From contig JAFQFS010000170.1 of NCBI GenBank assembly GCA_017398585.1, positions 7,043 to 71,042 on the forward strand: a stretch of 64,000 nt of DNA. The letters are read 5' to 3'. The notes beneath the pieces were generated by a model, which did no database searches, had not been told where the DNA came from, and saw only the letters and a list, made by a program, of their open reading frames with translations. The DNA comes from Clostridia bacterium. GTDB taxonomy: Bacteria; Bacillota; Clostridia; Oscillospirales; CAG-272. Position numbers and translations under genes: made by a program. This document shows, one piece after another, positions 1 through 64,000 of the stretch (its first letter is position 1; every line of letters starts with the position of its first letter).

Positions 1-24
1 AAGTGAAAATATCCCAAAAAACAC

Positions 25-53
25 TTGATTTTTTGGTGGATTTGTATTACAAT
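25..53 (+). promoter_or_regulatory. sigma-70-like promoter upstream of pfkA
   Basis: TTGATT (25-30), 17-nt spacer, TACAAT (48-53); about 50 nt upstream of the pfkA start. Confidence 0.5.
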
Positions 54-101
54 ATTTAATATGGAACGATTTTAACTTAACCATAGAAAGGTGTTATAAA
101 T

Positions 102-1202
102 ATGGCACAGAAATTCAGAAAAATCGGTGTTCTTACCTCCGGCGGTGACGCTCCGGGTATGAGCGCTGCAGTAAGAGCGGTTACCAGAGCGGCCAATGCA
201 CGCGGCGTGCAGGTTATGGGTATTATCGGCGGTTACCGCGGTATGATCCACGACGAAATGATCGAACTCACCAACCGTGAAGTATCCAACAAGATCATGC
301 TTTCCGGTACGTTCCTGTATTCCGACCGCTGCCTTGAATTCAAGGAAGAAGAAGGCATGCAGAAGGCAATCGCTACCCTCAAGAAGCACGACATCGACGG
401 CGTGATCGCCATCGGCGGTGACGGCACCTTCCGCGGTGCAACCGACCTGTCCGTACGCGGCATCCCGACCATCGGCGTTCCCGGCACCATCGACAACGAT
501 ATCACCGCGTCCGACAACACCATCGGCTTCAACACCGCGATGACCACCGTTATCGAAAACGTTGACCGCCTCCGTGACACCTGCGAATCCCATGCTCGTC
601 TCAACGTTGTTGAAGTTATGGGCCGCGGCGCGGGCGACATCACCCTCAACACCGCCATCGCATCCGGCGCAGTTGCCGCTGTCATTCCGGAAGCTCCGTT
701 TGACGAAGAAGCCTGCATCAATAAGGTGATCCGTCTCCGCCGCGAAGGCAAGAGAGGCTTCCTCATCATCGTATCCGAAGCATTCCCGACCCTCGGCGAA
801 GAACTCGCAAAGAAGATCACCGCCATCACCAAGGATCTCGCGGAAAAGGAAGGCAACGACAGACTCTGGGTTGAATCCAAGTTCTGCCGTCTCGCTCACA
901 CCGTCCGCGGCGGTTCCCCGACTCTCGCTGACCGTCTCCTCGCTACCAAGATGGGCGTACGTGCCGTTGACGAACTTCTCGCAGGCAACTCCGACCTCAT
1001 CATCGTGGAACGTGCCGGTGAAATCACCACCTGCGGCATCCGCTGGTCCCAGGTTCTCGACCGTATGTACAAGGGTACCCTCAAGCCGGGTATGACCGAC
1101 GCATACACCGCAGAACAGCTCGCTGAAATGGAAGCGTTCATCGCTGCAAAGAAGGCAGAATTCGAAAAGAACTACGCAATGCTCAACGAACTCGCTGACT
1201 GA
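102..1202 (+). CDS. pfkA: ATP-dependent 6-phosphofructokinase
   Basis: 366-aa ORF with GVLTSGGDAPGM, IGGDGTFRGA and PGTIDNDI motifs typical of PfkA; AGAAAGG RBS-like sequence upstream. Confidence 0.95.
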   Translation: MAQKFRKIGVLTSGGDAPGMSAAVRAVTRAANARGVQVMGIIGGYRGMIHDEMIELTNREVSNKIMLSGTFLYSDRCLEFKEEEGMQKAIATLKKHDIDGVIAIGGDGTFRGATDLSVRGIPTIGVPGTIDNDITASDNTIGFNTAMTTVIENVDRLRDTCESHARLNVVEVMGRGAGDITLNTAIASGAVAAVIPEAPFDEEACINKVIRLRREGKRGFLIIVSEAFPTLGEELAKKITAITKDLAEKEGNDRLWVESKFCRLAHTVRGGSPTLADRLLATKMGVRAVDELLAGNSDLIIVERAGEITTCGIRWSQVLDRMYKGTLKPGMTDAYTAEQLAEMEAFIAAKKAEFEKNYAMLNELAD

Positions 1203-1228
1203 GTTTGAACATAGAAAAAACAATACGT

Positions 1229-1256
1229 GGGGGAGACGGTCAACGTCTCCCTTTTC
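1229..1256 (+). terminator. rho-independent terminator after pfkA
   Basis: GGGAGACG / CGTCTCCC 8-bp GC-rich stem with 5-nt loop followed by TTTT. Confidence 0.7.
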
Positions 1257-1359
1257 GCTTATTTGCAGATGAACAAAGTGTGAAGAGAGTTTTTCACAAA
1301 AGTAATGAAATTTCCTGAGATTTCCGTATGAACCGGGAGAAAAACGGGATTCATATAGT

Positions 1360-1719
1360 ATGAAGAATCAGAATAATTTCCGCGAAATCATGAATGCGCT
1401 GGGACGCATCGGAGGTGTTGCCGGATTCGGAATTTCCGTGGTGACGCCGCTCATTGTATGTATTCTGTTCGCCGTCTGGCTGAGAAACCGGTTCGGACTG
1501 GGGGAATGGGTATTGATCACGGCGATGATCGTCGGACTGATCAGCGCGGGATGCGGCGCATACCGGTCGATCCGGGTATTTCTCCGTGAGGAGGAACGGC
1601 GGGACGCGAAAAAGGCCGCCGAATATCCGCCGCTTACTCCGAAACGTGACCCGAACGAAGCATGGCATATCCCGACGGAAACGGAAGGGGAGCAGGAAGA
1701 TCCGCAGAAACTGGAGTAA
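1360..1719 (+). CDS. AtpZ/AtpI-family small membrane protein (putative ATP synthase accessory protein)
   Basis: 119-aa ORF at the head of the atp operon; two hydrophobic helices (GFGISVVTPLIVCILFAVWL, WVLITAMIVGLISAGCGAY); call rests on position and topology. Confidence 0.6.
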   Translation: MKNQNNFREIMNALGRIGGVAGFGISVVTPLIVCILFAVWLRNRFGLGEWVLITAMIVGLISAGCGAYRSIRVFLREEERRDAKKAAEYPPLTPKRDPNEAWHIPTETEGEQEDPQKLE

Positions 1720-1728
1720 ATTTCACTT

Positions 1729-2244
1729 ATGAAAATTGATCCGATTGTGAAGAAGGAAACCGGCTATATGGCACTCGGCAGCCTGATCTGTACGGCAGTC
1801 GTCGCGCTGGTGTTCGTTCTTCTCAGGAAATTTGATGTCACGGTTGTGCTCGGCTGTCTGGTCGGTTATGTGCTGACCGTGGGGAATTTCTTCGTCATGT
1901 CGAACACGCTGACAAAGGCGATTTCCACCGGAGATGAAGTGACGGCGAAGCTGAAGATGAAGCAGTCATATGTCACACGCTCGGTCGTCATGCTGGTCGT
2001 GATGGGGGCGTCGATCGTGCTGGAACAGATTCACTGGGTTCCGGTCATCGCGTCGGTGTTCTACCCGCGCATCGTCATTTTTGTACGCGGGATCGTGCAG
2101 AATATCCGGAACCGGAAGAATCCTCCGGAAGAAAATCCCGATAACTATGTCAAGTGGGAAGACGACGAAGAGGAAACCGACGAATTCGAGAAATTTGTCG
2201 GCGGATTTTCAAAAACAAAAGATAACAATACAGAAGGGAAGTGA
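1729..2244 (+). CDS. atpI: ATP synthase protein I
   Basis: 171-aa multi-TM ORF directly preceding atpB; position-based call. Confidence 0.6.
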   Translation: MKIDPIVKKETGYMALGSLICTAVVALVFVLLRKFDVTVVLGCLVGYVLTVGNFFVMSNTLTKAISTGDEVTAKLKMKQSYVTRSVVMLVVMGASIVLEQIHWVPVIASVFYPRIVIFVRGIVQNIRNRKNPPEENPDNYVKWEDDEEETDEFEKFVGGFSKTKDNNTEGK

Positions 2245-2252
2245 GGCCTGAA

Positions 2253-2996
2253 ATGGACAGTATCAGCATCACTGGTGCGAAAATTTTCTTTGAAATCCCG
2301 ATTTTCGGCGGAATTCCGATCACGGAAACGCAGGTGAATTCCTGGATTGTCATGCTGGCCATTACGATTCTCTGCCTCGTTCTGACGCATGACCTCAAGG
2401 TTCGCCCGACGTCAAAGCGGCAGATCATTGCGGAATGGATTGTGGAAAAGGTAACGGGACTGGTTTCCGGAAATATGGGCGAGCGCTTTACGTACTACGC
2501 GCCGTTTATCTGCGCGATTCTCGGACTGTCGGCGTTCTCGTCGCTGTCGTCCCTGCTCGGCATGTATCCTCCGACGGCGGACCTCAATACCATCGCGGGC
2601 TGGGCAATCCTCATTTTCTGCATGATTACCTATACCAAGATCAAAACATCCGGTTTCCTCGGCTACCTCAAGGGCTACACGGAACCGTTTGCGCTCTTTA
2701 CCCCGTTCAATATTCTCTCCGAACTGGGAACCCCCGTTTCGATGGCGTTCCGTCACTTCGGCAACATCGTCTCCGGTGTGGTCATTTCGACCCTCGTTTA
2801 CGCCGCGCTGGCATCCGCGTCCACACTGCTGTTCGGCTGGCTGCCCGGCATTCTCGGCAAGATCCCGTTCCTGCAGGTCGGTATTCCCGCCGTTCTGTCG
2901 GTTTACTTTGACCTGTTCAGCTCGTGCATGCAGGCGTTCATTTTCTCCATGCTGACGATGCTCTATATCGCCAACGCCGCATCGGCGGATGAATAA
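2253..2996 (+). CDS. atpB: F0F1 ATP synthase subunit a
   Basis: Multi-TM ORF with the conserved stator arginine context AFRHFGNIVSG; ATG at 2253 chosen over GTG at 2241 because GTGAGG lies 6 nt upstream. Confidence 0.9.
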   Translation: MDSISITGAKIFFEIPIFGGIPITETQVNSWIVMLAITILCLVLTHDLKVRPTSKRQIIAEWIVEKVTGLVSGNMGERFTYYAPFICAILGLSAFSSLSSLLGMYPPTADLNTIAGWAILIFCMITYTKIKTSGFLGYLKGYTEPFALFTPFNILSELGTPVSMAFRHFGNIVSGVVISTLVYAALASASTLLFGWLPGILGKIPFLQVGIPAVLSVYFDLFSSCMQAFIFSMLTMLYIANAASADE

Positions 2997-3320
<324 letters not shown>

Positions 3321-3356
3321 TTTCCTTGCCTTCTGCAAGTGTAAGGAGATAGAAGC

Positions 3357-3854
3357 ATGAGTAATGAATACCTTGAGCTGATCTCGCTGAACGTATGGCA
3401 CATGTTCGCTACCGTCGGGAACCTGCTCATTCTCACATGGATCGTCAAAAAATTCCTGTTTGATCGTGTGAAGAAGGTTCTCGCGGATCGTCAGAATCAG
3501 GTGGACGAGCTGTACCGCGACGCGGAAGAAGCGAAGGACGCTGCGCTGAAGGATAAGACCGAATACGAGGCAAAGCTCGATGCGGCCGACGCCGAAGCGG
3601 AAACGATCCTCAAAAAAGCGTCCGCGCGTGCCGAACGCCGCAGCGACGAGATCATCGAAAATGCAAACCGCAAGGCAGAGGAAACCCTGAAGAAGGCCGA
3701 CGCCGACATTGCCCAGGAAAAGAAGAAGGCGATGAACGACCTCAAAAACGAAATTTCCGAAATTTCCGTGCAGATCGCGGAAACGATTGTGCAGCGCGAG
3801 ATCAACGAGGACGACCACCGCGAACTGATCGACTCGTTTATCGAAAATCTCTGA
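3357..3854 (+). CDS. atpF: F0F1 ATP synthase subunit b
   Basis: N-terminal TM helix followed by a long charged Ala/Glu/Lys coiled coil; operon position; AAGGAG RBS. Confidence 0.9.
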   Translation: MSNEYLELISLNVWHMFATVGNLLILTWIVKKFLFDRVKKVLADRQNQVDELYRDAEEAKDAALKDKTEYEAKLDAADAEAETILKKASARAERRSDEIIENANRKAEETLKKADADIAQEKKKAMNDLKNEISEISVQIAETIVQREINEDDHRELIDSFIENL

Positions 3855-3880
3855 GTGTGCGCATTTGACAGGAACACGAT

Positions 3881-4414
3881 ATGAAAGAAATAGTAAAAGA
3901 ATACGGCGGCGGTCTGTTTGAGCTGGCGATCGACGAAGGACTGGAGGAAACTCTGCTTGCGGAAACGCGCGTTCTGCGCGGGATCCTTGAGCCTGCATAC
4001 CTCCGTCTGCTTACCACGCCCGGCATTCCGAAGTCGGAACGCGTCGGACTCGTGGAGGAAGCGCTCGACGGACGTGTTCATCCCTATCTGGTGAACTTCG
4101 TCAGGATTATGGTAGAGCGCGGCAGTGCGTATGAGCTTCCCGACTGCTTCGACGAATACGAACGTCGGTATTTCCAGCACCGCGGCATCATCCGCGCGAA
4201 GGCGGAAAGCGCCGTTCCGCTTACGGACGGTCAGCGGGAAAAGCTGACCGCACGTCTGGAAGCGCGTACCGGAAAGAAAATCGAGCTGACCTGTGTGGTC
4301 ACGCCCGACCTGCTCGGCGGCATCCGGCTATCCTTTGACAACCGCCTCCTCGACGACACTGCCCGTGCGAAACTGAAAACGATCGCGAATTCTCTGGCAG
4401 GCGCCGTACTCTGA
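3881..4414 (+). CDS. atpH: F0F1 ATP synthase subunit delta (OSCP)
   Basis: 177-aa ORF between atpF and atpA; size and position typical of delta. Confidence 0.85.
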   Translation: MKEIVKEYGGGLFELAIDEGLEETLLAETRVLRGILEPAYLRLLTTPGIPKSERVGLVEEALDGRVHPYLVNFVRIMVERGSAYELPDCFDEYERRYFQHRGIIRAKAESAVPLTDGQREKLTARLEARTGKKIELTCVVTPDLLGGIRLSFDNRLLDDTARAKLKTIANSLAGAVL

Positions 4415-4456
4415 GAACCGGCGCTGTCCCCCATTTTATAAATATGGAGTAATACC

Positions 4457-5971
<1,515 letters not shown>

Positions 5972-5984
5972 TTGAGGAACGGCC

Positions 5985-6818
5985 ATGGGAGCTAACATAA
6001 AAGCGATCCGCGCGCGGATCAAGAGCGTGGAGTCGACCCGACACATCACCAAGGCGATGGAATTGGTGGCGTCCTCGAAAATCAAGCGCGCGACGGCGAA
6101 AATGGAACAGTCCCGCTTCTACCGGTCGGTTATGCTGGATGCATTTGCGGATCTGTCTTCGGCGAAAACGATGTATTCGAAGGCAAGGGACGCATCCCTG
6201 CCGGTTCTGTATATCATCGTTGCCGGTGACCGCGGTCTCGCGGGCGGGTACAACAACAACATTTTCCGTTCGTCGGCCGTTATGATGAAAGAAAACGATA
6301 TAGTTCTGCCGGTCGGCAAACGCGCCGTGGATTATTATTCGGGGAAGAAACGCACTGTGGTCACGAAGGAGTTCACATCCTGCGAGGATATGACTTCTGA
6401 CGGATGTTCCCGCGCGGCGTATCTCATCCGCGACATGTACGACCGTGGTGAGATCGGCGGAGTCCGCCTGATTTCCACGGAATTTGTCTCGATGCTGACG
6501 CAGAATCCGAATATGACGCACCTGCTTCCGCTTCAGAAAGAAGGAGCGGACGAAACGAAACCGTCCGTTTCCGTGGAATACGAACCCTCTGCAGAAGCGG
6601 TTCTGGCCGCTTTGATCCCGGAATACATCGCCGGAGTGCTGTACTCGTCGGTCTGCGAATCGTTCGCGTCCGAGCTTGCCGCACGCCGTACCGCGATGGA
6701 TGCCGCGACAAAGAATGCGGACGAAATGCTCGACAATCTGAGTCTCAAGTACAATCAGGCAAGACAGAGCGCAATCACGCAGGAAATCACCGAAATCGTC
6801 GCAGGCGCGAATGCCTGA
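5985..6818 (+). CDS. atpG: F0F1 ATP synthase subunit gamma
   Basis: 277 aa; N-terminal IKAIRARIKSVEST and C-terminal ITQEITEIVAGA helices typical of gamma. Confidence 0.95.
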   Translation: MGANIKAIRARIKSVESTRHITKAMELVASSKIKRATAKMEQSRFYRSVMLDAFADLSSAKTMYSKARDASLPVLYIIVAGDRGLAGGYNNNIFRSSAVMMKENDIVLPVGKRAVDYYSGKKRTVVTKEFTSCEDMTSDGCSRAAYLIRDMYDRGEIGGVRLISTEFVSMLTQNPNMTHLLPLQKEGADETKPSVSVEYEPSAEAVLAALIPEYIAGVLYSSVCESFASELAARRTAMDAATKNADEMLDNLSLKYNQARQSAITQEITEIVAGANA

Positions 6819-6828
6819 GGGGAAAGCG

Positions 6829-6885
6829 CCGGGGAAACCTTTTTGCAAAAAGGTTTCCCCGGACCCCTTCCAAAAATCTTTGGAC
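6829..6885. repeat. NPR repeat, solo unit (hairpin + flank), between atpG and atpD
   Basis: CCGGGGAAACCTTTTTGCAAAAAGGTTTCCCCGG hairpin followed by ACCCCTTCCAAAAATCTTTGGA; same module as 21 others in the window. Confidence 0.9.
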
Positions 6886-6912
6886 TGGATAAAAATATAT
6901 AGTTTGGTTTGA

Positions 6913-8328
<1,416 letters not shown>

Positions 8329-8346
8329 CGCAGTCAGGAGGGAAGT

Positions 8347-8613
8347 ATGAATACTTTCAAACTGCAGATCGCTGCCCCGGACGGCATGCGCTACGACGGA
8401 GAGGCCGTGCAGATCTCCGTCCGCGGGATCGAAGGCGAACTCGCGGTACTTGCGGGACATATCCCGTTCGTGACCGCGCTGAAATCCGGTGAATGCCGCG
8501 TCTATACGGAGGACAACATCATCCGCCGTGCCAGCTGTTCCGGCGGCATGCTGATGGTCAGCAAGGACTGCGTACGGCTGCTGTCGTCGGATTTTACTTG
8601 GGAAAAGGAATGA
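8347..8613 (+). CDS. atpC: F0F1 ATP synthase subunit epsilon, N-terminal beta-sandwich domain only (88 aa)
   Basis: Position after atpD; GELAVLAGHIPFVTAL motif of epsilon; ORF stops where the C-terminal helical hairpin would begin, at the edge of an NPR repeat. Confidence 0.85.
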   Translation: MNTFKLQIAAPDGMRYDGEAVQISVRGIEGELAVLAGHIPFVTALKSGECRVYTEDNIIRRASCSGGMLMVSKDCVRLLSSDFTWEKE

Positions 8614-8854
8614 TATTTCTCGGGGAGAAACTTTTTGGAAAAAGTTTCTCCCCGAGCCCCTTTTCAAAAACTTTAAAACGAATAAGTACGACAAAGAAAG
8701 TGCAGATTTGAAGTTATAAAACTTCTGTAAAACCAGCAGAAATTTTGTTCCTTCAAATTTGCACTTTCTTTGTATGTCCAATTTGTTTAAAGTTTTTTGG
8801 AAAGGGTGTGGGGAAACCTTTTTGCAAAAAGGTTTCCCCACGAAAATTCAATTA
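8611..8854. repeat. NPR repeat, full-length composite copy (about 244 bp) filling the atpC / EF-G-like convergent spacer
   Basis: Hairpins at 8619-8656 and 8808-8840 in inverted orientation, flanks CCCCTTTTCAAAAACTTTAAA / TTTAAAGTTTTTTGGAAAGGG; core inverted repeat 8691-8713 pairs with 8751-8773 (22 of 23 nt). Confidence 0.9.
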
Positions 8855-10921
8855 TTATTCGTCATCTTCAACCTTAGCTTCAGCGATGACCTTCTGAGCA
8901 ACTGCAGCGGGAACTTCTTCGTAACGGTCTACGATGAAGTCGTACTTGCCGCGGCCCTGGGACATAGCGCGGAGAGCGATGGTGTAGTCGGTCATTTCTG
9001 CCTTCGGAACGTCTGCTTCAACTACCTGATAACCAGCCTTGTCGCAGGGGTTCATACCAAGGACACGACCGCGTCTCTTGTTGAGGTCGCCGATAACGTC
9101 ACCGACGAGAGAGTCCGGAACGGTAACCTTGAGGGATCCGATCGGTTCGAGAAGGATCGGCTTAGCCTTCGGGAGACCTTCCTTGTATGCGAGACGAGCT
9201 GCGAGCTTGAAGGAGATTTCGTTGGAGTCAACCGGGTGGTAGGAACCATCGTACAGGTCAGCTGCGAGGTTAACTACCGGGTAGCCGGCGAGAACACCCT
9301 TGGTCATTGCTTCAAGGAGACCCTTTTCTACTGCGGGGTAGAAGTTCTTCGGAACGGTACCGCCGACAACGGACTGAGTGAAGGTAAGACCTTCGTCTTC
9401 GCCGCGGGAGAATCTCATCTTAACGTGACCGTACTGACCGGAACCGCCGGACTGCTTCTTGTGCTTACCTTCAACGTCGGAGGAACCCTTGATGGTTTCG
9501 CGGTATGCGATCTTCGGGGTGTCGAGAACAACGGAGGTGCCGAAACGGCTCTTCAGCTTGGAAACAACGATGTCAAGCTGCATGTCGCCCATACCGGAGA
9601 TGGTCATCTGCTTGGTTTCTGCGTTGTTTTCGTATACGAGAGTCGGGTCTTCTTCGAGAATCTTGGTGATACCGGTGGAGATCTTGTCTTCGTCGCCCTT
9701 TGCAGCCGGGGTGATAGCCATGGTCATGTAAGGATGAGCAAACGCGATCTTCTTGTATTCGAATTCGGTGGAAGCGGAGAGAGTGTCGTTGGTATTGGTG
9801 TTGGTAAGCTTGGAAATCATACCAATGTCACCGCAAGCGAGAGCGTCAACTTCGGTCTGCTTCTTGCCGCGGAGGGTGTAGATGTGAGCCATCTTTTCCT
9901 GCGCGCCGGTGTTGTTGTTGGTAAGGGTAAGGTCGTTGGTAAGAGTACCGGACATAACCTTGAAGAGAGACATCTTACCGAAGGAGTCAGCGATGGTCTT
10001 GAATACGAAGATTGCGCATTCGCCTTCGCCGTCGATGGGCATATCCTTGAAGTCGTCGCCGTCGATGACCTTTTCAACCTTCTTTGCGGTCGGACGCGGG
10101 AAGGAATCAGCGATGGTTTCGAGGAGGAAGTTGATACCCCAGAGGTTGGTAGCACAGCCGCTGAATACGGGAACGATGGAGCCGTCGATCAGACCGGTGT
10201 GGAGAGCTTCGATTGCCTGTTCCTGGCTGATTTCCATGGTGTCGAAGTACTGTTCAAGGAGTTCTTCGCTGGTCTGAGCGAGAGCTTCGTTGAGAGTATC
10301 GGTATACTTTTCAGCAATCGCTTCCTGATCTGCGGTGAATTCCGCTTCCTTGCGTGCACCCTTGTCGTCGAAAGTGTAAGCAACTCTCTTGATGAGGTTG
10401 AGGAAGGTTACGTTCTTGCCGTTCTTGACGGGAACGAGAACCGGGCAGACAGCGGTACCGAACTTTTCGTGAAGTTCGTCGAATACCTTGTCGAAATCAG
10501 CGTCCGGGTCGTCGCACTTGTTTACGAAGAATGCGCAGGGAATGCCGGCTTCCTGAGCCTTGTCCCAGCCGAGTTCTGCACCGACTTCAGCGCCGGCCTT
10601 GCCGTCGAGCGCGATAACCGCTGCGTCAGCAACACGAACCGCTGCGTCAGCTTCGCCTGCGAAATCGAAGAAACCGGGGGTGTCGATGAAGTTGATCTTG
10701 ATGTCGTTCCACATTACGGGAGCGATGGAAAGATTAAGGGAGAAACCTCTCTTGATTTCTTCGGGATCGTAGTCGCATACGGTATTACCAGCGGTGGTCT
10801 TGCCGAGACGGTCGGTAGCCTTGGTGAGATATAATGCTGCTTCGGCGATGGAGGTCTTACCGGAACCACCGTGACCGAGCAGAACAACGTTACGAATGCT
10901 CTTGGTGTTGATTGCTGCCAT
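8855..10921 (-). CDS. Elongation factor G family GTPase (EF-G paralogue)
   Basis: 688 aa from ATG at 10921 (AAAGGAG RBS); G motifs GHGGSGKTS, DTPGFFDF, NKCD; EF-G domain II-V-like remainder. Confidence 0.9.
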   Translation of the reverse strand: MAAINTKSIRNVVLLGHGGSGKTSIAEAALYLTKATDRLGKTTAGNTVCDYDPEEIKRGFSLNLSIAPVMWNDIKINFIDTPGFFDFAGEADAAVRVADAAVIALDGKAGAEVGAELGWDKAQEAGIPCAFFVNKCDDPDADFDKVFDELHEKFGTAVCPVLVPVKNGKNVTFLNLIKRVAYTFDDKGARKEAEFTADQEAIAEKYTDTLNEALAQTSEELLEQYFDTMEISQEQAIEALHTGLIDGSIVPVFSGCATNLWGINFLLETIADSFPRPTAKKVEKVIDGDDFKDMPIDGEGECAIFVFKTIADSFGKMSLFKVMSGTLTNDLTLTNNNTGAQEKMAHIYTLRGKKQTEVDALACGDIGMISKLTNTNTNDTLSASTEFEYKKIAFAHPYMTMAITPAAKGDEDKISTGITKILEEDPTLVYENNAETKQMTISGMGDMQLDIVVSKLKSRFGTSVVLDTPKIAYRETIKGSSDVEGKHKKQSGGSGQYGHVKMRFSRGEDEGLTFTQSVVGGTVPKNFYPAVEKGLLEAMTKGVLAGYPVVNLAADLYDGSYHPVDSNEISFKLAARLAYKEGLPKAKPILLEPIGSLKVTVPDSLVGDVIGDLNKRRGRVLGMNPCDKAGYQVVEADVPKAEMTDYTIALRAMSQGRGKYDFIVDRYEEVPAAVAQKVIAEAKVEDDE

Positions 10922-10957
10922 TTGGGGAACTCCTTTATGTATGTATATAAGAATCAT

Positions 10958-11026
10958 GTTTTCTCGGGGAACCCTTTTTTTGGGAAAAAGGATTCCCCGA
11001 ACCCCTCCGAAAAACCTTTTTCGGAC
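10958..11026. repeat. NPR repeat, solo unit, in the 5' leader of the EF-G-like gene
   Basis: Imperfect hairpin CGGGGAACCCTTTTTTTTGGGAAAAAGGATTCCCCG plus flank CCCCTCCGAAAAACCTTTTTCGGA (self-pairing TCCGAAAAA/TTTTTCGGA). Confidence 0.85.
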
Positions 11027-11112
11027 TGAAAATAGTCAAAACAATGTTTTATACAAAGGTTTTATGGGATTCGGGTGATGTTTGGTCAAACTTAACAAAG
11101 TCCTACCCCGTT

Positions 11113-11141
11113 ATTATACATCAATTTCCACGGAATTGCAA
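11113..11141 (-). promoter_or_regulatory. sigma-70-like promoter for the EF-G-like gene
   Basis: On the minus strand TTGCAA, 17-nt spacer, TATAAT; about 190 nt upstream of the start codon. Confidence 0.55.
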
Positions 11142-11212
11142 TAGAGGTTGGCGATTTTTTTGTTGTTCCGGATGTAGTATATTTGAGGTGTTTTTTGTAC
11201 AAAATGACAAAT

Positions 11213-11755
11213 TTACGCTTCTTTTACGAGAACATCTGTGATTTCACACACATACATCTTGTGGAAATCACCGTTCGCATAGGTGTACATGGGTGCGGGA
11301 TCGGTCATGGATTCGGGCTTGATCCATTCGGCGTAAAGTTTCTTCGCCTTGATGACGAGACGCGCTTCGTCGAACCAGACGGCGCGGCCGTTTTCGTTCC
11401 GGTCGGCAGCGGCTGTAAGACCGCATTCCTTCGCTTTGTCCACATCGCGTCCGCTGAACTTGCCGCAGTAGGACAGCGCGGGACGGTACGATTCGTCAAA
11501 GAAAGACAGCGTCATGCGGTCGTTTGCTTCGGTGAAGGGGAAGGTGTGGCGCTGCGGACGGATGAAGACAAACACCACCGGACGTCCCCAGAGAACGCCC
11601 ATGCCGCCCCAGCTTGCGGTCATTGTGTTATAATCGGTACCGCAGACCGTTTCTTCGGTATCGTTTGCGGATGTAATCAGCATCCAGTCGTCCCCGATCA
11701 TCTTCACAGTATTGTCGGTGATCGCAGACGGTTCAATATGAGTAAAGTTAGCCAT
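11213..11755 (-). CDS. Flavin reductase-like (flavoredoxin family) protein
   Basis: 180-aa ORF; TMTASWGGMGVLWGRPVVFVFIRP region resembles the flavin reductase-like FMN-binding split barrel. Confidence 0.7.
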   Translation of the reverse strand: MANFTHIEPSAITDNTVKMIGDDWMLITSANDTEETVCGTDYNTMTASWGGMGVLWGRPVVFVFIRPQRHTFPFTEANDRMTLSFFDESYRPALSYCGKFSGRDVDKAKECGLTAAADRNENGRAVWFDEARLVIKAKKLYAEWIKPESMTDPAPMYTYANGDFHKMYVCEITDVLVKEA

Positions 11756-11783
11756 GCACTTATCCTCGTTTCTATAATAGATT

Positions 11784-11860
11784 GAAAGTTTTTGAAAAGG
11801 GGTCTGGGGAAAAACTTTTTTTAAAAAGTTTTTCCCCGGCGTCCCCCTTTCTTAAAAATT
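11784..11860. repeat. NPR repeat, solo unit in flank'-hairpin-flank arrangement
   Basis: GAAAGTTTTTGAAAAGGGG + CTGGGGAAAAACTTTTTTTAAAAAGTTTTTCCCCGG + CCCCCTTTCTTAAAAATT; right flank overlaps the stop codon at 11852-11854. Confidence 0.85.
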
Positions 11861-12196
11861 GCTGTTGTTCCAGCCCCAGTGGGAGACTTCTTCGTACTTG
11901 ACGTAGATGCGGTCGGCGGGGATACCGAGTTCGGATTCGAGAAGGGTACAGACGCCGTCGGTCATTTTGTCGAAGCCGGCGGTGTTTCCTTTACCGAAGA
12001 GGGCGATCTGTACCATTGCGCAGGGATCGTCCTTGCCGCCGAAGTACATGCGGCTGCTGTCGGTGAAGTCGAGCATGAGCCAGTTTTCGGTCTTCGACGG
12101 GAAAGCGGCGGTCAGAACGGCTGCGATTTTCGACTTAATGGAAACTTCGGTGTCCTTCGGAATGGAGGTGTTGGTCTTGATTTCAATGTACGGCAT
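11852..12196 (-). CDS. MIF / phenylpyruvate tautomerase family protein
   Basis: 114 aa from ATG at 12196 (AAGGAG RBS); begins MPYIEIKTN (Pro-1 after Met), contains GGKDDPCAMV and ends IPADRIYVKYEEVSHWGWNNSNF, closely paralleling macrophage migration inhibitory factor. Confidence 0.85.
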   Translation of the reverse strand: MPYIEIKTNTSIPKDTEVSIKSKIAAVLTAAFPSKTENWLMLDFTDSSRMYFGGKDDPCAMVQIALFGKGNTAGFDKMTDGVCTLLESELGIPADRIYVKYEEVSHWGWNNSNF

Positions 12197-12295
12197 GGAA
12201 ATGCTCCTTATATAATATGTAATTTTTGGATGTGTATGTATCATATCACAGAAACAAAAACCTGTCAAGGGGCGAGTCTTGTCGGAATTGTAACA

Positions 12296-12324
12296 TTGAC
12301 ACAGCGGGACTTTTGTGGTATAAT
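12296..12324 (+). promoter_or_regulatory. consensus sigma-70 promoter for the zur-znuABC operon
   Basis: TTGACA (12296-12301), 17-nt spacer, TATAAT (12319-12324). Confidence 0.65.
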
Positions 12325-12334
12325 TCAAATTTGA

Positions 12335-12349
12335 AATTGATTATCATTT
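12335..12349 (+). promoter_or_regulatory. Fur/Zur-type 7-1-7 operator candidate
   Basis: AATTGAT-T-ATCATTT (core TGATTATCA palindrome) 11 nt downstream of the -10 box; also the palindrome TCAAATTTGA at 12325-12334. Confidence 0.4.
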
Positions 12350-12402
12350 TTAAATTCAAAACCTTGAAAATTGCACAGACATAATTGATATTTTTTTGTT
12401 CT

Positions 12403-12474
12403 GAAGTTTTTTGAAAGGGGTCCGTGGAAAACTTTTTTTGAAAAAAGTTTTCCACGGAAAGAATATTTTTTATC
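12403..12474. repeat. NPR repeat, solo unit, in the zur 5' leader
   Basis: GAAGTTTTTTGAAAGGGG flank' + CCGTGGAAAACTTTTTTTGAAAAAAGTTTTCCACGG hairpin (GTGG/CCAC stem variant). Confidence 0.9.
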
Positions 12475-12487
12475 AGGTGAACCGTTC

Positions 12488-12916
12488 ATGGCAGAAAAAA
12501 CGACCTATCGTACCAGACAGCGCGACGAGATCCTGCGGTTTTTCGACGAACACCGCGACCGCTGCTTCTCCGCGCGTGACCTCGTCGGACAGGTGGACGC
12601 AGGGGAAGCTACCATTTTCCGTGCGCTCTCGACTCTCACAAACGAAGGAAAACTGAAAAAATTTACCGGAGGCAGCGGCGAAAGCGCGCATTATCAGTTC
12701 AATGCGTCCGAATGTGCTCTGCACATTCACCTCAAATGCCGCGGATGCGGGCAGCTGATCCACATGGACTGCGCGTTCATGAAGGAGATCCTCGCACATT
12801 TCAAAAACGAACACGCCTTCACGGTCGACTGCGGACAGACCGTCATCTACGGTCTCTGCGGAGAATGTACCGGTGAGAACATCCATTCCAGCGAAGAGGA
12901 ACATTATCATGATTAA
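12488..12916 (+). CDS. zur: Fur family transcriptional regulator, likely zinc uptake regulator
   Basis: 142 aa; N-terminal winged-helix region, two CxxC pairs (CRGCG, CGEC); heads a zinc ABC transporter operon. Confidence 0.85.
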   Translation: MAEKTTYRTRQRDEILRFFDEHRDRCFSARDLVGQVDAGEATIFRALSTLTNEGKLKKFTGGSGESAHYQFNASECALHIHLKCRGCGQLIHMDCAFMKEILAHFKNEHAFTVDCGQTVIYGLCGECTGENIHSSEEEHYHD

Positions 12917-13865
12917 ATTCAGACGTATTATCATCGGACTGCTTGCCGTTCTGCTCTGCGGAACGTTCATGTCCTGCGGCAGCAATTCCATTGCGAACGA
13001 CGGAAAGATCACCGTTGTCGCGACCAATTTTGCTCTGTACGACTTCGCACGTGCCGTCTGCGGCGATTCCTGCGATGTGCGGATGCTGCTGTCCCCCGGC
13101 TCGGAATCCCACGATTTCGAAGCTACCCTCGAGGATATCGCTCTTCTCGCCGAAACGGACGTCTTTGTGTACGTCGGCGGCGAAGGAGAGGAATGGGTAC
13201 CGGACGTTCTCGAAGCGGCGGGAGCATCGGACGTAGTGCAGGTGCGTGCGCTCGACCTTGTGGAAACGTACATCACCGCAGGCACGGAAAGCGGGCATGA
13301 ACACGAACATTCCGCGGACGACGGACATCATCACGAGACCGACGAACATGTCTGGACGAGCATCCCGAACGCGATTACGATCATGGATGGGATCCAGCAA
13401 GGAGTTCTGCGGGTCGCCGAAGGGTTTGAATTCGACTGGGACGCAAGAAACGCCTACATTGCCGAATTGCTCGACATCGACGCGGACATCCGCCGGACGG
13501 TTGAAGCGTCCGTGCAGGATACCGTCATTTTTGCCGACCGCTTCCCGTTCCGCTATTTCACCGAAGAATACGGACTGAACTACTGCGCGGCATTCGACGG
13601 CTGTTCCTCCGCAGTTGAACCGTCGCTTTCCGTCATCAATACCCTCATCGAACGGGTGGAAGAAACAGGCAGTACCGCCGTGTTCTCCATCGAATTTTCC
13701 GACCGGAAGACCGCCGAAGCCGTTGCACGGGAAACCGATGCGGACATCCTCGAATTCCACTCCGCACACAACGTCAGCAAAGCGGAGTTCGAATCCGGTA
13801 TTACCTATGCGGATATCATGCGGAAAAATGCGGAAAACCTGAAAATCGCTCTGAATGTAAATTAA
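12909..13865 (+). CDS. znuA: Zinc ABC transporter substrate-binding lipoprotein
   Basis: Start at 12909 gives lipoprotein signal MIKFRRIIIGLLAVLLCGTFMSCGS; His/Asp/Glu-rich loop TESGHEHEHSADDGHHHETDEH; ZnuA/AdcA-like fold. Confidence 0.9.
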   Translation: MIKFRRIIIGLLAVLLCGTFMSCGSNSIANDGKITVVATNFALYDFARAVCGDSCDVRMLLSPGSESHDFEATLEDIALLAETDVFVYVGGEGEEWVPDVLEAAGASDVVQVRALDLVETYITAGTESGHEHEHSADDGHHHETDEHVWTSIPNAITIMDGIQQGVLRVAEGFEFDWDARNAYIAELLDIDADIRRTVEASVQDTVIFADRFPFRYFTEEYGLNYCAAFDGCSSAVEPSLSVINTLIERVEETGSTAVFSIEFSDRKTAEAVARETDADILEFHSAHNVSKAEFESGITYADIMRKNAENLKIALNVN

Positions 13866-13878
13866 AAGGAACAGCCTT

Positions 13879-14628
13879 ATGACAGACAATCTTATTACCG
13901 CCGAACGTGTGACTCTTGCTTTTGACGGGCATACGGCGGCGGAAAACGTGAATTTCACCCTCGGACGCGGGGATTACCTCTGTGTCATCGGGGAAAACGG
14001 CTCCGGAAAAAGCACGCTCCTGCGCGCTGTCACCGGGGAAGTGAAGCCCGCCGGAGGAAAGCTGACGATTGCTCCCGAACTCCGGAAGCAGGGGATCGGC
14101 TATCTTCCCCAGCAGTCAAAAATCCAGCGCGACTTTCCCGCATCCGTGCGTGAAGTCGTCGTGTCCGGATGTGTCCGCCGGGACAGCTTCGGTCTGTTCT
14201 GGAAACGTGAGTCGAGGGAACGTGCCGAAGAATACATGAAGCTCCTGAAAGTGGACATGTTTGCGGACAAATCGTTCGGGGAACTCTCCGGCGGTCAGCG
14301 GCAGCGCGTTCTGCTCGCACGCGCGATGTGCGCGTCCGATACGCTCATTCTCCTCGACGAACCGGTCAACGGTCTCGATCCCGAGGCGGCGCACGAAATG
14401 TATCACGCTGTCCGGATGCTCAACGAGGAGCGCGGCTGCGCGGTCATGATGGTTTCGCACGACGTTTCGTGTGCCCTCCGGGAAGCGGATCACGTCCTCT
14501 CGATGTGCCGCGGACATTCGTTCTACGGTACGGTCGAACAGTACGCCGCCCACGAACGTTCCGACGAGGAGACCGACGAACGCCTGCATGAACATCACCA
14601 CCATCACGATCATACCCATAAGGAGTAA
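13879..14628 (+). CDS. znuC: Zinc ABC transporter ATP-binding protein
   Basis: Walker A GENGSGKST, signature LSGGQRQRV, Walker B LILLDEP; C-terminal His-rich tail HEHHHHHDHTHKE. Confidence 0.9.
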   Translation: MTDNLITAERVTLAFDGHTAAENVNFTLGRGDYLCVIGENGSGKSTLLRAVTGEVKPAGGKLTIAPELRKQGIGYLPQQSKIQRDFPASVREVVVSGCVRRDSFGLFWKRESRERAEEYMKLLKVDMFADKSFGELSGGQRQRVLLARAMCASDTLILLDEPVNGLDPEAAHEMYHAVRMLNEERGCAVMMVSHDVSCALREADHVLSMCRGHSFYGTVEQYAAHERSDEETDERLHEHHHHHDHTHKE

Positions 14629-14633
14629 AAACA

Positions 14634-15503
14634 ATGTCCATCGCTGAATTATTTGCATCCGAATTCCTTATGCGCGTGGTGATCCGCGCTCTTGTCGTCG
14701 GCGTGCTCGTGTCCCTGTGCTCGTCCATTCTCGGCGTGAGCCTTGTCCTCAAACGTTATTCCATGATCGGCGACGGTCTGTCCCATGTCGGATTTTTCGG
14801 TCTCGCGATTGCCGCCTGCGCGGGTGCCGCATCGACTTATTCCATGGAAATTTCCATCCCGATCGTTATTCTTGCCGCCGTGCTGATCCTCCGTCTGTCC
14901 AAAAACGAAGGCCGCATGAACGGTGACGCCGCCTGCGCGGTCGTTTCCACGGGAGCGGTTGCGGTCGGTACCCTGATGTACAACTTCACCGGCGGACGAA
15001 GCGGCGATATCTGCAACTCGCTCTTCGGTTCCGCGTCCGTCGTCACGATCTCGGATAAGGATATGGTGCTGTCCATCGTTCTGTCCGCCGTTGTCCTCGG
15101 CTGGTTCCTCGTTTGCCGCAAGACCATTTTCTCCGTCACATTCGACGAGACGTTCGCCGGTGCTGCCGGGGTCAACACAGACGTGTTCGGCATTGTACTC
15201 GCCGTTCTGACCGGCGTGACCATCGTCGTCGGCATGAAAATGATGGGTTCGATCATGATCTCCGCCCTCATCATTTTTCCGGCACTCACCGCCATGCGCC
15301 TGACGAAAAGTTTTGGTACCACGGTCGGTCTGTCCGCCGTGATCTCGGTCGTCTGCTTCCTCGCGGGCTTCTTCACGGCGTGTGTCTTCTCGCTTCAGAC
15401 CGGTGCCGCCGTCGTCACCGCCGAACTCCTCTGCTTTGCGGTCGTCTGCGCCGTCACGGAAATCGCGGCGAAGGTACGCATCCGACAGAGAGGAAAACAG
15501 TGA
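14634..15503 (+). CDS. znuB: Zinc ABC transporter permease (ABC-3 family)
   Basis: 289-aa polytopic membrane ORF following znuC. Confidence 0.9.
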   Translation: MSIAELFASEFLMRVVIRALVVGVLVSLCSSILGVSLVLKRYSMIGDGLSHVGFFGLAIAACAGAASTYSMEISIPIVILAAVLILRLSKNEGRMNGDAACAVVSTGAVAVGTLMYNFTGGRSGDICNSLFGSASVVTISDKDMVLSIVLSAVVLGWFLVCRKTIFSVTFDETFAGAAGVNTDVFGIVLAVLTGVTIVVGMKMMGSIMISALIIFPALTAMRLTKSFGTTVGLSAVISVVCFLAGFFTACVFSLQTGAAVVTAELLCFAVVCAVTEIAAKVRIRQRGKQ

Positions 15504-15514
15504 ATTTACCGGTC

Positions 15515-15562
15515 AAAAAATCCCTCTTCCCGGGTTTCGGGGAGAGGGATCGTTGTTTTTTT
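15515..15562. terminator. bidirectional rho-independent terminator between znuB and the GH3 gene
   Basis: A-tract, TCCCTCTTCCCG / CGGGGAGAGGGA stem (one mismatch), then a T-tract. Confidence 0.7.
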
Positions 15563-15566
15563 GGAG

Positions 15567-17747
15567 TTACAGAAGTTTTCCGTCACGGACTCTGACTTCA
15601 AACGTATGACGGATATCCGTGCAGGACGTGCCGACGGAAACGGTGTAATCACCGTCGTGCATGCCATAGACCATTCTGCGGTTGTAATAGCAGAACGCAT
15701 CCGCGGGAACCTCCACGGTGACGGTGACGGTTTCGCCGGTGCGGACAAAGGTACGCTTGTACGCCTTCAGTTCAATGCGTGGCATGACGACGTCGCAGTT
15801 TCTGCCGGAGAGGTAAATCTGAACGACTTCCGCGCCGTCCATATCGCCGGTGTTTTCCACTGTCAGCGAAACGGTCAGGTGATCGCCGCAGGTTTCGCAG
15901 GTGCAGTTGTCAAGCGCAAAGGTGGTGTAGCTCAGGCCGTAGCCGAAGGGATACAGCGGGGAACCGTCGTTTTCCACATAACCGTAACCGCGTCCGGACG
16001 GCTTCGCACAGTAGAACAGCGGAAGCTGACCGACGCTGCGCGGGAACGTGATGGGCAGTTTCGCGCTCGGGTTGACTTCGCCGAAGAGAATCTCACAGAT
16101 CGCCTGTGCGCCCTGTTCGCCCGGATACCATGCTTCCAGAATGGCCCCGCATCCGTCAATCCAGCCGCGCATATCAACCGGCGCACCGTTGAGAAGGATG
16201 ACCGCCGCGTTGGGGTTGACCGCCGTCATCCGGCGGATGCTTTCTTCCTGGTCGGTCTTGACTTCGATTTCGAATTTGCCGACGATGACCGCGCTGTCGT
16301 CCTTCTGTGCCTTGCGGATGTACGCGGGCAGACGGATATCGGACCGGTCCATGCCTTCGCCTTCCACGACGGTGGTCATGTAGATCGCCGCATCGCACTT
16401 CGCGGCAACTTCTTCAATCCGGTCGTCGTCCGCGAAAATGACTTCCGCATAGCCGTCCAGGTATTCACGGAGAACCTGCAGGGGCGTCTTGGCGTCTTCG
16501 GCGGTCCATTCTTTGCCGTACGGGCCGGAATAGTTCTTTCCGACCGGGAAGACGTTTGCGCCGGCACCGAAGACGGCGAGGGTCTTGATATCATTGCGGC
16601 GGAAGGGAAGAACGCCTTCGTTCTTCAGCAGAATCATGGATTCGCGTGCCGCTTCCAGCGCGACCTGCTTGTGTTCCGCACAGCGTACCAGCCGTCCGGC
16701 GGCTTCCGGATCCGCAAACGGACGGTCGAACAGTCCGACGGCGAACTTGGCGGTCAGAACGCGCAGAACGGCGCGGTCGATATCTTCTTCGGTGATCCAG
16801 CCTTCGTCGTAAGCGGTCTTCAGCTTTTCAAAGGAGCTCTGCGGCAGGTTGACATCCAGTCCCGCTTTCAGGCAGAGCGCCTGCGCCTTCCAGTCGGTGT
16901 CGACCAGCTTGTGCGCTCCGCAGACGCCTTCCACTCCGCCGTAGTCGGAGACAACGAATCCCTCAAATCCCCATTCGTCCCGGAGAATTTCGGTGAGAAG
17001 ACGTTCGTTTGCAGAGCAGGGAACGCCTTCCCAGCTGTTGTACGCCGCCATGACGGACATCGCGCCGCCGTCCTTGAAGCAGTGTTCAAACGGTTTCAGA
17101 TAGACTTCACGCATGGTGCGTTCGGAAGTGTCGGAGACATTGGAGTCGCGTCCGCCGTAGGAATAGTTGTCCGCGTAATGCTTCGGAGTGGCAATGACGC
17201 CGTTGTTCTGGAGACCGCGGCAGATGGCCGTTCCCATCCGGGAGCTGACCAGCACGTCTTCGCCGAACGTTTCGATGGTACGGCCCCAGCGGCAGTCGCG
17301 TGCAATGTTGACGACCGGGGTCAGCGCCTGATGAACGCCGACCGCTGCGCATTCCTTCCCGATAATGTCCGCAATTTTTGCTGCCATCTCGTCGTCAAAC
17401 ATGGACGCCATGCCGATCGGCTGCGGGAAGCAGGTTGCCATGCCCCACTGTGCGCCGTGAAGGGCTTCGCCGTGTTCGAGCGGCGGGATTGCGTGCGGCT
17501 GTGCATCCATGCTCAGCTGAACGTCGCGGTTGATCCGTTCGGTGACTTCTTCGGGCGTTGCTGGAACATCTTTTCCGGCGTGCATGAAATGTCCGGGATT
17601 GCGGAAATTTCCCTGAAGGTGATTCCGCTTCTGTTCGTAGTCTCCGCCGACGGAATACAGCATCTGACCGGAAAGCTGATACAGCTTTTCTTCCAGAGAC
17701 AGCTGCGCCAGAAGCTCTTCCGCGCGTTTTTTGGGGGTGTTGTTCAT
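15567..17747 (-). CDS. Glycoside hydrolase family 3 (beta-glucosidase-like)
   Basis: 726 aa from ATG at 17747 (GAGGAAA RBS); nucleophile region GFEGFVVSDYGG; GH3 N- and C-terminal domains plus Fn3-like tail. Confidence 0.9.
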   Translation of the reverse strand: MNNTPKKRAEELLAQLSLEEKLYQLSGQMLYSVGGDYEQKRNHLQGNFRNPGHFMHAGKDVPATPEEVTERINRDVQLSMDAQPHAIPPLEHGEALHGAQWGMATCFPQPIGMASMFDDEMAAKIADIIGKECAAVGVHQALTPVVNIARDCRWGRTIETFGEDVLVSSRMGTAICRGLQNNGVIATPKHYADNYSYGGRDSNVSDTSERTMREVYLKPFEHCFKDGGAMSVMAAYNSWEGVPCSANERLLTEILRDEWGFEGFVVSDYGGVEGVCGAHKLVDTDWKAQALCLKAGLDVNLPQSSFEKLKTAYDEGWITEEDIDRAVLRVLTAKFAVGLFDRPFADPEAAGRLVRCAEHKQVALEAARESMILLKNEGVLPFRRNDIKTLAVFGAGANVFPVGKNYSGPYGKEWTAEDAKTPLQVLREYLDGYAEVIFADDDRIEEVAAKCDAAIYMTTVVEGEGMDRSDIRLPAYIRKAQKDDSAVIVGKFEIEVKTDQEESIRRMTAVNPNAAVILLNGAPVDMRGWIDGCGAILEAWYPGEQGAQAICEILFGEVNPSAKLPITFPRSVGQLPLFYCAKPSGRGYGYVENDGSPLYPFGYGLSYTTFALDNCTCETCGDHLTVSLTVENTGDMDGAEVVQIYLSGRNCDVVMPRIELKAYKRTFVRTGETVTVTVEVPADAFCYYNRRMVYGMHDGDYTVSVGTSCTDIRHTFEVRVRDGKLL

Positions 17748-17786
17748 GGTAAATTTCCTCATAATGATGTCTGATGATTTTTCGTT

Positions 17787-17860
17787 CAAAAAGGTTTTGG
17801 AGAGGGGTTCGGGGAGAACCTTTTCCTCAAAAAGGTTCTCCCCGAGAAACTTTATTTATC
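17787..17860. repeat. NPR repeat, solo unit between the GH109-like and GH3 genes
   Basis: CAAAAAGGTTTTGGAGAGGGG flank' + CGGGGAGAACCTTTTCCTCAAAAAGGTTCTCCCCG hairpin + outer arm AGAAACTTTATTTATC overlapping the stop codon at 17852-17854. Confidence 0.9.
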
Positions 17861-19072
17861 CAAAGCGTAGAAGCCGTGGTTCTTGTCTCTTCTGTGCGTC
17901 CACATGCCGCGGGTGAAGTCCGGGATTTCAACGGGCTGACCGCCGTTCAGGATGGAGAGTTCGGACAGAGGAGTGATTGCTGCCCATGCCGCCGTGTCGA
18001 AGGTGTCGATCGGAGGAACGTCGCCGTTCGTGAGTGCTTCGAAGTAAGCGTCGAAGACAAGCCAGTCCATGCCGCCGTGACCGCCCTTTACGCCTTCCAC
18101 TTCGAACTTGTGCCATACCGGATGTTCATACTGAGCGCGGTATTCCTTAACGTTGTTGTAGAAGTCGTGACCCCATTCGCCGTGTACGCCTTCGAGGTAA
18201 ACGCCGTTGCAGTTTTCGCTGAAGTAGCCGTTGGTGCCGCGTACAGTGAAGTTTCTGGAATAGTTGCGCGGGAGGGTGGTATCAAGGGTGAGGGTGATGA
18301 GTTCGCCGTTCGCGCACTTGATGTTCGTCTTGACGATGTCGCCCTGTGCAAAACGGTAGGTCTTGAAGTCAGGGTTGACCTTTTCCTTCTTCTGTGCGTA
18401 GTCGTTCAGACCGAACGCACCGGAAGCCATCGAGGAGAGGGTGACCATACGGTTGCCGCGGTTGATGTCGAGGATCTTTGCGATCGGACCGAGTTCGTGG
18501 GTCGGGTAGTTTTCGCAGCAGCGGTTCTGGTAGTTGCGGAGTCTGTAGTGACGGTTTTCCGCACCCATCGAGATTTCTTCGCGCAGGTCGTGCTGGTAGC
18601 CGCCTTCGCAGTGTACGATTCTGCCGAAAATGCCTTCTCGTACCATGCGCATAACCATCATTTCGTTGCGGTCGTAGCAGCAGTTTTCGAGCATCATGCA
18701 GTGGATGCCGGTGCGTTCGTAAGTACGGACGAGTTCCCAGCAGTCGTCAAGGGCGTACGCGCCGCCGACTTCCATTGCCACCTGCTTGCCGCAGTTCATT
18801 GCGTAGATCGCAGCCGGGAAATGGTTTTCCCATGCGGAGAACACGAAAACAACGTCCACGTCATCGCGTTCGATCAGAGCACGGTAATCCGTCGTTCCGG
18901 CAACGTCCCAGTCCTTCTTTTCCTTGCAGAGCTTCTGTGCCTTTGCAATACGGTCTTCGTATACGTCGCATACTGCGGTGACGATTACGTCATCACGTTC
19001 GGTCATGATGCCGTGAACATGACCCATGCCGCGTCCGCCGAGACCGATTACGCCAACTCTGTACTTTTCCAT
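17852..19072 (-). CDS. Gfo/Idh/MocA family NAD-binding oxidoreductase (GH109-like)
   Basis: 406 aa; Rossmann motif VGVIGLGGRGMGHV; overall resemblance to NAD-dependent GH109-type enzymes. Confidence 0.75.
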   Translation of the reverse strand: MEKYRVGVIGLGGRGMGHVHGIMTERDDVIVTAVCDVYEDRIAKAQKLCKEKKDWDVAGTTDYRALIERDDVDVVFVFSAWENHFPAAIYAMNCGKQVAMEVGGAYALDDCWELVRTYERTGIHCMMLENCCYDRNEMMVMRMVREGIFGRIVHCEGGYQHDLREEISMGAENRHYRLRNYQNRCCENYPTHELGPIAKILDINRGNRMVTLSSMASGAFGLNDYAQKKEKVNPDFKTYRFAQGDIVKTNIKCANGELITLTLDTTLPRNYSRNFTVRGTNGYFSENCNGVYLEGVHGEWGHDFYNNVKEYRAQYEHPVWHKFEVEGVKGGHGGMDWLVFDAYFEALTNGDVPPIDTFDTAAWAAITPLSELSILNGGQPVEIPDFTRGMWTHRRDKNHGFYALDK

Positions 19073-19208
19073 AGTGTACCTCGCTGTTGTCTGTATTTGT
19101 CGAATTTCGGATCGTTTTCTGATCCGGCTACAAACTATTATATCATAGATTTACGCGATGTCAATAAAAAAAGAAGGAATTCAATTCCCGATTCTCCCTT
19201 TTTCACCT

Positions 19209-19236
19209 TGTATTTTTCTTTTGAACATGGTAAAAT
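19209..19236 (+). promoter_or_regulatory. candidate promoter for ftsK
   Basis: TTGTAT, 16-nt spacer, TGgTAAAAT (extended -10-like). Confidence 0.4.
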
Positions 19237-19324
19237 ATATAGTGGACTGATATCGGCATGAAGAAAAAGACCGGTGCCCGGGGCATTGGTCTGTGTAGTA
19301 TAAACTCTCCGGAAAGGAAACAAA

Positions 19325-22300
19325 ATGGCGCAGACGAAAAACAATACAAAAAACTCCGGAACGAAAGCAAAAACCTCCTCCGCATCCAAGACAAAATCGA
19401 AAAATACAGTCAAAAAAGAGACCGAACCCAAAACGAAGAAACCCTCTGCACGGAAGGAGGAATCTCCCGTGCGGGAAGAACGTGCGGAGACTCCTTATGA
19501 AGAAGGGTTCGTCCATCAGCTGACCCCGTATTTCATCTCCCTGTTTGCACTCCTCCTCGCAATCTGCATCATCGCCGGTGAAGGGAAGATCGGCGGCGGC
19601 ATCCGCGGCGTTCTTGCCGGACTGTTTTCCGGTGCCGCATACGTACTGCCCGTGTTCATCCTTGTCCGTGCCCTGACGTGGCGGCGGGACATCGAGGATG
19701 GTGCATTTGCCGCACGGTCGGCATGCATGGGCGTTGTGTACATACTGCTTGCGATGCTGCTTCACATTCTCGGCGGCGGCGCGGCGACGCTTGCCCCCGT
19801 TGTCCACTTTGCGGACGGTCAGGAATTTGTCGGCGGCGGCTTCTTCGGCGGTCTGTTCGGAGAACTGCTTGTCCGCGGCTTCGGAAAGGTGTGTTCGCTC
19901 ATTATCCTGTTTGCCGCGATGATTCTTCTGATCCTCTACGTTGCCGGCATGACGCCGCGCAGCGTGTGTATCTATATGGCATATAAGATCAAAGTCGCGC
20001 TCGACCGCCGGCGGGAACGTCTCGCAGAACAGCAGAATCCCTCCCGGATGGAACAGCGGCGTGTACGCGAGGAAGAATACCTCGAATATCTCCGCGAAAA
20101 GAAGCGGCGCGAACGGGAGATGACGGCGCAGGAGCAGCAGGGAAATCCCGGCATGCCTGTACAGGATCCCGGCATGACCGTGATGACGCCCGCACCTACG
20201 GTGTACCGGGTGAAGCGGAGACGTATCGTTCAGCCGGACGATCAGATTCCCGACGGAACGATTCCGAACCCGCTCCCTCCGGAAGAACCCGCAGCACCGG
20301 AAGCATATAACAATGATTTTGAAGAAACCATCGTTTCGGGCGGACAGATCCTTGGACAGACAGCACCCGAAGAGATGTACGAACCGGAACAGACGGCTCC
20401 CGCGGTAAAGCCTGCCGGAAAAGAAGAAGCCGGAACGGACAGCGGTGCCGTGGATGAGCGCATTTTTGACGAAGTCATGCGCCGGACCCGCGAACGTATC
20501 GAAAAGAGCCGCCGTACGGAGGGCATCCGCGAAACGACGGTTGCAGAGAAAAAGAAGCCTGTACGTGCCGAAACGGTGATCACGGTGGACACCGCAACGG
20601 GTGAAGTGATCGAAGAACCGGAAGAAATCATGGAATCTCCCGTGATTCCCGCAGAAGTGATCGCGGAGGATCCGGCTCTTCCCGCCGAACTGTTCACGGA
20701 AGAACCGGAGTTTGGCGAAGGTCCTGAGGACGATTTTATTCCTGAGGAACCTCCGGTACGAAAGCCTGCCGTGCGGGAACGTGAAAAAGAACCGGATACC
20801 ACCGATACCGTCCGTCTGGCGGCGGAAGTTTCCGAGGTCGGAGACGCGGATGGCGGATACGACGTATCGAATATTTTCGTGAATCCCGAGGACGCCGAAC
20901 TGCTCGACAAGCTCTCGGAAGCGTACAAACAGAATAACGCTGCGTCCCTCGATGTCAAGCGCGGCGTGATCGCGAATGCCGCGACGCAGGAGGCACCGAA
21001 GGAAAAAGTGGTCGTGCCGGATTACAAATATCCGCCGGTCGAACTGCTGACCGAGGACACCTCCACGGGTGACGACGACATCAAGGAGGAACTGCAGGGC
21101 AATGCGGTCAAACTTGTTGAAACCCTCGAAAGCTTCAACGTCAAGACCAAGATTGAAAACGTTTCGCGCGGTCCGACGATCACGCGTTACGAACTGCTTC
21201 TCGAACGAGGTACGCGTGTGCGCTCCGTTACGAATCTCGTGGACGACATCGCGCTCAACCTCGCGACCAAGGGCGTGCGTATCGAAGCGCCGATCCCCGG
21301 AAAATCCGCGGTCGGCATCGAGGTCCCGAACAAGAACCAGTCGACCGTACACTTGCGGACGCTCATCTGCGACGAACGTTTTGTCAATGCCAAGAGCAAG
21401 CTGACGATCTGTCTCGGTGAGGACGTTGCGGGTGAGGCGGTGTACTTTGACATCGCGAAGTTCCCGCATCTGCTGATCGCCGGTACGACCGGTTCCGGTA
21501 AGTCGGTCTGCATCAACTCGATCATCATGAGCCTCCTGTACAAAGCGTCGCCGGAGGACGTGAAGATGATCCTCATCGACCCGAAGAAGGTCGAACTCAA
21601 CATTTACAACGGCATTCCGCATCTGCTGTCCCCCGTCATCAGCGATCCGAAGAAGGCGGCAGGTTCCCTGTCGTGGGCGGTCTCCGAAATGGAACGCCGC
21701 TTCGGACTGATCGAAGCGGTCGGCGTGCGCGATATCAACGCATACAACAAGATCACCAAGGACGACCCGGATTACGAATATATGAACCGCATCGTCATCA
21801 TTATCGACGAACTTGCGGATTTCATGATGACCGCGCCGGATGAGGTCGAAGACTCCATCTGCCGCATTGCACAGAAGGCGAGAGCGGCGGGTATGCACCT
21901 CATCATCGGTACGCAGCGTCCGTCGGTCAACGTCATTACCGGTCTCATCAAGGCGAACGTTCCGTCGAGAATCGCGTTTGCGGTTTCCGGTCAGGTGGAC
22001 TCGCGCGTTATCCTTGACAAAGTGGGCGCGGAGACGCTGATCGGTAAGGGCGACATGCTGTTCTCCCCGATCGGAGCGATGACGCCGACCCGTGTACAGG
22101 GCGCGTTTGTCTCCGAAGAGGATGTGGAAAAGGTCGTTTCGTACATCAAGAATATGAACCCCGGCGCGGACGGCGTATATTCTGAAGAAGTGCTCAAGCA
22201 GATTGAGGAAGAAGCAGCGAAGTGCGGGGCAGGGAAGAAGGGCGCTGCCGGATTCGGCGGTGCGGCTGTTTCCGGTTCCGCTGAGGACGACGGTGAAGGC

Positions 22301-22534
22301 GAAGATCCGATGCTGAAGGCGGCGGTCGAACTCGCCGTGGACACGGGCAAGATCTCGACATCCCTGATCCAGCGGAAGCTCTCGCTCGGTTACGGCCGCG
22401 CAGCAAAGCTGATCGACGTGATGGAAAATCTCGGTTACGTCAGCGCACCAGACGGCCAGAAACCGCGCAAGGTGCTGATTACCAAACAGCAGTACATGGA
22501 AATGGTGCTGAAAGACGAAGCACCGTTTGATTGA
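19325..22534 (+). CDS. ftsK: DNA translocase FtsK/SpoIIIE
   Basis: 1069 aa; Lys/Thr/Ser-rich N-terminus, 4 TM helices, long acidic/Pro linker, motor domain with GTTGSGKSV and IIIDELADF, C-terminal gamma wHTH ISTSLIQRKLSLGYGRAAKLID. Confidence 0.95.
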   Translation: MAQTKNNTKNSGTKAKTSSASKTKSKNTVKKETEPKTKKPSARKEESPVREERAETPYEEGFVHQLTPYFISLFALLLAICIIAGEGKIGGGIRGVLAGLFSGAAYVLPVFILVRALTWRRDIEDGAFAARSACMGVVYILLAMLLHILGGGAATLAPVVHFADGQEFVGGGFFGGLFGELLVRGFGKVCSLIILFAAMILLILYVAGMTPRSVCIYMAYKIKVALDRRRERLAEQQNPSRMEQRRVREEEYLEYLREKKRREREMTAQEQQGNPGMPVQDPGMTVMTPAPTVYRVKRRRIVQPDDQIPDGTIPNPLPPEEPAAPEAYNNDFEETIVSGGQILGQTAPEEMYEPEQTAPAVKPAGKEEAGTDSGAVDERIFDEVMRRTRERIEKSRRTEGIRETTVAEKKKPVRAETVITVDTATGEVIEEPEEIMESPVIPAEVIAEDPALPAELFTEEPEFGEGPEDDFIPEEPPVRKPAVREREKEPDTTDTVRLAAEVSEVGDADGGYDVSNIFVNPEDAELLDKLSEAYKQNNAASLDVKRGVIANAATQEAPKEKVVVPDYKYPPVELLTEDTSTGDDDIKEELQGNAVKLVETLESFNVKTKIENVSRGPTITRYELLLERGTRVRSVTNLVDDIALNLATKGVRIEAPIPGKSAVGIEVPNKNQSTVHLRTLICDERFVNAKSKLTICLGEDVAGEAVYFDIAKFPHLLIAGTTGSGKSVCINSIIMSLLYKASPEDVKMILIDPKKVELNIYNGIPHLLSPVISDPKKAAGSLSWAVSEMERRFGLIEAVGVRDINAYNKITKDDPDYEYMNRIVIIIDELADFMMTAPDEVEDSICRIAQKARAAGMHLIIGTQRPSVNVITGLIKANVPSRIAFAVSGQVDSRVILDKVGAETLIGKGDMLFSPIGAMTPTRVQGAFVSEEDVEKVVSYIKNMNPGADGVYSEEVLKQIEEEAAKCGAGKKGAAGFGGAAVSGSAEDDGEGEDPMLKAAVELAVDTGKISTSLIQRKLSLGYGRAAKLIDVMENLGYVSAPDGQKPRKVLITKQQYMEMVLKDEAPFD

Positions 22535-22539
22535 TTGGA

Positions 22540-22775
22540 GGAGACACTTGGGGAAACCTTTTTGCAAAAAGGTTTCCCCAAACCCCTTCCCAAAAACTTT
22601 AAACGATTGTGTTGACAAAGAACGTGCAGAGCGTTTGAATCCGTAATTTTGTAAGCTGAACAAAATCAAGGTATTCCAAATCTGCACCCAACCTTGTCTG
22701 TCCATTTCGTTCAGAAGTTTTTGAAGATGGGGTTTGGGGAAGGAACTTTTTTCAAAAAGTTCCTTCCCCAAGGAC
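22540..22775. repeat. NPR repeat, full-length composite copy (reverse orientation relative to 58447-58695 and 62296-62547)
   Basis: Hairpins 22548-22581 and 22733-22771, flanks ACCCCTTCCCAAAAACTTTAAAC / CAGAAGTTTTTGAAGATGGGG; core GTGCAGAGCG...GGTATTCCAAATCTGCAC is the reverse complement of the 62.4 kb core. Confidence 0.9.
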
Positions 22776-22783
22776 ATAGTTCT

Positions 22784-23455
22784 ATGAGTAAATTTATCGT
22801 ATTGGAAGGACTTGACGGAAGCGGGAAGGGGACACAGACCGCACTGCTCCGCGAGTACCTTGAAAAAAGCGGAAAGTGCGTCTGTGTGATCGACTTTCCG
22901 GCATACGGGACGCCCGGCGCGTCTCTGGTTGAGCTGTACCTCAACGGCGGTCTTGGCGAACGTCCGGACGATACCAACGCCTATGCGGCGTCCATGTTTT
23001 TTGCCGCCGACCGTTACGTCAGCTACGTCAACGAATGGAAAGCGGATTACGAAGATCCCGATACCTACGTGATCGCCAACCGTTACACCACGGCGAACGC
23101 GTATCACCAGATCTCGAAGCTTCCCGAAGACCAGTGGGACAGTTTCCTTGACTGGCTGTGGGATTTTGAATTCCGGCGGCTCGGTCTGCCGTCCCCCGAC
23201 CGTGTGCTCCTGCTCGATATGCCCGAGTCGGTCTCCGAATCGCTGGTATACCGCCGCAGCTCCGAGACCGGTGCACGTCTCGACATCCACGAAAAGGATA
23301 CCGCCTACCTGAAGCGCTGCCGTACCGCCGCGCACTATGTTGCCGGAAAATGCGGCTGGACGGTGGTTGAATGTGCCGGAGAGGGCATGTCGGAACCGTA
23401 TTCCCGTGATGAAATTGCGGAAAAGATCCGGTCGGCTATTGCGGATCTGTTGTGA
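22784..23455 (+). CDS. tmk: Thymidylate kinase family protein
   Basis: 223 aa from ATG at 22784; P-loop LEGLDGSGKGTQ, FPAYGTPGASLVELYLNG and AADRY regions typical of Firmicute dTMP kinases. Confidence 0.75.
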   Translation: MSKFIVLEGLDGSGKGTQTALLREYLEKSGKCVCVIDFPAYGTPGASLVELYLNGGLGERPDDTNAYAASMFFAADRYVSYVNEWKADYEDPDTYVIANRYTTANAYHQISKLPEDQWDSFLDWLWDFEFRRLGLPSPDRVLLLDMPESVSESLVYRRSSETGARLDIHEKDTAYLKRCRTAAHYVAGKCGWTVVECAGEGMSEPYSRDEIAEKIRSAIADLL

Positions 23456-23543
23456 TTTTTGTCGGGGATACCCCTGAAATTGTAAATTATAAATGAAAAT
23501 GCAAGATTGTTTATGGATTGTTAATCGCTTTTCTGCGTAATAA

Positions 23544-23552
23544 TGGTATAAT
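23544..23552 (+). promoter_or_regulatory. extended -10 element upstream of the DJ-1 gene
   Basis: TGGTATAAT; no convincing -35 box. Confidence 0.35.
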
Positions 23553-23605
23553 AGGGTTTATAATAAAAGGTATAAAGAATCTTGGCATTGTATTGGAGAC
23601 AGATT

Positions 23606-24163
23606 ATGATACTGGAATTTTTAGCACCCGGGTTTGAGGAGATCGAAGCCCTCGCACCCGTTGACATCCTCCGCCGTGCGGGGCTTGAGATTCGTACCGT
23701 CGCGATCACGGAGCAGGGAACGGCGGTATGCGGTTCCCACAACATTCCCGTGACTGCCGACCTGACCGCAGACGAAGCCCTTGCGCTCGCGGAAACCGAA
23801 TCTATTGATATGATTATCCTGCCCGGCGGCATGCCGGGAGCTGCCAACCTTGACGTTTCGGATACCGTACAGTTCTTCCTCGACAAAGCCGTCGCGGAAG
23901 GCGCGTACATCGCGTCCATCTGCGCCGCTCCGATGATCCCCGGCAAGCGCGGTCTGCTGAACGGACGCCGCGCGACCTGTTACCCCGGTTTTGAACAGTA
24001 CCTCGACGGTGCGGACTATACCGGCGGACGTGTGGAAATCGACGGAAAATTTGTCACTGCATGCGGAATGGGCGCGGCGGTCGAATTCGGTCTGGCACTT
24101 ACAGCAATCCTGAAAGGAGAACAGGCAGCGGAAACCATCGCCTCTGCCGTATTTGCAAAATGA
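23606..24163 (+). CDS. DJ-1/PfpI family protein
   Basis: 185 aa from ATG at 23606 (GGAGA RBS); nucleophile elbow IASICAAP. Confidence 0.85.
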   Translation: MILEFLAPGFEEIEALAPVDILRRAGLEIRTVAITEQGTAVCGSHNIPVTADLTADEALALAETESIDMIILPGGMPGAANLDVSDTVQFFLDKAVAEGAYIASICAAPMIPGKRGLLNGRRATCYPGFEQYLDGADYTGGRVEIDGKFVTACGMGAAVEFGLALTAILKGEQAAETIASAVFAK

Positions 24164-24768
24164 TCAAGAAACAGAAAGACGACATCCGGGAAGAATACAA
24201 AGAGATCCGCCGGCAGATGTCCGCGGAAGAAAAGCAGAAGCGTGACGCTGCCATCTGCGCGGCTGCGGAAAATCTCGTCAGCTTCCGCTATGCCGAATAT
24301 GTGCTTCTCTACGCCGCAACGTCCGATGAAATCGACGTATCCGCCATCGCGGAAGCGGCATTCGCAAAGGGCAAGAAGGTCCTCTTCCCCCGCTGCGACA
24401 AGAAGACCCACACCATGAAATACCACGAGGTCAAGTCCCTCGACGAGCTGCAGCCCGATGCCTACGGCATCTGCGAGCCGCCGGAGGAAAACCCTGTTTA
24501 CGATGCACAGCGCGATACCGGCGGGGCCGTCTGCTTCGTTCCGGGACTGGTCTACGATAAGGCAGGCTACCGTCTTGGCTACGGAAAGGGCTTCTACGAC
24601 CGTTATCTCTCTGCGTTTTCCGGCTGTACGATCGGTGTGGTCTACTCTGACTACATTCTGAACGAAGTGCCGCGCGGACGTTTTGACGTATCCGTTGACA
24701 TTCTTCTTACCGAAAAGGGAGTTCGTGTCACCAAAGATCCGAAAAAGACACATCCCGGAAAGGCGTAA
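24160..24768 (+). CDS. 5-formyltetrahydrofolate cyclo-ligase
   Basis: 202 aa; ATGA overlap with the upstream stop; GLVYDKAGYRLGYGKGFYDRYL motif. Confidence 0.9.
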   Translation: MIKKQKDDIREEYKEIRRQMSAEEKQKRDAAICAAAENLVSFRYAEYVLLYAATSDEIDVSAIAEAAFAKGKKVLFPRCDKKTHTMKYHEVKSLDELQPDAYGICEPPEENPVYDAQRDTGGAVCFVPGLVYDKAGYRLGYGKGFYDRYLSAFSGCTIGVVYSDYILNEVPRGRFDVSVDILLTEKGVRVTKDPKKTHPGKA

Positions 24769-24770
24769 TT

Positions 24771-25709
24771 TTGCCTGAACGAGTCAAACCGAAAGCGACG
24801 ATGTTCACGCCGGTGCTGGTTCTCGTGGTGTTCCTCGCCATTCTTGCGGCGAGGTTCCTTTCCGCGGAAACACTCGGCCTGGACGAAAATCCGTATCTTG
24901 CGGTCGTCGTGATCCAGCTGGTGACGTACGCTGTTCCGGCGGTTTTCTACTATAAGATCCGTGGACGGGAGTTCGCGCCGAAAGTGCGTCTCCGGATGTT
25001 CCGGTCTTCGCACATTCTGTACCTGTTCCACACGACGGTGTTCCTGATCTCGGGCGTCATGCTGCTGAGTATTCTGATGTACTCGCTGACCCCGGAGTCT
25101 TTTGCCTCCGCATCTTCCGCGGACTACGCATCCTTTGCGATGAACCAGCGTTTTTTCGACGGCATGTACCTTGTCCTCGCCTTTGCGGTTCTGCCGGCGG
25201 CGACGGAGGAATTTCTGTTCCGCGGGATCGTGATCGGGGAATACGAGCGCTACGGAGCGTCCGTCGCAGTGGCGGCGAGTGCGATGATGTTTGCGATGTC
25301 GCACTTCAGTCTGGCGCGGTTCCCGGTCTATCTGTTTTCCGGTATCGTGCTTGCGCTGGCTACATATGCCACACGTTCCGTCGCAGCATCCGTTCTCATC
25401 CATGCGCTGAACAACGCGGCGGTACTGCTTTGTGAAAAATATGTGCTGAACATTGTGGACAAGCAGAACGTGAGCATGACCCTGCTGCTGCTCCTTCTTC
25501 TGGCAGCGGCAATCCTTTCCGCGATGCTGATGTGTTTTGAAGCATCCGGCATCTACCGCGACATGGCACAGGCGAACGTCCCGTCGGAGTATGTCAGCCA
25601 TCCCGACCGGAAGCGGACGATTTTTGTCCGTCTTGCGGACGCATTCCTTACCCCGACCTTTTTGCTCCTTGTGATTCTTTTTGTCGTGGTAACACTGATG
25701 GATTTATAA
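24771..25709 (+). CDS. CPBP family intramembrane glutamic endopeptidase
   Basis: Polytopic ORF with EEFLFRG, FAMSHF and IHALNN motifs; TTG start at 24771 (GGAAAGG RBS) preferred, ATG at 24801 possible. Confidence 0.8.
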   Translation: MPERVKPKATMFTPVLVLVVFLAILAARFLSAETLGLDENPYLAVVVIQLVTYAVPAVFYYKIRGREFAPKVRLRMFRSSHILYLFHTTVFLISGVMLLSILMYSLTPESFASASSADYASFAMNQRFFDGMYLVLAFAVLPAATEEFLFRGIVIGEYERYGASVAVAASAMMFAMSHFSLARFPVYLFSGIVLALATYATRSVAASVLIHALNNAAVLLCEKYVLNIVDKQNVSMTLLLLLLLAAAILSAMLMCFEASGIYRDMAQANVPSEYVSHPDRKRTIFVRLADAFLTPTFLLLVILFVVVTLMDL

Positions 25710-25731
25710 AACGACCTCAGAATATAGAGAG

Positions 25732-27471
25732 GTGATTGTTACGGATAACTACAACAATTCCGGCAGAATGCCGGGAAATACGATGAACCGGTCCGGAAAC
25801 GGTCAGCCGGTACGTCCGCAGGGAAACGTCCCGGCGGATCCGCGCATCCGCATGAACGGGGCGGGAGCAGCCAATGCGGCACACCGCCCGGTGAATCCGC
25901 AGCCTGCGGGGAATTCAGCAAGGCCTGCAAATCCGGTAAATTCCGTGAACCGTACCCCTGCCGGAAATCCCGGAAATCCGGCACAGACACCGAACCGGGT
26001 GCAGGCTCCGATCAGCGGACAGCCTCCGGTACGGCGTACTCCGGTACAGAATCCGGCGCAGAGCGGTGCGGGAAATTCTTCCGTTCACGTCGCGTCTGCG
26101 GCAAATCCGCAGAGTGTGCGGGAGGTGCAGAATATGCCGGCTTCGGCGCCGGTCAGCGCGAAGAAGCCGCCGGAACCGGTGAGACCGGTGCCGACACCCC
26201 AGCCGGTACAGCGGAAATTCCCGGAAGACGGTCTGATGCGCACCAAGACGACGGCTCTGGCTCCGGCACCTTCCGTCAAAGCCGCTTCTTCTGTGAAGAA
26301 AACGGAGAAATCCAAAAAAGCCGAAAAGAAAGAACGCGAATATGCCGGAAGTGACGAAGGCGGCAACACGGTCGTCAGCGTCATCAAGGCGGTGGTTTAT
26401 ATTATTTTTGTGCTGATCGTGTCGGTCTTCCTGTCGATCACGGTGATTGCCGTGGCGAATGATATTTACGCGTTCGTGAAGTCAGACGAAGTGGTGGAAG
26501 TCACCATTCCCGAATACGCGACGCTCGAGGAAGTATCGGAGATCCTGTACAAAAATGATATTATCAAATATCCGACGATCTTCAAGCTGTTCGCGGTGGC
26601 GGAACACGACAACGGCGAATTCCTTGCCGGAACGTATTCCGTGACCCCGATGATGAACTACACCACGCTGCTCGGGGAATTCAAGGAAAAGCCGGTCAGC
26701 GGCGTTGCAAGAATCACGATCCCCGAAGGTTATTCGACGGACGAGATCATCAATCTGATGGTAGCGAACGGCATCGGTACGCGTGAGGGGTACGAAGACG
26801 TCATCCAGAATTACGACTTCGACTACTGGTTCATCGACGAACTGGAAGCGAGCGGACGGACGGCGAACCGTCTGTACCGCCTGGACGGCTATTTGTTCCC
26901 GGATACCTACGAGTTCTACAAGAACTCCAGCGAAGCGACGGTTATAGGTAAATTGCTGAAACGGTTCAGCCAGATCTTCACGCGCGAATACCGCGACCAG
27001 TGCGCGGCGCTCGGCTACTCGGTCGACCAGATGATCACGCTTGCGTCGATGATCGAAAAAGAAGCGGCATCCCCGTCGGAATTCTTCTGGGTATCCTCGG
27101 TCTTCCATAACCGACTGAACAACCCGTGGTCGTTCCCGAAACTGGAAAGTGACGCGACGGTGCTCTACATCATCGCGCACGATAAAGGCGAACGTCCGAA
27201 GACGGTCACCCCGGAAGATCTGCAGTATCAGACGCTGTACAACACGTACATGTACGAAGGACTCCCGCCGGGACCGATTGCGAACCCCAGTGCGAGTGCG
27301 CTTCTTGCGGCGCTCTCTCCCGTATCGAGCGATTACTACTATTTCTATTATATGTCCAGTCTCGGCAGAACCGTCTACTCGGCAACCAAGCCCGAGCACG
27401 ACGCATACATTGCCCAGGACAAACAGGGCACACAGCAGACCACCGGCGACGTCCCCGAAGTGACGCCGTGA
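25732..27471 (+). CDS. mltG: Endolytic murein transglycosylase MltG (YceG-like) with long Pro/Asn/Ala-rich N-terminus
   Basis: C-terminal YceG domain with LASMIEKEA catalytic region; one TM helix; start uncertain (GTG 25732, ATG 25768 or 25783). Confidence 0.88.
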   Translation: MIVTDNYNNSGRMPGNTMNRSGNGQPVRPQGNVPADPRIRMNGAGAANAAHRPVNPQPAGNSARPANPVNSVNRTPAGNPGNPAQTPNRVQAPISGQPPVRRTPVQNPAQSGAGNSSVHVASAANPQSVREVQNMPASAPVSAKKPPEPVRPVPTPQPVQRKFPEDGLMRTKTTALAPAPSVKAASSVKKTEKSKKAEKKEREYAGSDEGGNTVVSVIKAVVYIIFVLIVSVFLSITVIAVANDIYAFVKSDEVVEVTIPEYATLEEVSEILYKNDIIKYPTIFKLFAVAEHDNGEFLAGTYSVTPMMNYTTLLGEFKEKPVSGVARITIPEGYSTDEIINLMVANGIGTREGYEDVIQNYDFDYWFIDELEASGRTANRLYRLDGYLFPDTYEFYKNSSEATVIGKLLKRFSQIFTREYRDQCAALGYSVDQMITLASMIEKEAASPSEFFWVSSVFHNRLNNPWSFPKLESDATVLYIIAHDKGERPKTVTPEDLQYQTLYNTYMYEGLPPGPIANPSASALLAALSPVSSDYYYFYYMSSLGRTVYSATKPEHDAYIAQDKQGTQQTTGDVPEVTP

Positions 27472-27473
27472 CG

Positions 27474-27555
27474 TGGAAAATTGAGTTTTTCGGGGAAAAC
27501 CTTTTTGAGGAAAAGGTTTTCCCCGAACCCCTTTCCAAAACCTTTTGGAACCGGG
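27474..27555. repeat. NPR repeat, solo unit immediately after the mltG stop
   Basis: Outer arm GGAAAATTGAGTTTTT + CGGGGAAAACCTTTTTGAGGAAAAGGTTTTCCCCG + flank CCCCTTTCCAAAACCTTTTGGAA (self-pairing TTCCAAAA/TTTTGGAA). Confidence 0.9.
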
Positions 27556-27583
27556 AAGAAGATTGAATTCAGTTTGTACGGAG

Positions 27584-27607
27584 TTGGGGTTATCCCAATA
27601 TTTTTTT
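27584..27607 (+). terminator. weak rho-independent terminator candidate
   Basis: TTGGG / CCCAA 5-bp stem, 5-nt loop, followed by a T7 tract. Confidence 0.35.
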
Positions 27608-27609
27608 GT

Positions 27610-27840
27610 TTAACGTGAGTTCGACGGGGAGAAACTTTTTGAAAAAAGTTTCCGAGTTTGCGAAGTAAACTCGTCCAAACCCCTCCTCAAAAACTTTCAG
27701 GCAAATGAAATAACAAGGTACAGTGTAAATCTAACAAAAAAATTGCACAAACTTTGTCATTTTATCCAGTTTAAAGTTTTTTGAAAAGGGTTCGGGGAAA
27801 ACTTTTTTTCAAAAAAGTTTTCCCCGAGAACTCCATCGAA
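27610..27840. repeat. NPR repeat, full-length composite copy (diverged)
   Basis: Left hairpin GGGGAGAAACTTTTTGAAAAAAGTTTCC interrupted by a 19-nt mini-hairpin (27654-27672); right hairpin CGGGGAAAACTTTTTTTCAAAAAAGTTTTCCCCG; shorter core with GTGTAAAT / ATTGCAC boxes. Confidence 0.85.
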
Positions 27841-27870
27841 CTTACGTTTGTTTATGTGGAAACGGCTGAG

Positions 27871-28719
27871 TCAGACGGATTCGCTCTGTCCGGCGAACCA
27901 GAGTTTGTTGACTTCCGCACCGAGGAGCAGGATGATCATGCAGAAATACAGCCACAGCATGATGAGACAGACGGCGGCAAGGCTGCCGTAGATGTAAGAT
28001 GCGGACGGAAAATGCGTGATATAAAGGGAATAAAAATACGAAAACAGCGTCCAGCCGACGGAGCTGAATACGGCACCGGGAAGATGCGGCAGGATCCCGT
28101 TTTTCACGCGGGTACTGCGTCTGGCGGTGGATGAATACATAACGGTGAACAGGATGCACAGTGCCGCGGTGAACAGCGGCGTGCGCAGTCGCATGATGAG
28201 ATCGGAGATTTTTGCAATGCGCAGCCATTTGACGACCAGATCGCCGAAGAGCATCAACGTCACGGCGGCAGTAATGACCGCGATGAAGATGAGTGTGCTG
28301 ACGAGAGATTTGATCCGGTGGGCAAAGAATCCTTTGGAACGCCCGGCGAGGTAGACAAGTTCAAGTCCGCTCCGGATGGCGGAGATCCCGCGCGACGCAC
28401 TCCACAGGGTCGTCACAGCGGAAACGGACAGCAGCGGAACGTTCGGCGCAGTGCGCAGATCATCGATCACGGTATCGAACAGGACAGAAAATCCTTCGGG
28501 GACTGGAAGTCCCGTGAGAACGTCCGGCAGATCCGAAGGAAGAACGAGTCCCGCGATGGAGATCAGCAGCGAAAGAAACGGAACGGCGGAAATGATGACG
28601 AAAAACGACGCCTGCGCAGCGTACACGGTCACCTTGTCGCCGGCAATTTGTGAAACGATCCGCCGCACACACAGAATCGCCGCGCGAAGTCCGTACACAT
28701 GGGATTTCAAGCAAAACAC
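27871..28719 (-). CDS. YihY/BrkB family membrane protein
   Basis: 282-aa polytopic ORF; N-terminal VTVYAAQASFFVIISAVPFLSLL region typical of YihY. Confidence 0.85.
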   Translation of the reverse strand: MFCLKSHVYGLRAAILCVRRIVSQIAGDKVTVYAAQASFFVIISAVPFLSLLISIAGLVLPSDLPDVLTGLPVPEGFSVLFDTVIDDLRTAPNVPLLSVSAVTTLWSASRGISAIRSGLELVYLAGRSKGFFAHRIKSLVSTLIFIAVITAAVTLMLFGDLVVKWLRIAKISDLIMRLRTPLFTAALCILFTVMYSSTARRSTRVKNGILPHLPGAVFSSVGWTLFSYFYSLYITHFPSASYIYGSLAAVCLIMLWLYFCMIILLLGAEVNKLWFAGQSESV

Positions 28720-28769
28720 CTCATTATAATATACTATAAATTCACAGCAAGCAATATTAATTCCATAAT

Positions 28770-28862
28770 CCGAAAAGGTTTTGGAAAGGGGACGAGACTT
28801 CCTGCGGAAGTCTCAGGGGAAACCTTTTCCTCAAAAAGGTTTCCCCGAAGAACTCCATTTTA
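28770..28862. repeat. NPR repeat, solo unit with nested mini-hairpin, in the yihY / nfo divergent spacer
   Basis: CCGAAAAGGTTTTGGAAAGGGG flank', inserted hairpin GAGACTTCC-TGC-GGAAGTCTC (28794-28814), GGGGAAACCTTTTCCTCAAAAAGGTTTCCCC hairpin, outer arm GAAGAACTCCATTTTA. Confidence 0.9.
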
Positions 28863-28886
28863 TTTATATTCCGGAGGAGATTGATT

Positions 28887-29744
28887 ATGTTGAAGATCGG
28901 ATGTCATTTGTCGACGGAGGGCGGATATCTCTCGATGGGCGAGCGGATCGCTTCCGTCGGCGGGGATACGTTCCAGTATTTTACGAAGAATCCGAAAGGC
29001 GGGAACCGGAATTTCAAGAAGCCGGATCCGGCGGACGTGGAAGCACTCCGTGTCTTCCTGACGGAGCGCGGGATGACGATGCCCCTTGCCCATGCGCCGT
29101 ACACGTACAACCCCTGTTCGGCGAACGAGGAAGTCCGCCGTTATTCCTGCGACTCCATGCACGACGAACTGCTGTTCCTTGAGGCGCTGCCCGGTTCGCT
29201 GTACAATTTCCATCCCGGCTGTCACACCGGTCAGGGCGTGGACGTCGGTGTGGATTACATTTCCGACATGCTCAACCACGTCCTCTGGGACGGCATGCAC
29301 ACGACCGTCCTGCTGGAAACGATGGCGGGGAAGGGCACCGAGCTCGGCCGCTCCTTTGAGGAGCTGCGCAGGATCATCGACCGCGTGGACGAAGGCCTCC
29401 GCGGCAGCGTCGGCGTGTGTTTTGACACCTGCCACGTCAGCGACGCCGGATACGATATTATCGGTGACCTCGACGGCGTTCTGCGCGAGTTCGACCGTGT
29501 GGTCGGCATCGACCGCATCCGCGCGATCCACCTCAACGACTCCATGAATCCGCCTGCGTCCCGCAAGGATCGCCACGCAAAGATCGGAGAAGGATTCATC
29601 GGTTTTCCCGCGATCACGAATATCATTACCCATCCGTGTCTCCGTGACCTGCCGTTCTATCTGGAAACGCCGAATGAACTGGAAGGTTACGGAAAGGAGA
29701 TCGCTCTTCTGAAGGGCGTTTCCGCGGAATGCGAACAGAAGTAA
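28887..29744 (+). CDS. nfo: Deoxyribonuclease IV (endonuclease IV)
   Basis: 285 aa from ATG at 28887 (GGAGGAG RBS 7 nt upstream); AP endonuclease 2 family, IRAIHLNDS motif. Confidence 0.9.
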   Translation: MLKIGCHLSTEGGYLSMGERIASVGGDTFQYFTKNPKGGNRNFKKPDPADVEALRVFLTERGMTMPLAHAPYTYNPCSANEEVRRYSCDSMHDELLFLEALPGSLYNFHPGCHTGQGVDVGVDYISDMLNHVLWDGMHTTVLLETMAGKGTELGRSFEELRRIIDRVDEGLRGSVGVCFDTCHVSDAGYDIIGDLDGVLREFDRVVGIDRIRAIHLNDSMNPPASRKDRHAKIGEGFIGFPAITNIITHPCLRDLPFYLETPNELEGYGKEIALLKGVSAECEQK

Positions 29745-29755
29745 GGAGTGACGCT

Positions 29756-30046
29756 ATGGACGAAAAAGCACTTTATGAGGCCATGATGCTGGATGAGACG
29801 GATCGTACCCTCCTCGACGGCGATCTCGCGAAGATTGCCGTCATGATCGAACGTGCGGCGGCTGCGATTGACGGTACCGACGGACAGCCGGCAAAGCCCG
29901 ATGCCGCATGGCAGCGGATTGTTCCGGAGTCCGATGCTGCCGCACAGCCGGAGAAGGCGGACGTTGTGACCGCGCAGCATGAAATCCGGCAGAGCGGTAT
30001 CACCGTTCGTGACGGTGTACTGATCGTTCCGCGCGTTGTCGGATAA
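29756..30046 (+). CDS. gatC: Asp-tRNA(Asn)/Glu-tRNA(Gln) amidotransferase subunit C
   Basis: 96 aa from ATG at 29756 (AAGGAG RBS); position before gatA; C-terminal DGVLIVPRVVG resembles the GatC tail. Confidence 0.7.
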   Translation: MDEKALYEAMMLDETDRTLLDGDLAKIAVMIERAAAAIDGTDGQPAKPDAAWQRIVPESDAAAQPEKADVVTAQHEIRQSGITVRDGVLIVPRVVG

Positions 30047-30058
30047 GGAGATATAATT

Positions 30059-31522
30059 ATGAAGAAAAATGATATTCTCGACCTCACTGTCTGTGAGATC
30101 GTCCGGGTGGTGCGGAAACGGGAGCTTTCCGCATCCGACATTCTCGAGGCATACATTGCCTCTGCGGAGAAGACCGACACGGAGGTGAACGCTTATATCA
30201 CAAAAACGTATGACCTCGCCCGTGCGCAGGCACGCCGTGCGGATGAGCGGATTGCAGACGGTGATGTTCCCGTACTCTGCGGCGTTCCGTTCGCCGTGAA
30301 GGATAATTTCGCGGTTTCCGGCGTTCCGATGACCTGTGCGTCGGAGATCCTGCGGGGCTTTGTTCCGCCGTACAGTGCGGCGGCGTACGAACGCGCGGCG
30401 GAAGCCGGCGGACTTCTCCTCGGCAAGACCAACCTCGACGAATTCGCGATGGGGTCGAGCTGTGAAAAGTCTGTGTTCGGCGCGACAAAAAATCCGCTTG
30501 ACCGGAAAAAATCCCCCGGCGGATCGTCCGGCGGTTCTGCGGCGGCGGTGGCGATTCCCTCGGCTGCGTGGGCACTCGCCAGCGATACCGGCGGATCGGC
30601 ACGTCAGCCTGCGGCATTCTGCGGTGTCTGTGCGGTCAAACCGACCTACGGCGCCGTACCGCGTTACGGTCTGACCGAATTTGCCTCATCCCTCGACACC
30701 GTCTGCACGATCACACGGGACGTCCGCGACAGCGCGTACGTTCTGGAGACCCTCGTCGGACGTGACTGCCGCGACATGACGTCCCTCGACCTTGCGGGGA
30801 CGAAGTACACCGAAGGCATCGAAGACGGTGTAAAGGGGCTGAAAATCGCCCTTGTGAACGGTTGGGAGGACTTTGTGGACGATGCTGCCGTGAAGTGTGT
30901 CAAACGTACCGCGGACGTTCTGCGGAAGCTCGGTGCGGACATCGTGACGGTGGATGTACCCTGTCTCGGCGAAGCGGTCGAGATCTATCTGACCGTTTCC
31001 GCCGCCGAAGCATCGTCCAATCTCGCGCGCTACGACGGCATCCGTTACGGAAAAAAGGCGGACGGCGAAAGCGTTGCAGAGATCATGAAGGGGACCCGCA
31101 GCGGCGGATTCGGGGATGAGGTCAAGCGACGTATTCTCACCGGGACGTATGTGCTGTCGTCTGTTCTCACCGGAGACTACTACCGACGCATCAAGGCGGC
31201 GCAGGCGGAGGTCTGCCGCAGGATTTACGATTTGTTCGGAAAAATCGACATTCTGCTCATGCCGACGACCGCCGGTGCTGCATTCGATATAGGCAGTTTC
31301 AACGAAAATCCCACCGATATGTACGGCAGTGACCGTTTCACTGTCATTGGAAATCTGACCGGCTGTCCGGCGATCAGCCTGCCTGCAGGCGGGGACGGAC
31401 ATATGCCTGTCGGTGTGATGCTCATGGGAGACCGCCGTTCGGAACCGATGCTGTACCGTGCGGCGTTTGCTGCGGAAGCGGAACTGAAGGAGTTTGTAAA
31501 GGGGGAGACCGGAAATGAATGA
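30059..31522 (+). CDS. gatA: Asp-tRNA(Asn)/Glu-tRNA(Gln) amidotransferase subunit A
   Basis: 487 aa; amidase signature GGSSGGSAAAVA. Confidence 0.95.
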   Translation: MKKNDILDLTVCEIVRVVRKRELSASDILEAYIASAEKTDTEVNAYITKTYDLARAQARRADERIADGDVPVLCGVPFAVKDNFAVSGVPMTCASEILRGFVPPYSAAAYERAAEAGGLLLGKTNLDEFAMGSSCEKSVFGATKNPLDRKKSPGGSSGGSAAAVAIPSAAWALASDTGGSARQPAAFCGVCAVKPTYGAVPRYGLTEFASSLDTVCTITRDVRDSAYVLETLVGRDCRDMTSLDLAGTKYTEGIEDGVKGLKIALVNGWEDFVDDAAVKCVKRTADVLRKLGADIVTVDVPCLGEAVEIYLTVSAAEASSNLARYDGIRYGKKADGESVAEIMKGTRSGGFGDEVKRRILTGTYVLSSVLTGDYYRRIKAAQAEVCRRIYDLFGKIDILLMPTTAGAAFDIGSFNENPTDMYGSDRFTVIGNLTGCPAISLPAGGDGHMPVGVMLMGDRRSEPMLYRAAFAAEAELKEFVKGETGNE

Positions 31523-32957
31523 CAACATCCGCTACGAAGCCGTCATCGGACTGGAGGTTCACGTCGAACTGAAGACCGGACGGAAGATCTTCTGTACCTG
31601 TCCCGCATCGTTCGGCGCGGAACCGAACACGCAGGTCTGCCCGACCTGTCTCGGAATGCCCGGGACCCTTCCGGTTCTCGACGAAACGGCAGTGGAATAT
31701 GCCGTACGTGCCGGACTTGCGCTGAACTGCCGCATCAACCGGACGTCGTGGTTCGACCGCAAAAATTATTTCTATCCCGATCTTCCGAAGGGGTACCAGA
31801 TCACGCAGAACGACTGCCCGATCTGTCTGGGCGGCGCTGTGCCGATCGAAACGGACGCCGGAAAGAAGCAGATCCGTCTGACACGCATTCACATGGAAGA
31901 GGACGCCGGAAAGCTCATCCATCGCGGCGGCATCTCCGAGATCGACTGCAACCGCTGCGGCGTGCCGCTGATCGAAATCGTCAGCGAACCCGACATGCGT
32001 ACTCCGGACGAAGCGAAGGCGTATCTGAACTCGCTCCGCCGCATTCTGCTGTACCTCGGTGTGTCCGACTGCCGCATGAACGAAGGCTCGCTTCGCTGCG
32101 ACGTCAACGTCTCCGTGCGTCCGCAGGGAAGTGAAGGCTTCGGTGTGAAGTGTGAGATCAAGAACCTTAATTCCGTCAACTACGTCGGCCGTGCGCTCGA
32201 ATATGAGATCGCACGGCAGGTGAAAATTCTTGAAGAGGGCGGCGTTGTCGAATCCGAGACGAGACGGTACAACGAAGACCGCGGAGTCACGGAAAGAATG
32301 CGCAAAAAGGAGACGGTCGTTGACTACCGTTATTTTGCCGAACCCAATCTTCCGCCGCTCTGCATCAGTGAGGAGTACATCGAATCCGTCAAGCGTGCGA
32401 TGCCGAAAATGCCCGACGAACGTGCAGACGAACTGTGTGAAGCGTACGGCCTGCGCCGTGGCATTGCCGAACTGCTCGTTCAGACGCCGCGTCTGGCACA
32501 GTATTTTGAAGACTGCGCAGCGCACACGGCGTACAAGACCATCTGCGCGAATCTGTTCGTCGGTGAGATTTTGCCGGCTGTCGGGGAAGAATGCAGCGAA
32601 ATCTACCTCGATCCGGCGTCCGTCGGGGCGATCAGCACGCTTCTCGGAGACGGAACAATCGTCAGCGGCAATGCAAAACGTCTTATACACCTGTCTAAAG
32701 AGTGCGGCGGGGATCCGAAGACAATTGCCGAAAAAGAGCGGATGATCAAAATCACGGACGAAACCGTCCTTCTTCCGGTTGTCCGCGAGGCGCTCGCGGC
32801 GAATCCGAAGGTTCTCGCGGATGTCCGCCGCGGTAAGGTGTCCGCGAAAAAACAACTGATGGGTCATGTCATGCGCGCGACTTCCGGAGGTGCTGACCCC
32901 ATCCTCACCGAACGTCTCATCGATGCGGTGGTGGAGGAAGCGCTGAACGAAAACTGA
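31515..32957 (+). CDS. gatB: Asp-tRNA(Asn)/Glu-tRNA(Gln) amidotransferase subunit B
   Basis: 480 aa; N-terminal YEAVIGLEVHVELKT and C-terminal YqeY-like domain; overlaps the gatA stop. Confidence 0.95.
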   Translation: MNDNIRYEAVIGLEVHVELKTGRKIFCTCPASFGAEPNTQVCPTCLGMPGTLPVLDETAVEYAVRAGLALNCRINRTSWFDRKNYFYPDLPKGYQITQNDCPICLGGAVPIETDAGKKQIRLTRIHMEEDAGKLIHRGGISEIDCNRCGVPLIEIVSEPDMRTPDEAKAYLNSLRRILLYLGVSDCRMNEGSLRCDVNVSVRPQGSEGFGVKCEIKNLNSVNYVGRALEYEIARQVKILEEGGVVESETRRYNEDRGVTERMRKKETVVDYRYFAEPNLPPLCISEEYIESVKRAMPKMPDERADELCEAYGLRRGIAELLVQTPRLAQYFEDCAAHTAYKTICANLFVGEILPAVGEECSEIYLDPASVGAISTLLGDGTIVSGNAKRLIHLSKECGGDPKTIAEKERMIKITDETVLLPVVREALAANPKVLADVRRGKVSAKKQLMGHVMRATSGGADPILTERLIDAVVEEALNEN

Positions 32958-32964
32958 AAAAAAT

Positions 32965-32997
32965 GAATCTGCCGTAAAATCTACGGCAGATTTTTTT
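32965..32997 (+). terminator. rho-independent terminator after gatB
   Basis: Perfect 11-bp stem AATCTGCCGTA / TACGGCAGATT, 5-nt loop, T-tract. Confidence 0.85.
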
Positions 32998-33345
32998 GAT
33001 AAAATCTCCGCCGGAGATGTAAACCGAATGTGTCCTTTATGTGAATCGAATGTAAAAATATATGCATGAAAATAAGAACATCCGGTGTTTTTTACGAATG
33101 AGTAAAAAGCGGGAACGACATTTGAAACCGGAATTTTTGGTAGGAAAATAATGGTAAAACAAAGAATGGCGGCGAACGGCGCGGAAAAGGGTCGGAAACG
33201 GCGGAAAATGGAAATTGCACACGTTTTGTCGTACTCCGGCGCAGAACGTGAAAATCCGTTGTCGAACGGTGCCGGAAATGACGGGAAAGCGGAGAAAAAG
33301 TCAACTTTAAATAAAAGAATCGCCCGTTTTTTTTGCCCAAACTAC

Positions 33346-33374
33346 TTGCAATTATTAAATCTATAGTATATAAT
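33346..33374 (+). promoter_or_regulatory. sigma-70-like promoter for the dcw cluster
   Basis: TTGCAA (33346-33351), 17-nt spacer, TATAAT (33369-33374). Confidence 0.6.
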
Positions 33375-33455
33375 ATTTAGACAAGATAAAGTGGAGTACC
33401 ATCCGGTTGTGCCTTTGACAGCCGGAAAGAGATAGAGACGGATTCAGGAGAACTA

Positions 33456-34397
33456 ATGGAATTTTCACATATTCCCGTGCTGCTTGACGAGGTGATCGAA
33501 GCCCTCGCGCCGGAGCGCGGCGGGATCTACGTGGACTGTACGGCCGGCGGCGGCGGTCACTCGTCCGAAATCGCAAAACGTCTGCCGGAAGGGTCGCGCC
33601 TGATCTGTCTTGACCGCGACGACGATGCCATTGCGGCATGTTCCGCCAGACTTGCACCCTATGCCGGAAAATGGGAGATCGTCAAGACGAATTTCCGCAA
33701 CATCGGCGCCGCGCTTGACATGATCGGCGTGGATCACGTCGACGGTGTCCTCTGGGATCTCGGCGTGTCATCCCATCAGATCGACACCACGGAACGCGGT
33801 TTTTCCTACACCGGTGAGGAAGCCCCTCTCGATATGCGAATGGACCGCACGGGCGGTCTGTCCGCGGCGGACATCGTCAACACTTATTCCGAGGACGAGC
33901 TCCGCAGGATCATCCGCGACTACGGCGAAGAACGCTTTGCCGGACGCGTTGCGGCGGCGATCGTCGAAAAACGGGATCTGAAGCCTATCGAAACCACCAT
34001 CGAGCTGGCCGACATCATTGCCCAGGCGATTCCGAAGGCACAGCGCATGAAGGAAGCGCAGCACCCTGCCCGCAGAACGTTCCAGGCTCTGCGCATTGAG
34101 ACAAACGGCGAACTCGACGCCATCGAACCTTCCATCCGCGACGCGGTCGCACGGCTGAATCCGGGCGGACGGCTGGCAGTCATTACGTTCCATTCTCTCG
34201 AAGACCGCATCACCAAGGACGTATTCAAGTCCCTTTCCACAGGATGCACCTGCCCGCCGGAATTTCCGGTCTGCGTGTGCGGCGGAAAGCCGGTCATCAA
34301 AACTCTCACAAAGAAACCGATCCTCCCCACCGAGGAGGAACTGAAAATCAATTCGCGCTCCCACAGCGCAAAGCTCCGCACGGCGGAGAAGCTGTAA
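33456..34397 (+). CDS. rsmH: 16S rRNA (cytosine1402-N4)-methyltransferase
   Basis: 313 aa; HIPVLLDEV start and SAM motif DCTAGGGGHS. Confidence 0.95.
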   Translation: MEFSHIPVLLDEVIEALAPERGGIYVDCTAGGGGHSSEIAKRLPEGSRLICLDRDDDAIAACSARLAPYAGKWEIVKTNFRNIGAALDMIGVDHVDGVLWDLGVSSHQIDTTERGFSYTGEEAPLDMRMDRTGGLSAADIVNTYSEDELRRIIRDYGEERFAGRVAAAIVEKRDLKPIETTIELADIIAQAIPKAQRMKEAQHPARRTFQALRIETNGELDAIEPSIRDAVARLNPGGRLAVITFHSLEDRITKDVFKSLSTGCTCPPEFPVCVCGGKPVIKTLTKKPILPTEEELKINSRSHSAKLRTAEKL

Positions 34398-34440
34398 ATC
34401 ACCGGAGCTCAAATCTCATTCGAAAAGGGGGAAGCATGGC

Positions 34441-35367
34441 ATGATGCACGGAAATATGCCGGAATACCGGCTGGCAGAAAAAATGAAAAGCCGTTTCAGC
34501 GGACGCGGCGCGGCAGTGAGCGGAATGCAGGCTTCCACCACGTCCGAACTGATGAAGCGTGCGCAGATGGGCGGGGATCCGTCCGTAAACTGCTCCGAAC
34601 TTGATTTCCGGAACGGCACGAACCGTCCGCGGTACGCGAACGCAAACCGCCCCGTTCACACGGGCAGCTCCGTTTACGCAGGTCCTTCCTACGGCTATGC
34701 GGGTGCCGGGACAACCGTCCGCGGTACGCGTGAACCTGAGCCGTCCGCGGAACGCCGGAAGGTGCGTCCGGAAAACGGCGCGTCCCGCAGCATTCCGGAC
34801 GGCACACGTCCGCAGAACACCGCAAAAAAAACAAAGACCGCATCCGCGGGTGCGGCAAAAACAACAACAAAAAAGCCAAAGGCAAAGACAGCCCGGACCT
34901 CCGGCACGAAACCGAAGACAAAGGTGCGTCCGCAGCCGGTGTATGCTGCGGGAGAGATCACCGAGGTACGCGTGGAAGGAAGACGCATGACCCCCATGTT
35001 TGCCGTCTTTCTTGTGATCGGGACGATGATGATTATGAGCATCGTTCTTAGTTTTTCGGAAATCTATCAGACCACGAGCGAGATCGCTCAGCTGGAAAAC
35101 GACCTTGCCGCTCTCCGTGATCAGGCGGCGGAACTGGAACTGGAGCTGGAAGAAAAGAACGACATCCGCGTCATTGAACAGATCGCGACCGAAAAGCTCG
35201 GCATGGTCAAGGAAGACTCCGTGCAGCGGAAGTACATATCGCTCTCCGACGGCGAGCGGATCGACATCATTGAGGACGAGGACGCGGAAGAAGAAACGGC
35301 TGCGCCCGGGATACTTCTCTCTTCCATCTGGTCTTCCCTCGGCAACCTGTTCGACTATTTCAGATAA
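34441..35367 (+). CDS. ftsL: FtsL-like cell division protein with about 185-aa low-complexity N-terminal extension
   Basis: Single TM helix MFAVFLVIGTMMIMSIVLSF followed by the coiled coil EIAQLENDLAALRDQAAELELELEEKN; position between rsmH and the PBP gene. Confidence 0.6.
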   Translation: MMHGNMPEYRLAEKMKSRFSGRGAAVSGMQASTTSELMKRAQMGGDPSVNCSELDFRNGTNRPRYANANRPVHTGSSVYAGPSYGYAGAGTTVRGTREPEPSAERRKVRPENGASRSIPDGTRPQNTAKKTKTASAGAAKTTTKKPKAKTARTSGTKPKTKVRPQPVYAAGEITEVRVEGRRMTPMFAVFLVIGTMMIMSIVLSFSEIYQTTSEIAQLENDLAALRDQAAELELELEEKNDIRVIEQIATEKLGMVKEDSVQRKYISLSDGERIDIIEDEDAEEETAAPGILLSSIWSSLGNLFDYFR

Positions 35368-35391
35368 AAACGACCGAATACATCGAGAAAA

Positions 35392-35434
35392 AACGGGACT
35401 GTTTCACAGAAGTGCGGGACAGCCCGTTCGTTTT
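35392..35434 (+). terminator. terminator/attenuator-like hairpin between ftsL and the PBP gene
   Basis: AACGGGACTGT ... ACAGCCCGTT stem (one bulge) followed by CGTTTTCG. Confidence 0.35.
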
Positions 35435-35537
35435 CGAATATCCGGCCCGCCGGCGAATATAATTTAACAACGTCAATGAGACGGGACGGCGTCAGACGGC
35501 GCTCTCCCGGGAAGAATATTTTAATAAACAGGGATTT

Positions 35538-37934
35538 ATGAACCGGATCAAAAACAGAACCGAACGTTCCGCAGCGATCAAGATGCTTGTGATCTTCGCC
35601 TGCTTCATCGGGCTGGCGGGACTCATCATCGGACGGCTCGCGGAATATCAGCTGAAGATGTACGACTACTACCAGACCAAGGTACTGAATCAGCTTACGA
35701 TCCAGACCGATGTCACGCCGGAACGCGGGACGATCACCGACCGCAACGGCAACATCCTTGCCACCAATAAGACGGTCTACAATGTCCTCCTATCTCCGCA
35801 GGATATCATCAACCGGGTGGAGAAAGACAAAAAAAGCGTGAAGGAACGTGCGGAATTTCTCCAGAGCAAAGAGTTCCGGGAACTCACGGACGAGGAGAAG
35901 GAAGAAGCGGCAAAGAACCTCTACGTCTATGAGGACGAGGAATACGGCATCTACTGCGACAGCGACGATGTCGTGAGCACCATCACAAAGGTGCTGTCCG
36001 CCTACCTTGAGGCCGACCGGAGCGGGCTGGAAGAAAAATGCGCCAAGGCGGGACGTTACTACGAAGTCGTGAAGAACAACGTCGAAGCCGACCTTGCGGA
36101 GCGCATCGAGGCGTTTATCGCCGAATGCGGTCTCAAACAGGAGATCTACTTCAACGCGTCCTCCAAGCGGTACTACCCGAAGGGTGACCTCGCCTGCCAT
36201 GTCATCGGATTCACGAACTCCGAAGGCGTGGGCATCTACGGACTGGAAGCGTATTACAACAACATCCTCGAAGGCACGTCCGGACGCTACATCCTCGCGC
36301 AGGACGGACGCAAGAACGACATGCCGTTCGCGTATGAGCGGTACATCGAAGCCTCCGACGGCTACAACATCGTTACGACACTGGACATTTACGTCCAGTA
36401 CGAGCTGGAAAATCAGCTCGAAAAGACCTTCTGGGAATCGGGCGCGGCGAACCGTGTCACCGGCATCGTCATGGAAGTCGGCACAGGTGCGGTCCTTGCG
36501 ATGGCGACCTATCCGTCCTTTGACCTGAACGATCCGTACACCATCGACGAATACTCGATGTCCGTACTGGAGGAAGAGGGGCTGAAAGAAGGCACCGAAG
36601 AATACAAGACAAGGTACACCGAGCTGATGTACAACATGTGGAACAACAAGGCGATCACGGAAACGTACGAACCCGGTTCGACGTTCAAGATCATCACCAC
36701 ATCGATGGCTCTGGAAGAACGTGAAGTCACCCCGACCGAAATGTTCTACTGCGGCGGCAGTCTCGTGGTCGAGGGATGGTCAAGACCGATCAGCTGTCAC
36801 GACCACAGCGGCCACGGCAGCGTGACCTTCCGGCGCGGTCTGCAGCAGTCCTGCAACCCCGTGCTGATGACGATCGCGCAGCGCGTCGGCAGAGAAAAGT
36901 TCTACCGGTACTTTGACGCATTCGGGTACATGAACAAAACGGGCATCGACCTCCCCGGTGAGGTCAGCGGCATCTACGCCTCCTACGCGAACTTCTCGAA
37001 CGTTTCGCTCGCGGTTTACTCTTTCGGTCAGACGTTCAAGACCACCCCGATCCAGCAGATCCGCGGTGTTTCCGCGGTGGCGAACGGCGGGTATCTGGTC
37101 ACCCCGCACCTGCTCGGGTCCATCACGGACGACGACGGAAACATCATCCAGACCTACGAGACGGAACAGCTCCGACAGGTTGTCAGCACGGAAACGTGTG
37201 AGACCGTGACGGATATCCTCGAGGAAGGCGTTGCGACGGACGGCGGCGCGGTCAACGCGTACGTCAAGGGCTACCGCGTGGCAGCAAAGACCGGTACGTC
37301 CGAAAAACGGGACGAATTCGACGAATACGGCAATACGCCCTTCCGCGTCGGCTCGACGGTGGCATACGCTCCCGCGGACGATCCGCAGGTGGCGGCGCTG
37401 ATCGTCGTTGACAAACCGCTCAAGAGCGCGGTCTACGGAAGCGTCGTTGCGGCACCCTATATTTCCAATCTCATGGGATACGTTCTGCCGTACATCGGCG
37501 TCGAAGCGCAGTACACCACGGAAGAGCTTGCGAAGCTCGACATCAACCTGTCGAACTACGTGGGCGCGTCGGTGGCGAACGCACAGGCGGATCTGGAGTG
37601 GCGTGACTTCGACTACGAGATCATCGGAACCGGAGACGTCATTACGGCGCAGATCCCCGAAGCGGGTATGACGATCTCGAGTGACACAGGTCTGCTCCTG
37701 CTGTACACCGGCGACGAGACTCCGCAGGCGACCGTGCAGGTTCCCGACCTGATGGGCATGAACGCATACAACGCAAACAACACCGCAATTTCTTACGGTC
37801 TGAACGTAACGTTCACCGGCTCGACGAACGGCACGACCGCAACGGTCATCCGCCAGTCCCCCGAAGCCGGCGCATATGTAACGAGAGGCACGATCGTCGA
37901 GATCGAACTCCGCCACATGGACGGTACGGACTAA
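35538..37934 (+). CDS. Class B penicillin-binding protein (FtsI/SpoVD-type) with C-terminal PASTA domains
   Basis: 798 aa; N-terminal TM anchor; transpeptidase motifs GSTFKI, SCN, KTGTSE; two PASTA-like repeats at the C-terminus. Confidence 0.9.
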   Translation: MNRIKNRTERSAAIKMLVIFACFIGLAGLIIGRLAEYQLKMYDYYQTKVLNQLTIQTDVTPERGTITDRNGNILATNKTVYNVLLSPQDIINRVEKDKKSVKERAEFLQSKEFRELTDEEKEEAAKNLYVYEDEEYGIYCDSDDVVSTITKVLSAYLEADRSGLEEKCAKAGRYYEVVKNNVEADLAERIEAFIAECGLKQEIYFNASSKRYYPKGDLACHVIGFTNSEGVGIYGLEAYYNNILEGTSGRYILAQDGRKNDMPFAYERYIEASDGYNIVTTLDIYVQYELENQLEKTFWESGAANRVTGIVMEVGTGAVLAMATYPSFDLNDPYTIDEYSMSVLEEEGLKEGTEEYKTRYTELMYNMWNNKAITETYEPGSTFKIITTSMALEEREVTPTEMFYCGGSLVVEGWSRPISCHDHSGHGSVTFRRGLQQSCNPVLMTIAQRVGREKFYRYFDAFGYMNKTGIDLPGEVSGIYASYANFSNVSLAVYSFGQTFKTTPIQQIRGVSAVANGGYLVTPHLLGSITDDDGNIIQTYETEQLRQVVSTETCETVTDILEEGVATDGGAVNAYVKGYRVAAKTGTSEKRDEFDEYGNTPFRVGSTVAYAPADDPQVAALIVVDKPLKSAVYGSVVAAPYISNLMGYVLPYIGVEAQYTTEELAKLDINLSNYVGASVANAQADLEWRDFDYEIIGTGDVITAQIPEAGMTISSDTGLLLLYTGDETPQATVQVPDLMGMNAYNANNTAISYGLNVTFTGSTNGTTATVIRQSPEAGAYVTRGTIVEIELRHMDGTD

Positions 37935-37940
37935 GGAAGA

Positions 37941-38010
37941 GAGAGTTTTCTCGGGGAAAACTTTTTCGAGAAAAAGGTTTTCCCCGAACCCCTTTCAAAA
38001 AGCTTTAAAC
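37941..38010. repeat. NPR repeat, solo unit between the PBP gene and murE
   Basis: GAGAGTTTTCTC outer arm + GGGGAAAACTTTTTCGAGAAAAAGGTTTTCCCC hairpin + flank CCCCTTTCAAAAAGCTTTAAAC. Confidence 0.9.
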
Positions 38011-38073
38011 TGGTTAAATAAAAAAATATAGGATTTCCAAAGATTCAATTCATTTCATTTCGGAGGAAATTCT

Positions 38074-39585
38074 ATGAAACTCGGAGAAATCTTACGAGGT
38101 ACGGATGTCCGTACCGATGCGCCGGAGCTTGAAATTTCCGGTATAACGTCCGATTCCAGACGGGTGCGTCCCGGTTTCCTGTTCCTCTGTCTGCGCGGCG
38201 GCCGTCACGACGGTCACTTCCATGCCGGACAGGCGAAGGAAAACGGCGCGGTCTGCGTGATCGGCGAAACGCCCGCAGACGGCATGAACATGCTGCTCAC
38301 CGCATCCGCACGGGAGACGGAGTCGGTTGTCTGGTACAACTTCACCGGACGTCCGACCGACGGCATGACGAAAATCGCCGTCACGGGAACGGCAGGGAAG
38401 ACCTCCGTGGTGTTCACGATGCGGCACATCTTCCGTTCCGCCGGACATCACGTCGGTGTGATCACGACGATCTCCGCTCTCGCGGGGAACGATCCGGTAC
38501 CGCTCGGCGAATGCGGCGGTTCGTCCGTTTCCGACCTTGCAGGCGCGATGACTACCCCCGATCCGGAGTATTTCTTCGGAGCGGCGGCAGAAATGAAGGC
38601 GCGCGGGTGCGATACGCTGATCTATGAGGCGTCATCGCAGTCGCTTCTCCTGCACAAAACGGACGCGGTCCGCCCGGATGCGGCGATTTTCACGAATCTC
38701 TCCCCCGAACACCTCGACTGTCACGGGACCATGGAGGAGTATTTCGCAGCAAAGGCAAGACTGATGGAGTCCGCAAAACTCGGTATCACCAATGCAGACG
38801 ACCCGTACATGAGCCGGCTTCCGGAGATGTTTCCCCGGAAAACGGTGCTGACCTGTTCGTGCGATCCCGCACGGGTGTCCGATACGGATGTCTGTGCCAT
38901 CCGCATTGCTTCCCGCGGTGCGGACGGAATGGAGTACGTTTATTTCTCGGATGAAGCCGTTTTCCGGATCCGCACACCCCTCATCGGACGCCATTCGGTG
39001 GTCAATACGATGCAGGCGGCGCTGTGTGCCATCCGTCTCGGCACCGATCCGATGACGGTCAAGGAAGCCCTCGCCGACATGAGCGGCGTGGACGGCAGAC
39101 TTTGCCGTATACGCTTCCCGAAGGACTGCGGTTCTTCGGCCGACGTCTTCATCGACTACGCGCATACGCCCGATTCGCTGGCGGCGGCACTGGCCGCGCT
39201 GATGGAGATCAAACGGGAACGACTGATTGTCCTGTTCGGATGCGGCGGCGACCGCGACCGGACAAAACGTCCGAAAATGGCGGAGACGGCCCAAAAATAC
39301 GCGGATTTCGTCATCGTCACAGGCGACAACCCGCGGACGGAAGATCCCATGCGGATTCTTGACGAGATCATGCAGGGACTCGACCGGACAAAGCCGCACG
39401 CGGTCATTCCCGACCGCAGAGACGCCATCCGGTTCGCCGTGAACGAAGCACGGGAGGGAGACCTGATCCTTCTCGCCGGAAAAGGACACGAAAAATACGA
39501 AATCAACGCCGACGGAAAGCATCCGTTCGACGAGGAACGGATCGTCCTCGAAGCGGTCCGGGAGAAAAACAATCCCCAATCTTAG
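38074..39585 (+). CDS. murE: UDP-N-acetylmuramoyl-L-alanyl-D-glutamate--2,6-diaminopimelate ligase
   Basis: 503 aa; P-loop VTGTAGKTS; DNPR motif (GDNPRTEDP) indicating meso-DAP specificity. Confidence 0.95.
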   Translation: MKLGEILRGTDVRTDAPELEISGITSDSRRVRPGFLFLCLRGGRHDGHFHAGQAKENGAVCVIGETPADGMNMLLTASARETESVVWYNFTGRPTDGMTKIAVTGTAGKTSVVFTMRHIFRSAGHHVGVITTISALAGNDPVPLGECGGSSVSDLAGAMTTPDPEYFFGAAAEMKARGCDTLIYEASSQSLLLHKTDAVRPDAAIFTNLSPEHLDCHGTMEEYFAAKARLMESAKLGITNADDPYMSRLPEMFPRKTVLTCSCDPARVSDTDVCAIRIASRGADGMEYVYFSDEAVFRIRTPLIGRHSVVNTMQAALCAIRLGTDPMTVKEALADMSGVDGRLCRIRFPKDCGSSADVFIDYAHTPDSLAAALAALMEIKRERLIVLFGCGGDRDRTKRPKMAETAQKYADFVIVTGDNPRTEDPMRILDEIMQGLDRTKPHAVIPDRRDAIRFAVNEAREGDLILLAGKGHEKYEINADGKHPFDEERIVLEAVREKNNPQS

Positions 39586-39637
39586 AAATGTTTATTTGTG
39601 CGTCCCTCAATGATCTGGAGCGCAAATGGAGGTATAA

Positions 39638-41098
39638 ATGAGCGTTGAACTGAAACTGAAAACACTGACCCCTGCGGAGATCGCGGAAGTCACCGGCGGT
39701 ATGCTTGAGATCTACGGCAATATCGATGCCGGAGAGGAAATCCGATATGTTACCCACAATTCCAAGGAGACCGGAGACGGCGTCCTGTTCTGTGCTATTA
39801 AGGGACAGCGCGCCGACGGCAACGACTTCCTTCCCGAAGCCATTGAAGCCGGTTCCCGCTGCTTCCTCTGCAACCGTGTTCCGGACGCGGCAAAGGATCA
39901 GGCGTTTGCAAAGCCGTTCTGTGCGGTCGTCGTTCCCGATACCGTTCAGGCGATGGGTACGCTCGGTGCGTACTACCGCGGCTTCTCGAAGGCAAAGTTC
40001 ATCGCCATCACCGGCAGCGTCGGCAAGACCACTACGAAGGAATTCGTCTACGCCGTTGCGTCCGCCGCTTTCAAGACCCATAAAACCAGGGGCAATCTCA
40101 ACAGCGAAATCGGTCTTCCGCTGACCCTGTTCGATCTGTCTCCCGACGACGAAGTTTCCGTTCTCGAAATGGGCATGAGCGCGCTCGGTGAGATCGAACA
40201 TATGACGAAGATCGTCCGTCCCGACATCGCGGTTGTCACCAACATCGGCACGTCACATCTCGCGTCCCTCGGTACCCGCGAAAACATCTGCCGCGCGAAG
40301 ATGGAGATCCGTCTCGGTCTGAAGGAAGACGGCGTCCTCCTGCTCAATGCCGACGAACCTCTCCTGTTCGAACAGTACGAACAGCTCGAACCGAAGCCGA
40401 AGATCATGAGCGTGTACAACCGCTGCGGCGACTTCCGCGCGGTCAATATCCGCCAGAAGACCGACGGCATCGTGTACGACCTCATTTATTCCAACAAGGC
40501 AATCACGAACGTGGAAGTTCCCGCACTTGGCAAGCATAACGTTTATAACTCCCTCGCGGCGTACTCGGTCGGTGTGCTGCTCGGCATGACGGACGAACAG
40601 ATCCGGAGAGGGCTGAAGTCCTTCGTCGGTGCGGATATGCGTCTGAACGTTTACGACGTCGGCGGAATCACGGTCATTGACGACTGCTACAACGCAAGCC
40701 CGGAATCCATGCGCGCGGCGATCGACGTGCTGGTATCCATGGCGGCGAAGAAGAATACGCATGCGGCGGCACTTCTCGGCGACATGCTGGAGCTTGGCGA
40801 ATATTCGAGACTGATGCACGATCAGCTCGGACAGTACGCGGCACAGATGCAGGTACAGAAGCTGTTCTGCTACGGACAGATGGCGGATATTATTGCGGAA
40901 GCGGCGATCAAGAAGGGCATCCGTGCGGAGAATGTGTTCGTGTGTCTCGACACACGCGATCCGCAGGGAATGGCGAATATGATCCTGCAGACGCTCACGC
41001 CCGGCGACGTGCTTCTTGTCAAGGCAAGCCGCGGAATCCAGGCGGAACGCATCATCGAATGCATGAAAAAACGCAAAAACAAGAAGCGCCGCGGTTAA
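39638..41098 (+). CDS. murF: UDP-N-acetylmuramoyl-tripeptide--D-alanyl-D-alanine ligase
   Basis: 486 aa; P-loop ITGSVGKTTTK. Confidence 0.95.
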   Translation: MSVELKLKTLTPAEIAEVTGGMLEIYGNIDAGEEIRYVTHNSKETGDGVLFCAIKGQRADGNDFLPEAIEAGSRCFLCNRVPDAAKDQAFAKPFCAVVVPDTVQAMGTLGAYYRGFSKAKFIAITGSVGKTTTKEFVYAVASAAFKTHKTRGNLNSEIGLPLTLFDLSPDDEVSVLEMGMSALGEIEHMTKIVRPDIAVVTNIGTSHLASLGTRENICRAKMEIRLGLKEDGVLLLNADEPLLFEQYEQLEPKPKIMSVYNRCGDFRAVNIRQKTDGIVYDLIYSNKAITNVEVPALGKHNVYNSLAAYSVGVLLGMTDEQIRRGLKSFVGADMRLNVYDVGGITVIDDCYNASPESMRAAIDVLVSMAAKKNTHAAALLGDMLELGEYSRLMHDQLGQYAAQMQVQKLFCYGQMADIIAEAAIKKGIRAENVFVCLDTRDPQGMANMILQTLTPGDVLLVKASRGIQAERIIECMKKRKNKKRRG

Positions 41099-41119
41099 AA
41101 ATTCAAGCCGCACGTTGTC

Positions 41120-41345
41120 CGATTAAAAGTTTCGCTCAAGCCTTTTTAAAGGCTTGCAGAGTCCAGAGACAGCGTCTCTGGTCGCGGACCGCAGTCCGCG
41201 AAATACCCATCGACTCAAACAGGGGATCGCTTTGCCATCCAGCTTCATGAAGATAAACGAGGTATTCTCCATCCTCCGCGCGAGCGTCCCCCGAATTCCC
41301 AAAAACAAAGTTCCCCCAAACCCCAGGACCCCACCGAAAAATCCA
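41120..41345. other. structured non-coding spacer, possibly a decayed NPR copy
   Basis: Three tandem hairpins (41137-41156, 41163-41181, 41183-41200), then the C-rich tract CCCCCGAATTCCCAAAAACAAAGTTCCCCCAAACCCC resembling the NPR right arm + flank. Confidence 0.4.
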
Positions 41346-41366
41346 TAAAGATCAGGTAGAAAACAC

Positions 41367-42374
41367 ATGAATTACAACTTGATGTACATCGCGGCACTCC
41401 TTGCCACCTTCGGGATCACCGTTCTCATCTCCCGCAAGCTGATCCCGATCCTGAAAAGCCGTAAAATGGGGCAGACCATCCTCGAGATAGGTCCCCGCTG
41501 GCATAAGAACAAAGAGGGTACCCCCACCATGGGCGGTCTCGCCTTCATCGCAGCCGCTGCCATTACCGGCATCGCTGCTTCCGTCTACCTTGCTGTCATT
41601 GACGGCATCCGTTCCACCCTCCCCTTTATGTTCACGCTCGCATTCGGCATTGTCTGCGGTCTGATCGGCTGCGTCGACGATACCGCGAAACTCCGCAGAA
41701 AGCAGAACGAAGGCCTGACCGCCCCCCAGAAGTTCCTGCTTCAGCTCATTGCCGCCGCTCTCTATCTTCTCGGCATGACCCTTGTCTGCGGCATCGATAC
41801 CACGATCTACATCCCCTTCTTTGGTGCTGAAATCGACTTCGGTTTCTTCTACTACGTCATTGCTCTCCTCCTTCTCACCGGTGTCGATAACGCCGTCAAC
41901 CTCACCGACGGCCTCGACGGTCTCTGTTCGAGCGTTACCCTTGTCGTCGGTCTTTTCTTCACTGCAGCCGGCTATATGAACGGTCTCGCGGAACCCGACG
42001 GGGATGTCATCCTCCTCGGTGCCGTCCTGATCGGCGCGTGTGCGGGCTTCCTCGTCTATAACTTCTACCCCGCAAGAGTTTTCATGGGCGATACCGGCTC
42101 CCTCTTCCTCGGCGGGCTCGTCGTCGGCGGATCCTTTATGATCGATAATCCCCTGCTTGTTGTTGTTTTCGGTATCGTCTATATCATCGAGACCGCATCC
42201 GTTATCCTGCAGGTCGGCTACTTCAAGCTCACCCACGGCAAGCGCCTCTTCAAAATGGCGCCCATCCATCACCATTTCGAAAAATGCGGATGGTCCGAAA
42301 TCAAGATCGGCATCGCCGCGTCCGCGCTTACCGCGGTCATGGCGGTCGTTTCGATCCTGTTCGGACTGAAATAA
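41367..42374 (+). CDS. mraY: Phospho-N-acetylmuramoyl-pentapeptide transferase
   Basis: 335-aa polytopic ORF; LTDGLDGL and other MraY motifs. Confidence 0.97.
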   Translation: MNYNLMYIAALLATFGITVLISRKLIPILKSRKMGQTILEIGPRWHKNKEGTPTMGGLAFIAAAAITGIAASVYLAVIDGIRSTLPFMFTLAFGIVCGLIGCVDDTAKLRRKQNEGLTAPQKFLLQLIAAALYLLGMTLVCGIDTTIYIPFFGAEIDFGFFYYVIALLLLTGVDNAVNLTDGLDGLCSSVTLVVGLFFTAAGYMNGLAEPDGDVILLGAVLIGACAGFLVYNFYPARVFMGDTGSLFLGGLVVGGSFMIDNPLLVVVFGIVYIIETASVILQVGYFKLTHGKRLFKMAPIHHHFEKCGWSEIKIGIAASALTAVMAVVSILFGLK

Positions 42375-42424
42375 GAAATCAAGCCAAAATTACATAAAAC
42401 CACAGGAAAAAGGAGTGCGTGAAG

Positions 42425-43867
42425 ATGAATAACGAAAACCGGAACCGTGCCAGTCACGCACGCCGAAGACCGGAACAGACCACACCGGTATCCCGGGCAC
42501 GGACACAGCGTCCGGTGACCGCAGAGACAAAACCTGCCGTACAGCGGTATTCCGCTGGCGTTTCCCGGACGTCCGCGCCGAAGCCATCCGCGCCTGCAAA
42601 AACACGCGCCGTTGCTCCTGCACCAAAAGCGAACAGCAGAAAGGCGGCCGTCAAACGGGAACAGCAGCTCGTCAAAGAACGGAAGAATGCCCGTACCGAA
42701 GCCCTCTGGCAGCAGGAGGTCGTGCGCGTCCGCGGCGGGATCGACGGTGCAATGTTCGCCATTATCCTTATCCTCGTTGCTCTCGGCAGCATTACCGTGT
42801 TCAGCGCGAGCTATCCCGAAGCCGTCCGCAAAACCGGCGACGGGATGACGTATATCCGCAGTCAGATCGGCTACGTTCTGCTCGGCTTCGCCTGTATGGG
42901 GATTGCCGTCTGGTTCCCGATCGAAAAATGGCGCAGATGGGCACCCGTGACTGCATACAGCATCGCGGCCGTTCTGCTGATCGCCGTTCTGTTCATCGGG
43001 ACATCCGAAGGGGTCACCAAACGGTGGATCGACCTCGGACCGGTCAATGTCCAGCCGTCGGAGGTTATGAAACTGGCGATCATTCTGATGATCGCGTGGT
43101 ATTTCGATAAATACGAGGATCGGATGAACACGCCGCGGCAGAACTGGAAGATCCAGTATCAGTGGAATACCGTTCTCCCGATCGTGATTCTCGGCGGAGC
43201 GTGCGGTCTCGTACTGATCGGGAAACATCTTTCCGGCACCATCATCGTCGGAATGATCGGTCTTCTGATGCTGATCGTCGGCGGATGCAAACTGAAATGG
43301 CTGTTTGCGACCGGGATCCCGCTCGGCCTCGGAGCAATCGGTACGTTCCTGGCGCTGAACCCGTATGCGCTCAAGCGCATTACGACAAAGCTCGACGAAA
43401 ATGCCGACAAGCTCGACGAACTCTACCAGACGACCCAGAGCATCTACGCGATCGGCTCAGGCGGTCTGTTCGGCGTCGGACTCGGCGAAAGCCGGCAGAA
43501 GTTCAGCTACCTTACGGCGGCGCACACCGACTTTATCTTTGCCATCTGGTGCGAGGAATGGGGGTTTCTCGGCGCGGTCGCGCTGATCATCCTGTTCATC
43601 CTCTTCATGTGGCGCGGCTATGTCATCGCCCTGCGCGCACCGGATAAATTCACCATGCTGACCGCGTTCGGCATCACCACCCATGTAGGGATTCAGGCGT
43701 TCTTCAATATGTGCGTCGTTGCGGATATGTTCCCGAACACCGGGATCACGCTCCCGTTCTTCTCGTACGGCGGTTCGTCCCTCGTCGTCCTGATGGTCGA
43801 AATGGGTATCCTTCTCGCGATTTCCAGACAGTATTACAAGAAAAAATCCGATTTGAGAAAAAAGTGA
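42425..43867 (+). CDS. ftsW: SEDS family peptidoglycan glycosyltransferase FtsW/SpoVE with basic N-terminal extension
   Basis: ATG at 42425 (AAGGAG 9 nt upstream); about 95-aa Arg/Pro/Ala-rich N-terminus then a 10-TM SEDS body with AAHTDFIFA. Confidence 0.9.
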   Translation: MNNENRNRASHARRRPEQTTPVSRARTQRPVTAETKPAVQRYSAGVSRTSAPKPSAPAKTRAVAPAPKANSRKAAVKREQQLVKERKNARTEALWQQEVVRVRGGIDGAMFAIILILVALGSITVFSASYPEAVRKTGDGMTYIRSQIGYVLLGFACMGIAVWFPIEKWRRWAPVTAYSIAAVLLIAVLFIGTSEGVTKRWIDLGPVNVQPSEVMKLAIILMIAWYFDKYEDRMNTPRQNWKIQYQWNTVLPIVILGGACGLVLIGKHLSGTIIVGMIGLLMLIVGGCKLKWLFATGIPLGLGAIGTFLALNPYALKRITTKLDENADKLDELYQTTQSIYAIGSGGLFGVGLGESRQKFSYLTAAHTDFIFAIWCEEWGFLGAVALIILFILFMWRGYVIALRAPDKFTMLTAFGITTHVGIQAFFNMCVVADMFPNTGITLPFFSYGGSSLVVLMVEMGILLAISRQYYKKKSDLRKK

Positions 43868-43921
43868 TGGTTCCGGGGAACACTTCAAAAAAGATTTCCG
43901 GCATCCGATAAGGAGTTTTCT

Positions 43922-45049
43922 ATGAGAGTTTTAATGACCGGCGGCGGTACCGGCGGACACGTCAATCCCGCACTTGCCATTGCAAATACCATCAAGCAGA
44001 ACGATCCCGACGCCGTTATCGCGTATGCCGGGACCAAGCGCGGAATCGAGAACAAGCTCGTGCCGAAAGCCGGCTATCCCATGTACCACGTGGAAGTGCG
44101 CGGTATCAAGCGGAGCCTGTCTCCCTCCAACATCAAGGCGGCGTACCTCGCGCTGACCTCTCCCATCAAGGCAAGAAAGATCATCAGGGAATTCAAGCCC
44201 GACCTCGTGGTCGGTACCGGCGGATATGTTTCCTGGCCGATCGTCAAGGCGGCGGCATCCATGGGCATCCCCACCGCGCTGCACGAATCCAATGCCATTG
44301 CCGGCGTTGCCGTAAAGATGCTCCAGAAGAGCGTCGACCGCATCTACCTGAACTTTGAAAAAACCGGGGAAACCCTCACCTGCGACCGCGCAAAGCTCAT
44401 GCAGGTCGGGAATCCGGTTATGGGCGGATTCTCCTCCATGTCCCGCGAAGAAGCCAGAAAGAAACTCGGCATCCCCGATAAATACAAGTACATCATCCTG
44501 TCTTATGCCGGAAGTATGGGTGCAGAAAAGGTCAACGACGCGATCCTCTGCCTCATGAAGGAATTCACGGCAAAGCATCCGGAAGTGTACCACATTCACG
44601 CGACCGGTTCCATCGAACTCGAACTCTGCACCAGCCAGTTCAGGGAAATGGGACTCGACAAGTACGAAAATATTGAACTCTGCGAATACATCTTCGACAT
44701 GCCCGTGAAGATGGCGGCGGCGGACATCACCATCAACCGTGCCGGCGCGATGACCGTCTCCGAACTCGCCATCACAGGCAAGTCCGCGATCTTCATCCCG
44801 TCTCCGAACGTTGCGGAAAACCATCAGTACAAGAACGCGAAGGTTCTCTACGACGCGGGCGCAGCAGCTCTCTTTGAGGAAAAGGAACTCACCGACGGTG
44901 CGAAGCCCCTCATCGCTGAAGTGGAACGTCTGCTCGGAGAAGGCGGCGCGGCAATCCGCGCGGAAATGGGCGAAAAGATCCGGCAGTTCGCAGTACCCGA
45001 TTCGAACAAGCTGATCTACAACGACCTCTGCAAACTTGCAAAAAAATAG
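43922..45049 (+). CDS. murG: UDP-N-acetylglucosamine--N-acetylmuramyl-(pentapeptide) pyrophosphoryl-undecaprenol GlcNAc transferase
   Basis: 375 aa; GGGTGGHVNPALA motif. Confidence 0.95.
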   Translation: MRVLMTGGGTGGHVNPALAIANTIKQNDPDAVIAYAGTKRGIENKLVPKAGYPMYHVEVRGIKRSLSPSNIKAAYLALTSPIKARKIIREFKPDLVVGTGGYVSWPIVKAAASMGIPTALHESNAIAGVAVKMLQKSVDRIYLNFEKTGETLTCDRAKLMQVGNPVMGGFSSMSREEARKKLGIPDKYKYIILSYAGSMGAEKVNDAILCLMKEFTAKHPEVYHIHATGSIELELCTSQFREMGLDKYENIELCEYIFDMPVKMAAADITINRAGAMTVSELAITGKSAIFIPSPNVAENHQYKNAKVLYDAGAAALFEEKELTDGAKPLIAEVERLLGEGGAAIRAEMGEKIRQFAVPDSNKLIYNDLCKLAKK

Positions 45050-45083
45050 AATTTTACGATAAATTTTCCCGGAAGGAGGGTGA

Positions 45084-46325
45084 ATGATGCAGGAGAACCA
45101 GTACCCGCAGAAACAGCAGCAGGATATCCTGTATGTCTATGACCGCATCTGCAGAAAAGAATCCAAAACCCGGCAGATCCTGCAGGAATACGGCCCCAAT
45201 AGGATTGATGTGCCGGATGTCCAGCCGAACATGCGGACGGAACGTCCCTTCGGTAAGGCATTTGCGGAAAGTCAGCGGAAACGTGCGGAGGAATACCTCC
45301 GCGGGAATCCGGACCGATTGCGCACGGCTTCGAAAACCGCATGGTCGGAACCCGATGAACCGGAAGGAACAACCTTCACGGATGCGGCCGGAAACGAATA
45401 CATCTATCGTCCGGGAGCGGTAAGCGGCGGCGAAGCGGTAAGGCAGCAGCCTCTGCAGTTTCTCCGCGATCAGGTCGTCAGTATGTTTGAGTCCATTGAC
45501 TCCCGCAGAAAACGGGACGAGGACGCCGCCAAGCGCCAGGCGATCGCACATAAGAAATTTACCGAAAACCGCCATGCCCTGATTACCGCGTTTCTGATGC
45601 TTCTGGTCACGGCGCTGTTCATCGGATTTGTCTATTTCGCGTTCTTCGTCATCGCCGATGTCGAAGTCGAGGGATCCGAGATTTACACCGCGGACGAAGT
45701 CGTCGAAGCAGCGGGATTCGCCGTGGGGGACAACCTCTACTCGTTCCACGCCGGACAGGCGGAGGAGATGATCCTCTTCCATTGCCCGCAGATCCGTTCG
45801 GCGCAGATCTCGCGTACCGTGCCGAACGCAGTTGACATTGCGCTGACGGACGACAAAGCCGTGTACTATGCGGATATCTACGGCGATCTCGCCGTACTGT
45901 CCTCCGGACTTCGCGTTCTCGGCTTCACGGATGCGGAAACCGCGGAAGCGGACGGTCTGACCAGACTGGTTCTGCCGGCAGTCAGCGGATCCGTTGCCGG
46001 ACGGATCATTACCTTCACACAGGAACGTGATCTGCGCTATGTGCGCAGCGTGCTTTCGGCCGCAGAGGGATCGTCCCTGTTTGCGGAAGGACGGATCGAC
46101 CGGATCGATGTCTCGGACGAGCACAATGTAAAGGTCATCTGCGACGGCATGTATATCCTTAAGCTCGGTGACGAAAAGGAATGCGATCTCAAGCTCCGCA
46201 TGGCTTACAAGACCATCGATTCCAATTCGTTTGACCGCGAAATTCCTGCGAGCATCGACCTGAGCGATTTCAGCAGATCCGTTGAGGCGAGCGTCCGCTA
46301 CGACATGCGTCTTCTTGTCGACTGA
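45084..46325 (+). CDS. ftsQ: FtsQ/DivIB-type cell division protein with long N-terminal cytoplasmic extension
   Basis: About 160-aa charged N-terminus, TM helix ALITAFLMLLVTALFIGFVYFAFFVI, POTRA-like ADVEVEGSEIYTADEVVEAAGF; position before ftsZ. Confidence 0.75.
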   Translation: MMQENQYPQKQQQDILYVYDRICRKESKTRQILQEYGPNRIDVPDVQPNMRTERPFGKAFAESQRKRAEEYLRGNPDRLRTASKTAWSEPDEPEGTTFTDAAGNEYIYRPGAVSGGEAVRQQPLQFLRDQVVSMFESIDSRRKRDEDAAKRQAIAHKKFTENRHALITAFLMLLVTALFIGFVYFAFFVIADVEVEGSEIYTADEVVEAAGFAVGDNLYSFHAGQAEEMILFHCPQIRSAQISRTVPNAVDIALTDDKAVYYADIYGDLAVLSSGLRVLGFTDAETAEADGLTRLVLPAVSGSVAGRIITFTQERDLRYVRSVLSAAEGSSLFAEGRIDRIDVSDEHNVKVICDGMYILKLGDEKECDLKLRMAYKTIDSNSFDREIPASIDLSDFSRSVEASVRYDMRLLVD

Positions 46326-46400
46326 GCGCGGAACGATGGAGTTTCTGCCGGAAAAACGGCGGAAAAAACACAAAATTCAAAATTATTTTCAAAAAAACTA

Positions 46401-46429
46401 TTGCAAATTTGTCACCCATCATGTATTAT
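46401..46429 (+). promoter_or_regulatory. sigma-70-like promoter upstream of ftsZ
   Basis: TTGCAA (46401-46406), 17-nt spacer, TATTAT (46424-46429); a second TATAAT at 46439-46444. Confidence 0.5.
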
Positions 46430-46513
46430 ATAACGTAGTATAATGTTTTTATTATAGGTACAGGTTTGCCTAAATTCACTGAAAGACAATAACCGGACAA
46501 GGAGGGCACAGGA

Positions 46514-47728
46514 ATGCCGTTTGAACTTGAGGATAATAACTATGAAAGTGGTGTAAATATAAAGGTTGTAGGTGTCGGCGGCGGCGGGAACAACGCTCTG
46601 AACCGGATGATCAATACAGGCGTCCGCGGCGTTGAATTCATTGCAATCAACACCGATACACAGGCACTGATGAGATCCAGTGCAGCAAGACAGATCGCCA
46701 TCGGCGAACGCTGCGCGAAGGGAAAGGGCGCAGGCTCCAATCCCGAACTCGGTGCTATGGCCGCAGAAGAAAGCAGCGAAGAAATCAAGCAGGCACTTGA
46801 AGGTGCGGACATGGTCTTCATCGCAGCCGGCATGGGCGGCGGTACCGGTACAGGGGCTGCTCCCGTTGTTGCGCGTCTCGCGCAGGAAATGGGCATCCTG
46901 ACCGTCGGTATCGTAACCAAGCCGTTCAACTTCGAACGCAAGAAGAGAATGGATCAGGCCGAAGCGGGTATCGAAAATCTGAAGCAGTACGTTGACTCTC
47001 TCATCATTATCCCGAACGAAAGACTCAAGGAAGTCGAAGAAAAGATCACCCTTATGAACGCGTTCCAGATTGCGGACGACGTTCTCAGCCACGGTGTACA
47101 GAGCATCACCGAACTCATCAACGTACCGGAATACATCAACCTTGACTTTGCGGACGTTACCGCAATCATGAAGGATGCCGGCTACGCACACATGGGTATG
47201 GGCGAAGGTACCGGCAAGGGTATGGCGGAAGAAGCTGCAAGAAGCGCAATCCACAGCCCCCTGCTCGAAACCACCATTTCCGGTGCAAAGGGCGTTCTTA
47301 TCAGCGTAACCGTATCTCCCGACATCGCTCTCGAAGAAATCGAAGCGGCATCCGCTCTCATTTCCGACGAAGCTGCGGAAGATGCAACCGTTATCTGGGG
47401 TGCGGCATTCGACCCGTCTCTGGAAGATACCATGAAGGTCACCATCATTGCGACCGGTTTCGAAAACAAGAACGAGGTAGACGCGGCTTTTAACAAGAAG
47501 GCGGAATCTGCGCTCCGCCCGGTTGCATACGGCAAAAAGACTCCCGCAACCGCAAAGCCGGAAGTAAAAGTTGTTGAACAGCAGAGACCCGTTCAGAAGA
47601 AGCCTGTTGAACCCGTAGTCGAGGAAGAAGAAGACAAGAAGGACGACGATTCCCCGATCTCCGAAGATGATTTCAACGAAATCATCAAGATGCTCAACAT
47701 GAACAAGAACGGTCAGAAGAGATATTGA
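46514..47728 (+). CDS. ftsZ: Cell division protein FtsZ
   Basis: 404 aa; tubulin signature [13 protein letters not shown]; AAGGAGG RBS. Confidence 0.98.
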
Positions 47729-47730
47729 TT

Positions 47731-47805
47731 CAATAAAGTTTTCGGGGGAAACCTTTTTAAGGAAAAGGTTTCCCCCGAACCCCTTTCCAAAACCTTTTTA
47801 AACGG
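47731..47805. repeat. NPR repeat, solo unit immediately after the ftsZ stop
   Basis: CAATAAAGTTTTC outer arm + GGGGGAAACCTTTTTAAGGAAAAGGTTTCCCCC hairpin + flank CCCCTTTCCAAAACCTTTTTAAAC. Confidence 0.9.
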
Positions 47806-47847
47806 GAAAATGGAAAGGGATTTTTGTTATGCGAAGGGTGATGGATT

Positions 47848-48774
47848 ATGACAGAATTGTTTGAATTATATAAGAGAAATTTCCCGTTTGTTGTCAGGGA
47901 AGAACGGAAGGTTCTGGATATTCTCGGGGATCCGGACAACCGGATTCTGGAAAAACGGAATGCGGACGGCGCGCTGAACGGCGCGTGCGTGGTGCATAAA
48001 AATACAGTTTATATGCTCTGTGTGGATCGGGAATACCGTGGATGCGGGATCGGCTCGGATCTGCTCCGGCAGGCGGAAGCGTTTATTCGTGATGCAGGGT
48101 ATGAGGACGTTTCGGTCGGTGCGGGAGATACGTATCTCGCGCCGGGCGTGCCGACGTCCTGTCCGGTCTGCACGGAGGAGGACTATGCCGGACGCGGTGT
48201 CGAACAGCTGTACGGCGGTCTGACGGACGGCGCGGCGGAATTTTTCCGGAAGCGAGGGTACGTTCATTCGTGGGGGAACTGCGACTGCTTCGACATGCGC
48301 TTCCCGCTTACAGAATTTGTATCCGACGGGCATTCCGTCGGAGATACAGTCGACGGGATTACGTACCGGTTCGCGTCGGCGGAGGACATCACGGAAATAA
48401 AAAAATGCACGGACGACGCGCATGAGAATTTCACGAAATATTATCTGGACACGAGCAAATACGACGGTTCGAACGGAGAACGCGTCCTGATCGCCGTCGA
48501 TGCGGCGGACGGAACGACGGTCTGCGGCACGCTGATCGTCTGCGCGGAAACGGAAGGGAAGGGTCTCGGCAGTGTCGGCTGTACGACTGTACGGCATGAT
48601 TACCGCGGACGGCATATTGCGGTGAATATGGTGCGGATCGGGACGGGATATCTGAAGGAAATCGGTCTGACCGACGCATACCTCGGTTACACCTATACCG
48701 GTCTCGACCGGCTGTACGGATACTCGGGATACAAGATTTGTACGTATTATATGATGGCGAAGAAACAACTGTAA
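47848..48774 (+). CDS. GNAT family N-acetyltransferase (two tandem GNAT-like domains)
   Basis: 308 aa; acetyl-CoA loop-like YRGCGIGSDLL and YRGRHIAVNMV. Confidence 0.7.
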   Translation: MTELFELYKRNFPFVVREERKVLDILGDPDNRILEKRNADGALNGACVVHKNTVYMLCVDREYRGCGIGSDLLRQAEAFIRDAGYEDVSVGAGDTYLAPGVPTSCPVCTEEDYAGRGVEQLYGGLTDGAAEFFRKRGYVHSWGNCDCFDMRFPLTEFVSDGHSVGDTVDGITYRFASAEDITEIKKCTDDAHENFTKYYLDTSKYDGSNGERVLIAVDAADGTTVCGTLIVCAETEGKGLGSVGCTTVRHDYRGRHIAVNMVRIGTGYLKEIGLTDAYLGYTYTGLDRLYGYSGYKICTYYMMAKKQL

Positions 48775-48944
48775 GTCCACATTTGCATCGCTGTACAATG
48801 TAACAGCCGAGGAGAAGAGCCACGTAAATAAATTAAGCTGCGCTTATTTTTTGTTCAGTATCTGCTTTCTGGACTTTCATGTAGTTGTTAGCTATAATAA
48901 AGCCAACAAAAGCGCTTTTGAATTTATTGAATGAGGTAACACAC

Positions 48945-50060
48945 ATGACAATTGGTACAAAAATCAAAAAACTCCGACGTGAACGCGATATGACACAGGA
49001 AGACCTTGCGGAAGCTCTCGGAATTTCAGCCGCATCCGTCAGCCAGTGGGAGTGTGATAAAACCGCGCCTGATATCTCCCAGCTCCCTGTACTTTCGAAT
49101 ATTTTTGATGTGACAACGGACTTTCTTCTCGGTGTGGATGTGACGAACAAGGAAAAGGAGATTGATACGATTCTCGAAACCGCTTATAAGCATCACTCTG
49201 CGGGACATGCTGAACGTGCAGTCCCGATTCTCGAAGATGCGCTTAAGAAATACCCCACATCGCACAAAATCATGTACAGGCTTTCCAGTGCTTACAGTGC
49301 CTGTGTACGTCAGCTTGAGATTGTTGACGACGAAGATACACGCACCCACTACAGAAACGAAGTAATCCGTCTCTGCGAGAAAATCCGTGCAGAATCCACC
49401 GACGATCAGCTCAGACTACACTGTTCTCAGCTTCTCTGCTACACTTACGAAGCTCTCGGAATGACGGATAAAATCCGAGAACTGGCAAAAGGTCAGGCTG
49501 ATCTCTGGATCTGCTCGGAAGATTACATGATCTGCGCTTCAAAAGGTGTTGAGAGATTCTTAAGACGCCGAAATTTTGTGATGTCAATGGTCGATTTCAT
49601 CCGTCAACAACTCGAAAGAATACAGTACGGCCGCAATGACGACGGCAGTATGATGTTTTCCGTGGAAGAACGCATTGAAATCATGAAAAAGATTCCCGCC
49701 ATGTTCAAGCTGTTCATTGACGACGGCAATTATGGCTTCTACGAAGAACGCATGGCTCTCAACGGAATCGAGCTGAGCGAGCTTTATGCCGCTGCGGGAG
49801 ACTGCGGAAATACGCTTTCCTGCCTTGAATCCGCCGCAGTTTGGGCTGTTCACACTGATACCGAATACGATCCTGACGGAACTTATACTGCACTTCTTCT
49901 GCGCGGTAAAAGATTCGGCGGAGTCAGCTTTAATTCACATAAAAACCTCTGTGCCCAGATTCTCGATGAACTGAACGAATCCGTCTTCGATTTCGTACGC
50001 GAAAATCCGCGATTCACCGCAGTAATCGAACAGCTCAAGCCTCACGCCGCAGAGAGATAA
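48945..50060 (+). CDS. XRE family HTH transcriptional regulator with about 300-aa helical C-terminal domain
   Basis: 371 aa from ATG at 48945 (GAGGT RBS); N-terminal IKKLRRERDMTQEDLAEALGISAASVSQWE HTH; paralogue of 56645-57802. Confidence 0.8.
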   Translation: MTIGTKIKKLRRERDMTQEDLAEALGISAASVSQWECDKTAPDISQLPVLSNIFDVTTDFLLGVDVTNKEKEIDTILETAYKHHSAGHAERAVPILEDALKKYPTSHKIMYRLSSAYSACVRQLEIVDDEDTRTHYRNEVIRLCEKIRAESTDDQLRLHCSQLLCYTYEALGMTDKIRELAKGQADLWICSEDYMICASKGVERFLRRRNFVMSMVDFIRQQLERIQYGRNDDGSMMFSVEERIEIMKKIPAMFKLFIDDGNYGFYEERMALNGIELSELYAAAGDCGNTLSCLESAAVWAVHTDTEYDPDGTYTALLLRGKRFGGVSFNSHKNLCAQILDELNESVFDFVRENPRFTAVIEQLKPHAAER

Positions 50061-50138
50061 TCTGTAACTGACTGATTATTGTTCATTCTCTGCACAATCC
50101 TCTCCGATGCGGAACATTTGAAAAAGAGAATAAAGAAA

Positions 50139-50225
50139 TCCCCTTTCCATCCTAAAAAGGTTTGGGAAAGGGGCTCGGGGGAAACCTTTTCCTTAAAAAG
50201 GTTTCCCCCGAAAACTTTATTTGCT
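50139..50225. repeat. NPR repeat, solo unit (flank/flank' mini-hairpin + main hairpin)
   Basis: CCCCTTTCCATCCTAAAAAGGTTTGGGAAAGGGG + CGGGGGAAACCTTTTCCTTAAAAAGGTTTCCCCCG + outer arm AAAACTTTATTTGC. Confidence 0.9.
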
Positions 50226-50227
50226 AA

Positions 50228-50593
50228 TCATTCAAAATCCTTCGAAGCGATCAGGTTGATGCCTTCTTCGATGAAGTTTTCCACAAGAACGTCGCCGGTC
50301 TTTACGGGAGCGGTAACAACCGTTCTGCGGACGATTTCCATTGCTTCGAACAGGGTCGGGCGCGGGATGGGCTTGTCCGTACGGACGGGGAGCATCTTCG
50401 CGCCGTCTTTGGTCTGAACGGTCACGGTCGAGGTGAGCGTGCGGACGGGGTTGGTGACTTCGCTGATCGCATAGGTCTTGCCGCGCGGACAGGTCTGACC
50501 GGTCACGTCGATGATCTGGTTGTTTTCGTCAAGCGTTACGGTGACTTTGCAGCCTGCCGGGCAGACGACACATGTTAATTCCTTAGTAATCAT
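50228..50593 (-). CDS. DUF1667 domain-containing protein
   Basis: 121 aa; Cys-rich VVCPAGCKVTV...CPRG; third gene of the glpA-like oxidoreductase operon typical of Clostridia. Confidence 0.8.
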   Translation of the reverse strand: MITKELTCVVCPAGCKVTVTLDENNQIIDVTGQTCPRGKTYAISEVTNPVRTLTSTVTVQTKDGAKMLPVRTDKPIPRPTLFEAMEIVRRTVVTAPVKTGDVLVENFIEEGINLIASKDFE

Positions 50594-51882
50594 TTGCTGC
50601 CTCCGAGTTCACGTAAATAAACGGTGATCTTCTTGTCTTCGGATGCCGCGAGGGCTGCGACCTTGTCCGCCGGGATCTCGAGAGATTCCATTTCGCCCGG
50701 TGCGACCGCGCTCTTTGCCTTCTTCACGAGAACTTCGCCGGATTCGGATTCGATCACGAGCTGAACCTTCTTGTAAACGTCGGTGACGCGGAAGAAGACA
50801 CGTACCGCTTCCGCGGTTTCGGTGATGTCGATGCGTTCCGGAACGGTGTAGCGTACGCCGAAACCGGTGGTGACTTTCACGGACTTCACGGTCTTTTCGG
50901 TTTCGCCGAGGATCGTCGCTGCCGCGTGGGTACCCGCGATGTCCGCTTCTTCGGAAACGTAGTCAACGAGGTCGTGTACGTGCAGAACGTTGCCACAGGC
51001 GTAGATGCCGGCTGCTTCGGTTTCGCGGAACTGGTTGACCGCCGCACCGTTGGTCATGCGGTCGAGGGAAATGCCCGCACCGGTGGTCAGTTCGTTTTCC
51101 GGAATCAGACCGACGGAGAGGAGCAGGGTGTCGCATTCGATGTATTCTTCGGTACCCGGGATCGGCTTTCTGCCGTTCGCTTCGTCCACCTTCGCGATGG
51201 TGACACCGGTCACACGTTCCTTACCGTGGATTTCGGTTACGGTGTGGGACAGACGGAGCGGAATGCCGAAATCGTCAAGGCACTGTACGATGTTTCGTGC
51301 AAGGCCGCCGGAGTAGGGCATGAGTTCGCAGACGGTCAGAACCTTCGCGCCTTCGAGGGTCATGCGGCGTGCCATGATGAGGCCGATGTCACCGGAACCG
51401 AGGATGACCACGCGGTTGCCGGGCATGAAGCCTTCAATGTTAATGTATCTCTGTGCACAGCCGGCGGTGTAAACGCCTGCCGGACGGGTCCCCGGAATGT
51501 TCAGCGCACCGCGGGTACGTTCGCGGCATCCCATCGCGAGGATGACGGCGTCGGCGGTCGCGGTGACGTAGCCGAGTTCGGGGGAAACGAAGGTCACCTG
51601 ACGGTCGTTCGTCAGACCGAGAACCATGCAGTTGGTCATGATCGGGATGTTCGCTTCGCGTGCCATCTGAATGTAGCGTCCCGCGTATTCGGGACCGGAG
51701 AGTTCTTCGCCGAAGCGGTGGAGACCGAAACCGGCGTGGATGCACTGGTTCAGGATGCCGCCCGGTTCGCTGTCACGTTCGAGAACGAGAACGTCGTCGG
51801 GAGAAAGTCCGCGCTTTACTGCGGCACATGCGGCTGCAAGACCCGCCGGGCCGCCGCCGATGATGATTAATTTCTTATGCAT
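50590..51882 (-). CDS. FAD/NAD(P)-binding pyridine nucleotide-disulfide oxidoreductase
   Basis: 430 aa from ATG at 51882 (GGGAGG RBS); dinucleotide motifs LIIIGGGPAGLAAA and VVILGSGDIGL. Confidence 0.85.
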   Translation of the reverse strand: MHKKLIIIGGGPAGLAAACAAVKRGLSPDDVLVLERDSEPGGILNQCIHAGFGLHRFGEELSGPEYAGRYIQMAREANIPIMTNCMVLGLTNDRQVTFVSPELGYVTATADAVILAMGCRERTRGALNIPGTRPAGVYTAGCAQRYINIEGFMPGNRVVILGSGDIGLIMARRMTLEGAKVLTVCELMPYSGGLARNIVQCLDDFGIPLRLSHTVTEIHGKERVTGVTIAKVDEANGRKPIPGTEEYIECDTLLLSVGLIPENELTTGAGISLDRMTNGAAVNQFRETEAAGIYACGNVLHVHDLVDYVSEEADIAGTHAAATILGETEKTVKSVKVTTGFGVRYTVPERIDITETAEAVRVFFRVTDVYKKVQLVIESESGEVLVKKAKSAVAPGEMESLEIPADKVAALAASEDKKITVYLRELGGSK

Positions 51883-51883
51883 T

Positions 51884-53338
51884 TCAGTTACCTCCCTTGC
51901 GCTTTTCAACAAGCCAGGAACCGCCGCCGCACTTGGTCACGGTGTCGAGTGCCTTAGCCGTTTCGCGTGCGATCAGGTCAGCGACTCTCGGGGAACAGAA
52001 ACCGCCCTGACAGCGGCCCATGCCGGCACGGAGACGCTTCTTGATCATGTCGATCGTGGTTGCGGGGATCGGACCGTGGATGGCGTCGATGATGTCGCCT
52101 TCGGTGACGGTTTCGCAGCGGCAGATGATGCGACCGTATGCGGGATCCTTTTTGCAGATCTCGACTTTTTCTTCGTCGGTCATGTTGTGGAACTGCTTGT
52201 GGTTGCCGTCCGCACGTCTGGTGGGGATGTAGTCGTCACGGTCTTCGAGCTTGAGACCTGCGTCTTCGAGGAGTCCGACGAGGTATTCCGCCGTTGCCGG
52301 GGAGGACGCGAATCCGGGGGATTCCACGCCGACCGCATGAACGACGTTCGGGAGCTGTTCGGAATTCTTGATGTAGAAGTCGTACGTATTCGGGGTTGCG
52401 CGGACGCCTGCGAAGGACGTGATCGCCATTCTGGTGTTGACGGTGGGCATGAGAAGGTGCGCGCCGGTGGTGATTTCTTCGAGACCGGGAGCGGTCGTGC
52501 TGCGGTCACCGCCGTCTTCGATCGGGTACGCATTCGGGCCGATGAGAAGGTTGCCGTGAACGGTCGGGCTGACAAGGATACCCTTGCCGCGTTCGGACGG
52601 GCAGACGAAGAGGGTGGAGTTTGCCATATTGCCGCAGACCTTGTCGAGGACGATATATTCGCCGCGGCGAGGGGTGATGGTGATCGGGAAATTGTTTTCG
52701 CCGAGAAGTTCCGCAACGTGAGCGGAGTTTACGCCGGCGCAGTTGACGATGTAGCGTGCCGCGATGGTGTCGGTACCGTTGGAAATATAGTAAACGTCAC
52801 CGGCTCTGGACGCGCCGATCACCTTGAAATTGAAATAGAAATGGACGCCGTTGGTGACTGCGTTGTCCGCAGCGGCGATGGTGAGACCGTAGGGGCAGGT
52901 GATGCCTGCGGACGGAGCCCAGAGGGACGCAGTCGCTTCGGAGGAGATGTTCGGCTCCATACGGCGGAGCTCATCCTGTCCGATGATGCGCATACCCGGA
53001 ACGCCGTTGGTAACGCCGCGGTCGTAGAGTTCCTGAAGGGTTTTCATGTCACCTTCACCGAAGCCGACAACATGGGAGCCGCATTCACGGAGCGGAACTC
53101 CGAGCTGTTTTGCGAGGTCTTTCATGAGGCTGTTGCCGCGGACGTTGAGCTTTGCTTTGAGGGTGCCGGGCTTTGCGTCGTAGCCTGCGTGAACGATGGC
53201 GGAGTTGGCACAGGTCGCGCCCATGGCAACGTCACATCCGGCATCAGCAACTGCTACGGAGCAGTTTTTGGTCGAGAGCAGACGTGCGGTCATGACGCCG
53301 GTACAGCCTGCACCGATAATCAGTACGTCGTAGATCAT
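51884..53338 (-). CDS. FAD-dependent oxidoreductase (anaerobic glycerol-3-phosphate dehydrogenase GlpA-like) with BFD-like [2Fe-2S] domain
   Basis: 484 aa from ATG at 53338 (AGGAG RBS); DVLIIGAGCTGV FAD motif; C-terminal CRCETVTEGDIIDAI ... CQGGFC. Confidence 0.85.
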   Translation of the reverse strand: MIYDVLIIGAGCTGVMTARLLSTKNCSVAVADAGCDVAMGATCANSAIVHAGYDAKPGTLKAKLNVRGNSLMKDLAKQLGVPLRECGSHVVGFGEGDMKTLQELYDRGVTNGVPGMRIIGQDELRRMEPNISSEATASLWAPSAGITCPYGLTIAAADNAVTNGVHFYFNFKVIGASRAGDVYYISNGTDTIAARYIVNCAGVNSAHVAELLGENNFPITITPRRGEYIVLDKVCGNMANSTLFVCPSERGKGILVSPTVHGNLLIGPNAYPIEDGGDRSTTAPGLEEITTGAHLLMPTVNTRMAITSFAGVRATPNTYDFYIKNSEQLPNVVHAVGVESPGFASSPATAEYLVGLLEDAGLKLEDRDDYIPTRRADGNHKQFHNMTDEEKVEICKKDPAYGRIICRCETVTEGDIIDAIHGPIPATTIDMIKKRLRAGMGRCQGGFCSPRVADLIARETAKALDTVTKCGGGSWLVEKRKGGN

Positions 53339-53513
53339 ATGTAAATTCTCCTGAGTCTGACGGCCGGCGGGATCGGGGCGCATTGCGGGACGGATCCGGT
53401 ACGGCCATTCTTATTCACTTTAGTATAACACAAATAATTATGCAATACAACAAAAATCGAAAAAAAATTGTTGGCAATAGTGACAAAAATACATACTTTT
53501 TATAAGGACAGTA

Positions 53514-53542
53514 TTGTATTTATAAAAGAATTATGATAAAAT
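53514..53542 (+). promoter_or_regulatory. candidate promoter for moxR
   Basis: TTGTAT, 17-nt spacer, TAAAAT. Confidence 0.35.
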
Positions 53543-53638
53543 ATTCTGTAATAATAGAATGTCAGACTACACTTGACGTTCGGTACATTCAGGTATTCAA
53601 ATTTTTTGGAGGAAGCGGTCAAACCCGCAGAAAAAATT

Positions 53639-54613
53639 ATGGCAAACGAAAACAGAATTGAAGTAAACGAAACCTCTTACAAGGCCGCGCAGGCTCTGAT
53701 CGCGGAAGTGGAAAAGGTTGTCATCGGTAAGCACAACGAGATCGTTCTCCTCGTTACGGCAATGCTTTCCGGCGGTCACGTACTGATCGAAGACGTACCG
53801 GGTACCGGTAAAACGACCGTTGCGGCTGCGCTTTCCAAGGCGGCCGGTCTCGACTTCAACCGTGCACAGTTTACTCCTGACGTTATGGCGTCCGACATCA
53901 CCGGCTTCAACGTATACAACCGTCAGAAGGAAGAATTCGAATTCCGTGAAGGTCTTGTTATGACGAACATCCTTCTCGCGGACGAAATCAACCGTGCCTC
54001 CCCGAAGACTCAGTCCGCGCTCCTTGAAGCGATGGAAGAAGCAAAGGTCACCGTCGACGGCACGACCTACCGTGTTCCGGACCCGTTTATGGTTATCGCA
54101 ACCCAGAACCCGACCGGTTACGTCGGTACCTACCCCCTCCCGGAAGCACAGCTCGACCGTTTCGCAATGCGTCTCTCGATGGGCTATCCGTCCGAAGAAG
54201 AAGAAATCAACATCATCTCTGACCGCCGCGGCGTGAACCCGCTCGACAAGGTCAACGCGATCACCAGCGTTGAAACCATCCGCGGCATCCGTGCAGCTGT
54301 TCAGAACGTTGCACTCGAACCCGAAATCTGCCGCTACATCGTTCAGCTTATCCACGCGACCCGTAAGTCCACCAAGCTCTCCCTCGGTGCTTCTCCGCGT
54401 GCATCCCTCCTTCTCATGAAGCTGTCCCAGGCGTACGCGTTCCTCCGCGGCCGTGATTACGTCCTCCCCGAAGACATCGCGTTCGTCTTCACCCCCGGTA
54501 TCGCTCACCGTATCGTCCTCTCCCAGGAAGCGCGCCTCAACCGCGAATCCCAGACCGACATCCTCTCCGAAATCCTCCGCACCGTTGAAGTGCCTTACAC
54601 GACCAAGAGATAA
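53639..54613 (+). CDS. MoxR family AAA+ ATPase
   Basis: 324 aa from ATG at 53639; Walker A PGTGKTT, Walker B LLADEINRA; start uncertain (TTG 53573 possible). Confidence 0.9.
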   Translation: MANENRIEVNETSYKAAQALIAEVEKVVIGKHNEIVLLVTAMLSGGHVLIEDVPGTGKTTVAAALSKAAGLDFNRAQFTPDVMASDITGFNVYNRQKEEFEFREGLVMTNILLADEINRASPKTQSALLEAMEEAKVTVDGTTYRVPDPFMVIATQNPTGYVGTYPLPEAQLDRFAMRLSMGYPSEEEEINIISDRRGVNPLDKVNAITSVETIRGIRAAVQNVALEPEICRYIVQLIHATRKSTKLSLGASPRASLLLMKLSQAYAFLRGRDYVLPEDIAFVFTPGIAHRIVLSQEARLNRESQTDILSEILRTVEVPYTTKR

Positions 54614-54666
54614 GGGGAGGATCGGAGAAACCTTTTTGCAAAAAGGTTTCCCCAGTAACCTCCTAA
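54614..54666. repeat. NPR hairpin-only copy between the convergent moxR and ACT genes
   Basis: GGAGAAACCTTTTTGCAAAAAGGTTTCCCC enclosed by GGAGG / CCTCC; no flank module; abuts both stop codons. Confidence 0.8.
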
Positions 54667-55146
54667 TTACAGTACAATATCAAAATTTTCATAAAGCGCT
54701 TCGGCCGCGCGGTCGGCGTCTGCCGTGCGGATCAGCATGGAGATCTTGATTTCACTGGTGGAAATATTGATGATCTGCACACCCGCATCCCAGAGGCAGC
54801 GGAACACCTTCGCCGCAACTCCCGGTTTGCCCTGCATTCCGACGCCCGACACCATCAGCTTCACGGCATCCGTGTCGATCTCGATTTCCGTCTCCGGCGA
54901 ATCCGCAAATTCCTTTTCCAGCACTTCCTTTGTACGCGCCGCGTCGACCTGATGCACGGTGAAAATGATGTCGCCGCTGATGTGTCCGGTCGAGGTCTGG
55001 AGGATGATGTCCACGTCCACGCCCGCTTCCGCCAGAGCGTTGAACGTGTAGTACGCAATGCCCATCTTCACCGGCGGGTTCTTTATGTATACGATCGCAA
55101 TGTCGTCGTCACGGCTGATGACGCTTACGCCGATTCCTGAATCCAT
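54667..55146 (-). CDS. ACT domain-containing protein (aspartokinase regulatory-domain-like)
   Basis: 159 aa with two ACT-like repeats (MGIAYYTFNALAEAGVDVD, PGVAAKVFRCLWDAGVQI); downstream of hom. Confidence 0.8.
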   Translation of the reverse strand: MDSGIGVSVISRDDDIAIVYIKNPPVKMGIAYYTFNALAEAGVDVDIILQTSTGHISGDIIFTVHQVDAARTKEVLEKEFADSPETEIEIDTDAVKLMVSGVGMQGKPGVAAKVFRCLWDAGVQIINISTSEIKISMLIRTADADRAAEALYENFDIVL

Positions 55147-55199
55147 AAACAGTATCTCCTTAATCCATTGGGGTTAGTACCGAAAATTTCCGTTTTCGC

Positions 55200-56414
55200 T
55201 CAGTCCAGCACGCGGATGACAGATTCGATGCCTGCAAACTGTGCGCGGATCTTATCCGTTTCCGGCTTCGTGAGCTTTCCGGTAATCACTTCGACCACGC
55301 CCGCTTCGTCCGAGAGAACTTCCGTTCCTTCGCAGTACGCCGCAAGGGCTTCGCAGAGTTCGCTTCTGCCCGAGTTTGCACGGATATAGCAGCGGAACCC
55401 AATCTCGTCAAACAGCTTCACAGAACCTTCTGCCTTTTCGAAAACCGGAATACGTTCCGCCTTCGCCGCACCGGAGAGAACCGCACAGACGTCCGCAACA
55501 ACCGCACCGGCGGTGGGAAGACGTCCCGCACCGCGTCCGTAGAACATCACATCACCGGTAACCGGGCTGGTGATCGAAATGCCGTTGTACACATCGGTGA
55601 TATGCGCGAGAGAACAGGACCACGGCACAAACATCGGGCAGACGTGCGCCTGAATTCCGTCGTCAGCGATCACAGAACCCGCGATCAGCTTGACTGCGCC
55701 GCCCCATTTTTCCGCCGCGCGAATATCTTCAACCGTCACGTTACGGAGCGTTTCCGTGAAAACGTCGGTGTCGGAAACGAGTTTTCCGGACGCAAGCGCG
55801 GTCAGGATCATGATCTTGCGCTTCGCGTCGATCCCGTCGATGTCCGCGGAGGGGTCACGTTCCGCATAGCCGAGAACCTGCGCTTCCGCGAGAACGTCGT
55901 CAAACGTCCGGTTTTCGGTTTTCATCTTAGTCAATATATAGTTCGTTGTGCCGTTGAGTATGCCGTTGACGGAAGAAATCCGGTCGCCGGCCAGTGCAGT
56001 GTTGATGCCGCGGATCACCGGGATGCCGCCGCCGACACTTGCCTCAAACATATACATCACGCCGTTTTCGCGCGCGCATTCGAGCAGCTCCACGCCGAAC
56101 GTCGCAACGACTTCCTTGTTGGAAGTCACAACGGATTTTCCCGCCTTCATGCAGGCAACGGAATATTCAAACGCCGGATGGGAACCACCCATCGTTTCGC
56201 AGACCAGTTCCACGGAATCGTCCGCAAGAATCGGGTCGATCGTGTGAACCACACGGTCCGCGTAGGGGGAGTCCGGAAAATCGCGCAGGTCGAGAATGTA
56301 TTTCACACACACGTCATCGCCCACAGCCGCGCGGATCTTTGCACAGTTTTCTTCAATGACGGTCGTAATGCCGCCGCCTACCACGCCGTAGCCGATGACC
56401 GCAATGTTTTTCAT
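55200..56414 (-). CDS. hom: Homoserine dehydrogenase
   Basis: 404 aa; NAD motif IAVIGYGVVGGG, catalytic domain and C-terminal ACT-like domain. Confidence 0.92.
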   Translation of the reverse strand: MKNIAVIGYGVVGGGITTVIEENCAKIRAAVGDDVCVKYILDLRDFPDSPYADRVVHTIDPILADDSVELVCETMGGSHPAFEYSVACMKAGKSVVTSNKEVVATFGVELLECARENGVMYMFEASVGGGIPVIRGINTALAGDRISSVNGILNGTTNYILTKMKTENRTFDDVLAEAQVLGYAERDPSADIDGIDAKRKIMILTALASGKLVSDTDVFTETLRNVTVEDIRAAEKWGGAVKLIAGSVIADDGIQAHVCPMFVPWSCSLAHITDVYNGISITSPVTGDVMFYGRGAGRLPTAGAVVADVCAVLSGAAKAERIPVFEKAEGSVKLFDEIGFRCYIRANSGRSELCEALAAYCEGTEVLSDEAGVVEVITGKLTKPETDKIRAQFAGIESVIRVLD

Positions 56415-56547
56415 ACCATATATACCATTCCCCGCCGGAAAAAATACACGGTCGGAGAAATTTCCTTTCCACGTTCACTTTGGTTTTTTCTATTATTCGC
56501 TATAGATTTATCTTATCGCAATACGGAATATAAAACCATGATAGTAT

Positions 56548-56576
56548 ATCATATCACAGTACACAGGAAATTACAA
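56548..56576 (-). promoter_or_regulatory. candidate promoter for hom
   Basis: Minus strand TTGTAA, 17-nt spacer, TATGAT. Confidence 0.45.
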
Positions 56577-56588
56577 GCTATTTTCATG

Positions 56589-56638
56589 AAAAAAGCAGTC
56601 ATTTTCCCCGGAAATCCCGAAGAAAAGGCTGCTTTTTT
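56589..56638 (-). terminator. rho-independent (bidirectional-type) terminator after the XRE regulator
   Basis: AAAAAAGCAG / CTGCTTTTTT outer stem with inner UUUUC/GAAAA and CGG/CCG pairs; starts 6 nt after the stop codon. Confidence 0.65.
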
Positions 56639-56644
56639 CCCTGT

Positions 56645-57802
56645 TTATTCAATTTCCGCAATTTTTTCTTTCAGCGCGAGATACTGCGGATGCCCCGCAA
56701 GTTCCGCGAATTCGTCCCCGCCGATCAGGTTCCGCAGGCGGTTCCCGAGGTACGAATACTCCGCATCGCCGTCGTAGCCGTAGCCGAACTCGCAGTCACG
56801 CAGGAGGGGGATGTCAAGTTCCTTCTTTTTGTTGAAATCCTTCGCCTGCGCAAAGAGGAAATCCACGCCCTGTTCAAGCAGATCGAGTGCCCTCTCCGGC
56901 TGTCCGAGCTTCATCCGGCAGACCGCCGGGAACCGGTACAGCGGATACGCGCTGTACTGGAACGGCGGACGGTATTTTTCCTCCCGGTACAACGCGTCGA
57001 GCATATCCCGCACGAAATCGTAGCAGTACAGCGCGTCTTCGTAATATCCCCCGTTCATGTACAGATTCCCCTGCATGATCGCCTGATGCCCGAGCTGATC
57101 CGCCAGTTCGCGGATGTTCCAGCACTGCTGCTGCCGCTGTTTTTCCGTTTCCCCTGCGGAATAATGCAGACCGGCTTTCCGGATTCCGCGTACATCGCGC
57201 ACATCAGCCGGAAACGCATCCGTCAGTGCAAACGCCGCCTTCCAATTCTTCTGCCGGACGTGAATGTCCATCAGCCGCGTTTTCGCGGACAGCACATCGT
57301 CAACGGACGAGCTGTACTTGATAACCAGTTCCGCCCACCGGATCATTTCTTCCGTCAGGCTGTCCAGCCCTTCTTGCCCGATCAGTTCTCTCAGTTCCCG
57401 CTCATTGCAGCTCATCACCATCTCCGCGAACGCCATCGCGTTGACATAAAATTCCGGATGGTTCGGATACAGCCGCATCGCTTCGCGGTATTTGTCAAGA
57501 ATAATCAGCGCTGTCGGACCTTCTTCGCCGTCCGGACAGTTGTCCGACATCCGGAAGACTTCCTCCAGACGTGCGCGTACTTCCGCTTCGTGATCCGTGC
57601 CGTGGATTCCGAACAACACGTCCGTCGGCACGCCGAACAGGTTCGCCAGCGGCACGACCTGCGAGATGTCCGGCATGCTTGTGTCACTCTCCCATTTGGA
57701 CACCGCCGGTGCGGAAATATTCAGCTGTTCCGCCAGCTCCTCCTGCGTGAGATTTTTCTCCTTCCGCAGACGCCTGATGATCTGCCCCATCGTTTCTGTC
57801 AT
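56645..57802 (-). CDS. XRE family HTH transcriptional regulator with about 310-aa helical C-terminal domain
   Basis: 385 aa from ATG at 57802; N-terminal IIRRLRKEKNLTQEELAEQLNISAPAVSKWE HTH, very similar to 48945-50060. Confidence 0.8.
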   Translation of the reverse strand: MTETMGQIIRRLRKEKNLTQEELAEQLNISAPAVSKWESDTSMPDISQVVPLANLFGVPTDVLFGIHGTDHEAEVRARLEEVFRMSDNCPDGEEGPTALIILDKYREAMRLYPNHPEFYVNAMAFAEMVMSCNERELRELIGQEGLDSLTEEMIRWAELVIKYSSSVDDVLSAKTRLMDIHVRQKNWKAAFALTDAFPADVRDVRGIRKAGLHYSAGETEKQRQQQCWNIRELADQLGHQAIMQGNLYMNGGYYEDALYCYDFVRDMLDALYREEKYRPPFQYSAYPLYRFPAVCRMKLGQPERALDLLEQGVDFLFAQAKDFNKKKELDIPLLRDCEFGYGYDGDAEYSYLGNRLRNLIGGDEFAELAGHPQYLALKEKIAEIE

Positions 57803-57804
57803 AT

Positions 57805-57875
57805 CAAATGTACTTTTCCGTGGGAAACTTTTTTGAAAAAAAGTTTCCCACGGACCCCTTTCAAAAAACTTCAGA
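57805..57875. repeat. NPR repeat, solo unit abutting the XRE regulator start codon
   Basis: CCGTGGGAAACTTTTTTGAAAAAAAGTTTCCCACGG hairpin (GTGGG/CCCAC variant) + flank ACCCCTTTCAAAAAACTTCAG. Confidence 0.9.
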
Positions 57876-58032
57876 CAAAAAATTTGATTGAGTATTCCGG
57901 TACCGTTACATACAGTATACCGCATTTTCTGCGGAAACGGAAGACCTTCAAACGAAACGAAAACTTAACTGAAGGTTAAGTCCGCACAAAAACAAAGGAT
58001 TTCCAGCGTCAGAGCGTCCGGAAATCCCAGAT

Positions 58033-64000: not shown

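What the first reader, a model, noticed from the sequence alone, without database searches (positions are those of the whole stretch)
12422..12457. Compensatory covariation keeps every repeat hairpin perfectly paired
Stem sequences differ between copies, but both arms change together. Examples are GGGGAAACC/GGTTTCCCC (6.8, 8.8, 22.55 kb), GGGGAGAAAC/GTTTCTCCCC (8.62 kb), GTGGAAAAC/GTTTTCCAC (12.42 kb), GTGGGAAAC/GTTTCCCAC (57.82 kb) and GGGGAAGGAAC/GTTCCTTCCCC (22.74 and 62.31 kb). Further examples are GGGGAGGGAC/GTCCCTCCCC (58.46 kb), GGGGGAAACC/GGTTTCCCCC (47.74, 50.18 kb) and GGGGAGAACC/GGTTCTCCCC (17.81 kb). This implies either selection on the hairpin (RNA or cruciform DNA) or intra-palindrome gene conversion. 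It is not expected for neutrally decaying junk.
Basis: seen in the sequence. Interest (0 to 1): 0.6.

Follow-up and report, generated by a model that had tools for sequence, protein, structure and literature searches.

The report
Mobile palindromic repeat family, arms co-varying
The flagged hairpin is one copy of a very abundant, REP/REPIN-like palindromic repeat that has inserted between the genes of an uncultured gut Oscillospiraceae bacterium; its two arms do change together, as already described for such repeats, so it is a new family of a known kind.

Summary
The 64-kb window holds 21 copies, plus one interrupted copy, of a 32-38 bp palindrome. Of 335 stem pairs, 329 are Watson-Crick (98.2%). 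Dealing the arms out again among copies gives 69.5% (maximum 82%). There are 11 symmetric stem variants. "Every" is overstated: 3 copies carry 1-2 mismatches.

Each hairpin belongs to a larger asymmetric unit: about 10-15 nt, the palindrome, then ACCCCTYTYCAAAAAMCTT. Units often sit as inverted doublets of about 225 bp.

The focal copy lies in a 118-bp insertion in the fur leader. That insertion is absent from three sibling species. Other copies are also present or absent between relatives, and the family is dense only in the closest relatives.

A related composite of about 265-300 nt occurs in Desulfomonilaceae-like contigs. Its central hairpin is hypervariable yet stays paired.

Copies at orthologous sites change both arms together, including mirrored 1-nt deletions. 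Some copies decay.

Best reading: a REP/BIME/REPIN- or MITE-like mobile element. Its arm symmetry would come from copying of symmetric masters, plus hairpin-dependent maintenance or arm-to-arm conversion at the DNA level.

No RAYT or other transposase was found. The GTAG tag is absent. An RNA-level function is not excluded.

The parts
12354..12471 (-). Focal element: a 118-bp insertion (+/-2 nt) in the fur 5' leader. Read on the - strand it is 15 nt, then palindrome 12421-12458, then GACCCCTTTCAAAAAACTTCAGAAC...GTGCAATTTTCAAGGTTTTGAAT.
   Evidence: Absent from the orthologous site in L001, L003 and L004, which read CACCTGAT|TTAAAAATGATAATC. The palindrome is seen.
6829..6886 (+). Unit between atpG and atpD: palindrome 6829-6862 (GGGGAAACC type, no loop) plus GACCCCTTCCAAAAATCTTT flank.
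   Evidence: Orthologous copies in L002 and L003 have different but symmetric stems.
8619..8841 (+). Inverted doublet (composite) between atpC and the EF-G-like gene: palindromes 8619-8656 (GGGGAGAAAC) and 8808-8841 (GGGGAAACC).
   Evidence: (77-nt arms, 75% complementary). L002 has a small RHH gene between the two units; L003 has no hairpins here.
10964..11025 (+). Unit in the leader of the EF-G-like gene. Palindrome 10964-11000 has one C.A mismatch.
   Evidence: Compared with L001 and L002 (GGGGAGAACC), both arms lost one base at mirrored positions. The L003 copy is decayed and L004 has none.
11781..11837 (-). Unit between the MIF-like and flavin-reductase-like genes: palindrome 11806-11837 (GGGGAAAAAC).
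   Evidence: Core and flank are identical in L001 and L003; L004 lacks the unit.
17784..17845 (-). Unit with a 5-nt loop: palindrome 17809-17845 (GGGGAGAACC).
   Evidence: The orthologue in L210 reads GGGGAGGAAC/GTTCCTCCCC.
22548..22771 (+). Composite between ftsK and tmk: palindromes 22548-22581 (GGGGAAACC) and 22734-22771 (GGGGAAGGAAC).
   Evidence: Absent in L004 and L213. L210 has a GTAG-tagged doublet there instead.
27489..27551 (+). Unit after mltG/yceG: palindrome 27489-27527 (GGGGAAAACC, loop TGAGG).
27626..27700 (+). Interrupted copy. The right arm is split by a 21-nt mini-palindrome (27653-27673), followed by the CCCCTCCTCAAAAAC flank.
27768..27827 (-). Unit after the brkB-like gene: palindrome 27792-27827 (GGGGAAAAC).
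28770..28849 (-). Unit in a divergent spacer: palindrome 28813-28849 (perfect core 28816-28846). A mini-palindrome at 28794-28814 sits between it and its CCCCTTTCCAAAACC flank.
37951..38012 (+). Unit inside the dcw cluster, after the PBP gene. Palindrome 37951-37987 has one T.G mismatch.
   Evidence: The mismatch is identical in strains L201, L203 and L205. The site is empty in L211 and L210.
47741..47803 (+). Unit after ftsZ: palindrome 47741-47779 (GGGGGAAACC, loop TAAGG).
50150..50211 (-). Unit after the DUF1667 gene: palindrome 50175-50211 (GGGGGAAACC).
54623..54654 (.). Palindrome with two mismatches and no ACCCCT flank. It lies exactly at the breakpoint of a rearrangement relative to conspecific contigs.
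57817..57877 (+). Unit of the GTGG subfamily (GTGGGAAAC), the closest relative of the focal copy.
58459..58681 (-). Composite: palindromes 58646-58681 (GGGGAAACC) and 58459-58494 (GGGGAGGGAC).
62313..62538 (-). Composite: palindromes 62505-62538 (GGGGAAAAC) and 62313-62350 (GGGGAAGGAAC).

Best explanation
The hairpins are the cores of a non-coding, multi-copy, insertional repeat family of the REP/BIME/REPIN or MITE kind.

Anatomy. The basic unit is about 10-15 nt (RAGTTTTC-like), then a 32-38 bp palindrome, then ACCCCTYTYCAAAAAMCTT and up to about 70 nt more. The full form is an inverted doublet of about 225 bp that can fold as one long hairpin or as a cruciform. Single units look like half elements.

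Shown here:
- Copies insert into intergenic DNA.
- They are retained at orthologous sites for a long time.
- They occur in subfamilies with linked stem, loop and flank variants.
- Both arms change together at orthologous sites, including mirrored 1-nt deletions.
- Some copies decay.

Inferred mechanism. The element is mobilised as a folded single strand by a hairpin-recognising enzyme encoded elsewhere in the genome, a RAYT- or IS200-like HUH transposase being the obvious candidate. Only well-paired hairpins would then give rise to new copies. In resident copies, one arm would be copied from the other (template switching within a quasi-palindrome during replication or repair), or whole units would be overwritten from other copies. 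Such processes turn a one-arm change into a two-arm change in one step.

The hairpin is probably tolerated, not required, by the host. It sits inside the atp and dcw operons and in the fur and EF-G leaders, and it lacks a U-tract, so it is not a strong terminator.
For: Insertion and empty sites:
- The focal 118 bp are missing in L001, L003 and L004.
- The ftsK-tmk composite is missing in L004 and L213.
- The 37951 site is empty in L211 and L210.
- The EF-G 3' hairpins are missing in L003 and L004, which have ordinary terminators there.

Lineage restriction: about 3 copies per 10 kb in the window, L001 and L002. Fewer in L003, L210 and L213. None near the EF-G-like gene in relatives with 83% protein identity or less.

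Doublets: four composites share one polarity and are only 53-70% identical overall, yet each terminal palindrome is perfect.

Superfamily: the same architecture occurs in Desulfomonilaceae-like contigs. 26 of 60 predicted pairs show both-side changes, and the element has long terminal inverted repeats.

Arm symmetry: 98.2% Watson-Crick against 69.5% when arms are re-dealt.

Orthologous two-arm changes:
- atpG-atpD site: CCGGGGAAACC, TTTGGGGAAACC and TTGGGAAAAAC in three species, all perfect.
- EF-G leader: GGGGAGAACC becomes GGGGAAYCC in both arms, with a mirrored 1-nt deletion.
- 17809 site compared with L210.

DNA-level signs:
- Steps between variants include transversions and mirrored indels.
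- Complementarity runs to within 0-2 nt of the centre, where a hairpin cannot pair.
- Non-Watson-Crick pairs are not enriched for G.T.
- Orientation relative to genes is mixed in the Desulfomonilaceae-like set.

Precedent: REPINs are inverted REP doublets with common compensatory changes, and singlets are read as remnants (PMC3116915). REPs and BIMEs are defined in PMC8266576.
Against: - No transposase was identified. phmmer with E. coli RayT found nothing in 1.94 Mb of fetched loci. No conserved neighbouring gene exists. The window encodes only housekeeping genes among the 30 ORFs scanned.
- The GTAG tag of classical REPs is absent. A GGGG(T) motif 2-3 nt from the stem takes its place, and in doublets it faces inward, not outward.
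- No clear target-site duplication or terminal inverted repeat bounds the focal insertion.
- Most copies start 6-18 nt after a stop codon on the coding strand. All five composites of this lineage have the same end next to the upstream gene. That could mean selection at the transcript level.
- Arm-to-arm conversion is inferred from the pattern, not observed.
- Only about 5 orthologous sites could be compared.
Confidence: 0.6

Rival explanations
1. The host selects these as RNA hairpins. Transcribed at gene ends and between cistrons, they would protect upstream mRNA from 3' exonucleases, attenuate transcription, or act as processing sites. Pairing would be kept by ordinary compensatory evolution under selection on RNA structure. 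The repeat would spread because it is useful.
For: - 13 units begin 6-44 nt after the stop codon of a gene on the same strand.
- Relatives have ordinary terminators at some of the same places (L003 and L004 after the EF-G-like gene, L005:5157).
- All 5 composites of this lineage have the same polarity relative to the upstream gene.
- The two single mismatches whose transcribed strand can be inferred (10964, 37951) would be G.U in the predicted transcript.
- Orthologous copies are conserved more than neighbouring spacer DNA.
- REPs are known to stabilise mRNA (established knowledge; reference 33 listed).
Against: - No U-tract follows the stem, and canonical terminators are not enriched.
- Copies lie inside the atp and dcw operons and in 5' leaders, and occur in both orientations (10964, 57819, 12423).
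- Orientation is mixed in the Desulfomonilaceae-like relatives.
- Wobble pairs are rare: 2 G.T against 3 A.C in the window, and 4 against 14 in the metagenome sample.
- Pairing extends into the central 0-2 nt, which RNA folding does not need.
- No Rfam family matches.
- RNA selection does not explain the insertion polymorphism.
Confidence: 0.2
2. Youth alone explains the pattern. All copies would be recent transposition products of a few perfectly symmetric master copies, with no process maintaining pairing after insertion. Perfect arms would only mean there has been no time to decay.
For: - Subfamily structure: stem variants are linked to loop and flank variants.
- The focal copy is a young insertion.
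- Density is highest in this species.
- Older or foreign copies are less perfect: 61% and 24% in the two metagenome classes, and one mismatch each in L213.
Against: - Copies at the atpG-atpD, EF-G 3', EF-G leader and MIF sites are shared with species whose DNA is 10-17% diverged. They remain perfect or nearly so, and show two-arm differences between species.
- Composites are only 53-70% identical overall but have perfect terminal palindromes.
- The model does not explain how 11 different symmetric masters arose.
Confidence: 0.1
3. These are double-stranded DNA binding sites for a dimeric protein (a regulator, nucleoid protein or gyrase-like factor). Symmetry would be kept because both half-sites must fit the same protein.
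For: - The palindrome is perfect through the centre in the no-loop copies.
- Copies lie in intergenic regions.
- REPs and BIMEs are known to bind IHF, gyrase and Pol I (established knowledge).
Against: - A protein site predicts conservation of one consensus half-site. It does not predict 11 different half-sites each matched by its own mirror image.
- It does not explain the insertions, the asymmetric flank or the doublets.
Confidence: 0.05

Closest known systems
REP / BIME / REPIN elements with RAYT (TnpA-REP) transposases (E. coli, Pseudomonas, Stenotrophomonas)
   Same: - Extragenic palindromes of 20-50 nt at very high copy number.
- A one-sided conserved motif next to the stem.
- Frequent inverted doublets with a linker that fold into a long hairpin or a 'clover'.
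- Singlets that look like remnants.
- Lineage-specific families retained at orthologous sites.
- Compensatory changes across the hairpin, already reported for REPINs (PMC3116915; PMC8266576).
   Different: - There is no GTAG tag. A GGGG(T) motif stands 2-3 nt from the stem, followed by a long conserved flank (CCCCTYTYCAAAAAMCTT).
- In doublets the tagged sides face inward.
- The palindromes have a G+C-rich outer stem and an A/T-run inner stem.
- No RAYT was found.
- The host is an uncultured Oscillospiraceae, with relatives of the element in Desulfomonilaceae-like contigs.
Palindromic MITEs such as Correia (Neisseria) and ERIC/IRU (Enterobacteria)
   Same: - Non-coding elements of 100-300 bp that are imperfect palindromes over their whole length.
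- Inserted in intergenic and intercistronic DNA, and co-transcribed with genes.
- Present or absent between relatives.
   Different: - No demonstrated target-site duplication, and no known parent insertion sequence.
- There are nested perfect palindromes at the ends. In the Desulfomonilaceae-like form there is also a hypervariable central hairpin that stays paired.
Template-switch correction of quasi-palindromes during replication (Ripley model; E. coli studies; cited from established knowledge)
   Same: It converts an imperfect inverted repeat into a perfect one in a single event. It therefore produces two-arm substitutions and mirrored indels like those seen between orthologous copies.
   Different: It is known as a mutational mechanism at single loci. 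Here it is only inferred as the force keeping a whole repeat family symmetric.
Intrinsic (Rho-independent) terminators
   Same: A stable G+C-containing hairpin placed a few nucleotides after stop codons. Relatives carry true terminators at some of the same sites.
   Different: No U-tract follows the stem, because the T-run lies inside the stem. Copies are present inside essential operons and in 5' leaders, and share one sequence family genome-wide.

Membership tests
REP/BIME/REPIN | Short (20-50 nt) palindromes, extragenic, at high copy number | tested here: met
   There are 21 copies of 32-38 bp in 64 kb. None lies within the homology-supported part of a gene, although some overlap the N-terminal extension of an ORF as called (e.g. 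22694, 56645, 58033 and 58696).
REP/BIME/REPIN | Conserved tetranucleotide, most often GTAG, directly 5' of the palindrome | tested here: not met
   There is no GTAG. A conserved GGGG(T) lies 2-3 nt from the stem on one side only. A few stems start with GTGG (12423, 57819, 8809). A true GTAG-tagged doublet occurs in sibling L210 but belongs to a different family.
REP/BIME/REPIN | Inverted doublets separated by a linker that can fold into a larger hairpin | tested here: met
   There are four composites, at 8619-8841, 22548-22771, 58459-58681 and 62313-62538, plus one in L201. At 8651-8813 the arms are 77 nt long and 75% complementary.
REP/BIME/REPIN | A cognate RAYT/TnpA-REP gene flanked by the repeats (REPtron) | tested here: inconclusive
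   None was seen among the 30 window ORFs scanned against Pfam. phmmer with E. coli RayT found nothing in 1.94 Mb of loci. The rest of the genome could not be read.
MITE | Small non-coding multi-copy element with filled and empty sites between genomes | tested here: met
MITE | Terminal inverted repeats and a target-site duplication | tested here: inconclusive
   Composites, and the Desulfomonilaceae-like form, are palindromic to their ends. Single units have no terminal inverted repeats. At the focal site only an imperfect TGAT(T)TAAAAAT-like duplication is possible.
MITE | A parent insertion sequence with the same ends | tested here: inconclusive
   No conserved gene lies next to or between units in 120 metagenome loci. 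The genes found between units are housekeeping genes.
Intrinsic terminator | G+C-rich stem-loop followed directly by a U-tract | tested here: not met
   The stem is followed by (N)ACCCCT on one strand and GAAAACT on the other. Only 17809 passed the terminator scan, and terminator-like sites were not enriched (29 found against 23.8 expected).
Curated structured RNA (Rfam 15) | A match to a covariance model at its gathering score | tested here: not met
   No hit in the window. Only tRNAs were found in 15 loci that carry the related composite.

The most novel reading that the evidence does not exclude
The hairpin units and their ~225-300 nt nested-palindrome composites may form an undescribed superfamily shared between Bacillota (Oscillospiraceae) and Desulfobacterota (Desulfomonilaceae-like). 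It has no GTAG tag and possibly no RAYT. Its near-perfect pairing, including a hypervariable central hairpin, would be maintained by an active strand-symmetrising process or by an unknown hairpin-specific mobilising enzyme. Alternatively, the four-way fold could be a functional RNA or single-stranded DNA structure used by the host.
Probability: 0.2. Interest if true: 0.7.

Novelty: new member of a known kind. Interest (0 to 1): 0.42.

Why it matters
If the reading is right, this uncultured gut Oscillospiraceae carries on the order of one such palindrome per 3 kb. That density is my extrapolation from the window. These repeats shape its intergenic DNA in several ways:
- They have inserted into the fur and EF-G leaders and inside the atp and dcw operons.
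- They replace ordinary terminators at some gene ends.
- They break metagenome assemblies.
- One sits at a rearrangement breakpoint.

The family extends the REP/REPIN-type phenomenon, including co-variation of hairpin arms, to Clostridia, with relatives in a distant phylum. It offers many natural replicates for asking whether arm symmetry is kept by selection on mobility or by arm-to-arm conversion. The covariation itself is not a new principle.

Tried and rejected
- Rfam at gathering thresholds on the window and on 15 related loci found nothing except tRNAs.
- The sigma-70 promoter and terminator scan showed that the hairpins are not canonical terminators. The conserved flank is not a convincing promoter (and inspection).
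- Search for a mobilising gene, all negative:
  - Pfam on 30 window proteins.
  - Clustering of ORFs next to 120 metagenome copies.
  - ORFs between inverted units.
  - phmmer with E. coli RayT against all ORFs of 1.94 Mb.
- Strain-level comparison (nine contigs, 99-99.9% identical) showed no variation inside hairpins, so it gave no rate information.
- The MAFFT alignment of the 21 copies (A2) was not mirror-symmetric for copies with loops of 0 or 2 nt. I therefore did the pairing and permutation counts in a script and did not use the count of structure pairs.
- One protein search was wasted on a probably spurious ORF.
- Literal sequence strings of the repeat occur in no paper of the library. 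A keyword search for such repeats in Clostridia returned only noise.
- I considered a Tn3-type end (GGGGTCTG). I rejected it because the motif is internal to the inserted DNA and only 8 nt long.
- I considered that the hairpins are duplicated palindromic target sites. I rejected this because the two hairpins of a doublet differ, and because the focal insertion carries its hairpin internally.

Full report
**1. The observation**

Window 12421-12458 reads TCCGTGGAAAACTTTTTT tg AAAAAAGTTTTCCACGGA, a perfect 18+18 nt palindrome. As single-stranded DNA it folds at about -18 kcal/mol, z about -7 against shuffles.

There are 21 full copies in all: 6830, 8621, 8809, 10964, 11806, 12423, 17809, 22549, 22736, 27490, 27793, 28813, 37951, 47742, 50175, 54623, 57819, 58460, 58647, 62315 and 62505. 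One further copy, at 27626, is interrupted.

Seventeen perfect palindromes have arms of at least 15 nt. Thirty first-order Markov simulations of the window gave none.

Of 335 stem pairs, 329 are Watson-Crick. The rest are 2 G.T, 3 A.C and 1 other. Pairing each left arm with the right arm of a different copy gives 69.5 +/- 3.4% complementarity, never above 82% in 2000 permutations. Eleven different stem haplotypes are each exactly mirrored in the second arm.

"Every" is an overstatement. Copy 10964 has one mismatch, 37951 has one and 54623 has two. A search on one arm alone, which does not presuppose pairing, gave the same census. The hairpins are identical in nine independent assemblies of the same species, so they are real.

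**2. What the hairpin belongs to**

The palindrome is not free-standing. Every copy has an asymmetric context: an upstream RAGTTTTC-like stretch and a downstream (N)ACCCCTYTYCAAAAAMCTT(W)AAAC flank.

Two classes exist. One has a 5-nt loop (TGAGG or TAAGG) and ..AAACCTTTT arms. The other has a 0-2 nt "loop" and a longer A/T inner stem.

Stem variants travel with particular loops and flanks. For example, both GTGG copies share GACCCCTTTCAAAAAACTTCAGA. Both GGGGAAGGAAC copies share AAACCCCATCTTC. Both GGGGGAAACC copies share AATAAAGTTT upstream. These are subfamilies.

Eight hairpins form four inverted doublets of about 225 bp: 8619-8841, 22548-22771, 58459-58681 and 62313-62538. All have the same internal polarity: hairpin A, flank, TGACAARG..GTGCAGAGCG..GGTATTCCAAATCTGCAC, flank', hairpin B of the GGGGA(A/G)GGAC type. 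They are only 53-70% identical overall, yet their terminal palindromes are perfect.

**3. Host and gene context**

The window is housekeeping chromosome:
- the atp operon
- an EF-G-like gene
- a MIF-like gene
- fur
- ftsK and tmk
- mltG
- gatB
- the dcw cluster with ftsZ
- moxR, DUF58 and transglutaminase genes

The closest genomes are uncultured Oscillospiraceae/Clostridia gut MAGs.

Thirteen units begin 6-44 nt after a stop codon on the coding strand. Others lie between atpG and atpD, after the PBP gene inside the dcw cluster, in the leader of the EF-G-like gene, and in the fur leader (the focal copy).

No U-tract follows the stem, and terminator-like sites are not enriched (29 found against 23.8 expected). 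The hairpins therefore cannot be strong terminators. Rfam has no match.

**4. The units are insertions**

At the focal site, L001, L003 and L004 read CACCTGAT|TTAAAAATGATAATC. The window has 118 extra bases there (12354-12471). They contain 15 nt, the palindrome, and 68 nt of flank ending in GTGCAATTTTCAAGGTTTTGAAT, that is, half of a doublet. The insertion lies between the Fur box and the fur ribosome-binding site. No clean target duplication or terminal repeat is visible.

Other sites show the same presence/absence pattern:
- The ftsK-tmk doublet is absent from L004 (67-nt spacer) and L213 (19-nt spacer).
- The 37951 site is empty in L211 and L210.
- The hairpins after the EF-G-like gene are absent from L003 and L004, which carry ordinary terminators there. 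L005 has an ordinary terminator at the site of 17809.

The family reaches about 3 copies per 10 kb in the window, L001 and L002. It is rarer in L003, L210 and L213. It was not seen near the EF-G-like gene in relatives with 83% protein identity or less.

**5. Evolution at orthologous sites**

DNA identity to the window is 81-93% for L001-L003 and about 71-83% for L210-L213.

| Site | Finding |
|---|---|
| atpG-atpD | Window CCGGGGAAACC.., L002 TTTGGGGAAACC.., L003 TTGGGAAAAAC... Each is perfectly mirrored. At least four pair positions changed on both sides and none on one side. L003's flank resembles L003's own other copy, which suggests whole-unit replacement or conversion. |
| EF-G leader | L001 and L002 have GGGGAGAACC/GGTTCTCCCC. 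In the window both arms lost one base at mirrored positions (GGGGAAYCC), with one later mismatch. The L003 copy is decayed. |
| MIF site | Core and flank are identical in three species, while the adjacent spacer diverged. |
| 17809 site | Window GGGGAGAACC, L210 GGGGAGGAAC. |

Decay also occurs. The L210 mltG-brkB copy has two mismatches and the L213 copies have one each. Strain-level contigs show no differences inside hairpins, and the 37951 mismatch is fixed in the strains that cover it.

**6. A wider superfamily**

A metagenome scan used a pattern that specifies only the last four stem bases and the flank. It returned window-like copies and a large set from contigs of 51-60% G+C. One of these contigs encodes WaaA, whose best named relatives are Desulfomonilaceae, so that host is a diderm of another phylum.

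There the element is a composite of about 265-300 nt:
- outer inverted repeat
- HP1 (GGGGAGAACCTTTTTGAAAAAAGGTTCCTCCCC)
- CCCCTCTCCAAAAACTTCT
- a 17-19 bp central hairpin whose sequence differs almost completely between copies but stays paired
- AGAGTTTCTTGAAGGGGG
- HP3
- outer repeat

This is shown. RNAalifold predicts 60 pairs, and 26 of them have both-side changes. Rfam has no match. Orientation relative to neighbouring genes is mixed.

In this pairing-blind sample only 28 of 71 hairpins are perfect. By class, 19 of 31 are perfect with the window-like flank and 10 of 42 with the other flank. G.T mismatches (4) are not favoured over A.C (14) or other mismatches (10).

**7. Interpretation**

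Neutral decay of independent arms is excluded (sections 1 and 5). The pattern has three components.

(a) Inheritance. A limited number of symmetric master sequences were copied, so counts across copies overstate the number of independent events.

(b) Replacement or conversion of whole units by other copies.

(c) A process that restores or demands symmetry within a copy.

For (c) I favour DNA-level explanations: hairpin-dependent mobility, and arm-to-arm templated correction. The reasons are:
- Steps between variants include transversions and mirrored indels.
- Complementarity runs to within 0-2 nt of the centre.
- Wobble pairs are not favoured.
- Copies occur in both orientations.

This matches REPINs, for which inverted REP doublets, remnant singlets, a "clover" fold and common compensatory changes were described (PMC3116915). 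REPs are defined as palindromes of 20-50 nt preceded by a conserved tetranucleotide, organised in BIMEs and associated with TnpA-REP (PMC8266576). RAYT group 1 also occurs in Clostridia (PMC5581495).

Membership is not established. The GTAG tag is absent. The tagged sides face inward in doublets. No RAYT or other transposase was found.

A host RNA role remains possible (about 0.2). It is supported by the position after stop codons, the consistent polarity of the five composites of this lineage, and the replacement of ordinary terminators.

**8. Verdict**

The thing is a new family of a known kind (REP/BIME/REPIN- or MITE-like), with an unreported relative in another phylum. Interest is moderate.

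Noticed in passing
window 27653-27673; 28794-28814; L002:~12-33: Tiny (about 21 nt) secondary palindromes are nested in or beside hairpin units. CGAGTTTGCGAAGTAAACTCG splits the right arm of copy 27626. GAGACTTCC-tgc-GGAAGTCTC separates palindrome 28813 from its flank. CGAGTTTGCGGAGCAAATCTCG sits in the loop of the L002 orthologue of 10964. They may be a second, smaller insertion element, or products of template switching.
   Followed up: partly
window 54600-54700 and 62486-64000, compared with L201:18060-20142: Conspecific contigs (99.9% identical) continue from moxR through a composite into the DUF58 gene on the same strand. In the window the DUF58-transglutaminase block is inverted. The breakpoint falls exactly in palindrome 54623-54654, the copy with two arm mismatches. 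This is either a real inversion between inverted copies or a misassembly at the repeat.
   Followed up: partly
window 8727-8737, compared with L002:2300-2530 and L003:6700-8240: A 63-aa RHH/CopG-like gene lies between the two hairpin units in L002, and is also present (without hairpins) in L003. It is deleted in the window, which brings the two half elements together into a near-perfect 225-bp palindrome.
   Followed up: partly
L210:6530-6675: At the ftsK-tmk spacer a sibling species carries a classical-looking GTAG-tagged REP doublet (CGTAGG-GACACGGCGAGCCGTGTC ... GGACACGGCACGCCGTGTCC-CTACG) where the window has its own composite. This hints that REP/RAYT-type systems exist in this clade.
   Followed up: partly
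L004:3850-4250, 7150-7300, 15400-15560: L004 lacks the family. It has its own repeats: a tandem 30-nt unit GCCGATTCATGCCTGTCGCCTCAGGCGACC, and a repeated GACATCCCACGACAATGYTATTGGTGCAGAT motif. The latter shares GTGCAGATTTGG with the centre of the window composites.
   Followed up: no
window 12296-12360: A consensus sigma-70 promoter (TTGACA-17-TATAAT with TG) and a Fur-box-like sequence (AATGATAATCAATTTCA on the - strand) lie upstream of fur. The focal element is inserted between them and the fur ribosome-binding site, so the fur leader now contains a 17-18 bp hairpin.
   Followed up: partly
L207 end, L201 end, L081, L097, L154 and L118 starts: Contigs from many assemblies start or stop inside these palindromes, so the repeat fragments metagenome assemblies of this lineage.
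   Followed up: no
L216:7590-7680; L217:1380-1470: Two of the three IMG/VR 'viral' contigs that match the flank pattern carry a full hairpin plus flank of the Desulfomonilaceae-like type. They may be prophage or host DNA.
   Followed up: no
window 15567-17789: A 740-aa gene on the - strand, next to hairpin 17809, is absent from the syntenic region of L210.
   Followed up: no
window 32966-32992 and 15520-15550: Ordinary terminator-type hairpins with T-tracts (AATCTGCCGTA aaatc TACGGCAGATT ttttt after gatB; ATCCCTCTTCCCGGGTTTCGGGGAGAGGGAT) coexist with the repeat family. The organism therefore does use canonical terminators.
   Followed up: no
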